Shown: positions 1-64,000 of the stretch, one piece after another
Layout: every line of letters starts with the position of its first letter
Position numbering within the stretch: the stretch's first letter is position 1
Source: Octopus sinensis
Taxonomy: Eukaryota
Length of the DNA: 64,000 nt
Direction: 5' to 3'
NCBI RefSeq assembly: GCF_006345805.1
Contig: NC_043003.1
Location: 91,140,001 to 91,204,000, forward strand
Position numbers and translations under genes: made by a program
The notes under the pieces: model-generated
Seen by the model: only the letters and a program-made list of their open reading frames with translations
Databases searched by the model: none
Told to the model about the DNA's origin: nothing

Positions 1-465
1 ACATACATACATATACATACATACATATACATACATAATATACATACATACATATATATTATACATACATATATACATATATATACATATACATACATAT
101 ACATACATAATATACATACATACATTACATATACATACATATATACATATATATACATATACATACATATATACATATATACATATATACATACATATAT
201 ACATATACATACATACATTTACATATACATACATATATACATACATACATTTACATATACATACATATATATTATACATACATATACATTACATACACAT
301 ACATACATTAAATACATACATTAAATACATACATTACATACATACATACAAACACACATACATATATACACATGTACATATATACACATGTACATATATA
401 CACATGTACACATACACATATATACACATATACATATATACACACACACACATATATATATATAT
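1..465. repeat. (TA/CA/TACA)n compound microsatellite
   Basis: Continuous acatacat/atat units; similar tracts at 8790-10235, 24435-24497, 24798-25137 and many other sites. Confidence 0.95.
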
Positions 466-466
466 T

Positions 467-667
467 CATTAATCCCTTGACTATCGCGGTTGTTACATTT
501 CAAATCGCCCCTGCGATAGGTGAAAATCCGCGAAGTAGAAACAGTACTGTACTGTATGTATATTTTTATAATTTGTATATATTTATTTTATTATAAATGC
601 AAAACAACACCACGATGGAATCGACGTAAGCTTAACTAGTGGACAGCGATATGGCAAGGGATTACTA
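467..667. mobile_element. small MITE with ~20-bp imperfect terminal inverted repeats (pogo/Tigger-like)
   Basis: Left TAATCCCTTGACTATCGC and right GCGATATGGCAAGGGATTA are imperfect inverted repeats. Confidence 0.55.
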
Positions 668-860
668 AATACACACACACAAATAAAGGAATTTGCGATG
701 CAAGAAGTACGTGAGGGCAGCTTGGAATATCGGGGAAATACCCTTTAGAAAACAGGAACAAAAAGAAGTGGCCAACAAGCTTTCACAGGGAATCGAAATT
801 CCTCCCAAATTCCCCCATTAAGCTGGGGGAACTCTGACAACAAATAATGTCTTTTCATAA

Positions 861-1239
861 TCTTTATATATAAAAGAAAGGTTGTGTGTCTGTCTACTCC
901 GATTTAGATTCCTAACTACTCCCACATTTTGCGGTGCAGTTTAACCAAAACCGGGTATCTTATAGTTGTGATTCATATCGAGCCCTTCTGGGTATTAGCG
1001 CGCGTCTACGATGAGTCTACGATTTTTAAAATAATTTACCATCATTTTTTTCCCATTTCAAAAATTTTTTTTTTAAATATAAGGGAAGTAACTCTCTAAA
1101 AATGTCTACGATGAGTCAACGATTTAAAAAAAAATTTACCATCATTTTTTTTCCATTTTTAATGCATTTTTTGCTATTTTTTGGTTATAACTCTCTAAAA
1201 ATGCTTTATAGTTGTTTCCCTTACAAACCCGAGCAACGC
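861..1239 (+). mobile_element. non-autonomous Helitron, 3'-truncated
   Basis: Starts TCTTTATATATAAAA; near-identical to 59039-59382; stops midway through the 3' hairpin (CCCGAGCAACGC). Confidence 0.8.
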
Positions 1240-1612
1240 TTTTGGGATGTGAAAACATCAGCTGGTTGTTCGTTAATTTCCATAAAATTTATTTATTTAT
1301 TTTTGACACACACTCATTGACTTCCGTGTTCATGACTTGAATAGTGAAACACTCGCCTAATGTAATGCAATGTTATGTATGTATGTATGGACTTGTATAT
1401 GAAAGATAATGCGTGAACATTTGTATGCGCGCGCGAGCACGTTGAGCTTGATGTATTCACTTACACACAGACACAAACACACTTGCACAATGAATGTATG
1501 TATTTATATATTTATACTTACATATAATCGAACAACGTGTACGTACGCCGATATATATGTGTGTGTATGTGTGTGTGTGTGTGTGTGGTGTGTGTGTGTG
1601 TGTGTGTGTGTG

Positions 1613-1995
1613 TAACACAAAATGGGACAAGAACGCAAAACATTCGGACAACTAGGTAATACAAAAAGGGACAACAAAAGATCTAGATAGACGATACAAA
1701 AAAACAAGGACGGGTCATTCGAAGCTTTCTATCCTTAGTCAAGAACCGGATCATCCTCGCAATTTCGGCTCATTAATCTTGAGATTGCTCCAATCTGGCC
1801 ATCCCCAAGGAAAAACTAAGCTAAGAGCATTAGATTCCTTGGAAGAAAGCATCGAATGTATAACGAAAACAAGGACGGAAAAACAGACGATGTTACACAA
1901 ATATAAATACAAAATACAATGAAAATAATAATAACAACAGGTCAACAGGTGTCTTTCGACTGGGATGTTTTGCGTTTTAGAAAGATAATGGGTGT
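1613..1995 (-). mobile_element. microsatellite-embedded non-autonomous retroelement (PLE/retrozyme-like), family shared with 59428-59770
   Basis: Flanked by (TG)n on both sides; reverse complement aligns by eye to 59500-59765. Confidence 0.65.
1723..1800 (-). ncRNA. putative rearranged hammerhead ribozyme (core partly mutated)
   Basis: Minus strand: GCAA-TC-TCAAGA..AGCC-GAAA-TTGC..TCTTGA-CTAAGGA; stems I and III are perfect, core is CTAAGGA rather than CTGAnGA. Confidence 0.5.
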
Positions 1996-2734
1996 ACGTG
2001 TGTGTGTGTGTGTGCGCACGTGTTTGCTCTATCGTCTGTTTCACTTTCTGCCGGCTTCAAAGCAAATGTCACCTTCAACACATCATGAAAACAAAAGTAA
2101 ATAAATAAGAGCTTATTACAGAAATTAACGCAGTCTGTGACAGTTTTGACCAAATACGAGTGAATTTGTGGTGAAAAACGTTTCCAAAGGTGGGCTGAGG
2201 AGTTTCGGAAAATTTACACGAGTCGGGTTCTGTTTTGTCACGTGTCATTTTTACTGAAATTCTCAATACACACCTTACAGAGTGTGTAGATTACGATTAT
2301 ATCGGAATTTAATATGAAAAATATAATTTGGTGGACTCGTACACACCACATATATGTATAATATGAAATATCAAAAAAGAAAAATGTGATGTGTCTGTAT
2401 GTATGTGTACGAATCCCTAATTTTATTTTTCATATTAAATTCTGATATCATCGTAATCTATACACTCTGAAAGATATTTGTAGAAAACTTCATTAAAAAA
2501 TACTAATCTTTCTGAAAGATATGAGGAAACAAAGCCGACCCGTGTGACTTTTCCGAAACTGCCCACCACACACTCGATAAAAATGTTCATATTAAATTCC
2601 GATATAATCGTAATCTGCACCATCTGAAGTGGTATTTGTAGAAAGAAAAAATCATTCAAAAATATCGATTTTTAAAAAAATTATGAGGTAACAATGTCAG
2701 GATGGGGCACACATGTAGGTATGCCCCGGCTTAT

Positions 2735-2880
2735 TTACGTCACCGTGACTTAACGGTTCGGCAATGACAGAGAGAGACAATAAAAAAGGGATACTAGGGT
2801 CGATTCGTTCGACTACAACCCTTCAAGGAGGTGACCGAGCACGACCGCTGTTCAATAACTTACACAAGTAAAAGTTAAAA
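2735..2880 (+). mobile_element. degenerate SINE 3' part
   Basis: Similar to SINE tails at 20025-20170 and 58090-58227 (gggtcgatt..gact..caagtaaaag). Confidence 0.6.
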
Positions 2881-4586
2881 GACAAACCAACTGCTAAATT
2901 CGTTCTTTTCTTTCTCCTTGAGACGGTGACAGCTATCAAGGAAGTTCACAGCAAAATTAAACCAGTGAAGTATGAAAATCGACTTGGATATCCCGAGTGA
3001 GAAAAACAATATGAAGAGTCACTTATGAATTACAAATTTTACATTAATTCTGTTTATATAAATGAATAAATTTCTTCAGTCGAAGTATTTATGTCAAGTG
3101 ATTTAAATATGTGACTCTAAATAGGATGGGCTACTTGTTCGAGAAGACCACTGGGCGAAGTTTCGGATGCTGACGCACACATACGTTTTGACACGGATTT
3201 TTCCACACCCACTCCAAACCGATTTAGTCATTTTTTTAGCACTACACACTTAAAAACGAAAGTACCAGGTGGCCGTGGAATGTGGTAGAAACACTTTAAC
3301 CGAAAAAAGCTTCTCTCATCGTTTTTAAGTTCGTAATGCAAAACAAAAACCCAAATCTGTTCGGTGAGTGTAGGGTGAAATACAGTGAAAGTTTAACATA
3401 CAAGAAACATTTTTATCGTAGGTAAAAAAAATAGAGGAGAGTGTTTAGTTCTTAAACGAAGTAAGGTAGTTCTGACCAATTCTTCAGTTCTAAAGTTTCT
3501 TAAAATCTCCCTAAAGATGGTTGGTAATTTTTAAATTAAATAATAAATGTTTCAAGAAAAAAGCAAACAATATCAAACTTGAAAAATAATAAAACTCACT
3601 TAGTAATAAAAATGTGATTGGTTTCTTTTCTTTTTCTTCCGATATTAAGTTCTGAGTGCAGATTGTTGAATTCTCGAAATGTTTGCTTTATATAAGAAAA
3701 ACCGGGGAATTCCTCCTCATGCAACACCTTTTTTGAAATTTAATTTTCATTCACTATAATGGCATAGTAGTCAACTGAGTCAGAAAGTATTTTTATTACA
3801 TGATGAAACGAAAACACAAATGGCTTTATCTAATACACGGGTCAAGAGCCACCGGCTTAAAAAATACATAATTTTAATCAAGTTTCTGCTAATTAGGTTA
3901 GAAAAAGGACGTTGACTATTTCAACAGCATAATATTTTAATATCTCTGTAGAAAATAAGGCAGAATTACATGAATAATAGCTGTTAAATTATACATAGGA
4001 AAATCGACAGCGAAATGAAGATTAATTTCATAGATATTTCATTATGGGCATACTTTCACAATTGTGCTCCATCCACTTTGTTTCCTCATAACTTCAAGAA
4101 AAAAAATGGTGGGCTCGCACACAATTTTTTTCAAAATTAAAATTTTCATTTTTGATGTGTGATCAGTATGTATATGTGCGAGCCTATTATTATTATTATT
4201 TTTTTTTTTTTAGTATTAAATTTCGATATAATAATATACACCGTCCGAAAGGATTTATAAAAAATTTCGAAGTTATGAAAAAACAAAGCGACTTCGAGTG
4301 AATTTTCCGAAACTCCTCTTCCCATCCTTGGAAAACATTTTTCCCAGCAAATTTCGATATAATCGGGTCAAACTTGTGTAGGTATTTCCTTTCTCGAACT
4401 GTAGCAGGATATTAACTAATTGTAATTTACGTTGAATAAAAAAAAACAACTCACAGAGATTAACAATGATTTACACAAGGCATTTTCGCAAAAATTCCGG
4501 AAATGAGAAACCTTGCCAAGACTGCTTATATGTGAAAATCACATCAAATCTACCCCCAATAAATCACGTATAATATTTATAATACA

Positions 4587-5807
4587 TTGGTTGCAGGAGC
4601 TGCCGGAAGAGTGTCGAGTCGAACACTAAACCGCCTTCGGGGCTCCACTCCGGATTTCTTTGAAGGTTGTCTCCTTTCCGTAACCCTGGATAGGGGCCCA
4701 TACCGGGTACTGTCAGCCGGAGCCAGCTGAGCCCGGAACTCGTGTCAGGCAGGGTCGTCACTCCCTGAAGTAGTGAAGAAGTTCGCTACCCACTACCTTT
4801 ATTTGTTATTTGCTGATGATGCCGCTCTGGTAACACACACAGAAGAAGCCTTCCAAAGGCTCATTAACTGTTTTGAGCAAGCATGTAACGACTTTGGCTT
4901 AGCTATCAGCCTTAAGAAGACCAACATCATGGGCCAGGCTATATCGAACATCCCAAACATACATATTGGAGACCACAGATTACAAGAGGTGGAGAAGTTT
5001 ACCTATCTGGGCTCTACCGTCACCTACAACCTATCCCTTCACGCTGAGCTCAATATACGCATTGGCAAGGCAGCTGCTGCGATGGCCCAACTCTCCAAAC
5101 GGGCTTAGGACAACAATAAGCTGATCAAGACCACGAAAATGAAGATCTACCAGGCATGTGTACTCAGCACTCTACTGTATGGAAGTGGGACCTGGACGCT
5201 ATACATACGCCAAGAGCGTCGCCTAAACATCTTTCACCTGCGCTGCCTCCGAAAAATCCTCCGCATCAAATGGCAGAATCATATCCCCAACAAAGATGTC
5301 CTCAGGCAAGCAGGAATACCAAGCATGTTTGCACTCCTCACACAAAGACGTATGAGATGGCTTGGGCATGTTAGCCGTATGAAAGATGGCAGAATCCCCA
5401 AGGACATACTCTACGGAGAGCTTGCTAGGGGTACTAGGTCTGTGGGTAGACCGATCTTACGTTACAAGGATGTTTGCAAAAGGGACATGAAGGCCTGCAA
5501 CATCAATATTAGCGGTTGGGAGGCGGAGAATGGCGATGTACCGTAAAAGAGGGAATACAAAGGAGTGACAGAGAGAGAGAGGAGAAATTGAAAGAAAGGA
5601 AGAGAGGTAAACAAGAGACTATGGCACTACAACCAGCCAGGAACAGTCTTCGCTACATTTGCGGTACCTGCCAGAGGGAGTGTTTGTCCAGGATAGGACT
5701 ACACAGCCACAGCAGGAAATGTATCAGGACATGAAATATAAAAGCTGGACAAGACTACTTTATGCGCAACTCCATTGTCTCCCGAGACAGAAAGGATGCC
5801 AACAATA
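4587..5807 (+). mobile_element. RTE-clade LINE, internally deleted (5' leader fused to RT C-terminal ~1 kb)
   Basis: ORFs 4773-5108 (LLFADDAAL, FTYLGS) and 5139-5546 (LLYGS, RWLGHV..MKDGRIPKDILYGEL); C-terminal CxxC..H..H; 3' stem-loop TGTCTC-cc-GAGACA; 12-bp TSD ATTTATAATACA at 4575-4586 and 5808-5819. Confidence 0.9.
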
Positions 5808-5827
5808 ATTTATAATACAGGCATAAA

Positions 5828-6610
5828 TATTGAGTCATCCCATAAATAATGCGATTGGAGGGGGACGGGATAAACTATCTACATCAACTTGGGATAAAGG
5901 CAGGTAGTAATTTTACCCTGGTGGAACAAAATCCCATTGTAACTGTTAAGGAACTGCTAGAGAAGTTTGGATTTAGTCACACAACTATTCACCGAAACCT
6001 GCGTGCCATCGAAAAAGTCAGTAACTTGGGTCAATGGGTTCGTCACGAACTTTCCGAGTCTAATCGCGCGGAGAGACTCAATGTATGCTCTTTGCTGTCA
6101 CATCTCACGAATGAACCTTTTTTTGGACCGAATAGTGGACTGGTGAAGACAGTGGGTAGGGAAAGGGAAAAAAACAGGCTAAAGAAGGTATTGATCTATG
6201 TAAGGTGTTGTTATCTGTTTGGTGGGACATGAAAGGTTTAGTCCACTTTGAAATTTTAAACCCAAACCAAACGATAGTAAAGGAGATCTTCAGCGAGCAA
6301 CTTGAGCGGCTGAAGTCAGAGCTAGAAGAAAAACGACCATCTTTGGTTTCAAGACGAAAAGTGTTCTTCAATCACGATAATGCTCGGCCACCTGCAACGA
6401 GAATGACATTCCAAAGGCTGGAGCAGTTTCATGTATTCCGCATCTTTAAAATCTCTTGGATGGAAAAAAAACATGAATTCTGTAGACGAGGTCAGAACAG
6501 TAGTGGAGGAATAGTTTTCGTCATTGACCAGAGAATTTTAAAGAGGGGGCTTGCAAGTCTACCAGATAAATGGAAGGGTATTGTAGAAAATGAAGGAGAG
6601 TATATTTTAC
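5828..6610 (+). mobile_element. mariner transposase relic
   Basis: WVRHEL (WVPHEL motif), MLLSVWWD, FFNHDNARP, LPDKWKGIVENEGEY; frameshifts and deletions. Confidence 0.85.
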
Positions 6611-7705
6611 ATCCACGGCCTCCAGACAAATTCAGAACATCCTGCAACTCTTCTGGACAGACTCCTTGTTGTTTAAGCTGGTGAATGCTGTCATAGTCCT
6701 TGCCTTCAGTTCGTCTTTGGTGTTACAAGGAGTTTTGTTAGTCTCTCACTCAACTGCACCCCATACATAATGATCAAGGGAATTAGATGGCCAGATGTTA
6801 GGGGTGATGTGGTCGCAGAAATTGTCTGATAGCCATGACTGGATTCTCCTGCTTGTGTGGCATGGTGCAAAGTCCTGTTGCCAGACAGGGTCTTCCAGCA
6901 GCCACCCTCTTGACCCAAGGCAGCATTAACTCTTCCAGGCACCTGATGTAGGACTCTGTGTTGAGTCTGAGACCGTGTGGGGAGATGAATGGAGGCATAA
7001 CATCACCATCTCTAGTGATCACTCCAAACAGCATGATGTTGACTGGAAGTTTGATTTTTATCAATCTCGGTACGTGTTTTGAGGGACATGGCAAGCCAAC
7101 GGTTGTTCTATGTGTTCGCCATCTGATCTTGGCAGAAATTTTTCTCATCTGAGAAAAAACAAACCATGTTCGGTTGAATGGGATGCTTGAGTTCGTTCAA
7201 AAGCTTCGTAGTGTGGTCTTTCCTCTTGATCTTGATGTCTTTCTCATCGTGTATAAGGAATACCGAATGTCTTCATGCACTAACTGCCTAATAAAAAAAC
7301 TCTGGGAGTCCCATGTCCCTGGCGATAGACCCAATTGACTTGGAGGGATCGCATTCAATCATGGCCTAGAACCCACCAACAAATTCTGGAGTTCTTTTGT
7401 TATCAGAACGATTAGAGTGAGTTTTCCAAGCTATCGTATCTTCGTAATCATCATTAGACAAATCCGACTCTTTCCGAATCCTCTGCACTGTCCCCAGTTT
7501 GACATCCAAATGTTCGTAATGGAGCTTCAAGCGCGAATGACAAGCAGTACAGTATGTCATTTCCAAATTTCTGGCAGAGTGAACTGCATCACGGCGTTGG
7601 TTTTCTCACAACCTCTGCCCAACTAAACCTACTATACTGCATAGTGACAAAAATCAAGAACAATGCGCGAAATTAAAAATATAACATTGCGATAATTTAC
7701 ACATC
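6611..7705 (-). mobile_element. Tc1/mariner-superfamily transposase relic
   Basis: Minus-strand ORFs: NIMLFGVITRDGDVMPPFI..GLRLNTESYIRCLEELMLPW; N-terminal TVQRIRK..KRTPEFV. Confidence 0.75.
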
Positions 7706-7718
7706 GCAACACACACAT

Positions 7719-7757
<39 letters not shown>

Positions 7758-7799
7758 GTATGTATGTATGTATACTTTATATATATATATGATACAAAG

Positions 7800-8785
7800 T
7801 AGAGTGAAAAAACAACGGAAGACGTGTTATAATTAAAGAATATATTCAAATCGTCAGGTTACAAAAATGTTATAAAATTTTGTGTGTAGTGACACTGTTT
7901 TCGGAGAAATGACCGGTTTCATATTTTCTTTTCGAATTTCTCATATTTCTTTACTGACACTGCGTCATCTCTTCGCTATGGTATGATGTACAAGAATTCC
8001 AGACAGGAGGAGGTAATCAGGAATGTTTTCGGTATAAGGGAGATAATCAAAAATGTTGGAATAATTTGGTTTTAATAGAATAGAATGTTAGAAGTCGTTA
8101 AGTTTTCCTTTATATTTTTTTCAATAAGGTAAGTTTCCTTATTTAAAAATCCTAGAAATGGTTAAGTTTTGGCTTACATTTTTCAATGAAGTAGGTTTCC
8201 TTATTTAATCTAACTTGTATTGGTGTTCCAATAGCACGTTCAAAAAATGGAAAGATTACAAATTTTGGGAGCAGTTGCGTTGGGTATCTATCAATGTGTT
8301 CACTAAAGGGTACACTACTCAGTTCAACTCACAGAGGATGGAATCAGACGTGCAACACAAATCGAAATAAAAACCTTCAGAAAAGATCAACACAGCAACA
8401 CACCTTCCCCGAAAATACTGCTGTACATTTCCACATACAACCCAAGACACAAAGAAGCCTTCACCACCGTCACCCAAAATTTACCGATGCTACATAAGGA
8501 CCCCATATTAAAGAAAATTTTACACACACATAAGATTATTAAACGCCACAAACAACCGAAATCACTACAAAAGATCCAAACAAAGGCAAAATTATTTTCT
8601 AAAACAATGGACGCAAAAGTGAAAAAGTGTGGTCGACCAAATTGCTCAACATGCTCAAAATTTCTAGAAGGATCAGAATTACTTTTCAAAGAGGAACGGA
8701 AATTCAAAATCAAATCTATTTTACTTGAGCATCGGAAACCCTGATATATGTTATAAGATACTCGGGCTGCACCAAAATACATATT
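7800..8785. mobile_element. Penelope-like element fragment with 5' inversion
   Basis: 7800-8312 matches 45865-46322 (minus sense); 8316-8780 matches the 46408-46868 region in the opposite orientation (KKCGRPNCSTC, IYVIR); flanked by (TA)n. Confidence 0.85.
7905..7941 (-). ncRNA. decayed minimal hammerhead in PLE 3' end
   Basis: AGAAAT-TCGAAAA-..-GAAA-CCGG-TC-ATTTCT; homolog of 45981-46020 with stem II lost. Confidence 0.45.
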
Positions 8786-8820
8786 TCTGTATATATATAT
8801 ATATTATATTATATCTATAT

Positions 8821-8887
<67 letters not shown>

Positions 8888-8984
8888 TGTTGTGGTGGGT
8901 GTTCAATATATGTACATATAAATATACATTTATATTATGTATGTATGTATAGAGTATTAGGTGTGATGTACAGAAATAAAATAC

Positions 8985-9093
8985 TGAGAAAAAAGTATCA
9001 GGATTTTGGAAAAAATCCTTTTATTTCTACACGCTAATAATAATAATAAGAAATAAAAGGATTTTTGCTAAAATTCTGACGACTTTTTTCTCA
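8985..9093. repeat. imperfect inverted repeat (~45-bp arms) within microsatellite
   Basis: TGAGAAAAAAGT.TCAGGATTTTGG..ATCCTTTTATTTCT / AGAAATAAAAGGAT..CTAAAATTCTGA..ACTTTTTTCTCA. Confidence 0.7.
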
Positions 9094-9100
9094 AATATAT

Positions 9101-9134
<34 letters not shown>

Positions 9135-9543
9135 ATATATATAATATATATATATCTATAATATATATAGATCTATATTAGATAAATATTATATAATATA
9201 TAATATATATATATAATATATATATATATACATACATATATATATACATACATACATACAATATATATACATACATACATATAACATATATATATATAAT
9301 ACATTACATACATATAATCTACATATACATATATATATACATACATAATATATATAACATACATATATATATATACATACATATACATATATATACATAC
9401 ATACATATACATATACATATACAGATATATGACATACATATATATACTACCTATAATATATATACATTATATATATATACATTACATTACAGACATATAT
9501 ATATACATACCATATATATATATACATACTATATAATACATAC

Positions 9544-9580
<37 letters not shown>

Positions 9581-10237
9581 AATACATACATATATACATA
9601 ATATATTATACATACATATATATATACATACATATATATATACATATATATATATATAATATATCTATATATACATACATTACATATATATATACATTAT
9701 ATATATATACATACAAAACACATCTATATAACTACAATATATATATAACTATATATAACATATACATACATATATACATACATACATATATATAATATAT
9801 TACATACATATTATACATACATATCATATTATATATATTATATACATACATATATACATTACAATATATATATATACATACATACATATATTATAACATA
9901 TATATATATGTATATATACTATACATATACATATATACATATAATACATAACATATATATATACATAATATATATATACATACAATATATCTATATATAC
10001 ATACATTATATATCCTATTATATACATACATACATATTATATATACATATAATATATATATATACATATATATATATACATATACACATATATATATATA
10101 TACATATACATACATATAAATATACATAATATATATACATACATACATATATATATTACATACAATACATATATATATATATACATACACATTACATATA
10201 TATATACATACACATACATATATATATATATACATAC

Positions 10238-11253
10238 AGAGTGTAAGTACCTTGAGAGAAAAGTTGGACCTAAGAGGCATCAGATGCTGTGTGCAAGAGA
10301 GACGATTGCGCTGGTATGGTCACGTGGCGAGAATGGATGAAGATAGGTGTGTGAAAAAGTGCCACACCTGGCAGTTGAGGGACCTGTGGAAGAGGTAGAC
10401 CCAGGAAAACCTGGGTCGAGGTGGTGAAGCACAACCTTCGAACTCTAGGTCTCACCAAGGAAAGACCAGAGACCGAGACCTATGGAAGTATGCTGTGCGT
10501 GAGAAGACCCGGCAGACCAGTGAGAACAATCAAAATCAAATCATATATCAGAAAGCAGGGGTTAAGTGACCCATCCGTTCGTGTCCGCTGTCAGTCTCGT
10601 CTGGCACCCGTGCCGGGCTGTTTTCAGCTCTGCCTGGCCCCCGTGTCGGTGGCACGTACAGCACCATCCGTTCGTGTTCGTTGCCAGCCTCGCCGGCCCC
10701 GTGCCGGTGACACATAAAAGCACCGTCCGTTCGTGGCCGTTTGCCAGCTCTGACTGGCCCCGTGTCGGTGGCACGTAAAAGCACCATCCGTTCGTGTCCG
10801 TTGCCAGCCTCGGTGGCCCCCATGCCGGTGACACGTAAAAGCACCGTCCGTTCGTGGTCGTTGCCAGCTCTGTCTGGCAACCGTGTCGGTGGACATAAAA
10901 GCACCATCCGTTCGCGTCCTGCCAGCCTCGGCTGGCCCCCGTGCCGGTGACACGTAAAAGCACCGTCCGTTCGTGGCCGTTTGCCAGCTCTGTCTGGCCC
11001 CGTGTCGGTGGCACGTAAAAGCACCGTCCGTTTCGGGTGCCGTTCGCCAGCAGCTCTGTCTGGCACCTGTGCAGGTGGCACGGAAAAAAAACACCACTAC
11101 ACTCGCGGAGTGGTTGGGTTAGGAAGGGCATCCAGCCGTAGAAGAAACACTGCCAGATCTGACTGGGCCTGACGAAGCCTTCCAGCCTCACATACCCCAG
11201 CTGACCCGTCCAACCCATGCTAGCATGGAAGCGGACGCTAAATGATGATGATG
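10238..11253 (+). mobile_element. LINE 3' end (RTE-like) with ~59-bp minisatellite in 3' UTR and (ATG)n tail
   Basis: RRLRWYGHV-like coding remnant at 10240-10460; tail GCATGGAAGCGGACGCTAAATGATGATG; longer copy at 48355-49890 (minus); tails at 20187-20420, 40360-40415, 60055-60260. Confidence 0.8.
10568..11090 (+). repeat. GC-rich minisatellite, ~9 units of ~57-61 bp
   Basis: Repeating CGTG(T/C)CGGTG(G/A)CACGTAAAAGCACC(A/G)TCCGTTCGTG..TTGCCAGC; two unit variants alternate. Confidence 0.9.
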
Positions 11254-11374
11254 ATATATATATATATATTACATACATTATATATATATACATACATATA
11301 TATATAGATTACATATATATTGTATAATATATATATATATATATATCATATATATATGTATATATATATATACA

Positions 11375-12820
11375 CTAGCAGTATCGCCCGGCGTTGCTCG
11401 GGTTTGTTTCGACCCGCTGGAATTGTAATTTTGAAAAGTAAAAATTTTGTGAACATTTTTCTGGTCGAAATACACCGAAAAGTGGCGACACAGCAGTGAA
11501 AAAATCGTAAAAAATAGGGATTTTCATAGAAAAAAGCATCTTTTTGATGTAAATAATTTTGGTGTTAACATGGTCCGATTTGAATTTTTATGTTCTACGG
11601 AAGGAAGAGCAACCCTTCTTCTACCATACTCTCAATTTTGGTCAACTTGCGCCGCAGGGTCTCGGAGGAGATAGTGTTAGTTGAAGGTTACCATTCTAGG
11701 TGCCTGAGTAACAACCTCGCGGATTTACAGATAAAATGAATTAATTACTATTTTACAGAATAAAATTAAATAATTCTTGAAAATTAATTAATATTAATAT
11801 TTTTAACAAAGTAAATAATTTTTAAAACTTAAATAATAATTTTTTTTACACATACGCGAACGGGGAAAAGGGGGTGGCGAATTCGATTTACATACCTAAA
11901 TTTTTTCTTTTTCATGACATTGTAGCAAAATAGTAGTGAATTATATAATACCAGCAGTACATTTTTTTTTTCTGGGGTATTTTTTTTCAACCTCGTCACA
12001 TATTTGCCCCTTTCAATTTTAAACAAAGTCTTAATTAAGCAATTACGGCAGCTTCGCAATGGTTCAATACAGGCGTGACATGTGTATCTCAATTGTTCAA
12101 AACCCTTCGAATTTTTTCGCACGTGATGATATCATAGTGAAAACTTTCAATTACGCGCGCTTAGAAGTACGCTCGCAAATTAATACTACCAAAATTTTGA
12201 AGTTCGCGCTCCGCTTGTGTGTGTGTGTGTGCGTGCTTTAGGTGTACGTAGGTATGTGTTTTTGTGTGTGTGTGTCACTGAAGCCATACATACATACATA
12301 ACCTCTCTCTCTCTCTCTTTTCTCTCTCAGTCACTCACTACAAAAAGTGAATAAAAAAGTTCAGATATTTCTGTCTTTCACTCTGTCTGTCTCTTTACAC
12401 ACACTAACAAAAGCACTTCACTTACACACCACACTTTCTGTGTCGCACAACCCATCAAACACACACACACACACACACTCACGCACGCACACATGTACAT
12501 CAATGCTTTCGGAGTGAAATGTTAAAATATTGAGTTTTCTCGAATTTTGTCTTAATTGGGGGTGAAATTGAAAGAAATATATTATGGCATGACCGAATGG
12601 AACAGAGAGAGACGTATTGCCTGTTCTCTGTGAAAAAGTTTGCATAGATCGGCGAAATAACCCACTGTAGTTGCAAAACGTAAAACTCTAGTCATAGAGA
12701 TCACTACAACACTTTGGTTAAAAATATTTTTAAAATATATATATAAATATTAAATATACACAGTAATTTTCATTTTCGCCGAAACGCACATGGTGCAAAA
12801 ATAACTGAATCAAGTTATCT
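11375..12820 (-). mobile_element. non-autonomous Helitron (3' end certain, 5' extent uncertain)
   Basis: Reverse complement of the same 3' terminus as 59382: CCCGAGCAACGCCGGGCGATACTGCTAG; different internal sequence. Confidence 0.65.
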
Positions 12821-12821
12821 C

Positions 12822-12921
12822 NNNNNNNNNNNNNNNNNNNNNNNNNNNNNNNNNNNNNNNNNNNNNNNNNNNNNNNNNNNNNNNNNNNNNNNNNNNNNNN
12901 NNNNNNNNNNNNNNNNNNNNN
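12822..12921. other. assembly gap
   Basis: 100 N. Confidence 1.
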
Positions 12922-12963
12922 CCCAGGTAGATATATATATATATATGTGTATGTGTATGTATC

Positions 12964-12995
<32 letters not shown>

Positions 12996-13343
12996 CACTC
13001 GCAGAAGTGACCAACAGAATAAGTAATAGGCTTACAAAGAATAAGCCCTAGGGTTAATTACTTCGACTAAAACCCATTAAGGCAGTGCTCCAGCATGGTC
13101 ACAGTCAAATGACTGAAACAAGTAAAAGACTAAAATAATATATAAACATATGTACATATATATACATTCACACCTATATATATATACATGCACACATATA
13201 TACAGAAGCAATTTGGGGATTAAGTGAATTAGACACACCAATATATAAAGTATATTAAATACATCAAATATGAAATATGTTTATATGTATACATATAAAA
13301 AGGTCCAACTTAGAAATAATTAAAGGGGTGGAAGAAAGGTATT

Positions 13344-13475
13344 ATAATTATAATGCTGTTTCTGGAGGCTTAGCAATTCATAATTATGTTTGTAGATTTA
13401 GTCCATCAGAAAATACAGTCATATCATAGCATTTAACATAATATGAGACGTGCCTCCATCTTCAAGGGAGATTAT
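13344..13475 (-). ncRNA. decayed hammerhead-like motif with long stem II loop
   Basis: Minus: ATAATCTCCC-TTGAAGA-TGGAGGC..(~85 nt)..GCCTCCA-GAAA-CAGC; 7-bp stem II; stems I and III degenerate. Confidence 0.35.
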
Positions 13476-14752
13476 TTACATTTCAGATCTTATGCACAAA
13501 AATTCGAAGAAGTTACATCTTTGAACTTCTCTGCATATATACATATGTATACATACATATATACCTACATATACAACATACATATACGCACATATACTAC
13601 ATACACACACACACTCACACATATGCATGCACACACACACACACATACAAATGAATGTACTCAGCTGATAAAAACTATTTTTTGTGCATGATGTAACACT
13701 TAGTCAATTACAGAAGATATCAGTGAAATATTGCATGAGGTCACTCCCCATTGTATGCCACCATCCCATGAAAATCAATTCTTAGTCTGATATTACTAAT
13801 CTCTGGTTTATGTTGTCCAGTAAACCACCTTGATAAAGAATACACACCTTTTTTTACATCTGAATTCAATATTCTATGCGAAATGTGGTAAAATATAGTA
13901 GCCAAATAGGCCCTAAATCACGCCCCACCCACCATTTTTTGTTTGTTTTTTTGGTTTTTGCATAATTGTATGAATTCTTGAGTGTAGAATACAAATTCGT
14001 AAAAATTTTCGAAAAATTCCAAAAAATAAATAAGTTACAAGGGGTTATATGCCATGCATAAAACAGAAATTGATTTATTTATAGTTTCATATTAAAACAT
14101 GTCAAGCACAAAATGACAGCTTCTAAATCCTGTTTTCTGACTGGGTGAAAATTACCAAACTTTAAACCTCCATAATTTCTTTTACAAATATTTCTGGAAA
14201 AAGTGAAATATCTCCTGAGATTCAGATGGGAAAACAACATTAATGTACCAAACTTTAAAATTTTCAAGACACTTTGAATTTTCGAAGATTGGCAGCTAAA
14301 CTGAAAAGATCCTTCAGTCAACACAAAGTATTTCTCTGACGCTAAACGATGATGATGAAATACTCAACTTTTCAACAAACTCATACCTTAACACTTAACT
14401 TGTTGAAATGATGGCTCTTGTCTGCCAACAAAATAAATATGTGTGCTTTTATGCACCGTGTGTCTATATAAAAAGTTCTCCCAAGGTAAATATTGCAGTA
14501 CGCCAACAGCTAACAAAACACCTGCGTCACGTTGGATATAAAGATTGCCTTATGGCTTCTGTCACTAATAATTAATCACAAAACGAAAGGACTAGAGTTT
14601 GCTCCCTTAGAGTACTTGCCTTAAGAAAATAGTGATTTTTTTCCAACTGAATGCTAACAAAATTAGTAGGATTCTTGTGATGTGTTTTAGGATGGGCTGA
14701 CTGATGCAACCCCATGTGGTATTATGTCTTAAAAATAAAAGTAAAATAATGA

Positions 14753-15470
14753 AATTATTGTATACAGTGCTCAGATGCACCACAACTTGTCAAAAGTGTG
14801 TATAAAGTATATGCAGTAATGTACAAATGTCTGGGAAGTGAACAGAGTATGAGACAGATACATGCTTGCATGTGTATGGAAGGGAGAAAATCAGGTGTAG
14901 TGCTAGTGAATCTCAGGAAGAATCGAAGGATGCAATGCTCCGACAACTAACAACTGATGCCGACAGTCTGTTCCATGCTTCAGCAACTCTTAGCGTGAAA
15001 AAATGTTTCCGAAAGTCATGGGAGCTGTGCTGTTTTCTGACTTTGTAAACATGTCCACGGGTGTTAGACAGGTGGAGTTTGAAAAGGTGCTCAGAGTTAT
15101 TGTTAGTAAGATGGTTGATAATTTTATGGGTGTCTGCCAAGTCAGTTGCCAGACGTCGGAGTTTCAATGTATCCATGCCCAGGGAAGTAAGGCGTTCAGA
15201 ATATGGCAAATGCCTGATAGAGGGTATTCTCTAGGTTGCACATCACTGAATGGTTTCCAGACAATTAATATCCTGGGTAAGATAGGGGTTCCAGACCGGT
15301 GATGCAAATTCCAGATGAGGCTGCACCATAGCTATATAAAGCCTCAGATAGATAGCTGGAGAGCGGCTCACAAAGGACTTGGTAAATGATGCCAAGACAC
15401 CCTCAGCGTTCTTGGCAATTTTAGCAATGTGTTTTGTCCAACGCAAATCCGCTGCCCAGGTCACGCTCAC
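14753..15470 (-). mobile_element. CR1/L2-type LINE 3' fragment
   Basis: LEFASPVWNPY..DINCLE, YSERL..L.LRR..DL, TRGH..K, FFTLRVAEAWNRL. Confidence 0.9.
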
Positions 15471-16519
15471 AAGAAGACGTTTTGAGAATAGTGTTGTGGA
15501 GGGAGTAAGTAGACGCTGATGGAGGAGATGACAAAGGACTGGGATCTCTGGTGATATGAGGTTCTCAAAAGAAGTTAGATTCTTTTATTCGTCTGTCACT
15601 GACTACAACTACTACTATGATAGAGAGGAAGGGGGAAGAAAAAGACAATAGCTTTAAGATAGGAAAATGGCAAAAGTATTAGTCATGAGATTAATTGTGT
15701 TATGACTGAGACAAGTCAAAGTATTCAAGGGGGCATAAAGAAATATGAAAATTAAGCATAGAGTATGATTAAGTTGTATAGAAATCAGATTGTGGAACAA
15801 AAGGAGTGTAATGTTTTGTAGTATTAAGGTGTGAACAATTATACCATGGCTCATGGGATGGTAGTGCATGGTTTGTAAGGCTGAATGCCAATCCTAACGC
15901 CATTCACTCAACAACATGGACTGGATGCTCTTTTCAGTGCTTACCTAAACTATTGAAGTCAACCTGCAACTCACAGAACTATAAACGTGGAGAGGGAAGG
16001 GGTCAGCTTCATGGTAGAGGATGGCATTGGCTTATGAATGTGTTCTTCTAGAAGGTCTGCATGGGTACTCAGATCTAGTAAGGGGTAAGGAGAGAGAAAA
16101 TGAACAGTATGAGTTGAAAGAGGTAGATAATGGCAATAAGGCACAAAGAAGAATCAGTTTGCAAGATTGAATGAGAAGGAGAATAAAGGGATGTGGAGGC
16201 AGAGTACTAAAAATGTTAGGGCTGAAGGGTAGACGAACAAGGAGGCATGAGTTAGAGGAAATAAAAGGATGCAAAAGAGAGTAACAGGGGGTGGAGGCAA
16301 TGCAAGTTGCAGGAGTGGTTAAGATCATACAGTTATTGGTGGTGGGGGAGACAAGAGATAAATATCATGGTAGGATAGTCTGCAATAACTGAGGAAGTGG
16401 AAAGGAAGAGGTAAAACCAATGCATAGGATATGAAGATTGAATCACTGTAATGTGGGTGGACAGCTCAATACATAGTATTTCCAGAACTCAGTTTCTATG
16501 ACAAGGATGAGTCATTGAG

Positions 16520-16790
16520 AACCTCATATCACCAGAGATCCCAGTCCTTTGTCATCTCCTCCATCAGGGCTCAGGGTTCTGAGGTCAGCCTTAGCTACTT
16601 CATCCCATGTTTTTCTAGGTCTTTCTCTTCTGTAAATTCCAGCTACATTTAGTAGTTGAAACTTCTCTAAACAGCTGTCTTCATCCATATATATCACATC
16701 CAATACCAACGCAGTCTTCTTTTTTGCACACAACATCCAATTCCTCTTATACCCCACCCTTTTTTTAGTCACCTGATCTGTTTTAGTAAT
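16520..16790 (-). mobile_element. decayed LINE 3' fragment (RTE-like)
   Basis: RERPRKTWDEVAKADLRTL, homologous to 10380-10460. Confidence 0.6.
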
Positions 16791-16839
16791 CCATTTTGAT
16801 TACTTATTTTTAGTTGACTGTATATACATTTTCTTGATT

Positions 16840-17680
16840 GGCTGTTCTTGCCTCCACCAAATTTGGAAGTGGTCTAACGATTGGGACCTGTGTCTGAACG
16901 TGTCAAAGTGCTGTCATCTGCCTGTCGGCTCTACTCCTGCAACTCAACTTGATTTCGAGCCGGGTCGTCTGCTGCTGGAGAGGACCGATCAGGTAAAGGA
17001 CCTGGGTATCTTGGTGGATTCCTCCTTTTCGCCTTCAGCCCAGTGCGTCCATGCTGCCAACAAAGCGCGCGGAATTCTGTTTTTGATTCGACGGTCATTC
17101 GGAATGCTCACAGCAGCCATATTCCTGCCACTCTATGTCACGCTGGTGAGACCCATATTGGAGTATGGGATTCAGGCCTCTTCTCCTTATCTCCTCAAAG
17201 ACATACAGCATCTCGAAAGAGTCCAGAGGCTGGCTACCCGCATGGTTCATGGTCTCAAAAATTTGTCCTACGAAGAAAGGCTGAGGACGCTCGACCTTTA
17301 TTCTCTTGAAAAACGCCGCCGCCGTGGTGATCTCATTCTCGCCCACAACATCATAAGCGGGAAGTGTAACCTCTCGAAAGAGCTGTTCTTCACTCCTGCT
17401 CTGGAGCGTCGGCTGCGGGGTCATTCCGAAAAGCTCTACCTGCGACGATTTCATCTCAATCGAAGGAGAGGAGCTTTCTCCGTCCGGGTTGCGGATCCGT
17501 GGAACAAGCTGCCAGACGAGATGGTGAAGATGCCGACGACCGCTTTGTTCAAAGCCTCCCTGGACCTCAAGTGGCCTGAACTCTTTACATGAACACCACC
17601 CTGTACTTAACTCCATGTCCCCCTACATGGCCTTGCTATTTGCTTTTGAGCCAAATTAACTAACTAACTAACTAACTAAC
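16840..17680 (+). mobile_element. CR1-clade LINE, 5'-truncated, uninterrupted RT C-terminus
   Basis: ORF 16834-17592: KDLGILVD, YVTLVRPILEYG, LERVQR.ATRMV.GL, LRGHSEKL, FSVRVADPWNKLP; (TAAC)n tail. Confidence 0.93.
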
Positions 17681-17981
17681 ATATATTTGTACTTTCATGT
17701 GCATATAACACCTTCTGTGTTTGTATATATATTCTTTTTATATGTTGAAGGCCATGGTAATATTTATATATGATTAAATATGGAAGTGTGGTGTTATATA
17801 AAGTTGTTGACTTGAATTTGATGTTTGTTCTCTAATCAATGTTTTTTTTTATCTCTGTCTCAATTTCGTTTGAGCACTTCTTTTTTGCCATCCTATAAAC
17901 CATTTTGTCTCCATAAAAAGAGACAATAATTATTTCTTGTTGTATGTAGGTATATATATATATATATATATATATAGATAG

Positions 17982-18054
<73 letters not shown>

Positions 18055-19059
18055 TGAGAGAAAGGAAGATGTATGTAGGTCTTCTGGTGCAGAAATGAAG
18101 CAGAGCTCTGTGAGAGTTTTAGTATAAGAGATTTCCAGTACAAGAGAAGGGATTTCTGGTATTCGTGGTAGAGGCAGGAACGGGTGGGTACAATGTGAAC
18201 AAGAAATGGCTAGCTTCAGCACAAGAAAATCGAAATATTATATATGTATATTATATTTGTATATATTACATGTATATTATATGTATATTATATATATTAC
18301 ATTCACATATATATTATGGGTATTATATATATATATATCGTTGCTATTATGTTAAACCAGTGTTTCCCAAACTTTTCACGCCAAATTGCAATATTGCCCA
18401 CCTATTGGCCCAAAAATGTTCCATCGCTCACCTGTGTAAAAAAAAAAAAAAAACTGACACAACCCCACCAACACAAAATCCCCTAGGAATCATTTGACAC
18501 ACTATATTGTAGACTCGTTTCCCTGTTAGTGCCGTTTGTAATAAATATGCAGTTGTTTACAAATCCCTTATTGTGGGTTTAGTTTTGCCATTAGTGTGAA
18601 TAAAATTCTAACGTTAACTCTGTATTATGCAGATAGATTAACTTCTGGAAACTTGTGATTTCATTTTCCCCAAATGAACCATTGATCAGAACTACGGATG
18701 CAAAAATAATTAATGATTGTATTATAAAGGAAAAGAATACAACTTTTTAATGAGAACCACATGTCTGGTGCAATTGCAGCTAGTGCAGATAGATTCGGTT
18801 TCAAACTTGTCAACTGCAGTATATATATCTATATGTATATACATATATACACACACACACGCACATATACACACATACATATGTTTATATGTACTGTGAT
18901 TAAAATGGCACCAAAAGGAAAGGAATTGTAAGAAGTTTTGAAGAAAATTATTTTTAAATTGCTCAAGAATTATTTAGGATACAAGTTAATTAGCAAAAGA
19001 ATTCATATTAGCATAAACATTATTGCCAATGTAATTTCTACATACAAAGCTACTGGATG

Positions 19060-19720
19060 GCTAAGCAAGAAACATTGTCTGGGTCATCCTTTTATTTTAA
19101 CTGCACATGATATTCACCACATCTAATGTTGCATGATGGACAACAGGCATCATGTGTCCGCTCATACAGCTCGCCGAAGCCTGAACCAATGTGGTCTTCA
19201 TAGGCGCATTCCTTGTAGGTAGCTTCTCCTCACTACGAGGCATAAATCAAGTCGTCTTTCTCTTGCCAAACCTATGTTAGGGGAAGGAGTGTTGGAATAA
19301 AATTATTTTTTCTGACAAGAATAAAATCAACTTATTTGGGCCAGATGGTATTAAACAAGTGTGGCAAAGACCAGGTGATGACAATAGCGAAAAATGGACC
19401 ATGCCTACTGTGAAACACCGCAGAAGTTTTATGCTTTGGGGATGCATGAGTGTCGCTGGTGTAGGAGGGGTCACATTTATTGAGAGAACAATGGATTCAA
19501 GGCTTTATTGGGATATATTGCAAAAAGCAATGTTGAAAAGCATCAAGGAAGACATTCTATGTTTCAACACGATAATGACTCTAAACACATTTCAAAGATG
19601 ACGACTAAGTTTTTATCAGATAAAAAGGTAAAGGTATTGCCTTGTCACCTGATTTAAACTTAAAAGAACATCTGTGGAGTGTTTTGAAAAGGAAAGTCGG
19701 AGAAAAAAAACCACAATGTA
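19060..19720 (+). mobile_element. Tc1-like transposase relic
   Basis: PTVKHRRSFMLWGCMSVAGVG..FIERTMDS..Y; FQHDND and SPDLN..EHLW-like remnants. Confidence 0.8.
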
Positions 19721-19727
19721 ACACAGT

Positions 19728-20420
19728 TGAAAGGCAGTGCTCCAGCATGGCAGCAGTCAAATGACTCAAACAAGTAAAAGAGTAAAAACAAGGTAAGGAG
19801 CTTGCTTCCCAACCACATGGTTCCGAGTTCAGTCCCACTGTGTGGTACCTTGGGCAAGTGTCTTCTACTATAGCCTCGGACTGGCCAAAGCCTTGTGAGT
19901 GGATTTGGTAGACAGAAACTGAAAGAAGCCCATTGTATATACATATATTCGTATATATTTGTGTGTCTATGTTTGTCCCCCCACCACCACTTGACAATCG
20001 ATGTTGGTGCATTAATGTCTCCACAGCTTTGTGGTTTGGCAAAAGAGACCAATAGAATAAGTATTAGGCTTACAAAGAATAAGTCCTGGGGTCAATTTGT
20101 TGAACTAAAGACAGTGCTCCAGCATGGCCACAGTCAAATGACTGAAACAAGTAAACAAGTAAAAGAATAAAAGTATATACATATATGTGGCACGTAAAAA
20201 GCACCATCCGAACGTGGCCGTTGCCAGCGCTGGCCCAACTGGCCTCGTGCCGGTGGCACATAAAAAGCACCCACTACACTCACGGAGTGGTTGGCGTTAG
20301 GAAGGGCATCCAGCCGTAGAAACATTGCCAGATCAGACTGGGCCTGGTGCAGCCTTCTGGCTTCCCAGACCCCAGTTGAACCATCCAACCCATGTTAGCA
20401 TGGAAAGCGGACGCTAAACC
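19728..20420 (+). mobile_element. SINE cluster (tail, near-full SINE, LINE-derived tail)
   Basis: Matches 57830-58227 and 11070-11250. Confidence 0.8.
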
Positions 20421-21138
20421 ATAAGGCAGCATTTCTATATAGTAGATGCGGATCTAGTTCTTTTCATTTATGCAAAATATGCATCTTTTAAAAGGAAGTA
20501 AAAAATCTGAAAATCAGCTATAATAATGTAGCCTTCCAGTCTCATTGCTTTGAAGGTATGATGTTGTGGAGAAAAAAGTTACAGAGGTTTAAAAATTGAA
20601 AAAAAACTTAGTATTTTTAGCCAATAGCAAGACAGAAATTTTCTGCATTTAGCGGAGCGGTGTCAACTTTAATTCTAAATAACATTAGATTCTTTCATTT
20701 ATGAGATAAAGTAATTGGTTGATTGTAATCAAAATTCAGAGTTGCATTGATATACCAAAGTTAAAAGCAATCTGAACAAAATTAAGGAGGCTCATTTTGC
20801 AAACGAGAAAGACTAGATCCATCAATGCTCCTTACTAGAAAACGTTTAAATTCATATGTAAAAGATTCGTGTATGCTAGAGCTACTAGATACAGCAGGCA
20901 AATCTGCCTCAAATAGGACTATACTGAAATCACTCTTTAATGCTTATTTTATGCATTTATGACCCAAGTAAAATCTCTAAATTTTACCTCAACCTACGAG
21001 GAATTGCAGCTAAATCTTTCTCAAACCACTTCCTACTCTGTGTAAATTTTAATCATGGCAGCAATAAATTTTTTTTTTAAAGAGATCTCATGCCTTTTTT
21101 GCTATTTTTTCTGATGAGCTGTAGAACACCTAAGTTCA

Positions 21139-22512
21139 TTATTACCTCGCCTTAGCGAAGGCGGAGGTATTGCTTTCAATCGTGTTTGTTTGTCCGTGGA
21201 CAAGATGTCTCAAGAACCGCAGGGTGGATTCGGATGAAACTTTCAGAGATATTTGGCCTTGTGACTGACACGAACTGATTCGATTTTGGGATCGATCCGG
21301 TACTGGACAAGGATTCTGGATTATTTTTCCTGCTTATTATTTTTTTTACTTAATTTTTGAGAGCAGTCCCGGGTTGGATCCTTTCTGTTTGATAGACAGA
21401 ATTTTCTAGTTAACTAAAAAATTTGAAACTTCGTATACTGGTAGAATGTGTCAAAAGAAAACATTATTGTAAACAAAATTGTAATTCGTAACTTAAACGT
21501 AGTTTAATTTTACGAATTTTAACCAATGAAATCCCAGCATTGCTGCGTTATCGATACTGATAAAGAAATATAGCAGACGCACGACACACACACACTCTCT
21601 CTCTCTCACTCTCTCTCAAACACATGCATATACATTTGCACAAGCACATAGTAATTAATATATAAGCGTACACACACATACAAACTGACATATACATACG
21701 CACACAAGCATACATACACGTTCGTGTTTTGCCACTTGCCGCAACAAATTTGCACAAAAGGTAAATAAACCAGAAGGGGTGGGGTCAATGTTTCATCGTT
21801 TCGGGGTCGATAAATTAAGTACCAATTACGCACTGGTATTGAGGATTTTTTTCCCAATTTATATCACAGCTTCCGACAAGCTGAGGGCATCCTTTTCTGA
21901 AAAAATATTTCGCAAATTTTTACAATACGACTCACACTCCACGCGCAAACTCGAGACCGATTTAGGCATATTATTGTTTTGTTTTTGTTGTTTCTGGCCC
22001 TTCAAAACCATGGGAGAAGCCTTTTCGGTAAAAAAAATAAATAAATATTCAAAAAATATCATTAATATTTTTATTGGGCGACGAAATTCATCGATTTAAG
22101 AGATATAGCTGTTATTTCTAGCACATGTAGAAGACAGAAGAAAGGACAAGGATGAATAAGACGTGTGCGTGTGAGTTTTTAGACGCAGTAAATAATTTGA
22201 GCTCGAATGCTGCGATTTCATTGGTTAAAATTCGTAAAATTAAACTACCTTTAAGTTCCGAATTACAATTTTGTTTACAATAATGTTTTCTTTTGACACA
22301 TTCTACCAGTATACGAAGTTTCAAATTTTTTAGTTAACTAGAAAATTCCGTCTATCAAACAGGAAAGATCCGGTTCATTTTTAGTATTCCCGTTTGTGAG
22401 AGCAATCGAGTTTATTTCAGATATCTTCATTTTAAAAATCATCTCCAGCTAATCGTTGAGAAGACGTTGGTGTTGCTTTGGCGAAGGATTGCACTCTCCG
22501 AGTGCTCTTGTT
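21139..22512 (+). mobile_element. Helentron/HINE (DINE-1-like) non-autonomous element, interrupted by a fold-back element
   Basis: 5' TTATTACCTCGCC..GGCGGAGGTA, (GTTT)n, 3' TTGGCGAAGG followed by stem-loop GCACTC-tcc-GAGTGC. Confidence 0.7.
21376..22371. mobile_element. fold-back DNA element with ~160-bp terminal inverted repeats (GGATC termini)
   Basis: 21376-~21535 is the inverted copy of ~22212-22371; whole element recurs inverted at 34244-35360. Confidence 0.85.
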
Positions 22513-24429
22513 AATATTTGATTTCACAACCAACAAAAGAAAATGAAAGCCAATGACATAAGCAAGATTTGAACTAAAGGGAAGTAAAGTATATGGTCTG
22601 TCACTAACAATGTTATTAATCCTCTTCCCTGAAATCAATTTGACTCTCTCTCTCCATGTGCGCATTTTCAACTACTAACGTGACTATACCTCAATGCAAT
22701 AATAAACATTTACATTTATTTACAGTTGGTTAATGGACATCGTATATGATTATAATTTTCTGAGAAGTATTTAAAAAATATGCAAGTATTCTGTCATTCT
22801 GTTTGACGACTTGAGACAAAAGACAATTATCTCGAACTGACTCGCATCATGTTGCTGTAGTCAAGTGCTAAATAGAATAACGCTAATGATTAACTTGCCA
22901 ATAGCTCTCCATTCGTAGCCACTTCGAAAACAAGTGCGTGTGTGTATTTAATTAGGTCTGCCCTGATGGAGTAACATTATATAATGAAATAAATTTCTAG
23001 CAGCGCCAATCCCGTTTTTAATAAGTTGTTGCATATTTTCCATAACGACGAAATAATAATCTGCGAAAGATTTAGCTGCCATTTCTTGCAGATCGCGTTC
23101 CTGTTGGTTTGTGTTTCTATCAGTAAGCATATAAACACAGTGACGGAAAGGTGTGGTTAGATTTTAGCATTCAACTATAATACATTGGGCTTTTGAAATG
23201 GAAATATGCAACAAGTACAACAAAATAGGACAGTATAATTTAAGCCATGAAGGACTTTTACGGTCAATATCGAGATTTACGCTTCATATTAATTAAGCAA
23301 AGTGCAAACCAACCATCCGTTGGTCAGTTTGTAGTTCAACTCACTTTGACAACAAAATTACAGTAAACTACAATGCATAAACAATGGAGAGAAATATTTC
23401 TGGTCGAGGGTTAGGTAAACAGGCCAAAAATTGGCTGCAGATTGTCTGACTATAGACCCAAGCATGTATCAATAGATCTATGTTGAACTATAAACAAAGC
23501 AGAAAACAAAATATGCGCCAAAAACTGGTGTAGAGTGTGTTACGGTTTTGTTTAGAGTAACCACATCAAGAACAAACATTTTAGAGATATTTACAAGCTA
23601 AACTAAGAAAAGCCACAGTACCTAATTTTGTTTGAAACGGGAAAACGGTCGAAAGAGGCGGTTTTTGAATGTTTACATTCCAGAGGCATTGAACTTAGTA
23701 ACGAAACGTGATTGAATAAGTGTTTTAACTGTATGTTGCTTATGTAATATTCGATCTGATCTTTAGAGCGATAAGTTTGCTTCATTGGTGATAGATTAGT
23801 TGATAAAATAGTCAACATTTATCCGTGTGCAAAACGAAAGTATTTAGTGAGTTACGAACATATTAAGTCGTATTTTTTTCTAATTGATTAACTCCTCCGG
23901 AATAGAGACTAAAAAGTAGCCTTTTAGATGTTTCGGACCGATTAAAAATAATGTAAAGAATATGTAGAATATGTAAAAATAATGCAAAATATATATAAAA
24001 CTACAGACCTCTTCTCGAGATGATTTTCTGCGTTCAACGAGTGTTGATGTAAAAAGTAAAGTGGAATTTCCACAGCAACTAAATATAATTGAGAGAAAGG
24101 GGAGGGGTAAAACGAAAGCAATTTAAGTGAAGAAGACAAAATATAACTTAGTAAAGTTATTTTCTTTCAATATAATATAATATTTTGTAATATGTAATAT
24201 TTTGTTATTAAAATTTGTATAATAAATTGGTCATACTTTTACAATACACAAAATATTAAAAATTTTTTAATGCTATTCCTAATAATATTTAATTATAAAA
24301 ATACAATAACAACTATCTATCTATCTATAAAAATTATAATTTTTAGTATGAGGTTACCGATAAAGGTTATTTTAACATACCGAACTACTTGGTAAAATTA
24401 TTAATTAATTAATTTTACCCTTTATTATT

Positions 24430-24495
<66 letters not shown>

Positions 24496-24497
24496 TA

Positions 24498-24731
24498 TAT
24501 CTATACAATATGTTACATTACTCGGTAGTCAAGATAAAACTCTGAGTTTCAGATGCCGAAGTGGAAATCCACAACACCATCTCTTCGGTTATCTGGCTAT
24601 TTGAAAACGTTATATATAACGTTTTCAAATAGCCAGATAACCGAAGAGATGGTGTTGTGGATTTCCACTTCGGCATCTGAAACTCAGAGTTTTATCTTGA
24701 CTACCGAGTAATGTAACATATTGTATAGATA
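24498..24731. repeat. perfect palindrome, 117-bp arms, no spacer, embedded in (TA)n
   Basis: Centre AAAACGTTATA|TATAACGTTTT; arms complementary throughout; right side continues as a tail to ~24797. Confidence 0.95.
24635..24697 (+). ncRNA. minimal type I hammerhead-like motif (mirror copy 24532-24594 on minus)
   Basis: AGATAA-CCGAAGA-GATG..CATC-T-GAAA-CTC.A.GAG-TT-TTATCT. Confidence 0.6.
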
Positions 24732-24819
24732 AATTTCCTCTATTTACATAATATTGAGGTCTCTTTCTTTCTTTTGTTATCTTACCGTTTTATCAATATA
24801 TAAATATATATATATATAT

Positions 24820-24883
<64 letters not shown>

Positions 24884-24906
24884 ATATATATATATAAATA
24901 TATATT

Positions 24907-24982
<76 letters not shown>

Positions 24983-25023
24983 CATATATATATAATATAT
25001 ATAATATATAAATATATATATAT

Positions 25024-25077
<54 letters not shown>

Positions 25078-25082
25078 AATAT

Positions 25083-25115
<33 letters not shown>

Positions 25116-26669
25116 CTATATATATATATATATATACATCGAATGATTATGTAGGTCCAGAATAAAATTTATCTATACGCAAAAAAATGGTTTAGAACCC
25201 TTAGCGGTTGGGTAAGGTGGGATTTCAGGTGATAATAAAAAGTGAATGCTTTTGTTTGGTAACTGATTTTAATTTTTTATCGATCTCGGAGGAAACAAAA
25301 CACAAAATCAACCTCGGCATAAAAGACTACAAACAGCTACAGGATCAAATATTTCATTAGTAAAAAAGGTAAATTTTGGAAACAGTGGGAGGGAGGAGGC
25401 AAAATGAGCTGTTTTTACTGCGTTCTTGACTTTGAGACAAAATATAACCTATTTTTCCACAAATGTTAACTACCTTACACAAACTATATCAGCTTAGCAA
25501 ATGATCTTTCATAAATGCATTAAAAGTATTATAACTGATCACTATTTCAGAAAATTATCGCCATTCTCTCTGAGCATATAAAAGGTAACCTTGGTTGGGG
25601 CAAAATGAGTTAGACAAGATAAAGTAAATTTGCCACTCAATTTGCCAGAAAACAAACTCATAGACATCAATATCTATCCCTAGACATCAGAAATGCAAAA
25701 ATAATAATAATAATACCTAGGTCAAATGAAAGAGGATCAGGGAAAATGGCACATAGTATGAAATTAACGAAACTCGACTAAATAAAAAAAAAAATCAACA
25801 TAAAATATTATCTATAGCTTCTTCATGATCTGCTGGAGTGTCCTCCATGCAGTTAAAGAGAAGAAATTATTGAAATGAGACATTACTCATTTTACCATAT
25901 TTTAGACATTTTTTTTGAAACTAGAAAATTATCAAAATAACGAAAAATAAGAAGTTACTCATTTTGCCCCACCCCTACCCACTTCTTTATTTAAACAGTT
26001 GAAGAACAATTTAGGTATGTAACTTCAAATGGTGCAAGTTATTTCGAAGTTAGACCCGGAAAATATTCACACATCCGCAAGAAATTTATAAATATAGTTA
26101 AATTATTATTTTTAGATTCGTTTATTTATTTATTTATTTATTTTTGTGCAGATGAGAAAAATTTGGAAAAATCTCAGCACAAATTTCGTTTTGTACAGGG
26201 AAAATAAGGGGTGAAAAGAATTGTAATGATAATCGTTGTCATTGGGACGTGGGGAGCGACGTTCCAAAATCATGTATTTTCATGGAGTTCAATTTTTTTT
26301 TTTTAAGAGTTTCCCCATTGAAGTGCATAGTACTTAGAAAGATAGAAAAATTGGGTTTTCCCCATGTGTATAAATAGTAAAACAGCATAGATAATGAGAG
26401 TGGGAGAAAGAGTTGCATAGAAGGAAGAAAGAAAAAGAAAACAAGCAAAAGAGAGGGAGAGAGTGGGATGGAAACGGAAGAGAGAAAAAGAAAACGTGCA
26501 AAAGAGAGAAGGAAGAAGAGAGAAATAGGAAGAGAGCGTGGGAGAGGAGAGGCAGAGTAAATGTGTTGCGTGAGAGTAGGCGTTTCTCCGTGAGAGTGTG
26601 TGTGTCAGAAGGAGACAGAGAGAGAGAAAGAAAGAGAGAGAGAGAGCGCGTGGAGGAATCTTTTTTTTT

Positions 26670-27412
26670 TCCTACTCTAAGCACAAGGCTCGGAATTTTG
26701 GGGGCGGGAGGCCAGTCGATTAGATCGAACAGTACGCAACTGGTACTTCATTTTTCGTCCCCGAAAGGCAAAGTCGACCTCGGTGGAATTTGAATTCAGA
26801 ACGCTAAGCATGCTAACGTTTCTTATTTCTTTATTGCCCACAAGGGGCTAAACATAGAGGGGACAATCAAGGACAGATAAAGGGATTAAGTCGATTACCT
26901 CGACCCAGTGCGTAACTGGTATTTGATTTATCGACCCGAAAGGATGAAAGGCAAAGTCGACCTCGGAGGAATTTGGCATCTTTTCGGTTTGAACGGCAGT
27001 CTTTTCTAGCGGTGTCATATGAAATTGTCACCCATAATTATGACCCTAGTATTGATCTATTGCATTTCAATCTGTTTTAGGGTTAGGGGTGGGGGAGGGT
27101 ATCTTTTTTCTTCACAAATGTAAATAAACCTAATCTGTTTCTTAAACGAGGGACATATTCATACGGCACAGAATGTTTTCACCTCAATAGACGCCATTGA
27201 TTGGTGAAATTGCAGAAATTGAAGAAAAAAGAACAACAAATATCTTACAAACCATAGAATTTTCTCAATAAAGCCAAGAGAAAATATATTTTATAAACAC
27301 ATTCCACCAGTATACGAAGTGTTTAGTTACGTGGAGATTATTTTTAAAGACTGCCGTTCAAACCGAAAAGATCCGGAATTTGTACTCAGAACGTAATGGC
27401 AGACGAAATACC
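26670..27412 (-). mobile_element. nested tRNA-derived SINE fragments (interrupted by MITE and LINE)
   Basis: Same core as 32554-32780 (GAGTTCAAATTCCGCCGAGGTCGACTTTGCC on minus). Confidence 0.8.
26976..27374. mobile_element. MITE with ~25-bp TIRs, 8-bp TSD and internal TTAGGG-like motif
   Basis: GCATCTTTTCGGTTTGAACGGCAGT..ACTGCCGTTCAAACCGAAAAGATCC; TSD GGAATTTG at 26968-26975 and 27375-27382. Confidence 0.9.
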
Positions 27413-30400
27413 AATCTCTTTATTGCCCACCGGGGGCTAAACATAGAAATGATAGAAATGGACAGAACAACTGATGGGATCAGTAATGCGGTATGATTTT
27501 ACATAAAATGCGACTTTTAAAAATTAAATACAATATATAGAAAATCGAATGAAATTAACAAAACGGGGACAACACAAATGAAGCGACGACCAGGCCACGC
27601 TTCGACCCCACAACCCCGATCCATCGCTGGTACCTTTTATTGTTCTTTTTTTTTCCCCGTCTATTCACACGGTTCCTTGCACGCACAACACTCGTGCAAC
27701 ATGCTTCCACCTCTTTAGGAACGTACACTCCGATAGACATCTCTTCTCCAGCCACACCTGCCTTTTGAAATGAAAAGAAAAAAATGATCGTAAATTGTGG
27801 CTAGAGATAAACTTGCCTCTTCCTTTTATCCTAGTCTTCCATACTGCCTCTTTCGCTATTGCTACAACCGTGGGAAAACAATTCTTCGTTAAAACTCCCG
27901 GTGGGTCAATTTTTATAATTGACTCAGTCGACAGCTGTACTCTTCCTTCGCGGGACAACAGGTGTTCAGTATAAGCCCACATTTCAGATATCTCTCGACA
28001 CTGAACAATAGCGTGAGGGACGGTTTCCTTGCCCCGCCCCCCGCATCTTGGACAGGTCGGCGACTGACGCTTACCGTGTCTTACGAGCTTATCCCAAACG
28101 GGCAAGGCACCTCTGTAGCATTGCCAAGTTAAGGACTTTTGGAAGTTGTCCAACGTTCTCAACCCGAAAGTATAGTGAAACAGGCTGTCCAGTTGAATAA
28201 ACCCGAGACCTAGAGTCGATCCCAGGCCATCGTCGCATTCTGTCTCTACCAACCCACTATATAAAATTCGTGTGGAACCCCCATCGCTGGCGTTGCCCGA
28301 GCGCCGGAATAGCAAGATGGCCTTACGGCACTCTTTATGCCATTTACTCGACCTCGGTCTACGAGAACACTAGGTTTCCTGTTCATAAAAACTTTTGAAT
28401 TCGGAGAACATTTGTCTGGCCAGCGGAGACCACACCCGTCCACTATCCAGGAGAATCTAGAGGTGCCTCAACCTCAACGCATGCCTGCGCATCATTAACC
28501 AAGGCATCCTTAAACCTCCTTTTAAAGGCTTTTGACAGCAGACAGAGCGTTTCACAAGTGGCGACCTGCCCTTCCACAAAAAGCGAAAGAGCTGTCTCTC
28601 CAACCTGATCAACCATGAATCCGGACAGGGCACGACGGTCAGGCGGTAGGTAATGACTGATGCGATAAACACATTGGCCACCTCCGCCCTCCCTTTCAGG
28701 GATAGCCACCGCCAAGACCAGGTCTTGTGACTACTGCAGCCACCCTGCTCAATACCGCCGTGCAGTTCTTCTCTATCTGGAGGCCTGGTCCAAACCAAAC
28801 TCCCAGCAACTTAACCGGTCCCTCCGCCCAGCGCCCAACAACGCTGTCTGAAGGCATCCACTTGGCAACCCAGGTGCCGAGCTGCAAACCGACCGACTTC
28901 TCCCGGTTAATCTTTGCTCCTACCGCCTCTTCGTAAGCCTCAATAGTCTTACCCACTTCACGTAGGCGTGTTACTGAGGTTACGCTGATACTGATATAAT
29001 CTGCGTAAGCCGTAACAAACCACTCAACCTTCGCAGTAAAGGCTCGAGAACCATCACATACAAAAGTGGTGAGAACGAACATCCTTGACGAACCGAGAGT
29101 CTGATGCAGAACGGCTTCGAAAGGAAACCGTTCACCCGAACTATCGAGTCAATGTTGTGGGACAAAGCGATAAACCACCTGAAGAAGCCAAGGCGCAGGC
29201 CGAACCGCGCAAGCACAGCCGCCAGGTATCGATGGTCAATCCTATCAAAAGCTTTAGACTGGTCTAAATGTACCAATGCCCCACCTTTATTACCAACCCT
29301 CTGTATGGTATAGCGAATAAGATGGAGGGTATCTTGAATGGTTCTGCCTGGGATGGCACATGTCTGTGCCTCCCCGACTATACTATTCGCGACACGCGCC
29401 AACCTTCACTTCTGCGTTTAACATAGTGATGGGCCTGAAATTCTTTATAATGCCCCCCTTGTCCGGGTCCTTTCTGACCAACACCACTACTTCCCGGCGC
29501 ACAGATCTGGGGATAAACCCATTCTGTTGCCAGTTCGCGTACACGTCAGCCAGTAGATGCCCGAACAAGTCTGGCATACATTTATACAGCTCGTACGGAA
29601 GACCATCAAGTCCCGGCGACTTACCCGCTTTACAGTCGGCCAAAGCCTCCATCACCTCCACAGGCATGATTGGCCCTTCGCAAGACTCTGCATCCGACCC
29701 CGAGAGATACGGCAGCCCGGCAAGAAAGTCCTCGAGGGCTCTCCCACCACCAGGACCGCCGTCACCCTCGAACAGCTGGGCGAAGTACTCCCGAAAGGCC
29801 TCACACTTTTTCTCGGGTTCGTTTACCAAGACACCATTTTGATTCGTCAAAGACTGAATAGTGGAACTATTTCCTTGCCGAGCTTCCACCATTCGGGCTC
29901 ATCCAGCGGCCTTGATTCCTTCACTTCCCATTGCACGTAACTTAGCTCTGGCAATACTTCTCATGTGGTGGGCTTCAAGATGCTGGTTTAACTCCAGTCT
30001 TTTCATCCTCGCTTGGTCCGCATTACCAGTCCTCCAGGCTTCTTCTAGTTCCTTAACTAGACCATCTCCTATTTTACGTCCCTTCTTAAGCTAAACTTAT
30101 ACTAAACCTAACAGACTCATATTTGATGGCTCTTTTTAGGGCTTACCACCATTTGTTATTAATGATGATACCTGTTAATACCCTCTGTATTAACATCTTG
30201 ATCCGCTTTCTGTACTCCTCAATCGCCAAAAAGGATCTATTGAGTTTCCTGTAGCCAGATCCCTGACTATGTAACTTATCTACCGTCAGTTTACAGGTAA
30301 CCATCTTGTGGTCACTGTAGCTGACTAGAAAAAACTATGGACACTCGGCTATGGACTTACCTATTTCTCTAATTAAAATCCTATCTAGATATGTTCTGGA

Positions 30401-32540
30401 AGACCCGTCACTATTTAACCACGTCCACTGTGGAGTGATCGGGTGTTCCAACCTATATGGATCTGCTAGCTGAAAGTGATTTACCAGATCCCGTAAGCCT
30501 GGGTTACATTTTCTGTTCATGTTCGAGCCAACACAATCTGTGTGTGCGTCACATATTGTGTTAAAGTCTCCTAACAACACTAGCGAATGTGACGTGGCTA
30601 GGAATTTGCCCAGGTCACGAAAATATTCACTTTGCGGGCCCATAATGTTGGGTGCATAAATAGCGACTAGCCTGATTATCTTACCACAACTGAATGTCAG
30701 GTCAAGAACAACCAGCCTGCCTTCTGTGTCAGAAAAAAAAACAACTTTTTCTCGGCTACCCGGTTTCTTTTTAGTAGGACCAACGCCCCACCCCACCTCC
30801 CGCCCGAATCGGAGAAACGTATTTCTCGTAGCCGTTCAGGGGGGGGGGAGCAGATCTCTTGGCCCCTTCACCCGGGTTTCCTTTACAACAATTACATCCA
30901 AATTTCTCGACCTGATGTCATTTAGGAAGCGCCCTTGCTTCCAACTCGACATCAGACCACGAACATTTATACAACCAATGTGAATAGACGTGACTTGCCT
31001 TTTAGATCGGGACGTCTGTGGAGAGGGACTCTCCGCCTTTTCTTGACTTAGGGTCGGAGATGGTAAGCCTTCAAACATAGATTGATGAAAATCAAATCTC
31101 AATGTTGACACCGATTTTCTATGTGTTAAACAAGATATTATATGTATTATTTTTGGCCAGTTCGTAAAATTCATAGTTTTTATATTTATCTAATTGTTCG
31201 ATTAATCTAGTTGCTGATTTTTTTTTATATCACGCATTAAATCTTCGTTTTTGCTGTGTAGCGCAGCTATTCCTCTGTTCGTCACCCCCTCCGCCTTCCT
31301 CGCTCTGTCTCTCTTGGCTGTTTTTTTTTTTTTTTTTTTTTGGTCTCGGCTCGCTCTGCTTTTGCTGGTTCGAGCCTTCCATTTTCCTTTTGTTGTTTAT
31401 TTTTCCTTCAGTTTCTCTCTCTCTCTCTTTCTTCCTCCTCACCGTCTGATTCTTCTTCACCTTCTTTACAATATTTTTTAATGTGACCCAGTTGGCCACA
31501 CTGGAAACATCGGGGCTTACGCCCCTCACCAAAAAATATTTAGAGCTTCCTCCCCTACTTCTACGATTTCTGGGAGCTGTTCTAAAATGTTTTGGTCAGC
31601 CTGCAGTATGAAGTTGAGCGTTTGACCAGTCCAATATGTATTCTCTGTGACGGTAGCCTGCAGGAGGTTAATATTATCTTCCCTGTTTTCCAGGACTGTC
31701 GCCATCAAGCACATAGGGTTTACTCCGGGTGGAATTCTTGGTATTTTAACCTTAGATGTTCTCATTTCCATGTACATTGGGATTAATATTGTGTCTTCCG
31801 ACTCTAATGATTTTACAGAGTGTTTTTGTGCCGTTTCTGCGTTCTTGAACCTCACCACGATGGTTCCAAACTTCTTCCCTCTGGCTAGATATGTAATGTC
31901 CTGCCAGATGGGTTTTAAACATTTTTCAATTTTTTGCTCACATATCTTATCAATTTTTCGAGCTTTTAAGCAGAATGTCTTAAAAATAATAGTTTTCCTT
32001 TTTTCTTCCGTTAATTCTTCTTCTGGTATTTCCACTTTTACCACTCCATCTCATTCTGTTATCATTTCCTTGTATTTTAGTAATTCTTTTTTGTCAGTTG
32101 ACAGCTGTCGCGTTCCACTACCAGCTGCTGACGCAAAACTTTTTCTTTCTTCATTTTGGATGGTCTTTGCTTCTATATTTCTTTTGGTATTCGTAACTTT
32201 TGGTAATGCAAGGAATTCACTTTCCGACACATCAGAAACGTTATCAAAAATTAAACTTTCTATTTTCCTTGCTTCCCGTTCGGTCGATGAATCATCACCC
32301 GACAAAGACGCATCTTCGTCGGGTGATGATTCATCAACCGAACGGGAAGCAAGGAAAACAGAAAGTTTAATTTCGGCATCTTGCCGGCAATTAACGTCTT
32401 CGTCCACAGGGGAAAACCACAGATAGCTTTCGAAAGAAAACTATAATACAATTTTTTAAACAATAAGTCTAATAAGCACAAGAGATATATAACAATTAAC
32501 AAAAACTTACGAACACACTCCAACAATAAATTTTCAATAA
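27413..32540 (-). mobile_element. Tx1/L1-clade LINE, near full length, decayed
   Basis: ORF1 with zinc knuckle CFQCGQLGHIKKYC (~31470-31510); APE endonuclease (INVRGL, AIYAPN, LGDFN, YLDRIL); RT (KSPGLDGLP.ELY, FRPITMLN, LDQSKAFDRIDH, VRQGCSFSPLLY, AYADY); C-terminal CPRC..ETVPH..C; 13-bp TSD CAGACGAAATACC. Confidence 0.93.
32248..32373. repeat. hairpin with ~58-bp arms in 5' part of Tx1-like ORF1
   Basis: TTTTCCTTGCTTCCCGTTCGGTCGATGAATCATCACCCGAC / GTCGGGTGATGATTCATCAACCGAACGGGAAGCAAGGAAAA. Confidence 0.9.
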
Positions 32541-32553
32541 CAGACGAAATACC

Positions 32554-32780
32554 TGTTTCTTTACTACCCACAAGGGGCTAAACACAGAGAGGACAAACAA
32601 GGACAGACAAACGGATTAAGTCGATTACATCGACCCAGTGCATAACTGGTACTTAATTTATCGACCCCGAAAGGATGAAAGGCAAAGTCGACCTCGGCGG
32701 AATTTGAACTCAGAACGTAACGTCAGACGAAATACCGCTAAGCATTTCGCCCGGCGAGCTAACGTTTCTACCAGTTCGCC
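32554..32780 (-). mobile_element. full-length tRNA-derived SINE
   Basis: Minus: GGCGAACTGGTAGAAACGTTAGC (A-box-like), GAGTTCAAATTCC (B-box), tail TTTAGCCCCTTGTGGGTAGTAAAGAAA. Confidence 0.85.
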
Positions 32781-32878
32781 ATCTTGTGGGGGCATCCTTT
32801 TAAAATATGAATGACTAAGCAACACATTTTGTAGTTTTAAGAACAGATAGCAGTTGAAAATGCGCACGCGCATATGGA

Positions 32879-32912
<34 letters not shown>

Positions 32913-33435
32913 AGTTGATTTCATTGTTAGAGTGGCAGACCATATAGTTTAATTGTTTATTTATTGATTTATGGCGGAAATGAATTTCATATCAATAAAG
33001 AGCATACAAAACTACATCAACACATCAAATTTGAAGAAATCGAAGAGTGGTAGCCAAACAGAAAAGATCCATGCTAGAATATGGCGTAACAAAACTATGT
33101 TAGAAGCCATTGATAAATGTCAGCATTCGAGCAAAAATATGTACAAACAGAACTGAAGCTCTTGGGCAATCAGATACAGCTTGGGCAATAGATAGGAAGT
33201 ATTTTGTACAACTGGATACCCTCCCGGTCATCAACCCTCACCTGTCCCAAGGAAGATAACATTTCACCATGCTCAGACATGCTTTTATGGAATACTGGAA
33301 ATAAAGGATACTGTTTGCATGACATTGACACTTGCTTACAACTATTACGTCGAGGTAAGGAGACAGTAAAACACACACGCATACATACATACATACACAC
33401 ACACACACATACATACATACATACACATACATACA

Positions 33436-33467
<32 letters not shown>

Positions 33468-33524
33468 CACACATGCACACACACGCATACACCTTTTTCG
33501 ATCTTTACCTTTTGACCGACAGAG

Positions 33525-34999
33525 GATCTTTTCCTTTTGAACGGCACTTTGTAACATAATTTCTAGATAACTAAAAAGTTTTAAACTTCGTATACTGGTG
33601 GAATGTGTTTATAAAACATCATTTTCTCTTGGCTTTATTGAGAAAATTCTATAGTTTGTAAGATATTTTGTCTAAAATTTCTTGCATTTCGGCAATTTTA
33701 ACCAATCAATTACCTCCATTGACGTAAATAACACTCTGTGCATAATGAATATGTCCCTCCTTTAAGAAACAGATTGGGTTTATTTACATTTGTGAAGAAA
33801 AAAGATACTCTTCCCCCACCCCACCCCTAACCCTAACTCTAATCCTAAATCTAAAATAGATTGAAATAGATCGATACTAGGGTTATAATTATGGGTGACA
33901 ATTTCATACGACACCGCTATAAAAAACTTAGCGGTGTCGTGTGAAATTGTCACCCATAATTATAACCCTAGTATCAATCTATTTCAATCTATTTTAGAGT
34001 TAAGGTTAGGGTTAGGGGTGGGGGAAGGATATCTTTTTTCTTCACAAATGTAAATAAACCCAATCCGTTTCTTAAAGGAGGGACATATTCATTATGCACA
34101 GAGTGGTAGAATGTGTCATATAAAACATCTTTTACTCTTAGCATTTTTGAGAAAAGCTTATATTTAGGAAGTATTTCACGTTAAAGTTGTAGATTTTCGG
34201 TAACTTCAACCAATCAAGGACGTGTATTCAGCTGAATAAAATTTCCTTTTGATGGACGGAATTTTCTAGTTAACTAAACAATTTGAAACTTCGTATACTG
34301 GTAGAATGTGTCAAAAGAAAACATTATTGTAAACAAAATTGAAAACAAAATTGTAATTTCTAAGTTTAACGTAGTTTAATGATTCGAATTTTAACCAATG
34401 AAATCCTAGCATTTGAGCTCAAACCATTTGCTGCGTCTAAAAACTCACACACACACGTCTTATTCATCCTTGTCTCTTCTGTCTTCTGTCTTCTGCATGT
34501 GCTAGAAATAACAGCTATATCTCTTAAATCGGTGAATTTCGTCGCCCAATAAAAATATTAACGATATTTTTTTAATATTTTCTTTATTTTTTTTTTACCG
34601 AAAAGGCTTCTCCCATGGTTTTTAAAGGGCCAGAAACAACAAAAACAAAACAATAATATGCCTAAAGCGGTCTTGAGTTTGCGCGTGGAGTGTGAGTAGT
34701 ATTGTAAAAATTTGCGAAATATTTTTTCAGAAAAGGATGCCCCAGCTTGTCGGAAGCTGTGATATAAATTGGGAAAAAAATTCTCACCACCAGTGCGTAA
34801 TTGGTACTAATTTATCGACCCCGAAACGATGAAACATTGACCCCACCCCTTCTGGTTTATTTACCTTTTGTGTAAATTTGTTGCGGCAACGTGTATGTAT
34901 GCTTGTGTGCGTATGTGTGTGTATGTATATGTCCGTTTGTATGTGTGTGTACGCTTATATATTAATTACTATGTGCTTGTGCAAATGTATATGCATGTG

Positions 35000-35046
<47 letters not shown>

Positions 35047-35640
35047 CAGAGAGTGTGTGTGTGTGCAAGTGTACGTGTGTATGTATCTGAATATGTGTGT
35101 GTATGCGGCATGCGTCTGCTATGTTTCTTAATCAATATCGATAACGCAGCAAATGATTTGAGCTCAAATGCTCGGATTTCATTGGTTAAAATTCGAAGAT
35201 GCTGGGATTTTATTGGTTAAAATTCGAATCATTAAACTACGTTAAACTTGTTTTCAATTTTGTTTACAATAACGTTTTCTTTTGACACATTCTACCAGTA
35301 TACGAAGTTTCAAATTGTTTAGTTAACTAGAAAATTCCGTCTACCAAAAGGAAAAGATCCAAATTACTGCTGTTGTTTGCCAACAAGAACTTCCGGTGGT
35401 GTATATTTCGTTTGTCACTGTTATATATGACAACCCTAACCCTAACACTAAAACCCTAACCCTAACCCCCTAACCCTAAAACCCTAACCCTAAAACCTTA
35501 AAGCTAAAACCAGTACAAACGCACGAACGATGTCATAAATAACAGTGACAAAGGAAAAATACACCGCCGATAGCTGTTGTTGACAAACAACGGCAGTAAT
35601 TTTATCCAGCTGAATACACGTCATTGAATACACGTCATAC
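33525..35640. mobile_element. nested cluster of GGATC-family fold-back elements with (CCCTAA)n-like motifs
   Basis: Hairpin ~33735-34103 centred at ~33924; 1.1-kb fold-back 34244-35360 inserted inside another inverted-repeat element (34219-34243 pairs with 35598-35622). Confidence 0.8.
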
Positions 35641-36094
35641 TAGAATAAGATAAAAATTGTGATGGCACGTGTAATACATGATATGGACGAAAGTAAAGAA
35701 TACGTACACCCGGTTTTTTAGAGTTTAAGGTTAGGCTTTTTGTTACGCTGAAAACGGGTGGTGTACGTATTATTTACCTTCGCCTATGATATGATATAAT
35801 GTAATTCAACGAATAAGCAATTCAATTTGATGGGGAGACTGATTTTCAAAAACATAACAGTATACGTTCACTTGGTAGAGTAAAACTTAACGCTGAAATA
35901 TATTAATATCTTACATATATTAAACGCAATATGTGTCAGGCTGGGGAAAAAGACTAAAACAACAATTGGAATGGGAGTGCCAGAAACGCTAAAGGCAGGC
36001 AAACTGCATTCAAAGGTTTTGGTCTGCTGTAAGTCACTGATATTTTTATCAAAAATAAACTGCAGATTTTTATTGTAAGTTGTATTTAGTTAAT

Positions 36095-36139
<45 letters not shown>

Positions 36140-36189
36140 CTTTAACTGGTTTCAGCCAAATGTTGGGTCATGATGGAGCACTGCCTTTC

Positions 36190-37380
36190 AGTGTGTTTGG
36201 GTCTCCTTTCTGTTTATTATCAGCGTAGCTGGTGAGAGTGGCTGACTGTACGACTGAGGGCATGTCTGGGAGAGCCACCACAAACAGTAGTGGTCCACTT
36301 GAGGAACACCACTGGGGATTGATGGCTTCCCAAAGAGTGCACCACTAGCTGCAACTGTCCGACTTCATTCTTTTAAAAAGTCGTGCAGCCACTCTCCCAG
36401 TTTTCCAATGATACAAAGGTCACGTAATTTGTAACATATCCTCCCATGATCAACTTTGTCAAAGGCCTTTGGAAAGTCGTGATATATCACACCCACATTT
36501 GAGTGGTTGAGCTGCTATTTTAGTACCCAGTTGTAATGTTGAAGTAGCAGAGTGAGGCAGCTCCTCTCTAGGCGGAAACTGTGTTGTGTGTGAGTAAGTT
36601 ATCTTTCAGGAACGTGATACTCATTCTAACAATGCGTTCCATGACCTTGCTTACATGTGAAGTCAGAGAGATAGGCCTGTAATTTTTAGCATCTGCTCTG
36701 CTTCCACCTTCATGGATAGGGCATATGATACCTCCTTTCACAGTTTAGAAAGTTTGCCACGTGTAAGGAAACTCTGAAAAAGTATCTGAAGTGGTTTTGC
36801 AAGAGGTTTCTTGCATGTTTTTAGAACATCGGAAATCCATCCGGGCCCGTTGCTGAGTTTGAGCTCATCTCATCAGTGGCCAATATTACATCTTCCTCTT
36901 TTTTTGTTGATGTATTCAATTGTTGTCTTTTTCCCCGTGTAGGTTTAGTGTTGAAAAACTCTTTAGGTTCATATATTTGTATGTTTTCCAGGGAAGAGAT
37001 GAAGACACTCTGGAATTGTTTATTTAGCACTTCACTATCCTCTTGGGATCTGCAGTTAGAGAGCCGTCTTCTTCAAACAGTGGTCCGATCCCTTAGTGCA
37101 CCGAGACAGACTCCTTCACAAACTTGTAGAAGGCTTTGAGATTTATTTTTATATTTTCCACCGCCCTGGTTTCTCTTTCTACCATTTCATTTTCATGGGA
37201 GGTTCTGAGTTTATTTTGACTCTAGAAGTGCCTCTTTGATTTTTCACCGTCATAAGGTTTTCCATTTAAGTGATTGGAAATCTTTGTTCTCTGTCTCATA
37301 AGGACTCTCCTGTCCCGAAAAATGATGTTTGCATATGAGGTTGCTCTCTTCTCTGAGACAAAATTAATGCATATGCATAT
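36190..37380 (-). mobile_element. decayed LINE RT fragment (CR1/jockey-like)
   Basis: Minus remnants SATGPDGFP, YRPISLTSHV.K, YHDFPKAFDKVDH, PQCVPQ. Confidence 0.75.
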
Positions 37381-37456
37381 GAAATTAAATGTTAAACACT
37401 TCTGTTTTCAAAGTATTATCGTTTATAACATATATGTAAATGTTATGTGAACAATA

Positions 37457-37495
<39 letters not shown>

Positions 37496-37640
37496 CAGTT
37501 TTTTCTTCCGCTTTAATCGATCTTTCCAGGTTTGCCCTTTCTAATACAAGCCCTTATTTCCATTCACTAGTAAAAGAATAACATATTTTACTGATTTCAT
37601 CGATCTAAAAACTGTGAACAAACATACGCTCGCGTGCACA

Positions 37641-37671
<31 letters not shown>

Positions 37672-37740
37672 CACACACACACACACACACATACATACAT
37701 ACATACATACATACATACATACATACATACATACATACAT

Positions 37741-38381
37741 ACGAGGTCTGATCAATGAGTATCTGGACTGTTGCCATAGTAACAAAGCTAAAGCACGCAG
37801 AGTGAAGCCGCTCGGCAAAAATTGATCTGGAACTCTGCTGTGCATACGCACTAAGTTTTAACGTTCTAGCTCATTTCTGCTTAGTAGGAAGGTGTGTAGC
37901 GTGTGATCTTCGTATTGACCATGACAGAGAAAGTTGTCATGGCGATACCTGCTCAGAGGCCTACGCAAAGTTGCAGAAAGTGTATGGAGAGGAGTGTATG
38001 AGCCGCACACAAGTGTATGAGTGTTTCAGACGTTTCCAAGATGGCCGAAAAAATGTCGATATCGACGAACGTTCTGAGAGGCCCACAACCAGCAGAACTG
38101 AGAAAAACGTTGCGTGCAGCTGTGAGGGGAAATCGTCGAATCACCATCTGTGAGTTATCAGAGGATGTACAGATTAATTACGGTTCAGTTCAGTCCATCG
38201 TTGCTGAAGATTTAGGCATGAGATGTGTGTCTGCCAAGTTTGTGCCAAAACTGCTTTCAGCTGACCATAAAGGCACTTTGGATTTCAGATGCACAAAATT
38301 TCTTTGATTGTGTCGAGGAAGATGAAAACTTCTTGAAAACTTTGCATAAGCCTCTGAGAAGGTATTGCCTATTTACCGCTA
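37741..38381 (+). mobile_element. mariner relic (5' half)
   Basis: TA|CGAGGTCTGATCAA ITR-like start; YGEECMSRTQVYE.FRRFQDGR, NRRITI.ELSE, VSAKFVPKLLS. Confidence 0.85.
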
Positions 38382-38437
<56 letters not shown>

Positions 38438-38444
<7 letters not shown>

Positions 38445-38904
38445 ACAAGATAAGGGCAAAAGAAACATTCTAATGCCAAATATGCCGAAAAAAAGACAAT
38501 AATTGTCAATAAACCATTATAATTTATGCGTCTCGAAACAAACCGATAGAAATCTCTAAAAAATTCGTTATTACCGCATTGGTCCAATTTCGGGGTTAAT
38601 TCGTAAGAATTTTCCCCCTCTTCAGCGGCAAATACGCGAGATATAAGTGAAATACTTACTCATACCCATGGAAAAAGTATGAGTAAGTATTTCACTTATA
38701 TCTCGCGTATTTGCCGCTGAAGAGGGGGAAAATTCTTACGAATTTACCCCGAAATTGGACCAATGCGGTAATAACGAATTTTTTAGAGATTTCTATCGGT
38801 TTGTTTCGAGACGCGTAAATTATGATGGTTTATTGACAATTATTGTCTTTTTTTCGGCATATTTGGCATTAGAATGTTTCTTTTGCCCTTATCTTGTAAA
38901 TTAT
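38438..38904. repeat. near-perfect palindrome, ~228-bp arms, 11-nt loop, embedded in (TA)n
   Basis: Loop CCATGGAAAAA at 38666-38676; about 3 mismatches seen between arms. Confidence 0.95.
38711..38771 (+). ncRNA. type I hammerhead-like motif with G at position 17 (mirror copy 38571-38631 on minus)
   Basis: TTGCCG-CTGAAGA-GGGG..CCCC-GAAA-TTGG.A.CCAA-TG-CGGTAA. Confidence 0.6.
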
Positions 38905-38909
38905 TTATT

Positions 38910-38952
<43 letters not shown>

Positions 38953-39022
38953 TATATGTTTGATTTGCCTAATAGTGGTTTTATCTCTAATTTACTATAA
39001 TATATATATATATATATCTATA

Positions 39023-39066
<44 letters not shown>

Positions 39067-39068
<2 letters not shown>

Positions 39069-40330
39069 GGGTGTCCATAAAGTCTTTTTATAATTTAAAA
39101 ATTTATTACAAAGGCAATTGATAATCTATCTTAATCAGACCTGTTCTGTTATAATCAGTGGTTTTCAAAATTTTTAATCACGTTGGATTTTTGTGTTTCA
39201 GGCATCCTGCAGATTAAAGAGGCATTTTTTAAATAACCCCCGAAGAAATGGCTACTTTTCAAGAGAAGGCACAATGTGTATCATGGTTTACTGAGATAAA
39301 ATTGGATATGCAAACTCAACGAAACTACAGAACAAAGTATGGAAGAGATCTACCACCACATCCATTAATTCATGCATGGCACAAAGAATTTACGGAAACA
39401 GGGATAGTGTTAGATAGAAAGAGGAGTGGGCGACCAAGAACATCAGAGGAAAGCATTGATCATGTAAGAGAAACCTTTTCTTATTCTCCCACAAAATCCA
39501 TCTGTACTGCTGCCAGACGGTCAGAGCTATCACTTTCAACAGTACACAAGGTCCTACACAAGTGCAAGTCCTACAGGCAATCGAGCTAGATGATAAACCA
39601 AGATGAACTAATTTCTGAAGATGAAACATTCCTTAGGCAAGTTTGTTTCAGTGATTAGGCAACCTTTCATATTTCAGGAAAATTGAACAAACACAATGTG
39701 AGAATCTGGGGATCAGAACACCCCCACATGACTAGCGAAGTTCAGTGAGATAGTTCCAAAGTGAATGTCCGGTGAGGGATTATGTGCAATCGAATTATTG
39801 GTCCATTTTTCTTCAATGAGAGATTAATTACTGCTAATGTCTGCCTTGACCCTTTGACTGAATATGTGGCACCACAACTCCAGGACCTTTAACCGACCAT
39901 CATTTTCCAGCAAAATCGTGCCCCACCACATTGTTCGTGGGTTCCTCAATCAAACATTTGGGATTGGAAGGGATGAGCCAATTCCGTGGCCACCACATTC
40001 ACTAGATATCACACCTCTGGATTTCTTTCTATGGGGCTTTGTTAAAGATATCATGTATCGAACAAAGATACGGGACATTACTGAACTAAAGCAAAAGATA
40101 ACAGATGTGATTGCAACCATTGATGAGGTTATGCTACAGCAGACATCGCAAGAAATCGAGTACCATCTTGATATGCTTCATGCAACTAGTGGTGCCCATA
40201 GAGGTGCATTAAATGAGGTGAAAAAACTTTGAAAACCACTGAGTACAATGGAACAAGTTTGATTAAGATATCTTATCAATTGTCTTTGTAATAAATTTTT
40301 AAATTGTAAAAAGACTTTATGGACACCGTA
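39067..40330 (+). mobile_element. Tc1/mariner (rosa/DD41D-like) element with long TIRs, transposase pseudogene
   Basis: TIRs GGTGTCCATAAAGTCTTT.. / ..AAAGACTTTATGGACACC (>100 bp); MAT.QEKAQCVSWF..RSGRPRTS; WPPHSLDITPLDFFLWG. Confidence 0.85.
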
Positions 40331-40411
40331 TATATCCAACCGTATATGGACACCGTATATGTCCAACCCATGCTAGCATGGAAAGCGGACGTTAAATGAT
40401 GATGATGATGA

Positions 40412-40458
<47 letters not shown>

Positions 40459-40475
40459 ATATTCAATATATATAT

Positions 40476-43147
40476 TGTTATGGAGGTCAGTTCGGAGGCT
40501 GCGTGCTGCGACCTACGTTTGTGGTTGGCGTCGGGGAGACGGGTAGATCTTTTGTCCTGTCGGTTTTTGGGGAGGTTTATGTATTCGGAGACCTTTGGCC
40601 TTGTTCTGGTCAAGGAAGGGTCGAGAAACCTCCCCTTTAAAAACGCGACGCGCTGGAGTTTTGCAGTCAGTCGAAGGGAGTCAGTCGGAGTCGGCAGTTG
40701 GGATTGTGTTCAGTCGGTCGTCAGTTTTGGCCAGAGACAGGAGTGATGCGGACGGTCAGCCAAGAAGGTGGCGATGGCGAAGGCAACTACATCGTTGAGA
40801 AGGACAGACAGACAGTGAGAGGATGAAAGGTTGAGAAAGACAGGCAGATAGGATTAAGGAACTGAGAGAGATTACGGCGAGAAGGCATGGCTATTAGTAG
40901 TGGGAGTTTGTAAACGAAGAAACTTGCGGTATATTTTTGTTTATATTTTGATGTGGTGGGAAAAAAGAGTTGTTAAAGAAAAAAGAATTGTTGTGTTAAA
41001 AAAAAGGAGGAAGAAGTACTGAATTAAAGAAAAGAGGGTTAATATAGGGCGTAACAAATATCAGAAAATCAAAAAAAAAATGTGTGTAATAGGTGTAAAA
41101 CAACTTCCTATGAACGAATATGAAAAAAAAAATTCGCGCACGCGAAAGGGGGGTGGGGGAGAGGCCTCGGAAAATTCACATCGGGAAGTTCCGAAAGCGT
41201 CTGAGGAGCTGACCCGGGCACCAAAACAAAAAAAAAAATAGTGTAATATGTGTAAAACAACTTGCTCTAAACGAATATGACAAAAAAAAATGCGCTCTCG
41301 CGAAAGAGGGGTGGGGGAGAGGCCTCGGAATATTTATATCGGGAATTTCCGAAAGCGTCTGAACCGGGCACAAAAACAAAAACAAAAACAGCGTAATAGG
41401 TGTAAAACAACTTGCTCTAAACGACTATCATGAAAAAAATGCGCGCTCGCGAAAGGGGGTGGGGGAGAGGCTTCGGAAATTTCACATCTTCAGTCCACGG
41501 CCTTTAAACTAAGAAAAAATAGTGTAATTGGTGTAAAACTACTTGTTCTAAACGAGTATCAAGAACACACACTCACACATGAATCATAAACTCCGTATTT
41601 CGCAAAAAAAAAAAAAGAGAAGAAATTCTGGAAAAAGTGAAGAAATGTTGGATCTCATTCCTTGGTTAAAGCTATTTTAAACATTAAATTTATGCTTTTC
41701 TTTGAAATAGTTCAGATATATGCAATTCTTTTCACTTATTAAGATGCATTTATCAGAAAAAAAGAGACAGAAAAAATTATTATTTTGTGTCAATCCTTCC
41801 CTAATTATCCTTTATTAATTAGTTTTGGCGTGTATTTTTTCCCAAATTTATTTTTTCACCTTTACAACACTGTTTAGTAAAGCAATTAATTATCTTTATA
41901 ATTTGCATATTTGACTTATTAATCAAAATTCTCTAGATGTAATATATACTAAGTAATGCATCCTTCATTTATGTGTTCCGTTCTGTATTATGCATGCGTG
42001 ACTGTTTGTATGTAAGTGTGTTTAACTGTGCACATGAATGTGAATATTAAAGAACATATTTATTTACTATGATTGTTATTTTCAGAACAAATAAATCTTT
42101 GGCTGTTATGTTATTGATGTTATTATTATTGCTAGTTAAAGGGTGGTGACTTGGCTGAATATTTTGAGTCTTGTAGTATGTAGTTGTGTTAGTCAATATT
42201 CTGAGTTCAAATCCAACTCATTTCTTTATCATCATTATCGATGGTCCACTCAAAGAGGTATGTATACATTATCATTTTCGTAACATAATTTCTGTAGTAT
42301 TTCAAGATGTTTCTGACACGTATTTTGATTCACATGGCGGAGATCCAACATTTCTTCACTTTTTCCAGAATTTCTTCTCTTTATTTTTTTTTTTGCGAAA
42401 TACGGAGTTTATGATTCATGTGTGAGTGTGTGTTCTTGATACTCGTTTAGAACAAGTTGTTTTACACATATTACACTATTTTTTTTTTGTTTTGGTGCCG
42501 GGTCAGCCCCTCAGACGCTTTCGGAACTTCCCGATGTGAATTTTCCGAGGCCTCTCCCCACCCCCTTTCGCGTGCGCGAATTTTTTTTTTCATATTCGTT
42601 CATAGGAAGTTGTTTTACACCTATTACACACATTTTTTTTTTGATTTTCTGATATTTGTTACGCCCTATATTAACCGAAAAGAGAAATGTAAAAGAAATG
42701 AGATTGTGAAAAGAACTGTGTCGTTGAGTTGTGTTGAAGTAAAGCAAAAGAAAGAGAAAGACTTTAATGTATCGTGAACATTAATGTGATTTGAACTGTT
42801 GTCTCTGAACTGTATCTGCATCCTTTGATTTGTTGTTTTCTTGTTTTCTTGCATGTATTTTCTTTGATGTATTTGATGTTGTAATGATTGTCATAAACTG
42901 TGTTTAAACTGTTGTTAAAAGTAAGCCAATTGCCTTCCGCCGTCTCTCTCTGTATCTCTTCCTGCTGTTGTTGTTGTTGTTGTTCTCTCCGGTCGCCGGT
43001 TGCCGAGTTCGCCGCTGCCATCCCCACCACCGAGTCCTCTCTTTCTGCGCGGCGAATTCCCCGATCGACTGGGCCGGTGCAATCGCCGTCGCTCGACTTG
43101 GTAAGGTCCCGGGTTCGAGTTGAGCGACGGCAGGTGGTTACGTAACA
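40476..43147. mobile_element. composite inverted-repeat element bounded by two TGTTA..TAACA modules
   Basis: Modules 40476-41056 and 42657-43147; 41037-~41290 inverted at ~42450-42676; ~41530-41655 inverted at ~42340-42460; TA-rich flanks. Confidence 0.7.
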
Positions 43148-43214
43148 ATATATATATATATTCAATACATACATACATATATATATATATATTATATATA
43201 TATATATATTATAT

Positions 43215-43247
<33 letters not shown>

Positions 43248-43259
43248 TCAATATATATA

Positions 43260-44537
43260 TAAATTTAAAATGAGGATGAGAAATGGATAGTAATTTAATT
43301 TAATTAACATCAATTTCACACCAGTGGTCTAGCATATTAAAATCTGAAGGTTCAGTAAATTGTATTATATACATGAGAGGGATGACCACTATGTGGACAA
43401 CCCTTATGCTAGAGGTAGATCCGCTATGGTATTATCACCAAGAAATGTTCTCAAGAAAAATTTAGCAAACACCAGAACTTAATTGAGCAATACAAAAGAA
43501 AAGCAACAAAAATATGGATTATTCAGATATATGTTTCACTATTAACATATGTAATTTTACTTATGCAATTTGTCCGTAGATCGTCAGTGTGACTGTCCAA
43601 ACAAATCTAATTTGCAGAATATGTTAATAGTAATATAGTCACGACTGGTTGTTTTTTACGCAAAATTTTGTAAAAATCCAACTCGGATAGTTAAAACATC
43701 TTACACACATTTTTAAAAACAAATTATAATCTAGTGTGCTCGTTCCTTAATGAATGAGTACTCGTTAATTCTAGAGGATATTAAACAAATTTATGGAACA
43801 AATACAACTTATATGCTTGTAGATTATCTATCCTTATTTACAAATAAAAAATAAATTTAAAGCATTTGATGTTATATTTTAACGCATAAGGACTTTAGGG
43901 ACACCATGGGAGAAAGTCATTATACATTTCCATAAAATGTTTTTTGGGGATTAACCTCCACTTTGACACAAACTTTAAAACTAAAGCTTTCATATGCTAT
44001 ATACTATATAGTTGTGGTTTTTGTATATGATGTTCAAGTCCTGCCTACACATCTCACACAACCACTGCACTGACGCTCTTAAGGAGTCTATCTCAAATAA
44101 TACTTCATTTACATGTTTACACATACCACGTTAAAATAACTGATCATTTAAGGAATAAAGTTATGAACTCATCTAACATATATCAGACATTGAACTAACC
44201 AGTGTACATATTCATGTAAAGGATACTAGTTGCACAACTGGCAAAATAAGCTATTTTGTTGTTCCTGGCATCGTAGCCTATTTGAATAATCCTGTCTTTC
44301 GTTATTATACAAATACAAGTGATAAACATATCATTATATTATATTAAATTTATCAAAAAATACCAAAAATATTTCTAAAATTCCTTTAAAATCTTTTTTA
44401 TGTATTTGTCATTTTGAATTTCATTAAATATCATCTATGTCGAGAGTTTATACACAAAACTTTGCAAAATGAAATTTTGAGGATCGTTAAAGGGAATTTT
44501 CGTTTAACAAAATTTTCATTAAATGAAAAATTGACTG
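43260..44537 (-). mobile_element. possible highly decayed PLE 3' fragment in (TA)n
   Basis: TA-flanked; minus strand has weak CSGCVRC and NYIVYSI remnants and a degenerate CTGA..GAAA-palindrome motif near 43290-43360. Confidence 0.3.
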
Positions 44538-44540
44538 TAT

Positions 44541-44643
<103 letters not shown>

Positions 44644-44758
44644 TATCATTCACCATGATAGATCGCTAGCTACTACACATTCTTTTTTTTTTCTCTCCTT
44701 GTTTCTTTCTGTGGAAGAGCGTAGGCTCGAAACGACTTTTTCACTCCCGAACGTTATA

Positions 44759-44807
<49 letters not shown>

Positions 44808-44809
<2 letters not shown>

Positions 44810-45079
44810 AGGCACAATGGCCCAGTGGTTAGGGCAGCGGACTCGCGGTTGTAGGATCACAGTTTCGATTCCCAGACTGGGCGTTGTGAGTGTTTATTGA
44901 GCGAAAACACCTAAAGCTCCACTGCTGTACTCTTTCATCACAACTTTCTCTCTCTCTCTTTCTTCTGTCGGCCTGCTCGCTTAGCCAGCGGGGTGGCGTC
45001 ATTTGAAGGCTAAAACAATGCGAAGCGCATTGTGACCAGCGATGTGTAGCAACATCTGATAGCTTGGTCGGTCACGGTG

Positions 45080-45080
<1 letters not shown>
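44808..45080 (+). mobile_element. tRNA-derived SINE (second family)
   Basis: TGGCCCAGTGGTTAGG (A box) and GTTTCGATTCC (B-box-like); TA-flanked. Confidence 0.8.
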
Positions 45081-45110
<30 letters not shown>

Positions 45111-45359
45111 CCTGCCTTATATGGCTTATAGGTTAAATGAGGCATACTTGTCCTCACGGCCGAAACAGCTGTAGGATATGATATAATTATATATTATATT
45201 TTATATTTTATATTTCTATTTCCTTGTCTAATTATATTTACAGTATATTTTGTATAATGCCTTTGCTGTTATGTAATGGTGTAATAAAGTATTGATTGGG
45301 TATCATCTGATGGTTGATGTTTGATTGATTTAAGTATGTTTCTCCATTTTCTAATTTTG

Positions 45360-45416
<57 letters not shown>

Positions 45417-45859
45417 TGGTAACCACTAAAAGATGTGGTTCGTGACCAGTCACACGTGTGCTGAGGCTTGCTAAAGGATTTTACATTTAGATATAACTGG
45501 GGTACTCATGTGTACCCATGACTCTTCCCTCTGTTTGTAAGTATTTCATTTATTTCTTATCGTATTCTCTACTGAAGAAGGAAAATCCGTGGGATTAATC
45601 CCAAAATTGATTCAATATAACGAATTTTTAAAACTTCTGTTAGCTTGCCTTCCTCGATTTCTGCACGACGTGAATTCATGGCGAATGTATATTGTAATGT
45701 GGTGATTGACGATTTAAAGTCTATTCTCAACATATTGCCATGGAAATCTTTTTTTCTTTTGCCCTTGTTTATAATATTCACCTTTAATGGTATTTTAATA
45801 TGCTGCCACTTTAATGAAATTTTTGGGGGAAAATACATGTATGTATATATATATATATA

Positions 45860-47018
45860 TAAAATAGTAAAAAGGGAAAAAACTACAGAAGGCTTGTTTT
45901 AAAAGGTTAAAAAATATATATTTGAGTCATTATGTCAGAAGAATGTTATAAATTTTTTTCATGCAATGACATAGTTTTTGAAGAAATGACCGGTTTCGCG
46001 TTCAGCTTTTCAAATTTCTTACATCGTTATGTTTTCGTTGAGAAGTGTAAAGTAGAGTTCCAGATAAGGGGAGGTAATAAGTGATTTCTTCCGGTGTAAT
46101 CGCTTAATATTTCTTGCATTTTTTTTTTTGGGGGGGGGGGTGAGTTTCTCTGTATAAGAATGTTGGAATGGTTAAGTTTGGGCTTGTATTTTTCAATGAA
46201 GAATGTTTCCTTGTTTAGTCTAATTTGTGTTGGTGTTCCGATAGCACATTGGTAAAATGGAAAGATTAAAAATTGTGGTAGTAGTTGCTTTGCGCATTTC
46301 TCAATGTGCTCACTAAAGGGTATCATTCTGTATTCTGGGAATGCAATCTGTTGTCGATGCAGTGTGCATCTACGTCTGAGTGATAGTCCCGTGGACCCCA
46401 CGTAGTTTTGGTGGCAGCCCGAGCATCATATGACATAAATTATGTTTTCAGAGGCACAAGTAAAATTAGATTTGATCTTGAATTTCTGTCCCTCTTTGAA
46501 GAGGAATTCTGATCCTTCTAGCAGGTTTGGACATGTTGCACAGTTCGGTCTACCACATTTTTTTACTTTTGCATCCGTAATTTCAGAAAACAATTTTGCC
46601 TTTGTGAGTATCTTTTTAAGTGATTTAGGTTGTTTGTAGCTTTTAATGACTTGGTGTATGTTTAGAATTTCCTTTAATTTGGGGTCCTTATGAAGTATTG
46701 GTAAATTCTGGGTGATGATGGTGAAGGCTTCTTTGTTTCTGGGGTTGTATGTGGATATGTAAGGTAGTATTTTCGGGGAAGGTGTGTTGTTGTGTTGAAC
46801 TTTTCTCAAAGTTTCTATGTTGATTTCTGTTGCACGTCTGATCCCATCCTCCATGAGTTGAGCTGGGTAACGTCTGTCAATTAGGGTGTTTTTGAGTTCT
46901 TGCAGTCTAAAGTTCCTGGTATTTTGTTCTGACACTATTGTGCATATCCTTCTTGCAAGGTTGAAGGGGATGTTTGTTTTAGTGTGTCTTGGGTGGCATG
47001 AATCAAAAAGTAGGTATA
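45860..47018 (-). mobile_element. Penelope-like element, 5'-truncated (RT thumb, Cys linker, GIY-YIG endonuclease)
   Basis: YLLFDSCHPRHTKTNIPFNLARRI..LIDRRYP; KKCGRPNCATC; NIIYVI*CSGCHQNYVGST..RRRCTLHRQ..EHIEKC..R..KE.FFIEKYKPKLN; ORFs 46426-47064 and 46027-46401 are one frame split by a single TGA. Confidence 0.93.
45981..46020 (-). ncRNA. minimal hammerhead (U3-A8 core variant) immediately 3' of PLE ORF
   Basis: AAGAAAT-TTGAAAA-GC.TGAAC.GC-GAAA-CCGG-TC-ATTTCTT; 7-bp stem I; same strand as ORF, starts 7 nt after the stop. Confidence 0.7.
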
Positions 47019-47143
47019 TATTGGTAAAAACGGTAAGATAACAAAAGAAAGAAAGAGACCTCAATATTATGTAAATAGAGGAAATTTACATATACATACA
47101 TACATATACATGTATTTACTCACACACACACACACACACACAT

Positions 47144-47189
<46 letters not shown>

Positions 47190-47196
<7 letters not shown>

Positions 47197-47741
47197 AAAG
47201 CAAATAAATGTCACAACGAAGTACCGATATTTACTGGATATTTGCTTTTATGTATAATTTTCCCTCACGGGCTATTCTTTACTGGAAAGCAATACTCTCG
47301 TATTGCATTACTATTTTTATTGAAACTTCTTCACGGTTCTCATTCTGTCAACGTTTTGGCGTTCAGTCGAGTGTATTGGCATAGATGTGGCAACATTTGA
47401 AATGTTGTCGAGGTATATGTTGGCTGATGAAGATAAATCAAATATATGTGGGCAGACATATTTTGAAAAATCTGAAACCGGTACCACATTATCCCTTTCT
47501 AGGTATTTCATCTTTCAGATGTTCTCCCTGGAGGTAAGACAATTTTTTTCAAGTTTGTTGCACACACGCATTTTTGCTAGTACATACGCAGTGAAGCTAT
47601 ACATTAGCGTCATATTTATTACGTTCGCTATTTTCCAGTAAATATCGGTACTTCGTTGTGCCATTTATTTGCTTTTATGTATAATTTTCCCTCACGGGCT
47701 ATTCTTTACTGGAAAGCAATACTCTCGTATTGCATTACTAT

Positions 47742-47742
<1 letters not shown>
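47190..47742 (+). mobile_element. non-autonomous PLE/retrozyme-like unit: 427-bp monomer with 77-bp terminal direct repeat and 5' inverted piece
   Basis: Direct repeats 47239-47315 and 47666-47742; 47190-47238 is the reverse complement of 47634-47682; (TA)n flanks; central HHR. Confidence 0.8.
47417..47489 (+). ncRNA. type I hammerhead ribozyme, canonical core, minimal stem III
   Basis: ATGTTGG-CTGATGA-AGAT..(extended hairpin)..ATCT-GAAA-CCGG-TA-CCACAT. Confidence 0.8.
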
Positions 47743-47776
<34 letters not shown>

Positions 47777-47781
<5 letters not shown>

Positions 47782-48217
47782 AAACAAGTCAAAAATAGAA
47801 AATGCTAAGATGATTTTATAGTGAATCTTTCAGTACCGGTTTCGGTCATTTTGAGACCTTTTCAACTGTAACGATTAAATAATTAAATTTAGAAAAATTA
47901 GAAGAAAAGTTTTTTTAAAAGAATATTTCTGTAGTTGTGTTCAGATATAAGTAGCATTCTGCCTTTCTCTGACTCCCTTGTTTGCACTTGTGTCTCGAAC
48001 ACACAAGTGCAAACAAGGGAGTCAGAGAAAGGCAGAATGCTACTTATATCTGAACACAACTACAGAAATATTCTTTTAAAAAAACTTGTCTTCTAATTTT
48101 TCTAAATTTAATTATTTAATCGTTACAGTTGAAAAGGTCTCAAAATGACCGAAACCGGTACTGAAAGATTCACTATAAAATCATCTTAGCATTTTCTATT
48201 TTTGACTTGTTTTTTCA
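47777..48217. repeat. near-perfect palindrome, 217-bp arms, 7-nt loop, embedded in (TA)n
   Basis: Loop CTCGAAC 47994-48000; one mismatch seen; short tail to ~48251. Confidence 0.95.
48126..48163 (+). ncRNA. minimal hammerhead, U3-A8 variant (mirror copy 47831-47868 on minus)
   Basis: CAG-TTGAAAA-GGTC.TCAAAAT.GACC-GAAA-CCGG-TA-CTG. Confidence 0.65.
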
Positions 48218-48250
48218 TATATATCAACTCGTGTGTTCCTTTCCACCCTT

Positions 48251-48338
<88 letters not shown>

Positions 48339-48354
48339 TTCATATACACAAATA

Positions 48355-49890
48355 TCATCATCATCGTCATTTAAACGTCCGCTTTGCATGGACAGTTTGA
48401 CTGAGGGCTGGTGAGCCAGAGGCTGCACAGGCTCAATCTGATCTGGAAAAGTTTCTACAGCTGGATGCCCTTTCTAACACCAACCACTCCGAGAGTGTAG
48501 TGGGTGCTTTTATGTATCACTGGCACAAGGGCCAGACAAGCGGTTCTGGCAACGACCATGCTCAAAAGGTGTTTTTACATGCTACCTGCATGGGAACCAG
48601 TCCAGTGACACTGGCAACGACCATGCTCGAATGTTGTTTTTCATGTGACAGTAGGGCGACTCTGGCAACAATCATGCTTGAATGGTGCTTTTCACGTGCC
48701 ACCAGCACAAGAGCCAATCCGTGACCCTGGCAATGCTCATGCTCGGATGTACTTTTAATGTTCCACTGGCACGATTGTGAATCAGGTGGTGCTGTCATCG
48801 GCCACGTCAGCGATTTTGATTTGTTCTCGCTTGCCTCAATAGGTCTTCGCAAGCAAAGTACATTGTCCAATGAATGAGGGATACTCATAAGTGGGCCAGT
48901 TACACCCACTGGCATAGGCCATGGGCCATGGTCTCACTTAGCTTGTCAGGTCTTTTCAAACACAGTATATCTCCAAAGGTCTCAGTCACTAGTCATTGCC
49001 TCAGTAGGACCCAATGTTCAAAGGTCATGCTTCACCACCTCATCCCAGGTTTTCCTGGGTCTACCTCTTCCATAGGTTCCCTCAACTGCTAGAGTGTAAC
49101 AGTTTTTCATACAGCTGTCCTCATTCATTTGCAACACATGACCATATCAGCGCAGTCGTCTCTCTTGCACACCACATCTGATGCTTCTTAAACCCAACTT
49201 TTCTCTCAGGGTGATAACGCACTGTCGTGTATGCACACTGACATTACATATCCAGCGAAGCGTACTGGCTTCATTCCTTGCAAGTTTATGCATGTCCTCA
49301 GCAGTCACAGCCCACGTTTCCCTGCCATGTAGCATGGCTGTTCGTACACATGTGTCATACAGTCTACCTTTTACACTGAGCAAGAGACCCTTTGTCACCA
49401 GCAAAGGTAGGAGCTCTCTGAACTTTACTCAGGCTATTCTTATTCTAGCAGCTACACTTTCAGAGAATCCACCCCCACTACTGACTTGGTCCCCTAGGTA
49501 ACGGAAGCTATTAACTACTTGTAGTTTTTCTCCCTGGAATGCGACAGAAGCTGTTCTCTGCACATTTTCAGTGTTTATTGCTCCCGAGCATCTGCCACAT
49601 ACAAAAACTATCTTCCTAGTTAGCCTTCCTTTGAGATTACTGCACCTCTTATGTGTCCATAGCTTACACTAGGTACATCTTATAGAGTTTCTACTTACGC
49701 CCTTTCTACAGATCAAGAAGGGATTTGTGGTTTGTCTGCCTTCCTACTTATTAAGACTTTGTTTTCAGCTAGGTTGACTCTAAGGCCTTTTGATTGTAAT
49801 CCTTGCTTCCACACCTGAAACTTTTCCTCTAGATCTAATAATGACTCAGCAATCAGAGCAAAGTCATCAGCATATAGGAGCTCCCAGGGG
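48355..49890 (-). mobile_element. RTE-like LINE 3' 1.5 kb
   Basis: ELLYADDFAL at ~49855-49880, FRYLGD, KGRLYDTCVRTAMLHGRETWA; same 3' UTR and (ATG)n tail as 10238-11253. Confidence 0.85.
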
Positions 49891-49891
49891 C

Positions 49892-50730
49892 ACGTACATA
49901 TATGTATGTATGTATGTATGCATATATTTTATTTATTAATTTATTGCATGACTGAGCACCCTCGCGTCGTTTCGTTTCTTTTCTGTTCTCCAAGTAAGTT
50001 TTTATATATAATTATGACGCGAAACTCTGTAACCCTTTGCTTGACCTTCCCTTCCATCCTGTCTGTCTTCCTCTTTACCCGTCTCTCTCCTTCTTATTTT
50101 TCACCCTTTCTGGTTTCCTTTCCTCTCTATATATCTCTCTCTCACACAGCCGAGTCGACCACTTCCTTTCGCTGGCAGCCTCCTACAAGTGAACATGCTT
50201 TTTTCCTGCGCTCTTGAATTTTTCCATCATCTAGGCTAAAAAAAAGCCCTCAATGTTTGTTTCCTTGTCCTGTTTTTATTCTTTACTTATACTGTATTTT
50301 TTTGTATTTGTTTTTTTTTTATTTTGTATTGTTTTTACGTCCTATTTTTGTCACATTTTTTTCTTTCCTTGTTTTTACCCCTCTGCAATGGAATTTTATT
50401 TAATTCTTTCGCAGGAAGGGCTAGTTCGACGAGTCGTGTTCTGTCCTTACCTTCGAAACACGCATGGAGTCGAACTAGGGACAGCTGATGAAGGGGAATT
50501 TTCCTTGTATTGTTTGTCTTGTACTGTTTTTTCGTTGTTAAAAAAAGTCCGTTTCCCTGTTTGTTTTTACGTTTTCGTTTCTCGTTGAGTTCTACGTCTA
50601 TTTGTGGTGTCCTGTACTCACATATATATATTTATATATGCATGTATATATACATGTAGATGTAGGTACGTACATATATGTTTGTATGTATGCATATATT
50701 TTATTTATTAATTTATTGCATGACTGAGCA
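49892..50730 (+). mobile_element. non-coding element with ~65-bp terminal direct repeats (PLE/retrozyme-like)
   Basis: Direct repeats 49892-49958 and 50668-50730; contains HHR-like motif. Confidence 0.7.
50421..50496 (+). ncRNA. putative rearranged (non-circularly permuted) hammerhead ribozyme
   Basis: CTAGTTCGAC..CGTG-TT-CTGTCC..CCTTC-GAAA-CACG..GTCGAACTAG-GGACAG-CTGATGA-AGGGG. Confidence 0.65.
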
Positions 50731-50737
50731 TTGTATA

Positions 50738-51637
50738 CTAGCTTAAGGTGACCCGCTCTACACGCAGGTAAGAGTGTGGTTGTTACTTTCTGTTGCTTCC
50801 TTTCTGTTTTTTATCACCACATTCTCCCTCTTTGTTTCTCTCTCACTTTCCCACTCTCTTACTCTTCCTTTCTCTCGAACTCTCCCTCGCTTTCTCTTAC
50901 TCTCTATCTTTATCTATCTCTCTCCCATTTATAAACAACAAAAGATCTTGAGTAAGTTGAGAAAGAAACTAGTTTGAAAGATCAATCATAAATATCAGGC
51001 AGTGACAACGGAAAGGTCTGCTTCAAGGCAGAAAGCAAAACACTAACATTTAAAAGGGACAGACGAACTTGCGAGCTGAATAAAAATAATAAAATATTGG
51101 AAACCAAAGTTTGAAAGGATAGAATCTGAGGATAGTAGAGTCACCATGGCTGGCATTTCTTAACGAAGGACAGCAACGTAGTGGCAGTTTAACGGCTGGC
51201 GTAAAATTTTGAACTTGATGTAAAAGAAAATTCCTAAACACCAAGCTTTGAAGTGATTCTTTCTCACGACAGTAGACTCACCATGGCAAGCATTCAAAAC
51301 TTCTTCATCATGGACGGCAACACATTGACGATTTAAAGGCTGGCGCAAATTTTTTAGCTTCATGTAACAGAGAATTCCTAAACACCCGCTCCTGTAAATT
51401 TTAATCCCCTTCCAGCCTCATTTAGACCTGTTTTCACATTTTGGTTAATATAACCCGATTTCATTCGGGTCTACTCGGGTCACATTTTATAAGATGAGGA
51501 ATTTTGTCCTAGAGGTCACGCCTTTCATTTGAGGAAAAAAATAGTTGCCATGCAAACTCGCCAGCACTTTTAACATAGGTGTGCATATTTTCTGCACAAC
51601 CGACCACATAATGCACACATTATATATATATACGCAT

Positions 51638-51668
<31 letters not shown>

Positions 51669-51691
51669 ACGCATTATATAAAAATGTATAC

Positions 51692-51736
<45 letters not shown>

Positions 51737-52472
51737 TAAATTAGAGATAAAACCACTATTAGGCAAATCAAACAGTGAAAAACATAAACGAAAACATAAA
51801 AATACAAATATAATATACAAAATATATAAAATATAAAATTTTAAAATTTTAATTATTTAAATTTAAAATTAAAATTATTAATTTATATTTATAATTTTTT
51901 TAAAGATATATATAACTATCAAAAAGTATTAAAAAGTTTAATATACATATTTATATATAGAACACACACACACACACACACATAAATTAACCCAATAAAT
52001 ATCTGATTCATAATATTTGTTCTCCTGATTGTGTGGTGATGGTGGCGATGATAATTGTCTATGAATGCAGACAGACGTAGAGAGAGAGAGTGAAAGCGCT
52101 GTCGAAGGCAATGAGGAGGGGGAGATATAGAACGCTGTTTGACGACGTTATAAAGAGAAAGTGAAGGGGAGTTAGACGCTGTTAACGACGTTATATATAG
52201 AAAGTGATGGGATGGGAGGAAAGAGAGTGAGTGACGGAGGAAGACAGATACATAAAAGAATGAGAGTAGACTTGTCAAAGTGCGTTTTTGGCCCTAGCAA
52301 CGACACCTTTTAAGATATGGATTTCTGACCTAGCCCACTGGCATCCTCACCTCATTTTACATGTCCTTGTAAATTTTGGAGTCAATCTGACGGGATCTAG
52401 TGGCCTTTAACCCGTTCTCAATGCCAAAACCAGACAAACAAACTTTTCGCATTTCAGTTTTATAAATAGAGA
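50738..52472 (-). mobile_element. non-autonomous Helitron, copy 1
   Basis: Minus strand starts TCTCTATTTATAAAA and ends with hairpin CCTGC..GCGGG then CTAG. Confidence 0.85.
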
Positions 52473-54075
52473 CTAGCTGAAGGCCCGCTCTACGCGCGGG
52501 TAAGAGTGTGGTTGTTACTTTCTGTTGCTTCCTTTCTGTTTTTTATCACCAAATTCTCCCTCTTTGTTTCTCTCTCCTTTCTCTCTCACTTTCCCACTCT
52601 CTTACTCTTCCTTTCTCTCGGACTCTCCCTCGCTTTCTCTTACTCTCTATCTTTCTCTATCTCTCTCTCTCCCATTTATAAACAACAAAAGATCTTGAGT
52701 AAGTTGAGAAAGAAACTAGTTTGAAAGATCAATCATAAATATCAGGCAGTGACAACGGAAAGGTCTGCTTCAAGGCAGAAAGCAAAACACTAACATTTAA
52801 AAGGGACAGACGAACTTGCGAGCTGAAAAAAAAAATATTGGAAAACAAAGTTTGAAGGGATGGAATCTGAAGATAGTAGAGTCACCATGGCTGGCATTTC
52901 TTGACGAAGGACAGCAACGTAGTGGCAGTTTAACGGCTGGCGTAAAATTTTGAACTTGATGTAAAAGAAAATTCCTAAACACCAAGTTTTGAAGTAATTT
53001 TTTCTCACGACAGTAGACTCACCATGGCAAGCATTCAAAACTTCTTCATCATGGACGGCAACACATTGATGATTTAAAAGGCTGGTGCAAATATTTTAGC
53101 TTCATGTAACAGAGAATTCCTAAACACCCGCTCCTGTAAATTTTAATCCCCTTCCAGCCCCATTTAGACTCCTTTTCATACTTTGGTTAATATAACCCGA
53201 TTTCATTCGGGTCTAATAGGGCCACATTTTATAAGATGAGTAATTTTGTCCTATAGGCCTTTCATTTGAGGAAAAAAATAGTTGCCATGCAAACTCGCCA
53301 GCACTTTTAACATATGTGTGCATATTTTCAGCTCAACCAACCACATAATGCACACATTATATATATATAAGTACATATATACGCATTATTTATATATATA
53401 TATGTGTGTGTGCGTGTGTGTACGCATTATATATATAAATGTATACAAATTGTATATATATATAAATACAGATATATACACTTTGTATATATACATATTT
53501 ATATATAGAACACACACACACACACACACATATAAATTAACCCAATAAATATCTGATTCATAATATATATTTGTTCTCATGATTGTGTGGTGGTGGTTGC
53601 GATGATAATTCTCGCTATCATGCAGACAGACATAGAGAGAGAGAAAGAGAGTGACAGCGCTGGTGAAGGCGGCGGGGGAAAGATAGTAGACTTTCCCTCG
53701 CTTTCTCTTACTCTCTATCTTTCTCACGACAGTAGACTCACCATGGCAAGCATTCAAAACTTCTTCATCATGGACGGCAACACATTGACGATTTAAAGGC
53801 TGGCGCAAATTTTTTAGCTTGATATAACAGAGAATTCCTAAACACCCGCTCCTGTAAATTTTAATCCCCTTCCAGCCCCATTTAGACCCCTTTTCACGTT
53901 TTGGTTAATATAACCCGATTTCACTCGGGTCTACTCGGGCCACATTTTATAAGATGAGGAATTTTGTCCTAGAGGTCACGCCTTTCATTTGAGGAAAAAA
54001 ATAGTTGCCATGCAAACTCGCCAGCACTTTTAACATAGGTGTGCATATTTTCAGCTCAACCGACCACATAATGCA
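52473..54075 (-). mobile_element. non-autonomous Helitron, copy 2 (internal ~355-bp duplication, 5'-truncated)
   Basis: Direct repeat of 50738-52090; 53720-54075 duplicates ~53000-53350; CTAG abuts the TC of copy 1. Confidence 0.85.
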
Positions 54076-56888
54076 TTGATTGGTTGAAATTACCGAAATA
54101 GGACTACTTTAACGTGAAATAACTTCCTAAATATAAGCTTTTCTCCAAAATGTTATGAGTAAAAGATGTTTTAAATGACACATTCTACCAGTGTCCGAAG
54201 TTTGAAAGTGTTTAATTACAAAAAATTATTTTAAAAATCTGTTGGTCAAAAGGTAAAAATCCAATTTTTCAGACTACTCGCACTTACAAACGCACATACA
54301 AGCAACAAAGTTTCAGACAGGAAAACATACCTCCGTCCTCTGGAGAATACTGGGACAGATTAGTCACTGAAAAACCTGCGAGTAGTAGTAGTAGTAGTAG
54401 TAGCAACAGCAGCAACAGCAGCAGTAGCAGTAGTAGTAGTAGTAGTAAAGATCGACTGTTTAAAAAAGTTAAAAAGACGATCGATTAGTTAGTTGGATAG
54501 ATATTTAACCGACTGACTGATAATAAAGGAGCGCAATTGAACTGGTGCCGAAATATTATATATTTTAAGTCGCATCTCCTGCAAGTTAACTCGGGATCCC
54601 TTGACGGCAATGTAACCGTCATTTAAATAAGGTGCCTTCGGCCTGATGAGTGGAAAAGTTACTTAAGGAAGTCAATGAATAAAAACAAAGGAAAATAGAT
54701 ATTGTATTACCTCAAAATTGTATGTGTAACGATCCAATGATCTTTTGAAAAATCTTCATGCTGTCAAATAGAAAACGATTGCATAAGAATATTTGTGTGT
54801 GTGTACATGTGTGTGGTATGTATATATATCTTTTACTTGTTTCAGTCATTAAGCTGGGGCCATGCTGGAGCACTACCTTGAAGAACTTTTTGGTTTATGT
54901 TTACTTTAACACCCGGCCACCAAAGCCAAAAAGAAAAAAAAACAAGTTTAATAGATAGAAAAAAACGTGTATTAAACGAATATAAAAACAAAAATTTGCG
55001 CCAACGAAACGGGGGCGGGAGGGGGGGGAGAGGACTTTCGGAAAATTCACAAGATACGATTTTTTTCCCTCTTAACTTTTAGGAAAATGGATATCTTTTG
55101 ATGAAATTTTATATAAATACCTTTCAAACGGTATAGATTACGATTATAAAGAAATTTGTGGGGAAAAATTTTTTCGAAGAGAAAAAAATTCATAAATAAT
55201 TTTTTCACTTGAGTGTAATGGAAAAAGTTTGGAAAGAAATTTTTAGATTCATTTTTTTTCGCTTGATTAAAGAAAAATGTTTTTAGAAAGATCCCAACGG
55301 TAGAAACCACAGCTAAATCGCCCTTAACTTTCTTCCACAGAGAAACCATATTCAACACCGTCTTTATGAATTTGTCTCTCACCATGATACATGGGATCTT
55401 TTTAAAAACCTTTTTCTATTTACTATATATCACTAATCACGGGTATAACTACAGATGTATACCCACCCGACTTTGTTACCTGATAACTTCCAGAAAATGG
55501 ATACTTTTTTTACAAAACTTTCGACAAATAATCGCTCGGATCCTGTAGATTGAGTATATGGAAAGATTTGGTGCTTAACTTTTTCCGTTGGGGAGAGGAG
55601 TTTCGGAAAATTCACACCACCTGACATTTTCCTCCTCATAACTTTCAGGAAAATGAGTATTTTTTAGTGAAATTTTATACAAATACCTTTCAAACGGAGT
55701 AAATTACGATTACAAAGAAATTTGTAGTCAAAATCTTTTGGAAGAAGGAGGGAGAGGAGTTTCTCGAAAATGGAGTTTTGGATCCGACGGCCCACATAAA
55801 TTGGAATTTCTCTGTTTTGACGGGGAGTTTTTCCTATTTCTTTTTTCAACGCAATCTTCAAAATGATGGGAGACATCTTTTCACGAAATAAGGAAAAGAA
55901 TTTTGAAAATTTATGATTTTTTTTCAATTCTGCCACCTCCTCACCAACAAGGTCCAGACCGATTTTGGCCAATTCTTTTTCTTTCTTTTTTTTTCCTACG
56001 CACTTAAGAAACATGGGCGTAATCATTTCGGTTAATAAAAAAAATTTAATCTTTTCAGAGGAAAATGTGTGTGGTTTAAGGGAGATTTGGCTGTTGTTTC
56101 TAGCACAGTGCAAGACCACCCTCGTTTTTTTCTCACTCAAATATGTATTGATGTTTTTCAATATTTTCCCTATTATTTTGCTATAAAAAGAAGAAAAATT
56201 TGAAAATTCGTGGTGTTTTAAGCCCCACTCTCTGCTCCCGATTGTTTCTGTCAATATAATTATAAAATATTGGAAGATTATTGCTGGGATTTATCCAGAG
56301 TGGTTTTGGAAAGACTTCCTCGGGCTGTGCTAGAAACAACAGCCAAAGTCTCCCTTAAATCACACATTAACATTTGTTTTTAACCGAAAACAATCTACAC
56401 CGTTTGAAAGGTATTTGTATAAAATTTCATTAAAAGATACCCATTTTCCTGAAAATTACGAGGGGAAAAATGTCGGGTCGTGTAAATTTTCAAAACTCCT
56501 CTCCCCAACCCATCGGAATAATTTTTTGCAACAAATCTTTACATACACTCAATCTACAGGATCTAAGGGATTTTTGCTGAAAGTTTCGTTACAAAGTATC
56601 TATCTTCCTGCAAGTTATGAGGCAACAAAGTCGGTGGGGTATACAACTGTGATATTTAGTGTAAACATGCAACGTAAACATTCAAACTTGGGCACTATCT
56701 TCCTTAATCCAACTGCATTTCACATAGAATTTTTGGTCCTCCAAAGTCATCTCAATGTATAAGTTGACCTACCTGTTATTCGCTGTAAATTTTGGTCTGA
56801 AAAAAAAAAAAGAAAAAAAAAGACTTATATGCCAAAAAAATACGGTAGAAGGTACCAGCACAGTATGATTATATAAATTTCAAAAATT

Positions 56889-57306
56889 GGATCTTTTCGG
56901 TTTGAACGGCAGTTTTTAAAAGTAATTTCCACGTAACTAAACACTTTTAAACTTCGTATACTGGTAGAATGTGTTTATAAAACATCTTTTTCTCTTGGCT
57001 TTATTGAGAAAATTCTATAGTTTGTAAGATATTTGTTGTATTTTTTTCTTCAATTTCTGCAATTTCAACCAATCAATGACGTCTATTGAGTTAAAAAGCA
57101 TTCTGTGCCGTATGAATACGTCCCTCGTTTAAGAAACAGATTGGGTTTATTTACATTTGTGAAGAAAAAAGATACCCTTTCCCCTAACCCTAACCTTAAT
57201 CCTAAAACAGATTGAAATACAATAGATCGATTCTTGGGTCATAATTATGGGTGACAATTTCATATGACACATCTAGAAAAAACTGCCGTTCAAACCGAAA
57301 AGATGC
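56889..57306. mobile_element. MITE, same family as 26976-27374 (opposite orientation)
   Basis: GGATCTTTTCGGTTTGAACGGCAGTTTTT..AAAAACTGCCGTTCAAACCGAAAAGATGC; flanks CAAAAATT/CCAAAATT. Confidence 0.9.
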
Positions 57307-57829
57307 CCAAAATTTAACAAATGTATATTCAGTGACTCCGAGAGAAAGGCTGCAAGTTGGAACAAGACTATTTTTGCTCCAAAGCACTAACTCCAGTCCC
57401 AAAATCGAAGGAGGCTCTCAAGTTTATTCGTTTTTGTTTTTGTTTTTGTTTTAGATGGGCCTATCAGATATTCACAAGCATGGATCCATGGACTGAAGTT
57501 CAAGGTACCAACCAGCTGCAAGCCCCTCTTGTATGTCCGACGTGTATTTAGATTCATTGTTAAAATATAACATATACTTAAGAGTCACTTACCTCGAATC
57601 TTTCAGAGTGTCAAGAAGGATATGACGTCTTTCAGAGTGTCAAGAAGGATATGAAACTGAATATAATAAGGTAACTGCGTGCTGGGCGTTTACTTTCAAT
57701 TTCGATTTGTATATAAGGTTTAAAAAGCACACATCTCGCACACACACACACACACACATAAACACAAACTCGCGCGCGCGCACACACACGTACACACACA
57801 CTGGCCAAGATAAAAAAAATACATATATA

Positions 57830-58227
57830 GGCGCAGGCGTGGCTGTGTAATGAGAAGCTTGCTTCCCAACCACATGGCTCTGGGTTCAGTCCCATTGCAT
57901 GTCACCTTTGGCAAGTGTCTCCTACTATAACCACAGGCCAACTAAAGCCTTGTGAGTCGATTTAGTAGACGGAAATTGGAAGAAGCCCGTCATATATATA
58001 GTATATATGTATGTATTTATGTGTGTGTGTCTGTGTTTGTCTCCCCCCCTGTCATCGCTTGACAACCAATGCTGGTGTGTTTGTGTTCCCATAACTTAGT
58101 GGTTCAGCAGAGAGGCCGATAGAATAAGTACTAGGCTTACAAAGAATAAGTCCTGGGGTCAACTAACACCCTTTAAGGTGGCACTCCAGCATGGCAGCGT
58201 TCAGTTGACTGAAACAAGTAAAAGAAT
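57830..58227 (+). mobile_element. full-length tRNA-derived SINE (third family)
   Basis: GGCGCAGGCGTGGCTGTG.. A-box-like, GGGTTCAGTCCC B-box-like, tail GACTGAAACAAGTAAAAGA. Confidence 0.85.
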
Positions 58228-58531
58228 ATATATTTATCCCCACTTAAACGTAAGTGTTCTGATGGAACCAACTACACTGTGATAGTTACCTTGATACAAA
58301 TTCTCTTATTGGCTTTTTTGAGACAAAATATATTCGTGTTTATTTTGCTAGCAGGGTCTGGTGGTCTCGGTGCTGGGTGCTGCACGTATTTATCTCCCCC
58401 ACCTCACTAGTGATGTAAACAAGTTTGCACTAAAAAAAACAGTCAGTTTCTCTCATGGTAACAACTACAATATAGTTTGTTCTAACAGAACACCCACGTG
58501 TTGTTGATACTGCATTTGTTGGATATATATA

Positions 58532-59382
58532 TCTATATATATAAAACTGTAGTTGTGTGAGTGTCTGTCCCCTTCGATTTAGATTCCTAACTCCTCCCAC
58601 ATTTTGCGGTGCAATTTAACCAAATTCGGGTATCTTATAGTCGTGATTCATATCGAGCCCGTCTGGCTATTAGCGCGCGTCAACGATGAGTCTACGATTT
58701 TAAAAATAATTTAACATCATTTTTTATTCCATTTTAATGCATAATTTTTCGTGTGTCGATGGCGGCGGAGTTGGCGTCCACGCTCACAGCTGCACCTGTT
58801 TGCTTCTCCCCCTTCCCTCCCTCGTGAAGCTGTGGGGAAGGGAGTGTAAAGAAATCAACGTCGTAATGCGTTGTCAAGGAGACCAGCGTTCTTTTAGAAC
58901 GACTTCATGGCTTGAAGACACCAAAACAGAAATGGCTAAGAAAGCCCGAATTGGCATCTATAAGGAAAGTAACTCTCTAAAAATGCTTATATAGTTATTT
59001 CCCTTACAAACCCGAGCAACGCCGGGCGATACTGCTAGTCTTTATATATAAAAGTAAGGTTGTGTGTCTGTCTCCTACGATTTAGATTCCTAACTACTCC
59101 CACATTTTGCGGTGCAGTTTTGCGGTGCATCTACGATGAGTCTACGATTTAAAAAATAATTTACCATCATTTTTTCCATTTTAATGCATTTTTTCGCTAT
59201 TATATAAGGGAGGTAACTCTCTAAAAATGTCTACGATGAGTCAACGATTTAAAAAAAAAATTTACCATCATTTTTTTTCCATTTTTAATGCATTTTTTTG
59301 CTATTTTTTGGCTATAACTCTCTAAAAATGCTTTATAGTTATTTCCCTTACAAACCCGAGCAACGCCGGGCGATACTGCTAG
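58532..59382 (+). mobile_element. head-to-tail dimer of non-autonomous Helitrons (58532-59038, 59039-59382)
   Basis: Each unit 5'-TC..CCCG-AGCAACGC-CGGG..CTAG-3'; inserted between A and T; junction CTAG|TC. Confidence 0.9.
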
Positions 59383-59427
<45 letters not shown>

Positions 59428-59428
<1 letters not shown>

Positions 59429-59766
59429 CGCCAGCTAAACTTGTTGTACTGTTTATTAGTCGTAAGACACCCGCTGTTTTTGTCCTGTTTTTACCATTAT
59501 TGTTTTTTGTATTTTATATTCGTGTGGCATCGTCCGTTTTTCTGTCCCTGTTTCGTATACATTCGATCCTTCTTCCAAGAAATCTAATGCTCATAGCTTA
59601 GTTTTTCCTTGGGGCTGGCCAGATCGGAGCGATCTCAAGATTAATCAGCCGAAATTAGTAGTATGATCCGGTTCTTGACTGAAGATTGAAGGCTTCGAAT
59701 GTCCCGTCCGTGTTTTTTGTATCGTCTTCTAAATGTTTTACGTTCTTGTCCCAGTTTGTATTTTTC

Positions 59767-59770
<4 letters not shown>
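59428..59770 (+). mobile_element. TA-embedded element, family shared with 1613-1995
   Basis: (TA)n on both sides; aligns to the reverse complement of 1620-1890. Confidence 0.7.
59617..59694 (+). ncRNA. putative rearranged hammerhead ribozyme (stem III mutated)
   Basis: GGCCAGATC..GCGA-TC-TCAAGA..AGCC-GAAA-TTAG..GATCCGGT-TCTTGA-CTGAAGA-TTGAA-GGCT. Confidence 0.55.
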
Positions 59771-59816
<46 letters not shown>

Positions 59817-59870
59817 TAATGGTGTTATTGAGACCCAAAGGTGTCAGGTAATGGTGAATGAGTGCTCATC

Positions 59871-59922
59871 GTCTCCGATGAAGGGATATAATTAATAAAT
59901 ATCCTGGAAACAGCTGTAAGAC
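59871..59922 (+). ncRNA. minimal type I hammerhead in TA-embedded element 59810-59987
   Basis: GTCT-CCGATGA-AGGGATAT..ATATCCTG-GAAA-CAGCTG-TA-AGAC. Confidence 0.7.
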
Positions 59923-59984
59923 CTATCTATAAATGTTCTAATATCTACACAGCCTTGTTTTTTTATCTCATTATGCAAAAAATT

Positions 59985-60034
<50 letters not shown>

Positions 60035-60621
60035 CACACACACACACATGCATATATCGTCATCAACATCATCAGCATTTAAAGTCCGTTGTCCATGCTG
60101 GCATGAGTTGGATGGTTTGACCAGGGCTGGCAAGCTGGAAGGCTGCATAACACTCCAGTTTGATTTAGCATGGTTTCTACGGCCAGACACCCTTCCTAAC
60201 ACCAACCACTTTACAGAGTGTACTGAGTGCTTTTACATGGCACTGCCACCAGAAGGACCGGTCTTAACACTTCTACTGTGAAGTACAGGTCTTTTTGAAG
60301 ATTAGCAGAGAGACAGTGAAAAGTGAATAGAAGGCAAAATGAGAGAAAATATAACCTCTTGCTCAGGCAGCCAGCATGAAAATGAAGACAAGGCGATGAC
60401 CACAAGTCACATGTCTGTATTAGGAGGAGTAAAGTTGGTAGAGGGCAGACAGGGAAGGCAAAAGAATGAGACAGAAAGCAGCATAGAAAGAAGGGAAGAA
60501 AGTGAGAGGAGTTTTGATTAAGATGATTCAAACTGATAGCTATGTGTTCTGAGTGATCAAATAGGTGTGTCTTGTTCAAAAACAGCTAATGGTGGCTTCC
60601 CTTTGAGTCAGTAGATATAGG

Positions 60622-60861
60622 TTAAAGTAGAGATGAAAAGCAAACAATTAGTCAAAGCAGGTCAAGGACATTTGATTTCATTCAATTGAATTTAAAAATT
60701 TAGCTTCATAACAAATGGTAAAAATAGTACAAACTAATGTGTAATATTTTTGCACTATTTTTACCATTTGTTATGTAGCTAAATGTTTAAATCAAAATTA
60801 AATGAAATCAAATGTCCTTGACCTGCTTTGACTAATTGTTTGCTTTTCATCACTACTTTAA
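60622..60861. repeat. imperfect palindrome, ~112-bp arms
   Basis: GATGAAAAGCAAACAATTAGTCAAAGCAGGTCAAGGACATTTGATTTCATT / exact reverse complement at ~60801-60851. Confidence 0.9.
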
Positions 60862-61229
60862 GCTGTGTGTGTGTGTGTGTGCGCACGCACACACCCACAC
60901 ACATGCATATACACATATACAAATACACACACACACACATGCATATGTCTATGTGCGTAGGTATATATCTTTTATTTTTTACAATCATTGGCAATTTCTG
61001 GAATACCAGCTTGAAGATTTTAGTCAAACAAATTAACCCCCAATACCATTTACGTTTTTATAAAGTCTGTTCCATATTCTATTGATCTCCTTTGTTAAAC
61101 TGCAATGCCATCAGGACGTAAACAAACCAAAAGAGGTTGTATAACTGTAGGGGCTACAAACACAGACACACACACACTCCTATATACGACAGGCTTCCAT
61201 ACAGGTATTTTTCGATGTTGTTGTTGTTA

Positions 61230-61260
<31 letters not shown>

Positions 61261-61999
61261 TATTCAGGTCACTGCCTGGAATTGAACTCGGAATCTTGGG
61301 GTTAGTAGCCGCACTCTTAACCACTATGCCATGGGCTGTAACGTTGTGTTAACAACAAACAAGATGAGGACAAATATCCATCAATTGTAAATAATGTGCA
61401 TAATTACTCATCTCTTAAATATAGAACTGAAAGCTTCCATACAGTTTCAATCTTCCAAATCCATTCACAAAGCATTTGTCAGCCCAAGTTTACAGTAGAA
61501 GACCTTGCTCAAGGTACTTTGCAATGGGCCAAAATGCAAAACCTTGTAGCTGCAAGACAAGTTTCATAACCATATAGCTTTGCCTGTGTCTGTCATTTTT
61601 TACCTGATTTCGATGCCCCCATCGTTTTAAAAAGATTTATGTACATAAACAGTAAAGAAGAAAATTTATGAAAAGAGCAAATATGATATCTCAGTTTCAA
61701 CTGGGTAAGAATGAATGAAACAACTTTATTTGAAAATCTAGTGTAGGATGATGTGGAGTGAGATAATCAATTATTGGGCTTGATCTCAGGAAAAGAAATT
61801 CTTCTAATCTTTCAAGCTTCACTTTAACCCTTTTGATACTAAAGCCGGCTGAGAGCATCCTTAGTTTATATGATACAAACTTTCTGCTAATAGAAATCTC
61901 AAAGAGCAAACAAATAATTACTAAAATTTAGTATAAGTTGAGCATTGCAAATTTTAAAAATGTGAATTGTTGAATGCTAACTTGCTTCAAACTAATCAC

Positions 62000-62943
62000 T
62001 AAAAGGCTTAAATACAACCACATATATTTTTTTTCTCTCTTGTAAATTTCCCTCAATCTGGTTACCCAAATTCTACCCATATCGAACTTCTGAAAATTGT
62101 AGTTGAGGAAAAGCTCAAGCATATTGCATGAGAATTAGCCAAACAGTTCAATCGAAGTCACACTTCAATCATAAAACATACTTGTGAACTAAGAACAGCT
62201 AAACCTGATCGGTGGATCCCTCATCATCTTACTGGCTGACAGTTTAATCAAAGTGTTGCCCTCTGTTTGTCATTCAAGAGCAGACTTGCTATTGAACTTT
62301 TCCTGAATAGTGATGAAAAGTGGGTCCTCTATAACCATATCCAATGAAAACAACAATGAGTAGCATCCAATGAAAACAAGAATCCATCCACAAACCAGTA
62401 CTGCTCTGAAACAGTTATGTTCAGTGTTTGGTGGAATATGAATGGTGTCATCTATCATGAAGTGTTTAACTAAAATAAAACAGCTAATGCGAGAAGGATT
62501 GTAGTCAAATGGAAGTACTGCATAGAAATTTGCTGGAAAAGTGCCCATCATTAGTTAATCATAAAAGTTTATTGCTCTTATGCGATAATGCAAGACAACA
62601 TATTGCCCAAGTAACTCAAAACAAGATTATAGCACTAAATATGCAAGTTTTGCCTCTTGACCTTGTTCAATTTGACTATCATCTTTTCAGATCATTGCGG
62701 GATTAATTAGAAAAAAAACAGTTCATTAGTTGTGAAAAGGTTAAAAATGATATGAAGTGCTCCTTTGCTTCAAAGCCAGAAAAATTTCACACCCAAGGGA
62801 TCAACAATTTGACAAATAGATGAGCTTATGTTTTCAATAATGAGGCGACATGTTATCTTGATTAAATATATCAATTAAGGCCAAAGACACATTTGTTCCT
62901 TATCAATCTTAAAATGTAACAGGTCTTTCCCTCTAACCTAATG
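62000..62943 (+). mobile_element. mariner relic
   Basis: WIPHHL, DEKWVLY, MFSVWWN, LLCDNARQH, DLVQFDYHLFRSL; ITR-like end TAACCTAAT. Confidence 0.8.
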
Positions 62944-62960
62944 TGTATGCCTATCTATCA

Positions 62961-63032
<72 letters not shown>

Positions 63033-63766
63033 ATCTATCTATCTATGTGTGTATGTACATATTTATGTATGCATATATGCCTACATGCATGTATGTTCTT
63101 TCTTTCCTTTATTTGAAAAGAGAAAACTTTCCTGAAATATACTTGGATCATTAAACGACTTATATTAATTGACACGGTATCAATGTCTTTGTTTTCCGAT
63201 ATTTTGCTTAATTCTTCACTTGCGTTACCCAAAGTATTTTTTCCTATTTGCTTACCCCTAGAAAGTATGAAAAGTGGCTAATGTTTCCTTTAAACTTTGC
63301 TTTTACATTTATTCAAACCCCAAAGAATCCGTCTCAACACATGCCTATGATGCTCCCCATTACTCCTGCTTATGATCAGAGATGCACATATTGTCAGCCA
63401 CTAAATGACATGCTCAAGTGGTTAAGGTCAACCAACTGACAAGCAAATCTATAGTATTTGTTGTGTATTGGACACCTGCTGTACATTTGTTTAAATAATT
63501 AAAATCCAACAGTCACATGGCATGCATGAGTATCATGTGAATTTGTCTGTTTTTATTTTTATATATATATATTGCAATCAAAATAAACAGGGACACACAA
63601 TTGATTCTATTGCTACAGGATTGCGGTTCATGTTGTTACCCCTTCTCATGCATTCTGCTATTGGTTGTGCTTCTACTACAGTGAGATAGAAATTCGCAGT
63701 TTACAGCTATTTGAACCTTGTTCCCATACCTGTGCTTATGAAATAAGCAAATTACAAAACTTGGCA

Positions 63767-64000
63767 ATGGCGTTGCTGACAGAACAAGGAAAATCTCTTG
63801 CTGACATAAACTTACAGTCGACTGAAGACATCACAACCCGGCTTGTGACAGTCAAAGCAAAAGCTTATGTGGATGAATTAAAGGATAACCTACAAGATAA
63901 TGACCAAAGTCCTAAGGCTATGAAATTCATTTCTTTGGTAAGAATAGAAGCATTAAAAATTATCCGAGATATTGATATCCTGAAGAATATTATGAAAATG
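63767..64000 (+). other. open reading frame running off the window edge, possibly a transposase relic
   Basis: 78 open codons MALLTEQGKSLADINLQ..KAYVDELKDNLQD..; no diagnostic motif. Confidence 0.25.

What the first reader, a model, noticed from the sequence alone, without database searches (positions are those of the whole stretch)
59617..59694. Second, sequence-distinct family with the same rearranged hammerhead topology
Seen: the same order occurs with different helix sequences. Extra helix 5' strand GGCCAGATC, then GCGA-TC-TCAAGA, then AGCC-GAAA, then extra helix 3' strand GATCCGGT directly followed by TCTTGA-CTGAAGA and, after 5 nt, GGCT. Inference: identical architecture with different stems relative to 50421-50496 amounts to between-family covariation and makes chance unlikely. 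Stem III is damaged in this copy (TTAG instead of TTGC).
Basis: partly seen in the sequence, partly recalled or inferred. Interest (0 to 1): 0.8.

Follow-up and report, generated by a model that had tools for sequence, protein, structure and literature searches.

The report
Split-core hammerhead ribozyme in jumping DNA
This is one damaged copy of a repeat found over ten thousand times in this animal genome, whose RNA is predicted to fold into a self-cutting hammerhead wired in an unusual order with its core split in two, and which is likely the self-cutting element so far missed in Naiad-type jumping genes.

Summary
The motif is real. It lies in a 5'-truncated copy (59426-59770) of a non-coding, Penelope-like repeat with 10,440 genome matches (control 5). 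Its block order (site, GAAA, CUGANGA) is that of the non-circularly permuted type-SGC hammerheads (Eckert 2023), reported there in no known organism's genome. It differs: stem II most likely pairs with a strand UPSTREAM of the motif (59613-17), not the downstream GGCT, so A9 and G10.1 are not linked. Two more helices close the gap: a hairpin ending exactly before G10.1 and a stem starting 0-2 nt after A9. All six helices hold across subfamilies, five with compensatory changes in this family. The same layout occurs in three more families here, in 10 published Naiad consensus ends from five phyla (read by eye; Naiads were said to lack canonical hammerheads) and in one metagenomic non-LTR element. 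Genomic 5' truncations pile up just 3' of the predicted cut (981 versus 114 and 142 in flanking windows), indirect evidence of cleavage in vivo. This copy has a broken stem III; 19 of 29 close copies are intact. Cleavage is untested. The scan earlier noted a permuted hammerhead in a Penelope-like element of another genome (e1-7354453).

The parts
59426..59770 (+). 5'-truncated copy of the family-B non-coding repeat (unit about 690-875 bp in tandem loci), between (TA)n tracts
   Evidence: 96.2% over 365 bp to the L014 unit; tandem spacings 687-875; fixed 3' end, variable 5' ends, inverted partners
59561..59572 (+). P0 5' strand (59561-66 and 59568-72), pairs with the strand after CUGAAGA
   Evidence: cofold; inner helix 88% paired, 3 of 5 pairs with double changes, outer helix 79% with none
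59575..59612 (+). P5 hairpin, ends on the base before G10.1
   Evidence: one-sided changes only in family B; 3 of 4 base pairs with double changes in families A+C
59613..59617 (+). stem II 5' strand (G10.1 = 59613), detached from CUGAAGA
59618..59625 (+). stem I-II tying helix, 5' strand (A-C mismatch at 59621 in this copy)
   Evidence: 5 of 8 pairs with double changes
59629..59640 (+). block S: stem III 3' strand, AUC triplet (predicted cut after 59634), stem I 3' strand
   Evidence: sequence; stem I 97.6% paired, 4 of 6 pairs with double changes
59646..59658 (+). block G: stem II 3' strand, GAAA, stem III 5' strand (two mismatches in this copy)
59665..59685 (+). tying-helix 3' strand, stem I 5' strand, CUGAAGA core ending at A9 (59685)
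   Evidence: C3 U4 G5 A6 G8 A9 invariant in 21 of 21 aligned sequences, which were picked for CTGANGA
59688..59700 (+).
50378..50496 (+). family-A copy of the same six-helix motif (P0 50378-82/50492-96, P5 50383-50414, G10.1 at 50415, predicted cut after 50440), inside an element at 49894-50716
1658..1961 (-). older family-B copy with damaged core (CTAAGGA) but compensatory changes in P0 and P5

Best explanation
The stretch is a damaged copy of the 3'-end motif of a very abundant non-coding Penelope-like repeat, and in intact copies the RNA is predicted to fold into a hammerhead ribozyme that likely cuts itself after the AUC at 59632-59634. Order along the RNA (shown by sequence and covariation): P0 5' strand, P5 hairpin, stem II 5' strand, tying helix, block S, block G, tying helix, stem I 5' strand, CUGANGA, P0 3' strand. 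Inferred fold: the three core segments assemble by pseudoknotting as in type-SGC ribozymes, the tying helix holds stems I and II together, and the normal A9-G10.1 backbone link is replaced by a four-way junction in which P0 (leaving from A9) would stack on P5 (entering at G10.1) while stem II stays on the core. Inferred role: cleavage trims element RNA out of read-through or tandem transcripts; the 3' product (5' end at 59635) is reverse-transcribed from the element's 3' end by a Penelope-like RT/GIY-YIG protein supplied in trans and inserted into (TA)n, giving many copies that begin just after the cut, and more-than-unit partial tandems when the template is uncut, tandem or re-ligated. The helper element is not identified; a Naiad is the likeliest source of the motif.
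For: Shown: order and helices (89.7-95.2% paired cells, 12-15 pairs with double changes, 0 of 500 shuffles reach the covariation score, slid controls 16-48% paired). Upstream partner: own-family 5.06 Watson-Crick pairs versus 2.43 swapped; downstream 2.44 versus 2.48 (16 representatives, five stem II sequences). Homologous families A and C change 3 of 5 stem II pairs on both sides. P5 ends at G10.1-1 and P0 starts 0-2 nt after A9 in unconstrained cofolds of most intact representatives and of L337; the family-A copy folds into P0, P5, tying helix and stem III with no constraint, z -2.75. Repeat anatomy matches Penelope-like elements as described in PMC8557442 section 6. Ten Naiad consensus 3' ends show the layout with different helix sequences, six nematode Naiads show the same cyclic order with block C intact (type CSG) (by eye). 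Truncation peak: (AT)n junctions within 30 nt upstream of the stem II 3' strand 981, in the flanking 30-nt windows 114 and 142 (minus-strand counts); 18 of the first 19 sites begin at or 3' of the predicted cut, 2 exactly at it; in family A only 8-9 of 96 listed sites cross the cut. One base between positions 9 and 10.1 is already the norm in Penelope hammerheads (PMC4209133).
Against: No cleavage assay; no precedent found for a hammerhead whose A9-G10.1 link is open. Raw genome counts do not separate the two stem II options in family B (upstream 6,066, downstream 6,226 of 10,440), and in families A+C the downstream alternative is also 93.3% paired, though 29 of 56 paired cells are U-G and a slid control reaches 85%. 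Most sequences in the family-B alignments were picked with the upstream GGCTG as a search term. Related sequences inflate covariation tests. The truncation peak counts only (AT)n-flanked ends, anchors differ about twofold in abundance (about 4-5-fold enrichment after rough scaling), and the TAAT linker offers microhomology to the target. Nested folds of several copies prefer competing local hairpins. P0/P5 were not recovered by cofold in degenerate or truncated representatives (for example C1, C2, C4, D, A5, Bc, Bd, Bg). No autonomous element carrying families A-C was found in 1.5 Mb of held loci.
Confidence: 0.64

Rival explanations
1. Plain type-SGC hammerhead with a bulge or an on/off switch: the active fold pairs the stem II 3' strand with the bases after CUGANGA (GGCU after 5 nt in family B, G-rich strand after 1 nt in family A), and the upstream pairing with P0/P5 is an inactive storage fold.
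For: Downstream GGCT in 6,226 of 10,440 family-B matches; downstream pairing 93.3% in families A+C; keeps A9 and G10.1 on one strand as in all tested hammerheads.
Against: Needs a 5-nt insert where PMC10085705 reports at most 1-2; G10.1-C11.1 kept in only 13 of 21 family-B sequences; absent from subfamily Ba; no better than swapped controls; the downstream strands are explained as P0; no usable downstream partner in L337 or the Naiad ends of Acropora, Pomphorhynchus, Eulimnadia, Beroe, Clytia, Morbakka (by eye).
Confidence: 0.13
2. The structure is conserved but does not cut on its own: a hammerhead-derived recognition signal for the retroelement protein, or a ribozyme that needs a protein or a second RNA copy.
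For: It lies about 85 nt from the element's 3' end, where RT binds; Penelope minimal hammerheads cleave weakly in vitro (PMC4209133); many copies and partial tandems span the site uncut.
Against: All catalytic residues and an NUH triplet are kept while helices turn over across five phyla; truncations step up right at the predicted cut, at a point where reverse transcription has already unwound every helix.
Confidence: 0.18
3. Chance arrangement or DNA-level palindromes in a repeat, amplified by copy number.
For: High copy number alone proves nothing; nested folding energy of the 93-nt core is not unusual (z 0.04).
Against: 0 hits in 150 shuffled windows; strand-specific G-U pairs and double changes; same layout in unrelated sequences.
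Confidence: 0.02

Closest known systems
Type-SGC hammerhead (HRIMA-1 and variants), Eckert et al. 2023, PMC10085705
   Same: Order site-GAAA-CUGANGA; short linker from stem I to stem II; helix tying the other sides of stems I and II; pseudoknotted core.
   Different: There block C (stem I strand, CUGANGA, stem II strand) is assumed uninterruptible; here the stem II strand and one tying strand sit at the 5' end and two extra helices fill the gap. Type SGC was reported from metatranscriptomes and not from genomes of known organisms; this is a chromosomal animal repeat in over 10,000 copies.
Type-CSG hammerhead (two metagenomic sequences), same paper
   Same: Same cyclic order with a tying helix; six nematode Naiad ends read by eye fit it.
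   Different: Opened between block G and the tying helix, block C intact; the octopus-type form is opened inside block C.
Type I minimal hammerheads of Penelope-like elements (Cervera and de la Pena 2014, PMC4209133)
   Same: Position in the pseudo-LTR near the 3' end; proposed processing role; tolerated extra base between 9 and 10.1.
   Different: Canonical order, tiny palindromic stem III, dimer-dependent; here full stem III, monomeric pseudoknot, six helices.
Naiad Penelope-like elements (Craig et al. 2021, PMC8557442)
   Same: 5' truncation, partial tandems, inverted copies, (TA)n targets; Naiad_Obim and Naiad_Ovul end in this motif (family D, 287 matches here, control 0).
   Different: Described as lacking canonical hammerheads, with unexplained 'core' and 'half core' words; family B has no ORF, so clade membership cannot be tested.
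Non-LTR retrozymes (bioRxiv 10.64898/2026.07.22.740005, passages)
   Same: Non-coding, ribozyme-bearing, tandem-forming dependants of Penelope-like elements.
   Different: Defined by type I hammerheads in each tandem unit; most copies here are dispersed 5'-truncated monomers with a different ribozyme.

Membership tests
Hammerhead ribozyme class | C3-U4-G5-A6-N7-G8-A9, G12-A13-A14-A15.1 and U16.1-H17 | tested here: met
   28,311 genome matches of YCGAAA-N18..34-CTGAWGA versus 2,895 control
Hammerhead ribozyme class | Stems I, II, III closing the core, with G10.1-C11.1 and A15.1-U16.1 | tested here: met
   19 of 29 close copies have all six helices; the window copy itself fails stem III
Hammerhead ribozyme class | A9 joined to G10.1 directly or through 1-2 bases | tested here: not met
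   best partner of the stem II 3' strand lies 35-43 nt upstream of GAAA in 16 of 16 representatives; limit as stated in PMC10085705
Hammerhead ribozyme class | Site-specific self-cleavage | not testable with these tools
   indirect only: truncation peak; only assembled contigs were available
Type-SGC hammerhead | Order S, G, C with a helix tying stems I and II | tested here: met
Type-SGC hammerhead | Intact block C | tested here: not met
   not excluded by counts alone in families A+C
Rfam hammerhead families | Covariance-model match | tested here: not met
   only a weak snoRNA hit in 59500-59780 at E up to 10; no hammerhead among the 150 listed of 172 window hits
Penelope-like elements | Fixed 3' end, 5' truncation, partial tandems, inverted 5' copies, microsatellite targets | tested here: met
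   against PMC8557442 section 6
Penelope-like elements | ORF with RT and GIY-YIG endonuclease | tested here: not met
   longest stop-free frame in the unit 137 codons; no RT hit upstream in 20 family-B loci: non-autonomous
Naiad clade | N-terminal GIY-YIG, CxC and DKA motifs | not testable with these tools
   no ORF in family B; 20 family-D loci are all truncated before the ORF
Naiad clade | (not defining) same 3' RNA layout | tested here: met
   by eye in 10 consensus ends; family D counted in this genome
Non-LTR retrozymes | Tandem units each with a type I hammerhead | tested here: not met
   tandems occur but the ribozyme is not type I

The most novel reading that the evidence does not exclude
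A seventh natural hammerhead topology, outside the six-permutation scheme: the catalytic core is assembled from four separate strands, the A9-G10.1 link is replaced by a four-way junction, it cleaves in vivo, it is the missing ribozyme of Naiad retroelements across at least five animal phyla, it has jumped to a non-LTR element, and with some 25,000 core-intact copies it is among the commonest ribozymes of this genome.
Probability: 0.55. Interest if true: 0.92.

Novelty: new variant of a known kind. Interest (0 to 1): 0.84.

Why it matters
It would overturn the stated assumption that CUGANGA and stem II cannot be separated, move non-circularly permuted hammerheads from rare metatranscriptome contigs into animal chromosomes at very high copy, and explain why Naiad elements seemed to multiply without a ribozyme: standard descriptors cannot see this order. 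Nematode Naiads (intact CSG form) and the split form give a traceable path for how such permutations arise, a question left open in PMC10085705. The truncation step gives rare genomic evidence that Penelope-type ribozymes cut the RNA that is actually copied. A 150-nt transcript and four mutants test all of it.

Tried and rejected
Rfam: nothing at the motif. Minus strand: no hammerhead core. Link of family A to Neptune-type ORFs: seen in L072 and L082 but rejected, because intact Neptune-type copies end earlier with their own canonical-order hammerhead variant and in L072 a (TA)n tract separates the two; L082 is one fused case. Search for the helper: 70 GIY-YIG loci showed C-terminal endonucleases where read; no Naiad ORF reached; RLE-type query from L337 hit one unrelated locus. 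Splicing as a way to join A9 to G10.1: a CAG precedes G10.1 in families A and C but is the base of P5, family B lacks it, no donor follows A9, and no spliced joint appeared in contigs. Sequencing runs: no RNA holder listed on record; only contigs, which cannot show ends; a 45-nt skip in two RNA-guessed runs fits a microhomology deletion. RNAalifold recovered only P5 and stem I, since it cannot draw pseudoknots. Forgia 2023 and Perreault 2011 passages held no such variant. I first mislabelled three coral Naiads as nematode in a note and corrected it.

Full report
Observation. The order is cleavage block, GAAA block, CUGANGA block, which no circular permutation of a standard hammerhead gives. 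Rfam has no match there. A descriptor with stems I and III and an upstream stem II hits two places in the window (59634, 50440) and none in 150 shuffles; a looser any-order descriptor gave about 0.05 hits per shuffled window and found only the 50.4-kb copy, since this copy's stem III is broken.

The host repeat. The 111-bp query had 1,619 first-look candidates, 40 scored, at 93-100%. The 30 fetched copies share a 3' end about 85 nt after the core, have variable 5' ends, and include partial tandems (L014, L015, L027) and inverted partners (L002, L006, L013, L018). Units repeat at 687-875 bp and carry no long frame. The window copy spans 59426-59770 between (TA)n tracts. This is the anatomy given for Penelope-like elements in Craig 2021, PMC8557442 (passages, section 6 and supplement read). 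Exact-pattern counts: family B 10,440 versus control 5; all families 28,311 versus 2,895. The genome is octopus-like by inference: a motif from the published Naiad_Obim/Ovul 3' end has 287 matches, control 0.

What is known. Eckert 2023 (PMC10085705; parts 2-6 of 8 of the text read, no figures or supplements) describe type SGC and CSG hammerheads, active in vitro, from metatranscriptomes and metagenomes, none of these in genomes of known organisms, and assume that no more than one or two bases separate CUGANGA from its stems. Craig 2021 could not detect canonical hammerheads in Naiads and flagged 10 'core' and 8 'half core' cases. Cervera 2014 (PMC4209133, passages) note a conserved extra base between positions 9 and 10.1 in Penelope hammerheads.

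Which strand completes stem II. A 5-bp Watson-Crick partner lies upstream at 59613-17, abutting the extra helix. In 16 hand-picked representatives with five stem II sequences the upstream window gives 5.06 Watson-Crick pairs with the own strand and 2.43 with other families' strands; the downstream window gives 2.44 and 2.48. In 21 family-B sequences the upstream helix is 93.3% paired, the downstream 78.3%, with G10.1-C11.1 kept in 20 versus 13 of 21; most of these were chosen with the upstream word, a bias. Subfamily Ba (7 of 20 loci) lacks the downstream word. Homologous families A and C swap 3 of 5 upstream pairs on both sides. Against: raw counts are level, 6,066 upstream and 6,226 downstream of 10,440, the upstream count being lowered by 5' truncation; and in A+C the downstream option is 93.3% paired, half by U-G.

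Two more helices. Cofolding the 62 nt before G10.1 with the 24 nt after A9 gave, in most intact representatives of 29, a hairpin (P5) ending on the base before G10.1 and a stem (P0) starting 0-2 nt after A9; it failed in degenerate or truncated ones such as C1, C2, C4, D, A5, Bc, Bd and Bg. Counted on alignments, the whole model scores 89.7% paired with 15 of 42 pairs changed on both sides (20 family-B sequences) and 95.2% with 13 of 22 (15 A+C sequences); 0 of 500 shuffles reach either covariation score and slid controls give 27-48%. Kinship inflates such tests. P5 shows only one-sided changes in B and the outer P0 segment none. P0 explains why the bases after the core are conserved. Of 29 close copies with a matchable core (of 30 loci), 19 have all six helices; the window copy fails stem III and the tying helix, so it is probably dead.

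Beyond this genome. Reading the Naiad consensus file by eye (last 300-400 nt of 42 of 54 entries, plus motif hits; not run through a program), ten ends show the split layout with P0 and P5 and with different helix sequences: Bfor (stem I only 2 bp), 3_Chem, Amil, Aacu, Anas, 2_Movir, Plae, EuTe, Obim, Ovul, from five phyla as the table lists them (three corals and two octopuses are near-identical, so about seven independent cases; P0 is imperfect in the octopus pair); Esco fits with a mismatched stem II. Six nematode entries (3_Nbra, Hcon, Hpol, Asuum and two placed by file position as Ppac and Parc) show the same cyclic order with block C intact, that is type CSG. The rest showed other or no motifs in the part seen. 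One of 118 metagenome loci, L337, has the full layout in the 3' region of a tandem element with RVT_1 and zf-RVT hits; its label as an RLE-type, HERO-like non-LTR element is recalled, not from a call.

Does it cut? No direct test was possible. If the RNA is cut after 59634, reverse transcription from the 3' end should often stop there. (AT)n tracts within 30 nt upstream of the stem II 3' strand number 981 on the minus strand, against 114 for the 30 nt upstream of G10.1 and 142 for the 30 nt upstream of the downstream GGCT (plus-strand counts 6,036, 662, 609 are inflated by overlapping starts). Scaled roughly by anchor abundance this is 4-5-fold. Of the first 19 distinct sites, 18 begin within the 11 nt 3' of the cut or at it (2 exactly) and 1 crosses it. 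In family A, 8-9 of 96 listed sites cross it (by eye; about a sixth of that list is chance by the control). Stalling on structure should stop the enzyme at the 3' edge of the fold, which is the low window. Microhomology of the AT-rich linker with the target is the main caveat.

Mechanism. Shown: sequence order, six helices with covariation, repeat anatomy, truncation peak. Inferred: pseudoknotted monomeric fold with a four-way junction in place of the A9-G10.1 link; cleavage; processing of element RNA; mobilisation in trans. Intact Neptune-type RT/GIY-YIG ORFs exist in the genome and use the same (TA)n targets, but no helper was tied to family B.

Novelty. Ten full-text searches and passages of PMC13725137, PMC10162972, PMC3088659 and bioRxiv 10.64898/2026.07.22.740005 found no report of a permuted hammerhead in an animal retroelement or of a core opened between A9 and G10.1. 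The library lacks most subscription papers; PMC13725137 cites one further paper on hammerheads with additional helices that I did not identify, and the Eckert supplements were not seen. An unchecked note of this scan (e1-7354453) mentions a permuted hammerhead in a Penelope-like element of another genome. Verdict: works like a hammerhead; not a member of type SGC as defined; a new topological variant. Interest 0.84.

Noticed in passing
L092, L094, L095, L096, 3' of the 780-aa ORF: Intact Neptune-type elements (RVT_1 plus C-terminal GIY-YIG, preceded by a 479-aa frame in L095 and L096) end in a canonical-order minimal hammerhead with a U3-A8 core about 100 nt from the 3' end.
   Followed up: partly
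window 46027-47085 (-) and 8307-8744 (+): Fragments of Penelope-like RT C-terminus and zinc-finger/GIY-YIG region.
   Followed up: no
window 38625 (-) and 38717 (+): Inverted pair of canonical-order type I hammerhead-like motifs; position 17 reads G, which would not cleave.
   Followed up: no
L172:1096 (-), L227:3587 (+), L055:292 (+): A canonical type I hammerhead family whose stem II sequence is the same as family B's; possible donor of that helix, or coincidence.
   Followed up: no
L337:1827-1945: Full split-core motif in the 3' region of a tandem non-LTR-type element from a metagenome, so the motif is not confined to Penelope-like elements.
   Followed up: partly
L082 and L247: A Neptune-type 3' end fused without (TA)n to a family-A copy, and a family-C copy directly upstream of a family-B copy; possible template switches.
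   Followed up: partly
window 49994-49999 and 50412-50414: Splice-donor-like word near the start of the family-A unit and acceptor-like CAG right before G10.1, recalling the 5' intron of Penelope; no spliced joint seen in contigs.
   Followed up: partly
PMC8557442 supplement, 3' ends of Naiad-1_Movir, Mgal, Bpla, Mphi, Scon, Mmer: Words resembling a twister ribozyme (likeness recalled, not tested); oyster, ark-clam and pearl-oyster Naiads share another conserved motif; spider and ostracod Naiads show further hammerhead arrangements.
   Followed up: no
L109:1304 (-): A fifth family with P0 and a GNRA-capped P5 but a missing stem II 5' strand; stem I resembles that of Naiad_Plae.
   Followed up: partly
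window 24547-24682, 33800-34037, 47953-48041: Long near-perfect inverted repeats that draw microRNA-family hits in Rfam, most below the family cut-off; probably transposon-derived palindromes.
   Followed up: no
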